64,000 nucleotides of DNA, taken from positions 15,128,001 through 15,192,000 of the forward strand of contig NC_083292.1 of the NCBI RefSeq assembly GCF_963506605.1. Reading direction: 5' to 3'. Numbering within the stretch: position 1 is the stretch's first letter; every line of letters starts with the position of its first letter. A program made the position numbers and the translations under genes. Below the pieces are notes generated by a model, which saw nothing but the letters and a program-made list of their open reading frames with translations, made no database searches and was not told the DNA's origin. The stretch comes from Zootoca vivipara (taxonomy: Eukaryota). Shown here piece by piece: positions 1 to 64,000 of the stretch.

Positions 1-269
1 TGGCTTTGCTGTATCATACAACCCTCACTGAACTCAGTGGGACTTCCTTTTGAGTAGACAGGTGTTGGGCTGCACTGTTAATCATATGTTGCTGCACACC
101 ACACCCGGAGTCAAGCAAATGCCCACTTTTAAGTATTCTGCATGAAGTCCTCACAATGAAGCCCCATATGGCATGAACATTGTGGCATTCTCCATAGTTC
201 TCATTTCTATGGTTGGTAGCGGAGAGAGGGATATCTCTCAAGTCATCTTTGCTTATCTTGTTTATGCAG

Positions 270-464
270 AGGAGGAGGAGGAGGAAGAAGAAGGCAAGCT
301 AGACCGGCCTCTGGAAGGAGCAGGCTTGCAGCAGCAAGAATCCCACCTCTGCCAGCAGATGAAGATGGCGACGGTGGCCCCCTCGTCCAATCTGATGCCC
401 TGGAAAGTGGAGCTGGAGCCTGTGACCAGCACCAGCGTTGGAGGAGGGCAGGTCTGCGGGCGAG
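270..464 (+). CDS. CABIN1: CABIN1 internal exon (low-complexity region)
   Basis: Acceptor tttatgcag, donor G|gtaagg, phase 1-1. [28 protein letters not shown] resembles the corresponding human CABIN1 segment. Confidence 0.75.
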
Positions 465-2347
465 GTAAGGGATGCCCAATGAAGCCTTTGGGGATCTTGG
501 AGAAGGTGGCTTGGATAGAACAGAGAAGTACAGTATGAAAATATGCGTGGGCACAAGCAGGCAGGAAAGCCTCTCTGAGAACAGAGGGCATTTTGGCAGG
601 TAGGAGGGCAAATTCCTAGGAGCTCTGGCAGAGGAGCATGCAGAAGCCCTTGGCGGTATCTCCAGGCAAGGCGATAGTGAACCAGGTGGACCAAAGGCAG
701 CTTCTCATGTTACTCAAGTGTAGGGTGAACTTTTGGCAATCTGTAGTTTTCAGTGAGTTCCTCTCTTGGGGTGTCCTCCATTGCCACAGAGAAGGGTAGG
801 AGGGTGGTCGCTAAATCTGAAGGTATTGCCCCAGGCAGGAGACTGGAGTGCTGCCAGGACAGGCAGCAGTGGTGGCTCTTCTTCAAGCAGGAGGGTGACC
901 CTCTCCTGGGGGGGGGGGGGGAAGCAGGAAGCTATTTTTCTTCCCAGTCACTTACAGAGCAAAGAGCCCAGGGCTCAAGCCCAGCCTGTTGCTGGTTCTG
1001 CTCTGGTGCAGATGCTCTTTTATTATGACATGCTTGTTTGCTCAAAGACCCTCTTCCGAGTTGACATTTCCTCCTCTCAGCCTCCAGCTCCAAGGCTCAC
1101 CTCTGCTCCGAAACGACACAGCCCTCCGTGGGGAGCAAGGCCGACGCCAGCCGCATCAAGACCCGCATGTTTCCCAGCATGCCCAAGCTCTTCATTCCCT
1201 CGTCCGTCACCAAGTTCCCACCCGAGATCACCGTCACCCCGCCAACCCCAACCCTCCTCTCCCCCAAGGGCAGCATTTCGGAAGAAACCAAGCAGAAGCT
1301 AAAGGTACTTCCCAGGGTTTGGGGCGGGGGTTGTCATTGGGGCCCCAGTCATGCTTTGAATTTGGCAGAGAGAATTTGTGTGTGCAGACTGGGGTGGAAG
1401 TGGAGGAGGCTGTCCAGGCAGCTGCAGACAAGAGTCCTCTGTGCCCTCTTTGCCTCTATCCGCTGCCCCCCTTGGGTTCTCAGGTGGGCTTAAGGGACCC
1501 ATATTCTGTTTGGGGTTTGTAAAACATAAGAAGGGCCTTCAGGTCAAAGAGGGCCCACTTAGTCCAGCCCATAGCTGCCAAGTTCTCCTTTTTTTTAAGG
1601 GAAATTCCCTTATGCTGAATAGGCTTCCTCGCGAGAAAAGGGAAAACTTGGCAGCTATGGTCCAGCCCCCTGTTCTTCTAGAGGCCAGCCAGCTGCCCCA
1701 GAGGAAGCAGGACTTTAGCAATTCCAACACCTCAAGGAGGGCCTCATCCAGGCTTGCTGAGTCCTGACTTCCTAACATTGGAGGGGGGGGGCTCTTTCTG
1801 TTCCCCAGTCAAAGCAAGGTCCATCCTCTGTTTGGTCACAGCGGGAATAAGGAACAAACTGTCTGGCTGAACAGGCAGGCAGAGTTTGAAGGGGGTGGCA
1901 CCTGTGATACCCTTTTGCAAACAGCCTTGGTGGAAGGACTGGGTGGGGGCAGAAAAACTCCCCTCCCTCCCTCCTTTGGCCCGGAGTGTTGCCATGTTAA
2001 TCTAGGCTAACTACCACACCTGGTTAAGAAATTTCCTCCGTAGTCTTCCATCACTTGTATATCACTTGTATTGGAAGCACTGCAGGTTTTCAAGATGATT
2101 AAAGCAAGCTCAGGTGGAGTGGAGGGAAATGCTTTGGTGGGTAGTAGATCTTCAGAATTATTTTTTTTATAAAAAAAAAACCTCTTCCCTTTGTCTGGGC
2201 CAGTCTGCTATCCTTTCAGCCCAGTCTGCGGCGAATGTGAAGAAAGAGACCCTTTGCCAGCCAGCGCTGGAGATTGTAGAAACCTCAAGCCAAGAGTCTT
2301 CGCTGGAGAGCGACTCTGATGAAGAGGATGACTACATGGATGTCTGA
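270..2347 (+). CDS. CABIN1: CABIN1 (calcineurin-binding protein cabin-1), last three recognisable coding exons; gene begins upstream of the window
   Basis: Exons 270-464, 1081-1304, 2204-2347 join in phase. They encode ...[31 protein letters not shown]|[47 protein letters not shown], the CABIN1 C-terminus with the PEITVT calcineurin-docking motif and the MEF2-binding helix. Confidence 0.95.
1081..1304 (+). CDS. CABIN1: CABIN1 penultimate exon
   Basis: ctcctctcag acceptor, AAG|gtactt donor; encodes [28 protein letters not shown]. Confidence 0.95.
1570..1659. mobile_element. 90-bp hAT-type MITE, copy 1
   Basis: TIR CATAGCTGCCAAGTT...AACTTGGCAGCTATG; perfect 8-bp TSD GTCCAGCC. Confidence 0.9.
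2204..2347 (+). CDS. CABIN1: CABIN1 last coding exon
   Basis: cag acceptor at 2201-2203; [12 protein letters not shown]...DDYMDV then TGA. Confidence 0.95.
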
Positions 2348-3129
2348 GGGGTGCTGGGCGGGGGTCTCCGCCCTCCCTTCCCCTCCCCTCCCATCGGCTT
2401 CTCTTTCCAGCATCACAGCCACCAGCTGTTACCACCTTCAGTGCTGCTGCCTCTGCTGTTGGCTGTAACTTACCTGGCAGCCGGAAAGCTCACCACTGTC
2501 ACCCCCAAGCCAAATCTGCACTTAAATCCCTCGGCACCTCCTCACTCATTTCCCTTTCTTTAAATGGACGGCTTTTACAGGAGGCAGCAGCAGCAGCAGC
2601 ATTTGGCTGGCTGGCTAAGCAGGAGAGACTGGACCGGCCACTGCGATGGTCTTGCCTCCTTCGTTACTTTAAGCAAAACCGTGGCTTATTTTATCTCGGT
2701 GTTGTCTTAAAAGGACCAGGCGGGAGAGACAGCTGGCAACCTCACTAGGACTCTGCCTCTTCGGGGACCGTTGGACAAGTGGCGTAAGCCGAGTGGTCAC
2801 AGGGCACCTTTGGTCTTATCAGGAAACGGATTTCAGTACCATTTTGGTAATGTCTGCTTTTTACAGAACGACACAAAGGGTATATGTTTGTTTTTTAAGT
2901 ATATATATATATATATAAATATATGTGGAGGGGTTGCTCACATTTATATGGGGAACATAAAGGAAGCCCGGCATTTTTTTCTACTGAATGTTAATGTTGT
3001 AATATAAGGAATACAAACCCTGCACTTCAATAGTGGGGCGTGTTGTGCCCACAGCATGTGTCACAGAGCTTGCCAGGTGGGGTTTCAATTTCTTGGGCGG
3101 GTGGGGGAGGTTGGAGAAGACAAGGGTTA

Positions 3130-3186
3130 AATAAATGGTGCAGTGCAAAGCTTTGTAATAATAAACATACATTTTTTCTTAATAAA
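3130..3186 (+). terminator. CABIN1 polyadenylation signals
   Basis: Three AATAAA hexamers (3130, 3160, 3181) about 0.8 kb after the stop, followed by a U-rich stretch. Confidence 0.65.
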
Positions 3187-4483
3187 ACGAGAGCACGTTT
3201 CTCCCAAGCCTCTTCTCTGCTGTGCCTGGAATGCTCTTTCACCCTTTCATCCACTTTCCTCTCCCTCCTCCCAGGTCTCTAGAAGAGGCAAAGAAATCTG
3301 AATTTCAGGGGAGAGTGGCCCCCGCCTCAGGGCAACCAGTGAGAGAGCTGAGTTACAGCTGATGCAAGGGACGGTGGAGTAGAGAAGGCCTCTTCCCCTT
3401 CCTCCCTGAGCATGCTGAAGTGGGCTGGGTCACCTCAGGCTCTACTGGGGCTGGAACACTTTTCATCCAGCCACTTGAGCCAAGTAGCAGACTTGGGGCG
3501 CAAGAACAGCCTCCTTTCCTCCTCTCCTGTCAGGGCTGTTTGCTTCCCAACTAGGAAGATTCTTTGGTTCTGTACACACAGCAGGTTGGTGTTTCTCTAC
3601 CTCCCCCCTCCACCATTTCCAATTCCATTGGCACATCGTTGTCCGCATCCGGATGGCTGGATGTGTCTCCAAGTTGCCTGCTGTCCTTACCCAGTGGGCG
3701 GAGCGGGGTCATTGGGTGTCTTCTTCCGTTTTCAAATCGGATAGATGCTGGTTTTAGGGAAGATGCACCCAGGTGCATTAATTCTCAAGAAAGTGGAGAG
3801 GATAGAGGTGGCTTGTAGCTGACACCATATGTAAGCGACTACGCAAACAAGTGTTGGGAGTGCGGTGGATGCAGAGTAAGAGGGACCCAGCTGGCCTGAT
3901 TCCCCACCAGTAGCAGCAGGGTCAGGGAACTGGTACATTTTCGGAGGGGGGAAGGGGTCATTGAGGCAGCTTCACTTTTAAAGACTGTGTGTGGCCTCAG
4001 GGACAAATGAGTGGAGGTCCATTGGTCATGGCAGCTCCTTCCCTTAGGGTGTAGGGTCAGCTCCCCTTTGTCTTGGGGGGCAAGCAGTGAACTTCATTGG
4101 TTCTCTGTTTGGCTGAACATTCACAATATTAGCCTTCAGCTGAATAGAAGCCTTGCAAGGTGCTGGCCATAGGAATGAAGTTTTATGATTTGCAATCCTA
4201 AATCTCATTGAACTGATCCCAGGTTCCATTTAGCCCAAGGCTGCTTGATGGCAGAGGGGAGAGAACAGTTGCCTTGGAGGCTGGTAGTCCAATCCTGTGC
4301 ATGTTTACTCAGAAGAAAATCTCACTATGTTCACTGCAGGTAGCATTAAAGCCTGAGTTACAAGTGAGCACAGGATGTGTAAGCCCAGTATCAATTTCCA
4401 GCTTCTGAAAAGCCAAGTGCTCTGAATCACCTCCTGCACCAGCCTTTGTGTTAATTCCTAATCACCGAGTAAGATCACTAGCT

Positions 4484-4712
4484 CAGGGGTCAGGAAGGTT
4501 TATCTTGCCTGGGCCAGATCGGTCCCGCGGAGATCTCTCTGTAGGCCGGAGTGCATGTGCCTGTGATTCTCGGCACCTGCGCATGCGCAGACATGATTTT
4601 TGGCGCTGCGGAAGCGCCGCACTTGTAGCTCAATTCAGGGGTGGCTCATGGGCCGGTCAAACGACCTCTGCGGGCCGCTTCTGGCCCATGGGCCTTAGGT
4701 TGCTGACCTCTG
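4484..4712. mobile_element. hAT (CAGGGG-terminal) non-autonomous element
   Basis: CAGGGGTCAG...CTGACCTCTG termini, degenerate TSD CACTA; a related 5' end starts near 32151. Confidence 0.65.
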
Positions 4713-6211
4713 CACTATGGTAGCTGTATGTACAGGAAGTGACTTGAGAAAGCTGAACCTGCTGAACTTCTACCTGGCCATGCAGCACTCTATTTCAGGA
4801 CACACATTTGTGGAGTGGGCTTCCACATGCAAGATCATGCAAGCAACCCTCCATTGTCCCTGGATCTCAGGCCACATACCCAGCGGCGGAGCAAGGGGGG
4901 TGCGGTGGAGGCAGATCGCCCCAGGTGTCACCTCTGGAGGGGGTGACAAAATGCTGGGCGGCACTCACTGCGGGGCCTGCAGCACGCCTGAGCCACACAT
5001 CGCTCCTGGGAGAGACACGGTGGCTTTGGCGCGCACAGGCTCTGCACTGCTCAAACGGTCCGCCTGCTGCCTCGCACTCAGCTGTAGGGTGGCTAAATGG
5101 GAGGAGGCAGGCAGACTCCTCGGAGGGTCCTGCCCCGGCTGACCCAAACCCCGCAGGCTGCTGGCCCCGCCCCTGGGTGCCACTCCAGGCGCACGATCGG
5201 CTTGCTCTCCACTGCACATACCTGAACCATCAGGGCATTCGCTCAACCCTCTGAGGTCACTGTCTTGCTTGTCCATCTAGAATCCGATTGTGTCATCTGA
5301 GGCTGCTGTAGGGCCTTTTTTTGTTTTGCAACACACGGTCCTGATTTTCAAAGCAATTTTTTTTGGGGGGTGGGCGTGTTCCATGTATTAGTTTCATGCA
5401 GATTATGAGATTATAGGGATGGATGGCCAGCATTAAGAAAGCATCTTGTGTTTTCCTGCTATTGTAGGGGAGATTAAAGGTGACTTGTTTTAATTCTTCC
5501 ACTTCTTAGATAAAGGCTCCCTCTGCTTGCTCCCAAGGATTTATATGGGCAATTAAGAGGCTGGAGTCTGAAAGGTCTCAATTAGGCAGTGAGGGGAGGG
5601 ATCTCTTTACAAGCACCTCTTAAGAAAACTCCCATTAAAGGGAAGCCAGGCCATCAGCCTCTGCTGCGTCAATAAGTATTGAACAAATTAAAAGCTGTTC
5701 TCCTCCTAGTACCTGCTGCTTGATTTAGTTGCTAGCGTTTAATAAAAGCCCAAGTTGGGAAGTCAAATTCTGGCAGGAAATGGCTGTAAGTGGAAAAGGG
5801 GTAGTGGTCCTTCTCTCGGTCTCCCCTTTTACGCACCCCACTTGTAGTAACTCCCCACCTTTTCTCCTGGGCCAGCCACTGCCTCTCAGCCCTGCCTACC
5901 TTGCAGGATTGTAGGTAAGGGTAAAAAGGAGAGGAAATTCCAGACCATGTATGCCGCCTTGATCTCATTGTGGGGGAAAGCGGGATATAAATGTAGAAAT
6001 AAAACCGGTCAGCTAACTTTCTTAACGAGCAACTTGCAAGCTTCTTACTTGAAGCTGCTTATCTCTAATAATTGCCAAAATATCGTGGGCAAAGGATGAG
6101 ACTCCAGTTAATCAATGGGGCCACACTTAAGCCATATTAGAAAAACTGACCAGACCCCTGAGAGCTGTTTCTGGTAATTAAGACAGATGTGACTTCTATA
6201 TGAAAGACAGA

Positions 6212-6298
6212 ATGACGAAGTGTGCATGCACACGAAAGCTCATACCAAAATAAAAACTTAGTTGGTCTTTAAGGTGCTACTGAAGGAATTTTTTTTAT
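6212..6298 (+). mobile_element. Penelope-like element terminal fragment
   Basis: GAAGTGTGCATGCACACGAAAGCTCATACC...TTAGTTGGTCTTTAAGGTGCTACTG resembles the reptile Penelope-like terminal repeat. Confidence 0.65.
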
Positions 6299-9200
6299 TC
6301 CTGGCATGTGTCAGTGTTGCAGATGGCAGATTGCCCCTGCTACCGCCCACTGGCATTTAGGGAGAGATGTTTGGGGATAGATACCAAATGGCACAATTTA
6401 AGAGGACAGAAGAACCTCTTCCCTCTTATCGCTGTGTATCTTTTTGTTGACCGTAATTGTTGTTCCCTGAACGTCTTCTATTTTCTTGTTCCGTTTTCTG
6501 GAAAACAGGAAAAAAATGTTTTGTGAGAAGGGATGGAGAGCATAATTATTTAGGCGTAAGCTTGTGTATTTTGCACCGGGCTTTGGCTGGCAATATATTG
6601 GGGGTTCTTGGGAAAACAAGGGGGATCTTGACAGACTGAAATCTGACACACCCACACCCTGCTCCATTGCTCGGACATTGGAAGTGGTCCAAGTGGATGG
6701 TCATCTCTGGTTGTGACCATCTGGCAGAGATGTCGTAGAGCTTGGGAGCAAGAACCACGAAGCTCAAACTGGATCTTCTCTGGGCTGCTTGGGAGGAGTC
6801 CATTTGGGGCACCTGGGTGGCCACTGTGAGAACAGGATACTGGACTAGATGAGCCCCCACTCTGGCCGGATCCAGCTGCTGCAGGAGTCTTCTTAGGCTG
6901 CTTTAAAAAAAAAGGATCTCCAAAAAGAAATCCTGAAACATTACAAATGGGCCAGAGGCAGCACCTCCTAGCCAGTTTAATTCTTTCCCTGCCTTCAGGT
7001 GAGATGCAAATCTGCTCCCCCACCCCCCCACCCCAAAATATGTATATGGGTGTGGTTAGCAGGTGCTCAGCCCTGACTGCTGCTTCATCTCCCCTTTTGC
7101 CCCAAAAGAGCATCAAAGCTGCTGGGGGCAGAGTTGTGTAGTGTGAGAGGCCCTCAGCTGCACACTTAATGGCTTGTGTGTGTTTTAAAGGAAGAAGCCG
7201 AAAGTGATTGTAAAACTAAGGAAAGAGAAGAGAGTAAAATGGTCCGTGTTTCTGCCACCACCTCTTTGCATTTCCACTACTTAATGGGATAATAAATTCA
7301 AAGGCAACAAGCCCATTTGTGCTTTAATTGGATGTTCGTGAGTGGTTTTCTCCCCAAAGACCGACGTCCACGTCCATGGCAACAACAAAATTGCTGGCCA
7401 CAATGACAGGGAGGACCCAAATGTTCCCCTCCCCAAGTGCCAAGCAATTTCCCGAGGTCATTCCATGGCATCACATCTTTGGGCCCAGCAGTGTCAGATA
7501 GAGTACCACTCTACATGGAGGCTCAATCTGGCTCAGATCCACAGAAAGGCCTGATCCTTCATTTTAAAACAAAATGAGTTCTTTTCCACCCGCCTGTCTT
7601 TCCCAGATCCACTTCCTTCCTTGGCTGACCAAAGGCGAGGATGGGAAACCCTGGCAGCTGAGAGAGAAGTCAGCAGATAACAGCAAACAGGTGCTAAGGG
7701 GAGACGGGGATTTTTTAAGGGGGAAGGGGACCTTGGGGGCGATGACTCCCTCTCCTAGCATAATTGCACACCAAGAACAGTTGATGGAGAGCATTGGGGG
7801 CAGCCCCTGTCCTCACTGTGTTTGCTGCCATTCCCAGGAGGTTCTCTTGGGCTCTTGGTCAGGAATTGGCTCTGATGTGGCCAAAACTTGACTCAGCGGG
7901 CAGCCCTGGAGTTGATCGTAGGCACTAGAAGTGCCACCCCATCGGTGAAGACATTGCTGCACCAGCGGAACTCCTCACCACCACAGCATGGCCTAGTTCT
8001 CAAGCCCTGCCATTCTGGTCAGAAGTTCACAGCGGTGGCAGGCCCAAGGGCTAAGGTCAGGGGTTTCCCTTCCCTCATTTTGGCCTGCTTTTCCACCTCC
8101 CCTCTGCTCCTGGCAGAGTCTGGGCCGAGGCAAGGGACATGCGCTAGAGACTTGGCCTGGGTGGTTGTCACGCAGAAGATGAGGGATCACCCCACTTCCT
8201 CTGGGGGTGGCTTGAGTGCTGCCTTCATCTGAAACTGAGAAGGATGTTGTGGTGTGAGCCAGCCTACATTGCCAATTTTGCACCGGAGGGGGGCACATTT
8301 TTGGGGTAACACCTTTTCCCATAGTGGGGGATTTGGCGCTCAAGGTGGCCGCAGGTTGAGTTGGCAATTAAAGCTGGTCCATTTTGACCTGAGCTTGACG
8401 CCTTCCATAGATCAGCACCCGGCTGGTCCCTCTGAAAACATGATCCTGGCCTCGGTGGCCTGATCCAGCAGCCACATGTGGTTTCCCCCTGCCAAACTGT
8501 GCCTGCCTGTGGCTCATAAGGTGGTCCTGAAGCAGCCACCTTGCGGACTGGAGCCTTCAGGATCAGGCCAAAGTCTAACCCAGCCTCCGCTTCTCAAGGT
8601 GGGTTTGGGGAGCTGGCCCTGATCCTGCCCCTCTGCCTGCCTGTAGCAGGGCCTGTTTGCTGCCTCTGCATCCACTGGGGAAGGAAGCAAATGTCCAGAA
8701 GGCTTCGTCTGCCCCCCCCCTAGCCTCTCCTCCCAGACCATCCTTCAGCTCTGGCCCCCATGGGACCCCGCCTGGAGGCCCCTCCTGCCCCCTCAATCTC
8801 CCCCCCCCCCCAAGCTATCAACACTTTCCTCTCCTCCCTCGAGAGCTATTCAGATGCTCTTTGAGAGATGCCAATAAACTCTTTGGTGTGAAAGTAAAAT
8901 TGCTGTCCCTTTCTCTCTCTCTCTCCCCCCCCCCTCCATCTTTAGTTGCCACTAATGGAATGGCTTCTGTGGGTCCTGCCTTCCCCACTCAGAACTTTAA
9001 GGACTCTCAGATATATATTTTCTTAACCCCCACCCCATTTAGGCCACTGTGCAGCTCTTGTGTAGGGCTGGGCATTCCCGGGGTGAGTGGGGGTGGCATG
9101 TGTCCTGGAGTTTCTCTTGGTGCTCCTGAACGGGACCCTCTGCAGCTCATGAAAGCAGTGGTTCACTGTGGGCAAAGGGGCCACCTCAGCTGGATGATGG

Positions 9201-11440
9201 ACTTTGCCTGCTGAGATCCAGGTTCGAATCCCCCCTACCCCTTGGCTGCAAAGTTGGGGGTGCGGCCTGGGCCCATGGCACTTGCCAAAACCCAAAAGGA
9301 GTGGTGGGGACGAGAAGGAAAGCCGAGTTTGTTCTGTGGAGGAAGTGGTGTGTGTGTGTGGAATGTGAGGATTTGGCCACAGCCCATGCTGTGTGGGGGC
9401 TGGAGTAGGGGGGGGGGCTGGTGTGCCTGCCATGGCTCCCTCCCCAGAGTGGTCAAGGGAGCTGGAGCTGCTCAAAGAGGAAAAGGAAAACAGACAGAAA
9501 AGAGAGATATAACCATCTAGCCCTGCAGCTTTCCGGGGGGGCTGGGGGGTTCTGGCTGATGCGTCCCTTCGCACTGGGAAGGGGGCAGTGAAGGTGGCAA
9601 AGCAGACTTGACCTTCCTCTTGGTCCTAAGGCTTAACGCCAAAACCTCTGAGAAGCTTCTTTAGTGATACACTTCTTTAGTGTATCAAGAAGTGGGTGCT
9701 GAGCCCAGCTGCATTTTGCTCCGCTTTATTTCTCTCTCTCTCCCACTGCCCCCAGCCCAGAAGCAGAAGCTAAATCAGGGTTTCCCAAACTTACCCTGGG
9801 CCTACAGCTGTTTTTGGACTACAGTCCCCATCACCCCTGACCCCCCCGGGTCCTGCCAGCCAGAGATGATGGGAGTTGTAGCCTAACAACAGGGGGGAAA
9901 CCCAAGTTTGAGCTAAATGAAAGGCATGCAGTTAAAGAGCGCAGGGATCCTGGGCACATTGACTTGTGAGTAAGTTCTCCCCAGTGTTCTACGCAGAGGA
10001 GACCAATGGAGAAGAATAGCCGTGATTAACAGGGGTGATTAATCTTGGCAAAACCTGCGTACAAACCTGGTTGCGTACAAACCTGCTGGTTTCTGTTAGG
10101 CTTACTTACAAGTAAACATGCCTCGGATCTCTAGTCAGAGGATGGCCTGGACAGCAATGAAAGGAGGCGCTGCAACTGCCTGTGGAGCCCTTTGAAAGAG
10201 CACTTGCCTTTGCATTTTCCTCTCCTGGGGATGTCAAGTGGCTGTGAAGCATTTTGCATCTTCCTTCCATGCTGCTAACTAACCAGGAAGGAGTGGGGGG
10301 GGGGGTTTGAGGTGGAGAAAAATAAGTCTTCCTCTTGTTTTGCAAGAATAGGAGTCCCCTTGAGCAGCCCACCCCCCCCACCCCTTCCAGATTCTGGATA
10401 GGACCCCTACCCCACCTCCACCCTCCTCCTTCCTTGCCTCCCAGTTGTTATTTATTAATTTGATTTATATTCTGCTCCCAGGGCAGTGTACCACATTTAG
10501 AACACATTTTACAGAGCATCAGTAATCGAAACCTGATAAAAAGCGTAACAGGCAGGATCATACCAAATCAATCATAATAACAGTACCCCCTGTTTAGATT
10601 TGTCTTCTGCAAGACCCGGAACAAACGGGGGAGTGGGGGCGGGCGGGTAGGATTCTGCCTTGGAGCAGCATACTTGGGCTGTGGGCACATTGCTGTCTTA
10701 AAAACGCAGCTAGTTGTTATTTTTCTCCATTTGGATCAAAACTAGTTTGGCAGCGGCCGGGGGCGGGGGGCGACCAGATGAAAAGGCAGCATTCCCAAGA
10801 ATAGTGCCGGGCTGTGGTTGTGGCACAAGGGGCTATTGGGACGGGTCCACAATGATGTGCAGCCAGTGCGCCAGTGCGCCTGGCGGTTAACCAGAAGATT
10901 GGTGTTTGGAGCCCAAGCATGGATGGTTGTGGGGGGCAAGAGACCTGCGTTGTAGGGGGCTGGATTCTACCATTCTATGAACTGGTACTTGGCAATGCAG
11001 CCAGTTCTGGGGAGGAGCTTGGCTCAGCAATGTCAACGAGAACTGTTTGCGCTATGGAAAACAGAAGTGGGTGAGGACGCATGAGAAGAAGGGAGGGGAA
11101 CTTCTGGCTTCTGACCCCGCTTGGCCGCTGGGCTTCAGCGAGACGGGAAGCCCTGGGCCAGCCAGCCACTCTCAGGGTGAAGCTCTGCTTTAGCTGGGGG
11201 CAGTCAGTGCGCCAAGAGGGGACCCATTTGCCTCTAGTGTAAGGAAGAGGGGTCCCTTGGTGTGCCTGGCCCCCTGGCACTTCCTGCTGCTTGGCTGGTC
11301 TAAGTGGGCATTAACAGTCCAGGAAGGGGGCTATTCCTTCTCCTGGTGGGGTTTCCTGTATCTCAAAGCCATGTTAATTCACTGGGCTTCTACCCTCTCC
11401 ACTCTCCAGCCATTGCAGGGTAGCAGCAGATATTTCCTCT

Positions 11441-11631
11441 CTTTGTTCCTGCTGGACATCAAAGGTTGTTGGGGGGGGGGGGAGAGAGAGACAGGGCTGG
11501 CTCCTCCCCACTTGTTAAACCTTCATAAGCCGGGAACTCACCTTGGCTAGAAGCTGAGTTGAGTCTTTCCTCCTTTGGCCTCTCTGTTGTGTGTTTGGAT
11601 CTGGACTCCTGCGACTATCCTCACACATCTC
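11441..11631 (+). promoter_or_regulatory. Candidate Tbx16 promoter with TCF/LEF and T-box-like motifs
   Basis: CTTTGTT 11441-11447, ACATCAAAGG 11456-11465 and TCACACAT 11621-11628 lie just upstream of the first ATG. Confidence 0.45.
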
Positions 11632-11657
11632 TCTGGCTCCTTCCAGCACCTGGGAAG

Positions 11658-11673
11658 ATGCAGGCTGGACCAG
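11658..11673 (+). CDS. tbx16: Tbx16 candidate first coding micro-exon (MQAGP-D)
   Basis: aagATG CAG GCT GGA CCA G|gtagg; phase 1 matches exon 2; similar in length to the short N-termini of tbx16/Apod. Confidence 0.65.
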
Positions 11674-12077
11674 GTAGGTGCTGACCCTTCCTGGATTTCT
11701 TAACCCCCCCCCGGGGGGGGGAAGCTGTGCCCTCCTGGCTTGCTAGGTTAGTCGTGCTGTCTTTCTGGACAGTAGGCACAGACCAAAGCCCCAAGAGAGC
11801 CAGGCTGCGCTCTTGTATTGATTGCCTCTCCTGGATTGGGACCCGAGTGTGTTTATTATCTCGAGAAGCGTGGGCAGCCTGCTGTCTCCATGCTCCCCAC
11901 ACAGGCTGTGGGGCAGGACTGCATTGAGGAAAACATGATTTCAAGGAAATATCAACCATCTGACTTTCTGAAGGCAGCCCTGTTCAGGGAAGTTCTTCAT
12001 GTTTGATGTCGTATTCTGTTTTAATTTGTTGGAAGCTGCCCAGAGTGGCTGGGGAAACCCAGTCAGATGGGCGGCAT

Positions 12078-12130
<53 letters not shown>

Positions 12131-24100: not shown

Positions 24101-24951
24101 AAAAGGCAGTAGAGATATATTTTTTTAATAAATACAAAAACACAGCGGGGGCAAGAGGCAAACACTTTCTCACGAGATCCCCCTCCGCTGGTGTTCATTT
24201 CCATTAGCAGTGAAAGAATGAGCAAGCAATTCCAAATTCAAAAGCTTTTAATGGCTGATTAATTGGCTGGTTTCCATGTGGAACGGCGGCCGACAATGCA
24301 GTGGGTGGTTAGATGGACGAATGGGGTGCTGCCCTTGTGGAGTTAAGGTTTTCTTGGGTGGCGTGACAAGGGATCAAAGCCCCATGTCGCATTTTTACGC
24401 TTACTCAGAAGATGCCCACCTGTGGAGGCTGCTAGTCTTTTTTACCCAGCAGGACCCCTGAAAGGTCCTGCTTCTTGAGGTGGGCTCTGCCTTGTTTACA
24501 TCTTCTTGGCTTCTCTTTTAGGTTTCACGAGGCTGGCGAAGGCTCCTTTTCGGGGGCCCTCCGCGACAGAGTATCTCTCAGTGAATTCCGAGCCAGACCC
24601 CCGCAGCTGGACTTTGCCCCAGTTCCTGAGCAAGACCCTAAACTAGCAGACGGCGGCTTCGCCACCAGTCTCCCCCCACTTCCTGCTACTCTCCCTCCAC
24701 AGGACTACTCTGGGATGGTGGCCATGGCTGTTGACCCTGCAGGGAAAGCAGGATCCCGGAGGCCCATGTACAGCCCCTACAACCCTGACCAAAGCTTCAG
24801 CCAGTGGGTGGTTCCTTCACCGACACCCTACCGCCCTATGAGTTACTCTGGGTTTCCTACAGACTACAGTACGCAGGGGCCCTCAGGCCACCCCCCAGGC
24901 GCAATGGCAGACTGGAGCCAATATTCCTTGTTCCCCTATGCCTGCTGGTAG
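11658..24951 (+). CDS. tbx16: T-box transcription factor Tbx16/VegT (TBX6L/spadetail orthologue), 9 coding exons, 457 aa
   Basis: Exons 11658-11673, 16155-16287, 18308-18410, 19446-19610, 20702-20848, 21493-21563, 21890-21975, 23646-23868, 24522-24951 sum to 1374 nt with no frameshift. T-box [27 protein letters not shown]...[12 protein letters not shown]...NPFAKGFR. The C-terminus [15 protein letters not shown] matches the VegT/tbx16 end, not mammalian TBX6. Confidence 0.9.
11942..12129 (+). mobile_element. L2-type LINE 3' end with (TAT)n tail
   Basis: Matches the 3' end of the longer copy at 37047-37550; ends in a long TAT run. Confidence 0.75.
14147..14389. mobile_element. Tc1/mariner (Tigger-like) MITE
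   Basis: TA|CAGTGGTACCTCTACTTAC...GTAAGTAGAGGTACCACTG|TA; followed by (TACA)n to 14436. Confidence 0.9.
14633..14878 (+). mobile_element. tRNA-derived SINE with CR1-like tail, interrupted by a MITE
   Basis: tRNA-like head (CTCAATTGGTTAGA...GGTTCAATCCC) and a CR1-type 3' end (ACTAGATGATCC...CTCTATGATT). Confidence 0.7.
14696..14786. mobile_element. 90-bp hAT-type MITE, copy 2
   Basis: Same TIRs as copy 1; perfect TSD ATCCCGAT. Confidence 0.9.
14998..15358 (+). mobile_element. Sauria SINE, full length
   Basis: GGGACCCAGGTGGTGCTGTGG head, B box GTTCGAATCC, (ACCTTT)n tail, TSD approximately AAGCTTTAAAA(A)CA. Confidence 0.95.
15370..15833. mobile_element. hAT MITE with an internal ~71-bp tandem repeat (about 4 units)
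   Basis: CAGGGG...CCCCTG termini; perfect TSD CTTTAAAA; repeated unit TTTTACATGAGTAGAATGTG...TTATTTGTGGGGCCTGCCTGGTG. Confidence 0.9.
16155..16287 (+). CDS. tbx16: Tbx16 exon 2 (start of T-box)
   Basis: [45 protein letters not shown]; donor gtgag. Confidence 0.9.
17206..17297. mobile_element. 90-bp hAT-type MITE, copy 3 (opposite orientation, more diverged)
   Basis: CATAGCTGTCAAGTT...AACTTGACAGCTGTG; TSD CCCAAAGG/CCCTAAGG. Confidence 0.85.
17798..18117. mobile_element. hAT non-autonomous element
   Basis: CAGTGGTGGCCAAC...GTTGGACAAGCCTG; TSD ATCTGAAA/ATCTAAAA; GATCTAC subterminal repeats. Confidence 0.75.
18308..18410 (+). CDS. tbx16: Tbx16 exon 3
   Basis: [34 protein letters not shown]; canonical splice sites. 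Confidence 0.95.
18820..18932 (+). mobile_element. CR1 LINE 3' end
   Basis: TTCCTGCATTGCAGGGGGTTGGACTAGATGA...TTCTAT tail; similar pieces at about 16960-17018 and 50845-50917. Confidence 0.7.
19021..19253 (+). mobile_element. L2-type LINE 3' end
   Basis: Closely matches the 3' part (about 37315-37540) of the longer copy. Confidence 0.8.
19446..19610 (+). CDS. tbx16: Tbx16 exon 4
   Basis: [27 protein letters not shown]...[11 protein letters not shown]. Confidence 0.95.
19779..20243 (+). mobile_element. L1-clade LINE 3' fragment (ORF2 C-terminus and 3' UTR)
   Basis: [31 protein letters not shown]...[12 protein letters not shown] resembles an L1 ORF2 tail; AATAAA at 20236; second copy at 60015-60545. 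Confidence 0.7.
20702..20848 (+). CDS. tbx16: Tbx16 exon 5
   Basis: [19 protein letters not shown]...[16 protein letters not shown]. Confidence 0.95.
21493..21563 (+). CDS. tbx16: Tbx16 exon 6 (end of T-box)
   Basis: [23 protein letters not shown]. Confidence 0.95.
21890..21975 (+). CDS. tbx16: Tbx16 exon 7
   Basis: tttccacag acceptor, G|gtaac donor; phase 2-1 bridges exons 6 and 8. Confidence 0.8.
22248..22490. mobile_element. Tc1/mariner MITE
   Basis: TA|CAGTGGTATCTTGGT...ACCAAAGTACCACTG|TA. Confidence 0.85.
23646..23868 (+). CDS. tbx16: Tbx16 exon 8
   Basis: [15 protein letters not shown]...SLQAYR; AG|gtaag donor. Confidence 0.85.
24522..24951 (+). CDS. tbx16: Tbx16 last exon
   Basis: FHEAGEG...[15 protein letters not shown] then TAG. 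Confidence 0.9.
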
Positions 24952-25177
24952 AGGGCTAGGAGGAAGACTTGAGGGTAGGGGAGACTTTGTGAGATCTGCC
25001 TTATACTTTGCACAAAGGAAGGCTTCTTACCCCTCCCCCACTTTGCGTTTCTCCACCAAAGAGCAGCCATTCTAAACCCTGGAAAGCTGGTTTGGAGCAT
25101 GTGCCAAGATGCTGGCTTGGAAATTGGGACAGTTGCCAAGACATACCCTCTCCACTCCTGCCACCCCAGTCGCCTTT

Positions 25178-25183
25178 AATAAA
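25178..25183 (+). terminator. Tbx16 poly(A) signal
   Basis: AATAAA about 230 nt after the stop, followed by GU/U-rich sequence. Confidence 0.6.
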
Positions 25184-25793
25184 ATGACAGAATGTTTCAT
25201 TGGTTTTTGAAGCCCATTCACATTCACACACACACGAAGAAAGTGCTCTGGGCACATCTTTTTTTTCTCTTTTTCCACCTGACAAGAAGGAAACACAGAG
25301 CTACCTACAAAGGCACAAATCTCCAGCAAGAGAAAGGAGGCCCTATGGAAAAGTATTAATCAGCTGAAAGGCCTGTAATCCATTTGCTGCAGGTAAAAGA
25401 ATAACAGCGCTGCCCCCTTTCTCTCTTGTGTCTTGTCCCAACAAATCCTAGGCTGGGACAACTCTGTTAGGGCGTGGATCACTGCTAGAGATCTGCATAC
25501 TCCCTACCACTTCTCAGAAGAAACCGCAAGCTTCTCAATTCCAGGAGTTATAAAGGAAATGTTCCTTTAAGGATATTCAGAGAGCATTGTTCTTTTCTAA
25601 ATGCTAGGAACCAGTGACATGCAGGGTAAGAGACCCACTCTCTTGCAGCCACAAGAGCACTGTGGAGAAGGGAATGAGATCCTCTTGCACAGAGTATCTT
25701 CTGCTGTCACAGAAAAGCCTGTCGCTGGCAGCCAGCATGACGGTGAACATTCAAGGCATAGATAACAACTATTGCTGCAAGTTGGATGCATGT

Positions 25794-25799
25794 TTTATT
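25794..25799 (-). terminator. Probable CRKL poly(A) signal
   Basis: AATAAA on the minus strand ends a ~2.9-kb AU-rich, TE-poor stretch after the CRKL stop. Confidence 0.55.
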
Positions 25800-28725
25800 G
25801 AGAGTACGCAAACTGGGCAATGGCTGGGTGTGGGACCTCCAGTGAAGTAAACTGAGAAAACAAAAAAAGGCATTAATTTTAACAAAAGACGCTGTGTGTT
25901 CTAAGAATATATTTAATACTGTTAATTCTGTAGCACAAAATAAAATAAAAACAAGCTATGATGATCCCCACAATAAGGCTTAAAGCATAACACATTATTG
26001 CCTGAAATTCAAATGATACTTCAATTATGTAAAAATGTTTGCACAGTGAAGACTGTCTTTTAAGTACAAGGCCACCTTTTTTTCCCCCTCTGCAAAAAAT
26101 GGGTCTGGATATGTTTGCATTTATAACAACCCAAACTAGGTCAAGAGGAACATTTACAGCTCCCCAGAACGCTTCTACTGGTCCCACAAGGGAAGCGAGC
26201 AGTCAAGTGTCGCGTTCTGCTGGAGACATCAGAGTAAATCACCACACACACAGGACAGCCAACCCAGTTCCAGAATGTTCATTATACAATACAAAAAGTT
26301 ATTGCAGGCACATGAAATGGCACAGCGAACGCTTTCTGTCCCTTCACAAAAAATAATGGTCAGGGGGCCCCCAAGAGGCCCAACCAAACAGGAGATTCCC
26401 TTTGATGCATTCCTGCCTGATTTGTAAACAATCATGATTTCTATCGGCACTTTTGCCAGCTCCCCCCTCGATCAGGGATCGATTCATCTGTACAGCAGGA
26501 TAAGGGAAAACCTTCCCAAGATGGTTTTGACAGCAGACATTACAACCAATTACCAATTTGAAACCCAACCCCATGCACACTCACTGAGGGAGCAAGTCTT
26601 ACTGAGATAAATGGGACTTAATTTCTGAGTAAACATGCCAAGGATTGCACTGAAAGCTTTTTGGCACCTTACATCGTAATGCATAGATTGATGAGGTCTT
26701 GCGATTAATCGGAAACTAGCCCCAGGAAGGGACAGCAGCTTCTCCAAGACACAGCCCAGCCAGAAGCCAAGAGGAAAAACTGGCGACGTTTACAGACACA
26801 TTAAACATGGTTGTTGGGTTGTTTTTTTAGTATGAAAATCTTTTTATCATAATAAAATAGCAAATAACCAATTTTGATGCAAGTTTTACCATCAAAATCA
26901 ACTTAGTGTGCTACACTTGGGCTGCGCTTGTTAGCCATGACAGAAGCCACTCTTTGGCTTCAGCTGGACTTAAAAGCTCTCACCTGCCTCGGAAGCCACC
27001 AGCTAGTCTTGTTTGTGGTCCTGGTTAACAGACACTCATGTGCAGAGATTCTTATTTGCAATCCTAACATTAGTTTACCAGGCAGCAAAGACTCTGAAGA
27101 CAGCGTCAAGGAAGCAAAAGCTCCTTGACTCCAACATCAGACTCCTTGCTGCCTACTGAGAGCAGGGTAAATAAAAAGCATCCCATCATGCACACGCACA
27201 CACACAGACGTGCTGCTTCTGCAGCTTTTCAAGGCAGAAGTTGCACACAGTCTATATCTATAAGCTGCCATTTAAGGACAGCTTGGGAGAGTGAGGGCCT
27301 CTATGTAGTAGGATTATCTTATTATGGCAGACTGACATTTATTGCAGCTTAAATATTCCTAAACACAAAGCTCAGTAGTACTACTCCACTGTAACTCAAG
27401 ACAGATCAAGAGGGGCACCTGCCTGGCTATTCTCTAGAACAGCTGTGCTGCTGTCCATCACGGAGGGTCTTAGCACCTAAGGTGAGAAAATGCTTTCTGG
27501 GAGTATCAAGGCTAGCCTAATTCACAGTATGTTTGGCAGTAAAATCGTGCTTCTTCAGACCATCAACAGTCACTACAGGGTTTTAAGATTCAGTGAACTG
27601 AACAGCTTCTCTGCAGACCGTAAAGCTGAAATGGCACCCCCCCCCCAGCAACTTTCATCCCAAATTAAGGCACTTTAATACTGAGTTGAACATGAGGCTC
27701 CTCAGAAGTCCAAAATCCTCAAGAGACAACACGTGCCAACTAAACATTTAAAAATCATCATCTAGGGAGTCAGTTCTTCAAATGACAAAATCCACATTCA
27801 AGTTTCTGCATTTACCATTCCTCGTTATAATAGTTAGAATATAACAGAGAAATTTGTACAGAAGGGCACAGGAGCGTTAAAAGGTTTCAATGGTAAAAAC
27901 TTTTCATTACGTCTATATTCCCATTGGAGATTATCAATGGTTGGTGGTTTTGCTTTTCAAAAGAGGCAGAAAGTGCCAATTTCAACCAAGCTTGCGAAAG
28001 ACTATCTTTTAAAATCTTGTATCTAGTGACTGTCAGATTCAGCTTTTTTTAAAAAAAAACTGCCATGGTTTTGCAAACAAAACAGCAAAATTTTAGACAA
28101 GTGTATGGCAAAACAGACCAGTTATGTGTCACGGTTATAAATAGAAGACCCTGCTCAATGCAATTCCTTAAAATGACATTTTGCTGCCATCCCAAACTTG
28201 TTTCTAGGTCAACGACAAACTCACAGAACTGTCTTGCTAATAATACACAAGCATCAATTATAGCCTAAAGACACTATTATTCTAACTGCTTAAACAGATT
28301 ATTTCCTCTCAAATCAAGTGTTCCCTGCCCTGGAAGGAAAAATTAAATTAGGTTCTGGACAAAGTTGCTTAGAATTCTCCTCCTGAGTAGAATGTTGCCC
28401 ATGGACAGAAACCTTGGCCAGGTCAGCTGAAGTTCCACCCCCTGTTCTTCTGCCTGGGTGACATCACCAATCCTCTGGAGCTTAAGGTCCAAGATCCTTC
28501 CAGGTGATACTTTTAAGTTTTGGACGACGTCATTGCTGCACGAGGGCCCACAAGCAACTTCAGCTGTATGCATTCCAAACAGGTACTACAGGGCTGTCAA
28601 ATTGCAGCAAGCTGGAAACAATGGACAATGCTTACAAGGCGCCATTAACAGTCATCATTGCACTTCCGATGATACTCATGATAGCCAGGAAATGAAGCAG
28701 CAACAGAGAAATGGGCCAACAGGAA

Positions 28726-40859
<12,134 letters not shown>

Positions 40860-40860
<1 letters not shown>

Positions 40861-41021
40861 CAGTCTTTGCTTCCCCAACAACTCGCACGCCTCCTAGCTG
40901 TTTGGACTACAACTCCCATCAGCCCCCCCCCGTCCTCATGCTGCTGTGCTGCCTAGGGGTCTGATGGGAGTTGTAGTCCAAAACAGCTGGGAGGCGTGCG
41001 AGTTGGGGAAGCAAAGGCTGG
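40860..41021. mobile_element. Palindromic hAT-related MITE at the promoter edge
   Basis: Long inverted arms containing GGACTACAACTCCCATCAG. Confidence 0.75.
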
Positions 41022-42587
41022 CCCCGACGAGCATCCTGCTTTTGTGCTGACACACACACATACAGTTCTAATTTTTAATGGCTTGTTTTCTGCAGCCAAT
41101 TAGTGGCCAAGTTTGTAAGAAGCTTGCACTGTTACGCAACTGACACTTTTATTTCTGACTTCCTCCCCTTCCTATTTAAAACCATGGGTGCTATGCATAA
41201 GTTCTATGCTGCTTTTAAAACGTCGCTTCTTTCCCTGGGAAATCTTTCCACTGTTCACAGTCATTTTTATTTTATTTTTTGAATTTATATGCCGCCCTAT
41301 ACCTGGAGGTATCATGCTAATGCTTGATTCATGCAAAACTTAAGAGATTTACACCCACGCCCACATGGGATTGTCTAATAATAACATTAAAATTAATGTT
41401 TTGATTAGAGACAATCCTGCAGCAATTCCTGATGTTCCCAGGAAGCCCATAATGAAGGGGCCTTTCCCAGCAGCTGCTCTTTAAAGCCCAGAGCCGAGCC
41501 ATCACAATAAATAGGTTCATCCTCCACAATGAATTTGTCTAACTGCCCTTTAAAGCTGACTGCCTTGGCTGCCATCATGTTGCGGTGGCAGCTGATTTAA
41601 GAGGCTTCTGATGTTAAACCTATCCCTTTCTCCTCTCTGGTACACAGTGGGTGGCACCCTGCTTTAAGTGCACAGCCCCAGCCCCACCCACACAACCTGA
41701 AACTGCCCCATTCTTCTATCAGAGTTCCTTACTTCCTGCTTATTTTATCTGGCCTCTTAAAAGTGTTTCCCACTTTTTCAGCATAGTTTCAGAACAAATG
41801 AGAGTGGCATCACTTTAGTCGCATTAAGAAATAATTTGTGTGGTTTTTAAAAAATCATTTTTTCCAGGCTGTGTGTTTATTTTTTACACCCCCATACATA
41901 TATACATACATACATACATACATACATACATACATGTGTGTGTGTGTGTGTGTAGACATACACCCCAACCCATCCACACACACACAACAAAATCCTCTGT
42001 ATGCCTACTTGAGAGTAACCTCATCCAGTGCTTTTTTTTCTTTGACTCAAGAAAATCACCATTTTATAGTTCAAATCGGTCGGGAAAATTAAATACAGTA
42101 AATGGACAAAGGTACAAAGATTCACAAAATGTTTAGGAGTATGCGTACCCTTGCGTCCCCTGCAGAAAAAAGCACTGACCTCATCACACCCAGTGAAGCT
42201 TATTTTTTAGTAGACATGCATAAGATTGGGAACTCTGACCTAGTGAAAAGTGAAGCAGGCCAGTTTTTATTCTGGATTCATTAACTCGAGACCCTTTTAT
42301 CATTGGTTGGTTCCACCCTCCAAGAGAAAGAATTATGGCCCACCCCTGCTCTAGAACCTTTGCAGCACCTCAGCGATTCTTCAGGCAAACTTTAAAGTCT
42401 CGCTCCTTTTTAGAATAAGACACTGAAAGAGCTTGATGATACCCCAAGGAAGGTCATATCATTTGAGCTCTGCTTCAGTAAGTTCAAAAAGCTGCATGTC
42501 ATTGGTCCACATACCTAAGGAATGTCTATAGGGGTAGGAAACTCCCATCATCCCCTGCCACTGAAACAAACATTTCATTTTCTAGGG

Positions 42588-42818
42588 CAGTGGTTTTCAA
42601 CTAGGGTGCCTTGAATGATGGTCAGGGTTGCCAAGGACTCCCAAGGAGAGGAGGTTGAGGGAACACTCCACAAGGGAGGGTGTTTGAAAAAGGGTGAGAG
42701 GCTGCCACTTCTGCAGGCAAGAGGTGACATAACTTGGCTCCTGAGCCCCACAGGGGTGTCGCAGAAAGAATGTAGTTGCTTAAGGGAGTTGTGGACTGAA
42801 AAAGGTTGAAAACCTCTG
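42588..42818. mobile_element. hAT non-autonomous element
   Basis: CAGTGGTTTTCAAC...GTTGAAAACCTCTG; perfect TSD TTCTAGGG. Confidence 0.85.
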
Positions 42819-44640
42819 TTCTAGGGGTGGATTATGCCCTGTAGATCAGATCAAATCTCCCACCCTCTTGCTTGTTGAAGGCTGCTTTCTCACAGTCGCC
42901 TACCTAAGTGCCCATCTGGACCCCAGCTGCATCCAAGGCTTCAGCTCCGCCTCTCTTCCCACCTCCCACCCTTCATGGTACAAACAATAAGGAACGCAGA
43001 AAACTTCCATGCACCAAGCCAAGCCTTTGGGCCCACCCAGCTCAGTATCATGTAACCCAATGGGGAGTGATTTTGAGCAGGAGTCTCTCCACTCCTATTT
43101 GCAGGTGCCATGGACTGAAGTCGACCTGCTGCCAGGCTGCTCCTGAATGGAAAACAAGTCAGTTAGCTATAAACGTTCTGCCCAACAGAAGCTGTATCCT
43201 CTGGGGAAACTGTGCAGTAAACAGCAGGAAAACAGCCAAGCAATTAAACATGACAATGTTATTGGGAACGTCTGGGTTTTATATGTATACATACATACAT
43301 ACATACATACATACATACATACAGTAAATACATATATATACACACACACAAAACAGCTAATAATTTTTACATGACTCCTGGGCAGGGAACGTCATTCAGT
43401 TCAGTCACAGCTATTTTTAAGCTGTTGCAAAACATCCTGCCCAAAGACAGCTTTCAACCCATCCACCAGCTATGTTGGCATGCCTGCCTCAGAGCCCATG
43501 TGCTTCTATGGCTGGTTTCATTTCATTGTCTTCTGCCCCTGAGTTTTTTGTATTGTCATCCCTGATCTGCTCTATGTTTGGCGACAGAGAATTTGCCAGG
43601 GGCAAAGCGAAAACGATAATCCACTTGTGGACAGGCACTCCAGCTTGATGCCTGAACCCCAGACAGGCACGCCTGGGTAGGTACAGGGAGCGAATTGGGG
43701 GGGGGGACATTCTACAGGGAAATGGCTCTTCACATTACCTGCACTCCAAGAAGGGCAATTGGCTCAAACTTCCTTGCCTGAAATCCAGAGGTGCTACAGA
43801 GGTGGTGGAAGTTTCTACTTTCTGGGCCATGCCAGAGGAGGCACAGCTGGCAGGGACATTTTGCAGTGTAGCAGAAGCCTGTATGCAGGCCAAACATGCT
43901 TAGCTGCTGCCCAGGACACCAGAGGCCCCTCCTTTTGGGGAGGAGGTGAAAACAACAAGAAACAGATGTGCGCAACACATCATATGGAGACTTCCAGCGA
44001 GGCAAAATGGCGGGCGCCACGGCAGCGGGCAGCTTCTGAAGCCAGCCAGAGCCAACTGCGCTACCAGGCTGGCTCTGAGCTGCTGAGACTGCCGCTGCTG
44101 CTGCTGCCAAGTTTCCCAGGGACATTAGATGAAATCCAGGGAAATTCTGGGGATGGAATTTGTCCAGGGCAAATTTGCAAATCTGGGGACTGTCCCCGGG
44201 AAACGGGGACATCTAGTAACACTGTCTTAGAACACAGAAAGTCACCACATATTAAAAACATGGATTGGCTGCTACCAAAGATCCACCCAGTTGTTCCTAA
44301 AAGCCTTCCAGTGGTTCAGTTGCGGGGGGCACACCATAGGACCCAGCCTCCCTCCAAAGCAAAGTGCCCATGCTGCACATAGGAGCGACACCAGCCAGAA
44401 ATCCAGGCCTCCCTTTTGCGATGGCTGGCTTCCGGCCTCGTTGGCAGCAGGCTAACAAGGCCTGCTGAGGGGACCAGATTGCCTCCTCCCACACCGTCAG
44501 TGGGGCTAAGGAGCTATAGTGTGGCCCTCCTCCAAAATCAGGAGAACCACACCACCCACCTCAGCTGCGGGGAAGAAGAAGCAGAAAGCAAAGAGGCTTG
44601 CGTGACATTCCCTTGCCTCAGCTGGAACCTCAACTGCTGC

Positions 44641-45018
44641 TCAGTTGTCACTCAGATGGTCAAATTCCTCCCAATCTAACATGCTCATGACCTCTGAAGA
44701 AATGTCTGGGTGGTTCTGGAGCCTGTTTTGATGCCGTTCAGGGGTCCACCTCTCTGCATTCATGATAATGGCCCTGGGCAGGGTGAGGACGCAGGCGGCC
44801 ATCCCAGAGATGTTGTCCTCTAACCGAGGGCCTCTCTCCCAGCAGTCTCTGTCAGCATCATAAACGTGGACGTAATGCATGCGAATCCCCCGGTTGTGGG
44901 ATCTGCCCCCTAAAACGTAGATCATGTGATCCAGGACGGCAATGCCGGGTTCGCCGTGCCCTGCAGGCAAAGGGCACACAGTGGTCCACTGAGCAGTGCT
45001 GGGGGAATAGCAGGCCAC
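44641..45018 (-). CDS. KLHL22: KLHL22 last exon
   Basis: VACYSPSTAQWT...DWEEFDHLSDN*. Confidence 0.93.
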   Translation of the reverse strand: MACYSPSTAQWTTVCPLPAGHGEPGIAVLDHMIYVLGGRSHNRGIRMHYVHVYDADRDCWERGPRLEDNISGMAACVLTLPRAIIMNAERWTPERHQNRLQNHPDISSEVMSMLDWEEFDHLSDN

Positions 45019-48000
45019 CTGGGAGGGAGGCAAAAGCAACAGGAGATCTCTGGTCATGATGGAGAACAAGTCCCCCTACCAGGGAGTCCTAGCAAGGGCT
45101 TGCGGCTCCTCTCCCCCTGCAGCTGCCCCACAGAAGTTGGAGGAGAGGCTACCAAACCGCCTGGCGTTTTAAGTTAATAGGCAGGCAGACAGAACAAAAC
45201 CAGCCCTGGGTGTTCATGGCTTGTTGCCAGCTGAGTCATACTCAGAGGAGGCCCACTGAATCCAGTCTCTAGATTGCCGTGGACCTACTCTGCATTGGAT
45301 ACAGCCCCTGGGCAGAGCGCAGCTGCCTCCTCACCTGGTGAACGTCCCGCCTGTAGCCAGAGTCGTTGTTACTCCCTCCAATCACGTACAGCCTGCCCAG
45401 CAGCGCTGCCATCCCATGCCAGGCCCTCCGGACAGGGCCGTCGGCCAGGCTGTCCCAGCGATTGTCTACAGGGTCATAGCAATGGAGTTCCTTCAGGTAG
45501 TCCTCGCCTCGCCTCCCACAAGTGATGTACATCCGTCCGTCCAACTCAGCTCCAGCGTGTGCGTAAACCTGTGTCAACAGAAGAGAGGGAGGAGTCAGGT
45601 GCTGCCAGCAAAGCTTACCTACCCACCTCCACCCTCAGCAAATGAGGCCATGTGGAGATATTTAGCCGAAATTCCTAGGACTGGAATTGGAGGAAATTCT
45701 CAGAGCTTGACCTCCAAATGATGGATGGCTCGAGCCTGGCTTTCTGGTGCACATCACTCCTCTCCTCACCCCTCTCCCAATTTATACACCACCCTCTCCA
45801 AAGGAGCATGCTCTTTCTTACAATAATGCACTAGAACTGATCACTCTGGGATTTTCGACATCCTCCTTTGGTATCCCTGTGCCAAACTACCCCCATGACC
45901 CCACCTTTGGGCCAGTGGGTCAGGGCACTGTCTGCCTTGGATCAAACACCAAACAGAAACTTGGGCACTGCTCCCAGGAAGTCGCTTTGAGCACCTATCA
46001 TAACCCTTTCCATTTGCCAGGTGATGCAGAAACCTTCATGACACATGGTCCACCACCTGCCCCAACACTTGTTGTTTAGTCATTTAGATGTGTCCGACTC
46101 TTTGTGACCCCATGGACCAGAGCACGGCAAGCACTCCTGTCTTCCACTGCCTCCTGCAGTTTGGGGTCAGAATCATGTTGGTAGCTTCGAGAACACTGTC
46201 CAACCATCTCGTCATCCCGTAAATTCTGCACTAAATTCTGCTGTCAAATTTCTGTGCTGTTAATAACCGCGTAGCCTTCCTTATTCTCCGTAATTCCCTG
46301 TCAACCCCAACTTTGCTCTGTACCTCGACTATCACTTATTTCCACATTTCTGCAACCCCAAGGGCCAGACGCTCAGGCGCTACTTCCCGCCTCCGCAAAA
46401 TACAATGTTTAGGAAAGTGAATGCTGATCATAAGAACAGTTCAGTTGGATCAGGCCAATGGCCCATCCGGTCCAGCATCCCGTTCTCACTGTGGCCAACG
46501 AGATGCCCTAATGGGAAAGCCCACAAGCAGTACCCCCTGCACCCCCAGTTATGGCAGTAGCAAAATTTATGGAAAACACGCCGGCCCAAACCTCACTGGG
46601 TTCAGCTGGGTTCAGCTTAGCCGGCGCCCTGCTTCGGATCTCCCAGATGCCCGTGATGTTGGAAAAGCTCCTGCTTTCCCTGGCTACTTGCCCAACTCCT
46701 GCCTTCTCATCTCCTTACCTCCTTCCTGAGAGGGGCCACGTATTCCCAGGTGTTGGTTTTGGGGTCGTATCTTTCCACTTCCCGCAGTTCTTCGTGGTAA
46801 TCCCGTCCTCCCACGGCGTAGATGTACTCTCCCACCACACAGACGCAGAGGTCCGCATGCTCTCGCTGGAGAGACTGGATCTGGAACCACCGGTTGTGGC
46901 GTGGGTCGTACCTTGCAAAGGAAGAGGATGGCCAATCTGTACTGCCAGGGATGGATGGTGCCCACGGGCTCTACCTGCTGTTCCTGCCACCCATTTATCT
47001 CCCCGCATCCCATTGCTTCCAAGTGCATCTGCCTGTCCTCCCACCAGCCACTCCCTCTATTGCTCTTGCCAGGCTTTTCAACGTGAGAACCACTAGTCTT
47101 TGCAGCACATATGTCGGACTATAGCCGCCCTAGCTCTGCTTTGTGAGAAAAGAGCACAGCACTAGGGCAGCTGCACTCACTGTGTGATCTTCTCAGTTTT
47201 AATTGAGAGATTAATCCCTTTGCCAGACTAATATTCACTCAAGGGGAACAATTTCCCCATCTCAACCCCGATATGAAAATATGATGGAACAACACTGTTC
47301 CAAAATGCATGTGTGTTTGTGTGCATTTTCTGACACGCTCCCCTCTCTCAATGCCTGTAGATAGTAAGTGGACAAAGTTCCATTTTTTGCCATTGTTATG
47401 GTACCAAAATAGTTCAGTCTTTGTTACATTTAATAGGCAGCAATACAATTTCAGGGGTTAGTATGTCCTGTGTGTGCAGATAGAATTATCCCTGCTTTAC
47501 AGATACAAGGACTGTCAGAGAGAGAGAGAGGTTTAACCAATCCAGTCACTCCACAGCTGTCAAAAGCCCACTGGGCACTATCTTTGAGCTGCTTCATATC
47601 AGGCATCTCATGTTTCATGACCTCAATGCACTCTGAGTTGGAAAGAGGCAACCAGGAGCCTGAGGCAACAATAAATCACAGTACGGCTGAGGCATGAAGC
47701 ACCTTGTTTACAGAGCTCAGAAAACATTGAGGGGGCATTCTTGGATAGCGTCAGAAGAGGAGATAAATAAAAACACCTCCCTTCACACCCAGCCGGGCGT
47801 GGTTTTATTCTTTGTCAATGCCCTATATGAGGGACTAGGAAGTTGCTTGGGTTGTTCCCCTTCTCTGAGGGTGCCAGCTTCCTGATTAACAGGGCAATCT
47901 GATGCATGTCTCACTGTGTTCAATGCCTAAGGGTGTTGAGGACTGAAACCTACCGGTAATGGGACAACCCCACTTGCCAGTAACTTAGAAAGGTAGTATC

Positions 48001-51000
48001 ACAAATAGCTGCTCTTACCTCCAACACCTGTTTTCTGCTCGAAAACCATGGATGTTGTTATCTCCTCCAACCAAGTAGACAAAGTTGTTGAGGACTGCAA
48101 TTCCCTGGTTAGACATCCTGGGGGACAAGGCTGCTGTGAAGTGCCTCCACTCTCCCAGCAGTGGGTTCAGATACCTGGCCTGGTCGCTGACGACAGTGGA
48201 AGGGGTGGAGTGGATCCCCCCAAAGCCCACCACACAGCAAAACTCGGACCTCAGCTGAGTGTGGGGGCTCTGCATCATGGGTTGCAGGCACTCGTTCTTG
48301 TGGTACATCAGAGCACTCGCCACTGTCTCCTTCAAAGGGCACGGGCTGAGCTTGTCGTGAAGCCTCTGCAGGACAGGAAAGTCCATCAAGGGGAAGCGGA
48401 CCGTCTCCAGCAGCTTTGGGGGCTCCATCAAGGAGACCTGATCCGTTTCCACTTGCTCTGGAGTGTAATGGTAGAGCAGGGCCCCCTCGTAAACCTCATT
48501 CTCAGAGCTGACCTCCAAGGTGTTGCTGCTGAGGAGGGCGTAGGCCTTTTCCAGGGGGAACTGGCGGTACATTTCTGTCCTGGAGAGAGTGACAAAGTTT
48601 TTCAGAACATAGGAGTCCAGCTGCTCGCTCAGGTGGCTCAGGTGGAAAAGGTCAGCCAGCTTGTACACATCCAAGACGTTCTCCTCGTCCACCCAGGACA
48701 TGAGGAAGTCACAGCAGAACTTGATAACCTCTGGGATCTGCAAAGGAGAAAGAAAAAGAGCCCCTCTGATACGGAGCTGCGAGGGACTCCAACCCTACCC
48801 TCCAATAGGATCGAAAGCCACCCACAGCATGCAGAATTTTGCATCATACATACCAAGTCCAAATCCCATGTTCATATTTTACTAATGAAGCACAGAAATC
48901 AGGTCAAGATCTACTGAACTGGCAAGCAGCACTGCGAGTGGAAACATTTTTTAATTCCAAGGTGATGGAGGCTGAGCCAGAATCATGGCACATCCATGTA
49001 GCAAAAGGAGAGCAAACCAGTCTTTAGATCAAAGACTTTATAGCAACAGGGTCAAGCAAACCCTCGTAGCTGGGAGCCTCTGTGGCACTGCTGGCTGCAA
49101 GAGCAGAAGTGGGAGAGCTGGGAGGCAGAGCTCACTCCATTGGCTCTGCTGCTCCTCCCCCTTCAATTGTTCCCTCGGGGCAGATATTCCATCATGCTGC
49201 CTCAGTAGGAGAGGTAGGAAACAGGGCTCATTTCATCAGATTTGCTGGAGGCCCACCTCCACCAGGCACATCCTACCCCTGAACTGTGCCAGCTAGTCAA
49301 TATAGGAAGAACTGGTTATAAACTGGTGCCTGAGTTTTTGTTTTTATTCTCCTCTTCCCTCCCTGTCCTTTCCCCCTTGTGTTCTGTGTTTTTTAGGCTG
49401 TAAGCCTGAATGGTTTTGACTGTATGTAAAACACTCTGAGAGCCCTTTAATGATCCTACTTATTAATAAGTTCAAAGGGCTGGGCTGCCAATCCCCATCT
49501 GGGCAGTGGTGGTGCTTAACAGAGCAGCAGAGCCAGGACTGATCTGCACTCCTACTGCTCATACTAGCCAAGATGGAAGGTAAATGGCTGTGGTAGCTTA
49601 AAGCAGGTGCAGCAGCCAGACCCAGATTAGGCCCTGTGATGCTCCAGCGAGGGCAGTGGTACCAGTTCAGCCTTCCCCCATTCCTGGCGTGTGGGCCGCC
49701 AGCAGAGGCCCAAAGAGCTGGGTGGAAAGGCACCTCTGACCAATCCACCACCCACATAAAGGAACTTTGGACTGCGGCCTAAAGTGGCTGCCCATCAAGT
49801 GGGCACCTGGGCTTTGCCATGTTCCTTCCCCGACAAGCCTTTCAGAGCTGCCAACTCTCTCACCTGAAGCTGGCAGGCGGCAGTCAGTATTTCCTGCACA
49901 TTGCTGAGGCCAAGCTCCAGTTCCGAAGTATATATGAAGTTCAGGATTTGACACATGGCGTTATAAGACACACCCTGAATGTGGACCTCTTCCTGTTCCA
50001 TTTCTCTTAGTCCGCCAGCAAACATCCCCCTATTAAAGGAAAGAGCTGCTTTCAGTCATGCTTCCAGAAAGGAACCTGCACAGGGATTCCAGGTTGCGTA
50101 TGGGGGCAATTACTGATCCCATTTCTATGCCGTACTCCTTCCTCCAAGGAACTTAAGCACCTTGTACAGAGATACTCCACTTAGACTTCATAGCAGCCAC
50201 ACAAGAAGCAGGTCAGGCTAAGAGGCTGGTTGGACCAACGTCAACGACTGCGGAACAGCCGTGACTCAGTGTTGGAGCATCTGTTCTGCATGCAGAAGGT
50301 CCCAGGTTCAGCCCCTAGCAGCATCTCCAGGCAGGGCTAGGGGAGATCCCCTGCTTGAAACCCTGTCCTCTGCCAGCCAGTGTAGCCATCAATAAGGTAG
50401 ACAGATGAATGGTCTGGCTCATAGAAGGCAGCTTCCTATGTACTGAGGCTTGGGGCAAAGAGGACATGTGCCCCTCTGGAGGAGGCCCACTGGGTGCCTG
50501 TGTTGCTGTATGGACTGTGGGTCATCAGACCTGCTTGGTACATTTCAGCCTTATTCATCCCACTAGCTGGCTGGTTTAAAAGTGGACTGGTATAGGCACA
50601 GGTGTGTTAGGCAAGAGCTGTTGGGACAGGTGTGAATGCGTGGGACCTGCTCTTCTGTTCATGGAGGTTCAATTCAGCTGCATAAGGGAAATGTTTGTGG
50701 GTTCCATATCACCACCATTACTGAAGACCGATATATATGCGATATATATATATATCTTCCCCAACCACTGCCAATGAGGCAGGAGCCTATGGGAGTTGGG
50801 GTGCAACGATATGAGGAGAGATCCTAATTGGGGAATGAGGGCATCTTAGCTGAGATCCCTGCATTGCAGGGGGTTGGACTAGATGACCTTTGGGTTCATT
50901 CCAACTATAATTCTATGAGCAATGCCATGACTCAGTTGATGTGGGAGCAGTTTTCGGTCTTGCTCTATTGGCCATTCTTTCTACAGGTTATTGCCTAGCT

Positions 51001-51554
51001 TTCTACTCTGCACCACCCTAATGTTGACATTTATTTCATTTTATTTTATTTCTATTCTGCACCAATTTCCCATTAAACCTCATCATGCTTCTGAATACCA
51101 GTAGCTGGAAACCACAGGAGGGGAGACTGCTGCTGGGGCATTCATACCCTGTTTGTGGGCTTCCCTAGGGCATCTGGGTGGCTACTGTGAGGCACCGATG
51201 TTCAGCCTCCACAATGTGCTAAGATTTACTGAAGACTACCACAACAAATTTGTGCATAAATTTCAGAACCAAACATAAACATTTCCAGTTCATGCATAAT
51301 ACTGTTTCGGTTCTATTCCAGACAGACCTGAAGTAATCGCATGATGCCGCCAGGAGGATCCGATGAGCCTCAATCGGCTTCCCCTCCACACGCAGGATAA
51401 CATCAAAGAGGATGCCGCTGTCCCGGAGAGCCACCAAGCCATTCAGTAAAGCCTGGGAGTGTTGCGCACTTCGGTAGGTGTTGCCAGAGCCCCCCTTGGC
51501 CCAGGGCTCTGGGAACGTCCTGGCTGGCTTTGCCAGCTCCTGATCTTCTGCCAT
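44641..51554 (-). CDS. KLHL22: Kelch-like protein 22 (BTB-BACK-Kelch CUL3 adaptor), 6 coding exons, 638 aa
   Basis: Exons 51554-51328, 50029-49864, 48737-48019, 46911-46719, 45568-45335, 45018-44641 (1917 nt). BTB LFDVILRVEGKPIEAHRILLAASCDYFRGMFAGGL, kelch repeats, C-terminus SEVMSMLDWEEFD; head-to-head with MED15. Confidence 0.95.
45335..45568 (-). CDS. KLHL22: KLHL22 kelch exon
   Basis: VYAHAGAELDGRMYITCGRRG...YRRDVHQ. Confidence 0.93.
46071..46215 (-). mobile_element. RTE/BovB-type LINE 3' end
   Basis: GTTGTTTAGTC...GTGTCCGACTCTTTGTGACCCCATGGACCAGAGCAC resembles the BovB 3' terminus. Confidence 0.75.
46719..46911 (-). CDS. KLHL22: KLHL22 kelch exon
   Basis: YDPRHNRWFQIQSLQREHAD...YVAPLRKE (this frame is not in the ORF track). 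Confidence 0.93.
48019..48737 (-). CDS. KLHL22: KLHL22 BACK/kelch exon
   Basis: IPEVIKFCCDFLMSWVDEEN...AENRCWR. Confidence 0.95.
49864..50029 (-). CDS. KLHL22: KLHL22 BTB exon
   Basis: GMFAGGLREMEQEEV...AACQLQ. Confidence 0.95.
50255..50441 (+). mobile_element. tRNA-derived squamate SINE (Squam3-like)
   Basis: CTCAGTGTTGGAGCATCTG...GCATGCAGAAGGTCCCAGGTTCA...AAGGCAGCTTCCTATG; decayed reverse copies at about 57790-57950 and 58180-58325. Confidence 0.65.
51328..51554 (-). CDS. KLHL22: KLHL22 first coding exon
   Basis: MAEDQEL...AASCDYFR; an acceptor at 51602-51603 implies a non-coding exon 1 near 52.0-52.1 kb. Confidence 0.93.
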
Positions 51555-51899
51555 TCCAGGCCAGACTCCAGGGACGCAAGGAAAGCAGCTTGGGGGGTTT
51601 CCTGTAGAGCAATTTGCAGAGGAAAATGTTGGGTTTTCTGACTCGAAACCTTATTTATTAATCATCCCACCCCTCTGAGCCCACGGAAGAACTTCCAATA
51701 CGTTATATATAGGGCAGCCCAGATCAAAAAAATAAAAATAAAAATGGCTTAGAGAGGGGCATGAGTGAAGATATCGCAGAGGGAAGGGGAGAGAGATAAA
51801 GGACTCTCCGAGGAACTGGACTCTGAGGTCAGGAGGGCAAGAGGGTGAAGAGGCCAAGTCTGATGCGGAAGCAAAACAAGGATCTTTCTGAGTAAGAAG

Positions 51900-53110
51900 G
51901 CGGCGGAGAAGCCACACCTCGGGCCCCTCCAGCCAGAACTCGGGGTCAACTTGTGCTCTGCACATGCTCAAGAGGCGCCCGCGGACTAAGGCGCAGAGCC
52001 ATCTGAGGCCGCTGTCATCGCCCTCCTCCCCCGACCTGAGCGCACCTCCACCGCCTTCCGGTTTCAACTGCCGGAAACCATAGAGACGGGCGGCTCGGCC
52101 AGACCGTCAGTTCCCTCCCACATCCTCCGCCGCCGCCGCCCTCCCCCCCTCCCGCAGAGGACGACCCGCCTCTTAAGGGGCGTGGCGGGGCACGCGCAAA
52201 TCAGCCTCGGGGCAAGGAAATGTCCTGCGCCCGGATGCCCTCCGCCTCTGAGCCGCCTACTTCCCAGAAGCCCCCGCTGCCCGCGAACTACCTATCCCGT
52301 CGTGCTCCGGGAGAGGCGCGCTTCGTCGAGCGACTTCCGGTGGCCGGAAGAAGCGTCGCTGCGCCCGCCGCTCACTCAAGTCAGTAGCTCCTCAGCTCGC
52401 TTGGCCCTCGGATCGGCGGCGGCGGGCGGCCTCGGCATGGAGGAGAACGACTGGCGCAGCGCCAACTTCAGGCAGAAGCTCGTCAGCCAGATGTGAGTCC
52501 GCGGAGGGAGGGGGAAAGGGAAGGGGAGGCTCGGGGCGGCCCAGAGAACCAACTTCGGCCGGCTCCTCTGCTCGCGCGCCTCACGGGCAGCCCCGGTATC
52601 AGTAGCGGCGGCAGCGGAAGCAGCAGCAGCAGGAAGCCTCTGGCCTGGTTTGGCCGGCGATACGGGCCGGGTGATGGAGCCGGTTCTGCCCGTTTCGAGG
52701 CCCTCCTGGAAGCTGTGAGTGGCGTGCAGGTGCCCCAAATCGGGTCCCGGGATGGCGTAACCCGCGACTGCCCCTCCTGTTGTTACGGGAGCGAGGGTAC
52801 GGGGAGGGATGCTGAAACGAACCTCGCCGAGGTGGGGGTGGGGAGAGGAAACGACGGCGTCCCCCCACCCCCGCTCGCCCTCTTCGCCAATTTCTGGACG
52901 CAGTCTTCTTCGAAAAGGACCCTCTGGGGGGACAGGGATTTTGGCTCCATGGCCCTGTTTCACTTGGCTGAGTGGTGGCCCACCTGCAAGGGAAATTGCC
53001 TTGCCTACTATTGCCCATAGTTCGCCAGACTTTGGCCCCCATCACGTTCCGTCCTCCCTGAGGAAGGGGGCGTCGTGCAAGGTGGGCCAGGCGCCCTTCG
53101 CAGCCGCAGC
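51900..53110. promoter_or_regulatory. KLHL22/MED15 bidirectional CpG-island promoter
   Basis: Dense CpG; ETS CCGGAA pairs at about 52056-52077 and 52333-52350; ZNF143-like motifs at 52256-52275 and 52286-52310. Confidence 0.85.
52437..52492 (+). CDS. MED15: MED15 exon 1
   Basis: ggcATGG; DWRSANFRQKLVSQ; gtgagt donor. Confidence 0.93.
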
Positions 53111-56100
53111 AGGATATGCGTTGGGCAGGCATTCCAGGGGCCACACTGACCCACGGAGGAGAGAGTTGCCTGGAAGGGAGGAGATTCCGAGAGAGTGTGT
53201 GTATGTGGGTTCTGATGCCTTGGCAGGTAGAGGCTTTGCTCAGGGATCAGCTCCCGGTGGGATCTTTTCCCTTGGAAAGCCTGCTGATTTAGACATAGTT
53301 GGGTTTTCCCCCTGGTTTGGTTCCTGCAGTGGGTCGCTGTGCTTTGCCCTTCTCGACAAAAGAGGGGAGGGAGAACAGAAATCCCAAGATGGCAACCACA
53401 TCTCCAGTACCCTCCATAAAGCAGATGGTCACTAGACCAATCAGGGTGTGTGCGTCCTGACATCTAAGGGACAGCCCCACACCCCAAAAGATGGGTGGGT
53501 CAATGAGCCCAGTGCCTGTGGGTGCTAATCTGGCTCTTTCTTCTGTCTGATGGCAATCCATATTAGGAATCTCACTTGCTAGTTCACTGGGTAGGCAAAT
53601 CCTACTGCAAGGTTTGTCATCTGCGCTTCTCCCAAATAGCTGCTTCAAAGTCTCTGGTAGCGGCAGAAGCTGGCCTGCTTGCTTGCCAATCTGGAGAACC
53701 TGAGGGAAGGACAGAGATCACAGCAGGAGCACAGAGTCCCTGAGCCTGGAGGTGCTGAAAGTGTTTGGGTTGCCACATGAGGGCTCTGCAAGTGCTCTGC
53801 TTCAGTCACCCTGCTATCATGCGGGAAGGGGAGGCTGCTGTGATTGATTATCCTCTCCCCTTCTCCCCAGAAATGGCGGTGGCACTCTGAGCAGGGACAT
53901 CTACTTCTGCTCCTTGCATCCAGGCTGGGGGCCTGCAAGGCAAAAGCATCCAGGCGTTTTCCTGGCCTTTGTGAAGAGAGAACTTGCCTACATGTTGGAG
54001 GGAGTGTTTTCCATGTGTGGGAGCAGCACACCCCACTTTTTTGGGGGGAAGAGTGTAAGAACAAAACAGAAAGCCCCATTATTCACAAATTGCAAAGGGG
54101 CTAGAGAAAGATGTGCATCAGTTCTTAGGTATTGTGGCATGGTTGCCCCCTTCCTCTTACCTGCTTGTCTGGGGTGGTCTGCCCTACTGGCCCCATTCTG
54201 GCCTGGGGTAGGGGATTGGATGTTTGTGTCTGGAGATGAGGTGCATGTGAAGCTCTTAGAAGAGGCATGCTATAAAGGTAAAGGGAAGCGGGTGGCGCTG
54301 TGGTCTAAACCACTGAGCCTCTTGGGCTGCTTGTTCAGAAAGTCGGTGGTTCGAATCCACATGATGGGGTGAGCTCCTGTTGCTCTGTCCCGGCTTCTGC
54401 CAACCTAACAGTATGAAAGCATACTAGTGCAAGTAGATAAATAGGTACCGCTGCAGCAGGAAGGTAAACGGTGTTTCCCTGCACTCTGGCACTCGCCACT
54501 GAGTCCCATTGCGCCAGAAGCGGTTTAGTCATGCTGGCCACATGACGCGAAAAGCTGTTTGTGGACAAACTCTGGCTCCCACGGCCTAAAAACAAGATGA
54601 GCGCCGCAACCCCATGAGTGTTTCTCTTCTATAGTTTTCATCAGCAGATATCTCCTGTGTGAGCTCTGAGTATATGGAACCTGAGGACAGAGGGGAAGCT
54701 CTGTGTCCTGACTCCTGCACTTTCATCAGATTGGCATTAACACACTGGTGTGCTCTGATGGGGTACCAGTTTGCACCATATCCAACACCCTGTGATGTAG
54801 ACAGGGTGGAAGTCATCTTGAGAAGGCTATTTTATCATTAATTTTTTATGTCAATAGAAGAAATATTGTTCAGTCTGGGACTAGTTGTGTCGGGTGCCTT
54901 TTGTTCCAGTTTTGCATGAGATTGAGAGTTCCTGTTAAACACATACTGTAGTGATAAGGTGGTTTTAGCAAGAAGTATATTTTTAAGCCAGTGAAGCCAA
55001 ACATCCAAGTACAGTATTAGAAAGGGAAAATGAAAGCAACAGTCAAACAGACTTAACAAAACCAAAAAAGTCAGTATATCTTAGCTGGTCATATGTTCCC
55101 TTTCCGGACAAAGTCTTGGCTGGAGAGCAAGTGCAAAGCTTCATGCAGAAGAGATGTTCTGGACTGGAGTATCATTGGGCTCCATATTAGGTGATTCCAG
55201 GGAGACAGGCTGAGAGGGAACACTTGCCTTTCGTGCTTTTTAGAGCAGAGTTTTCCCAACTGTGTGCTGCGCTGCAACACGTTAGTGTGTTGTCTGAGGT
55301 ATGTAGGTGTGTCACGCATATGCTCCCCATGCTCCTCCCGGGGCTGAAAAGGATTTAACCTCTGGTTTGCTAGTAAAATTGAATTGTGTGTCATGAAATG
55401 ATGTGTCACCAACATGAAAAGTTTGGGAAGCTCTGCTTTAGAGAGATGCATTATACCTTTTGCTCTTGGTTTAACTCATTGTACAAAAGCACAAGAATGA
55501 AAATTATTTCCAATGTTAAATGTCTTTAGAACCTCGAAAAGAAGTGATATATACAGTGGTACCTTGGTTTACAACCATAATCCGTTCCAGAGATCCGGTT
55601 GTAAACCAAAACAGGTTGTAACCCAAGGCGCACTTTCACCAATGGGGCCTCAAAAAATGGGTTGTAATCCAAAAAAAGAGGTTGTAATCCAAAAAAAGGG
55701 ACACACTCTTCAGGATTTGAAGTGGTTGTCATCCAAAACGGTTGCAAACCAAAGTACCACTGTATATGGAAAAATTTCCATTCAGCCTTCTTGCAAATAT
55801 TGATGTGAAAATCTTCTCATTATATAAGAGTGGGTGGGGACGGCTGACCTGTGGACCACCAAATGTTGCTTGGTCAATGGTCAAGAACGATGGGAGTTGT
55901 AATCCATAAATCCCCATTGCCCCGTGTCTCTAGCATTTCATTTGTCACCTTTCCTAAAGAATCAGATAAAACAGATGTAGATGTCTTTAATAATTAGTTG
56001 ATAAAACTTTTCTTTTCTTAATAGAGCGCATCATATATTCTACATTAATTATATCCTCTCTATGCATATTTCACCTTATTGTATATTTCATTTGAGCTTG

Positions 56101-59100
56101 TTTTCCTTAGGTTGCTTTTCAAGTAAACTTGATTTAGTATTGGATTATTATTGGATTTTCTTTATGCAAAGAATAAGGGTGTCGCTCTTCTCCTGATCAA
56201 GGCTTTGCTTTCATTCAAAGCCATCGCCTTAAAGCTTGCTGGCTGAGACCTTGTGTCTCACAAGAGAGGATTACCCTCACACATTTTCCCCCAATCGGTC
56301 TTCTCTAACCCTCTGCCCAGTTAGCCCACAAAAGAGAGGTAACTTCAGAATGTTTATTGTGGCGTAAAAGACAGGTTGCGGGTGTTCTGGAAAGGGGAGC
56401 CCTAGCTTCTTGTCTCTCTCCAGCCCACAACTGCTCTGTCGGCTGCTCTCGCCTTCCCCAGGTTCCATCCTGTCTGATATTCCTGTGGCATGGCTGGGCC
56501 CAAACATAGGGGAGGGGTTCATGATGTTGGGGTGGGGCTCGGGCCTCTCTCTTGCTGTGAGTAGGGGCTGCAGGTGAGGATAGAGCCTCTTGCTTTCGGC
56601 TCATCAAAACAGTGGTGCCACGGCTGTTGTGACAGCATAGGTGTCAAGGCTATTCTGGCACTGCTTTCGTTTCCCGGAACTTTTACGTGATATTTCACTG
56701 CCTTTTGTCGCACAGGTATTTAAAGGTTGGCTTTTGGGGGTGCCTCCAATGTTGTGTGGGGAGGGGCATCCTGGATTTCCTCTCCTCTCCCTTGGTGCCT
56801 GCAAAATCTGGTACAGAGGGTCCCCCAAGACATTTGCTTGTAGGAATGGAACCATGTCACTGGAAACAACCCCCAGTTGTTGTGTTTTATGTAAACTGCT
56901 TGGGGATTCTGGATATTAAGCGGCATATAAATATCATCAATAAATAAAAATTAATAAAATATTTAATTCCTGATACCTACAAGGTGGCTCTGTGGGTTAA
57001 ACCACTGAGCCTATGGCTTGCTGATCAGAAGGTCAGCGGTTTGAATCCCTGTGGCGGGGTGAGCTCCCGTTGATCGGTCCCAGCTCCTGCCAACCTAGCA
57101 GTTCGAAAGCACATCAAAATGCAAGTAGATAAATAGGAACCGCTACAGCGGGAAGGTAAACGGCGTTTCCGTGTGCTGCTCTGGTTCGCCAGAAGTGGTT
57201 TTGTCATGCTGGCCACATGGCCGGCTCCCTCGGCCAATAATGTGAGATGAGCGCGCAACCCCAGAGTCGGTCATGACTGGACCTAATGGTCAGGGGTCCC
57301 TTTACCTTTACCTACAAGAAGAGGAGGAAGAGGGAGGTGAGAAAGCTAAAGTCCTGTTGGGGCAGGAGTGGAAGTGTGTTTGTGGGTTGCTTGTGTGTCA
57401 GCGAGTGTTGTGGGGTGGATGCACTTGTATGATTTCTTCTGAAGTGGGGCTGGGGCTTCCGCCTTTCAAAAGAAAGTGAACTTCATCCCGCAGAAGGGCT
57501 GAGCAGAAATAGCCTGTGGGGTGGGCCCTGTTTCCAAGGTGCCACCTTTCCGTGCAGTTGTGATTCTGGTGCTTCAGCTGTTTTCTTTCTTTTCCCCATC
57601 AGTGAAGATGCCATGAGGAAGGCTGGAGTGGCTCACAATAAGAGCAGCAAAGACATGGAGAACCACGTTTTCATGAAGGCCAAATCACGGGTAAGGAGAA
57701 GGAGCCAAGGGTGAAAGTGAAGGGCGGGCAGGAGAGAGAGACGGTCCAGGCTCTAGCGATTTTGGGGTCGAAGCTCCAGTTGCCCTCTTCCGAGGAGTCA
57801 GACCCTTGGTCCATCTAGCTCAGGACTGACAACACTGGCCGGCAGCAACTGCTCTCTGGGGTTTCAGGCAAGCTCTCTTTCCCAGCCCTTCCTGGAGATG
57901 CTTCCAATGATTGGCACCTGCTGCATGCAACCCCCTGAGCTCCTGCCCTTCCCACTATAGAGGGAAAGTGGGAAACCCCTGAATCTGGCTGGGCAGGTGA
58001 CTCTCAGAGCAGCTAGTTTCACTTCCCTGGTGGGCATCCTGTCTTCTGCCAGTTGCCTGTCTAAGAACAGTCGTGGCTTCCTTGGTTAGTCCCTCCCTTC
58101 CTCATAAGCTTTGCAGCTCTGCCCAGGTGGAATACACCATGTCCCCTTCCAGTCCCAAATCTTTCCCACTGGGGCAAACATAGAAACTGCCTTGGTCCAC
58201 CTGACTCAGTATCATCTACACTGACTGGCAGTGGCTGTGTAGGTTTTCAGGCAGGGTTCCTTCCCAGCCCTACCTGTGACCTTCTCCATGCATAGGAGAT
58301 GCTCTACGAGGGAGCTCCAGCCATTTCCCATTCTATCTCCTGCCTCTCCTGGAGGGCAGAGTGTTCCCTGTAAAACACAGCTGGCTGGTGGGGGAGAGAC
58401 ATCTTTTTTCACTGTGGCTGGTTCTGGAGTCAGTGCAGTTTCCCTTCTGTGTTTCACCAGTGAGATAGTGGGAAGTGAGGTACAGTCGTACCGGGTTTGC
58501 GGCATTCGGGAGCCAAAATGTTTGAGAACTAAGCTGCTCTTCTAGAGAGAGACCAGGAGGAGGAGGAGGAGGAGGAGGAGGAGGAGGAGGAGGAGGAGGA
58601 AATGAGTCAGATGCACCCTGCCCTCCAACTCTCCCTCCCTGGCTTCTAAAATGCACTTTCATTTCTCTTAACTTTTAGGAGGAGTATCTTTCCCTTGTGG
58701 CAAGACTCATCATCCACTTTCGGGATATCCGTGAGTATTCTCATGCCTGTTTGTGGACAGCGCTTGTTGGCCATTTGAAACTTTGAGATGAGGGGGGACC
58801 GTCGGGGCAGGGAAATCATCCTGTTCAGGGCAGAGCCTATTAGCTCTGGCAAAATAATTTTGCCGCTTCAGCTGTTGACTCAAGACCCTGCCTTGAAGAA
58901 ACACAGGGGCTGTTTCCGCTATAACCTTTGGGTTTCTGGTGGAGAAACGATCCTGAATGACACCTTGGGGGCGGGGGAGTTCCTTTTCCCAAGGTTGCTG
59001 GTTTTTAAAAAAATTAATCAGGTTTATTCTTATCAAATAAAATGCTACCAGTTCTAAAACTACATAGGATGAGGGGATGAAAAGGGTTTATTGTAAACTG

Positions 59101-64000: not shown

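What the first reader, a model, noticed from the sequence alone, without database searches (positions are those of the whole stretch)
11658..24951. Intact Tbx16/VegT mesoderm regulator in a lizard, a gene human and mouse lack
Seen: nine phase-consistent exons give an uninterrupted 457-aa T-box protein, and most exons are invisible in the ORF track. Established: the T-box signature RMFPQCKI...[11 protein letters not shown] and the terminal DWSQYxLFxYxCW belong to Xenopus VegT, zebrafish tbx16/spadetail and chicken TBX6L, a subfamily distinct from mammalian TBX6 and absent from human and mouse. Inference: pipelines may label this TBX6 or TBX6-like, hiding a squamate gastrulation/somitogenesis regulator whose function is little studied.
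Basis: partly seen in the sequence, partly recalled or inferred. Interest (0 to 1): 0.75.

Follow-up and report, generated by a model that had tools for sequence, protein, structure and literature searches.

The report
Lizard VegT/Tbx16 mesoderm gene, already catalogued
This is an intact, spliced lizard copy of VegT/Tbx16, a gene placental mammals are reported to have lost and that likely steers early embryonic cells into trunk mesoderm; it is real but ordinary, since fish, frogs, birds, turtles, platypus and marsupials have it and databases already list it for lizards.

Summary
Confirmed and already known. Nine GT-AG exons at 11658-24951 give a stop-free 457-aa T-box protein. Introns 2-8 are spliced exactly so in contigs of 3 of 4 runs laid (2 studies); intron 1 was not seen directly. 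In a 50-row T-box tree the protein falls in the Tbx16/VegT/chicken-TBX6L clade (99/96), and an AU test rejects grouping it with TBX6 (p=2.8e-6). A separate true TBX6 lies on contig C13. The gene is not hidden: NCBI lists lacertid proteins as 'TBX6L-like', the chicken name of this orthologue group (452/457 identical). The eutherian loss was published in 2011 (PMC3296468, passages); monotremes and marsupials keep the gene. Exon 1 matches the short MHSLP-type Xenopus isoform (zygotic, from recall), so a gastrula/tailbud role is likelier than a maternal one; function in squamates is untested. One small new detail: T-box residue 195 is Tyr in 19 of 20 squamate and 0 of 114 other Tbx16 proteins. Two look-ups of earlier scan findings showed none on this gene.

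The parts
11658..11673 (+). Coding exon 1 (MQAGP plus 1 nt, phase-1 donor); equivalent of the MHSLP/MQVLP first exon of the short Xenopus VegT isoform and chicken TBX6L
   Evidence: contig depth just upstream in 3 of 4 runs; joint to exon 2 not seen directly
16155..16287 (+). Exon 2, start of the T-box
18308..18410 (+). Exon 3, T-box (RMFPQCK); ends at a phase-0 intron that the C13 TBX6 gene lacks
19446..19610 (+). Exon 4, T-box (YVHPDS, KLTNN)
20702..20848 (+). Exon 5, T-box (HSMH, TAYQN)
21493..21563 (+). Exon 6, end of the T-box (NPFAKGF); carries the squamate-type Tyr195
21890..21975 (+). Exon 7, basic KRT stretch after the T-box (possible nuclear localisation signal, inferred)
23646..23868 (+). 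Exon 8, poorly conserved Ser/Pro-rich region with low model confidence
24522..24951 (+). Exon 9 coding part, ending in the Tbx16-type [13 protein letters not shown] motif and the stop; single match in the genome
24952..25700 (+). 3' UTR; AATAAA at 25178; one contig ends at 25235, others reach the end of the stretch laid (25700)
11441..11529 (+). Possible promoter elements: two TCF/LEF-like sites (11441, 11458; 0.7 expected per kb in shuffles) and a TATA-like CATAAG (11524). Weak and untested
1065..2347 (+). Upstream neighbour: last coding exons of CABIN1 (MEF2-binding domain)
28740..40295 (-). Downstream neighbour CRKL (SH2 and SH3 exons; lower bound approximate)

Best explanation
This is the lizard's single, intact, spliced Tbx16/VegT (chicken TBX6L) gene, distinct from its TBX6 gene, and it likely acts as a zygotic T-box transcription factor that moves gastrula and tailbud progenitors into paraxial mesoderm. 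Shown here: gene structure, splicing of introns 2-8, orthology, single copy, and a separate TBX6. Inferred from orthologues: FGF/Wnt/Nodal signalling switches it on in ingressing and tailbud mesoderm progenitors. The T-box (residues 25-205) would bind T-box half-sites. The protein would activate mesoderm and muscle genes (msgn1, myf5, myoD) and repress sox2 and the progenitor state, partly redundantly with Brachyury and Eomes, and then hand over to TBX6 in presomitic mesoderm. The C-terminal half is likely a disordered effector region whose conserved terminal W...CW motif probably binds a cofactor.
For: Open 457-aa frame. Seven GT-AG joints in runs X1, X2, X3. Tree clade 99/96 with VegT, chicken TBX6L and fish tbx16; AU p=2.8e-6 against TBX6. 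T-box identity 88% to chicken TBX6L, 77% to Xenopus VegT, 61% to human TBX6. The C-terminal half aligns to chicken (E 2e-69) and VegT (8e-27) but not to human or lizard TBX6 (E>0.1). Terminal motif in 95 of 120 top homologues and 0 of 102 proteins first returned by the TBX6-exon search. Constraint: 0-3 changes in the 181-aa T-box against 5-17 in the other 276 aa across 5 lacertid proteins; of 17 listed coding variants, 1 of 5 in the T-box and 7 of 12 outside change the residue. The N-terminus matches the 435-aa Xenopus isoform. Orthologue function: zebrafish tbx16 (PMC13268175, abstract and introduction); FGF-dependent Tbx6L in chick tailbud mesoderm progenitors (PMC3484059, passages); shared T-box sites and zygotic VegT in Xenopus (PMC3791401, passages).
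Against: No expression site, stage or target was measured in a lizard, and the tissues of runs X1-X3 are unknown. Raw RNA run X21 (about 6% read) had no depth on exons 3-9. The exon 1-2 joint was not seen, and 356 nt at the 5' end of the X1 and X2 contigs could not be placed. The promoter motifs are near chance level. Because lizards keep TBX6, Tbx16 may do less here than in chick. The structure model is poor overall (mean pLDDT 52), so disorder of the tail is only suggested.
Confidence: 0.8

Rival explanations
1. It also acts as a maternally deposited germ-layer determinant, like Xenopus maternal VegT.
For: It is the VegT orthologue, and maternal VegT specifies endoderm and mesoderm in Xenopus (PMC4744249, passages). 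Unplaced 5' sequence in two contigs leaves room for another first exon.
Against: Exon 1 is of the short MHSLP type. No match to the 26-aa extension of four 455-aa Xenopus proteins was found in 2000-16300 (best E about 0.1), and no ATG-to-phase-1-donor exon was found in intron 1. That the long isoform is the maternal one is recalled, not tested, and the protein start alone does not decide whether the mRNA is deposited in eggs.
Confidence: 0.1
2. The gene is largely redundant with TBX6 in squamates, or has shifted its targets or tissue.
For: Both genes are intact in this genome. Squamates share a Tyr195 absent from 114 other Tbx16 proteins. The anole protein has a long branch (0.31).
Against: The T-box is strongly conserved (88-89% to turtle, tuatara, chicken) and constrained among lacertids. 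The gene is kept in all squamate groups sampled.
Confidence: 0.08
3. It is the TBX6 orthologue or a tbx16l-type paralogue.
For: T-box identity of 61-64% to these groups.
Against: The AU test rejects the TBX6 grouping. tbx16l rows form their own clade (100/100). The C13 gene groups with TBX6 (99/97), its T-box is contained in named lizard TBX6 P0474, and it has Yippee-, PP2A/PP4-type- and aldolase-coding neighbours.
Confidence: 0.01
4. It is a decaying relic on the way to loss.
For: No exon reads in one raw RNA run.
Against: Open frame, canonical splice sites, spliced contigs in two studies, and constraint on the T-box.
Confidence: 0.01

Closest known systems
Chicken TBX6L (NP_001025538, P0411) and NCBI 'TBX6L-like' of lacertids (XP_034955159.1 = P0001; XP_060125796.1 = P0360)
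   Same: Same orthologue group; 66% full-length and 88% T-box identity to chicken; MQxxPD-type start and W..CW end; 452/457 to P0001; identical to P0360 from exon 2 on.
   Different: P0360 uses other 5' exons (near window 3276-3590) and lacks the 16-nt exon 1. Squamates have Tyr195 where birds have Asp. The lizard also keeps TBX6, which is reported missing in birds (PMC11835228, passage).
Xenopus VegT / Antipodean (P0383, P0388, P0043)
   Same: Same clade; 77% T-box identity; nearly identical terminal motif; N-terminus like the 435-aa isoform.
   Different: No equivalent of the 455-aa isoform's N-terminal extension was found; maternal vegetal localisation is untested.
Teleost tbx16 / spadetail (loach P0111, catfish P0490, Amia P0050; the zebrafish sequence itself was not retrieved)
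   Same: Same clade; 74-77% T-box identity; shared terminal motif.
   Different: Fish also have a tbx16l paralogue; none appeared among the 18 T-box matches in this genome.
Mammalian TBX6 (human P0447) and the lizard's own TBX6 (G000:C13, about 37881130-37889060)
   Same: Tbx6/16/Mga subfamily; overlapping paraxial-mesoderm role (PMC3507223, passages).
   Different: Paralogue: 61% T-box identity, unalignable tail, other neighbours; the C13 gene lacks the intron at RYK/W.

Membership tests
T-box transcription factors | Complete T-box domain | tested here: met
   Pfam PF00907 1-182/182, E 8.8e-79 on P0001, whose T-box is identical to the window's; beta-rich fold with terminal helices in the model
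T-box transcription factors | Sequence-specific binding to T-box half-sites | not testable with these tools
   Inferred from conserved GRRMFP, TAYQN and NPFAKGF motifs
Tbx16/VegT/TBX6L | T-box groups with VegT, chicken TBX6L and fish tbx16 | tested here: met
   99/96 clade of 18 rows
Tbx16/VegT/TBX6L | Terminal [DE]W[SG]QYxLFxYxCW motif | tested here: met
   Present; 95 of 120 homologues against 0 of 102 from the TBX6 search
Tbx16/VegT/TBX6L | Short first coding peptide of the MHSLP/MQVLP type | tested here: met
   MQAGP-D aligns with Xenopus 435-aa, chicken, turtle and fish starts
Tbx16/VegT/TBX6L | Conserved position between CABIN1 and CRKL in other vertebrates | not tested
   Neighbours shown for this genome only; conservation in frog, fish and chick is recalled; a paper search found 0
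Tbx16/VegT/TBX6L | Expression in gastrula and tailbud mesoderm progenitors | not testable with these tools
   Spliced transcript shown, tissue unknown
Maternal VegT determinant (Xenopus type) | Long N-terminal isoform | tested here: inconclusive
   No homologous exon found, but the query is 26 aa and fast-evolving
Maternal VegT determinant (Xenopus type) | Vegetally localised oocyte mRNA | not testable with these tools
   No run known to be from oocytes
TBX6 | T-box groups with mammalian, reptile and frog TBX6 | tested here: not met
   AU p=2.8e-6; the C13 gene holds that place
tbx16l (fish TBX6L) | Groups with paddlefish and gar TBX6L | tested here: not met
   Separate 100/100 clade

The most novel reading that the evidence does not exclude
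Squamate Tbx16 is a retuned variant. An Asp-to-Tyr change at the end of the T-box helix just before the DNA-contacting NPFAKGF segment is shared across the lizards and snakes sampled and absent from tuatara, turtles, birds, mammals, amphibians and fish. It would alter DNA or partner contacts and shift the division of labour between Tbx16 and Tbx6 in the squamate axis.
Probability: 0.12. Interest if true: 0.45.

Novelty: already known. Interest (0 to 1): 0.13.

Why it matters
As a discovery it matters little: the protein is in public databases under the right family name and the placental loss is published. It has modest use as a resource. Lizards keep both Tbx16 and Tbx6, while placental mammals are reported to lack the first and birds the second, so a lizard embryo is a place to ask how the two shared paraxial-mesoderm work in the amniote ancestor. 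The corrected first exon and the squamate-specific Tyr195 are concrete handles for such work.

Tried and rejected
The search for RNA runs listed no holder on record as RNA; this blank is not used as evidence, and the spliced joints come from the lay. The second lay (2900-15400) was dominated by repeats, and its cut table did not list the exon-1 pieces, so the 356-nt 5' part of the X1/X2 contigs stays unplaced; bin depths would fit about 144 and 51 nt upstream of 11657, which do not agree with each other. Scans for an in-frame cassette exon or an alternative ATG first exon in intron 1 found none. Promoter scan: T-box and FoxH1 sites were not above chance. Ahn et al. 2012 (by DOI) and PMC5744594 are not held; nothing rests on their text. 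The supplements of PMC3296468 could not be read; they hold the platypus/opossum presence table, so marsupial and monotreme retention may already be in print. One paper search returned mostly irrelevant reptile papers. No solved Tbx16 or Tbx6 structure appeared among 14 PDB matches. No fold search or complex prediction was run, since neither would change the call. Absence in human and mouse was not tested on their genomes: it rests on PMC3296468 and on no eutherian name among the best 120 of 4633 hits. Of the 150 representatives, 20 were looked up by name and 14 more were compared with named proteins; none of these pointed to a eutherian Tbx16, though unnamed P0244 (93% to Dromiciops) has no species label.

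Full report
Observation. I read 11000-26000 and fixed the exon borders by script. Nine exons (11658-11673, 16155-16287, 18308-18410, 19446-19610, 20702-20848, 21493-21563, 21890-21975, 23646-23868, 24522-24951) total 1374 nt and give 457 aa without an internal stop. All eight introns are GT-AG, with phases 1,2,0,0,0,2,1,2. Laying four public runs on 15900-25700 showed introns 2-8 removed at exactly these places in contigs of X1, X2 and X3 (2 studies). Raw RNA run X21, of which about 6% was read, had no depth on exons 3-9. The contig runs are only guessed to be RNA, but seven GT-AG joints, with one genomic match for the last exon, are best read as mRNA. The exon 1-2 joint was not spanned. There is contig depth just upstream of exon 1 in 3 of 4 runs, and 356 nt at the 5' end of the X1 and X2 contigs remain unplaced.

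Organism and database status. The nearest named proteins are from lacertid lizards. P0001 (Zootoca vivipara, 'TBX6L-like') has the same length and differs at 5 of 457 positions. Its cluster of 10 holds Podarcis and Lacerta proteins (9 distinct ids listed), 8 named TBX6L or TBX6L-like. Six of the nine start MQAG as the window model does. P0360 is identical from exon 2 on but takes its 5' end from window 3276-3590, probably a prediction error (inference). The best 120 of 4633 hits are named TBX6L, VegT, tbx16 or T-box/hypothetical proteins of reptiles, birds, echidna, amphibians and fish, apart from one insect protein and one unnamed row; no eutherian name appears.

Orthology. I built a 50-row T-box tree (188 columns, IQ-TREE LG+C20+F+G4; rows picked by me; 11 rows are unnamed representatives labelled by best hit). 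The window protein lies in a clade of 18 with chicken TBX6L, Xenopus and axolotl VegT, fish tbx16, platypus and two marsupials (99/96). TBX6, tbx16l and MGA form separate supported clades. Forcing it with TBX6 costs 47 log-likelihood units, p-AU 2.8e-6. Outside the T-box, residues 213-457 align to chicken TBX6L (52%, E 2e-69), VegT and a loach tbx16, but not to human, lizard or frog TBX6 or paddlefish TBX6L. The terminal motif is in 95 of 120 homologues and 0 of 102 proteins first returned by the TBX6-exon search. The zebrafish sequence itself was not retrieved.

Separate TBX6. A genome search with exon 4 gave 18 T-box matches; the next best (64%) is on C13. Its main exon is 100% identical to Podarcis TBX6, its joined T-box is contained in lizard TBX6 P0474, and it groups with TBX6 (99/97). 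It lacks the intron at RYK/W that the window gene has. It is flanked by Yippee-type (below the Pfam cut-off), PP2A/PP4-type and aldolase exons, the order I recall for human YPEL3-TBX6-PPP4C-ALDOA. The window gene lies between CABIN1 (MEF2-binding) and CRKL, followed by a BTB-BACK-Kelch gene and a Gln-rich gene that I name KLHL22 and MED15 from recall.

Mechanism. Shown: an intact, constrained T-box and a poorly conserved tail with a conserved end; the structure model supports little beyond the T-box (mean pLDDT 52). The start MQAGP-D matches the 435-aa Xenopus isoform (MHSLP-D), chicken and fish, not the 455-aa isoform. No equivalent of the long extension was found. That the short isoform is the zygotic one is recalled. 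Inferred from orthologues: zebrafish tbx16 is activated by Wnt and FGF, activates myf5 and myoD, represses sox2 and the progenitor state (PMC13268175, abstract and introduction). Chick Tbx6L marks tailbud mesoderm progenitors and needs FGF/Erk (PMC3484059, passages). Xenopus VegT shares T-box sites with Brachyury and Eomes, possibly as a placeholder for Tbx6 (PMC3791401, passages). I therefore commit to a zygotic driver of paraxial mesoderm acting before TBX6 (0.8). Two TCF-like sites lie about 200 nt upstream, against 0.7 expected; this is a hint only.

What is known. [quoted passage not shown] PMC12344233 repeats the loss (passage). PMC3507223 separates Tbx6, Tbx16 and Mga and includes a lizard Tbx6 (passages). 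PMC11835228 lists TBX6 among genes reported missing in birds (passage). Six searches (listings, with five of the listed papers opened in passages) showed no squamate expression or functional study of this gene, but the library lacks most subscription journals. Earlier scan notes held nothing on this gene.

New details. Residue 195, the last of the predicted helix 187-195 before NPFAKGF, is Tyr in 19 of 20 squamate proteins (the exception is a Lerista model) and in 0 of 114 other Tbx16 proteins (104 Asp, 7 Asn, 3 Glu). It is the only column with this pattern. The position varies among other T-box proteins (D, A, Q, E; Tyr in 2 of 188 scored), so the change may be neutral, and the squamate rows share one origin. 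Marsupial copies exist; one is labelled TBX2-like.

Verdict. The gene is already annotated and its loss in placental mammals published. Novelty: already known. Interest 0.13.

Noticed in passing
G000:C1:42922470-42947600 (L009, L027-L030): A second, compact MGA-like gene lies about 35 kb upstream of the canonical-looking MGA. Its T-box exon is 93.6% identical in DNA and reads NPFLKGF for NPFAKGF; a large middle part of MGA finds no match. It groups with the lizard's own MGA, so it is likely a reptile- or lizard-level tandem duplicate. Intactness and expression were not checked.
   Followed up: partly
window 21508-21510 (exon 6, residue 195): Squamate-specific Tyr in the T-box: 19 of 20 squamate against 0 of 114 other Tbx16 proteins; tuatara has Asp.
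   Followed up: partly
window 3276-3590: Database model P0360 builds its N-terminus from this stretch, just past the CABIN1 stop, and misses the conserved 16-nt exon 1; P0361 (another lacertid) has a further different 5' end.
   Followed up: partly
window 11565-11647: An 80-nt pyrimidine-rich stretch without AG, with a branch-point-like CTCAC and ending in CCAG just before the start codon, looks like a splice acceptor. Exon 1 may sometimes be an internal 26-nt exon behind an unknown non-coding leader (and sequence reading).
   Followed up: no
proteins P0228, P0225, P0369: Marsupial and platypus orthologues; the Gracilinanus protein is labelled TBX2-like, and the Dromiciops and platypus models run past the terminal CW motif.
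   Followed up: partly
window 25377-25443: A 67-nt stretch of the 3' UTR is skipped in contigs of X1 and X2, with non-GT-AG ends; probably an allele.
   Followed up: no
window 15003-15731: Intron 1 holds a SINE-like copy (recalled as Sauria SINE; very high contig depth) and a 71-bp tandem repeat of 3.9 copies.
   Followed up: no
window 63476-64000: Long poly-Gln tract in the MED15-like gene at the window's end.
   Followed up: no
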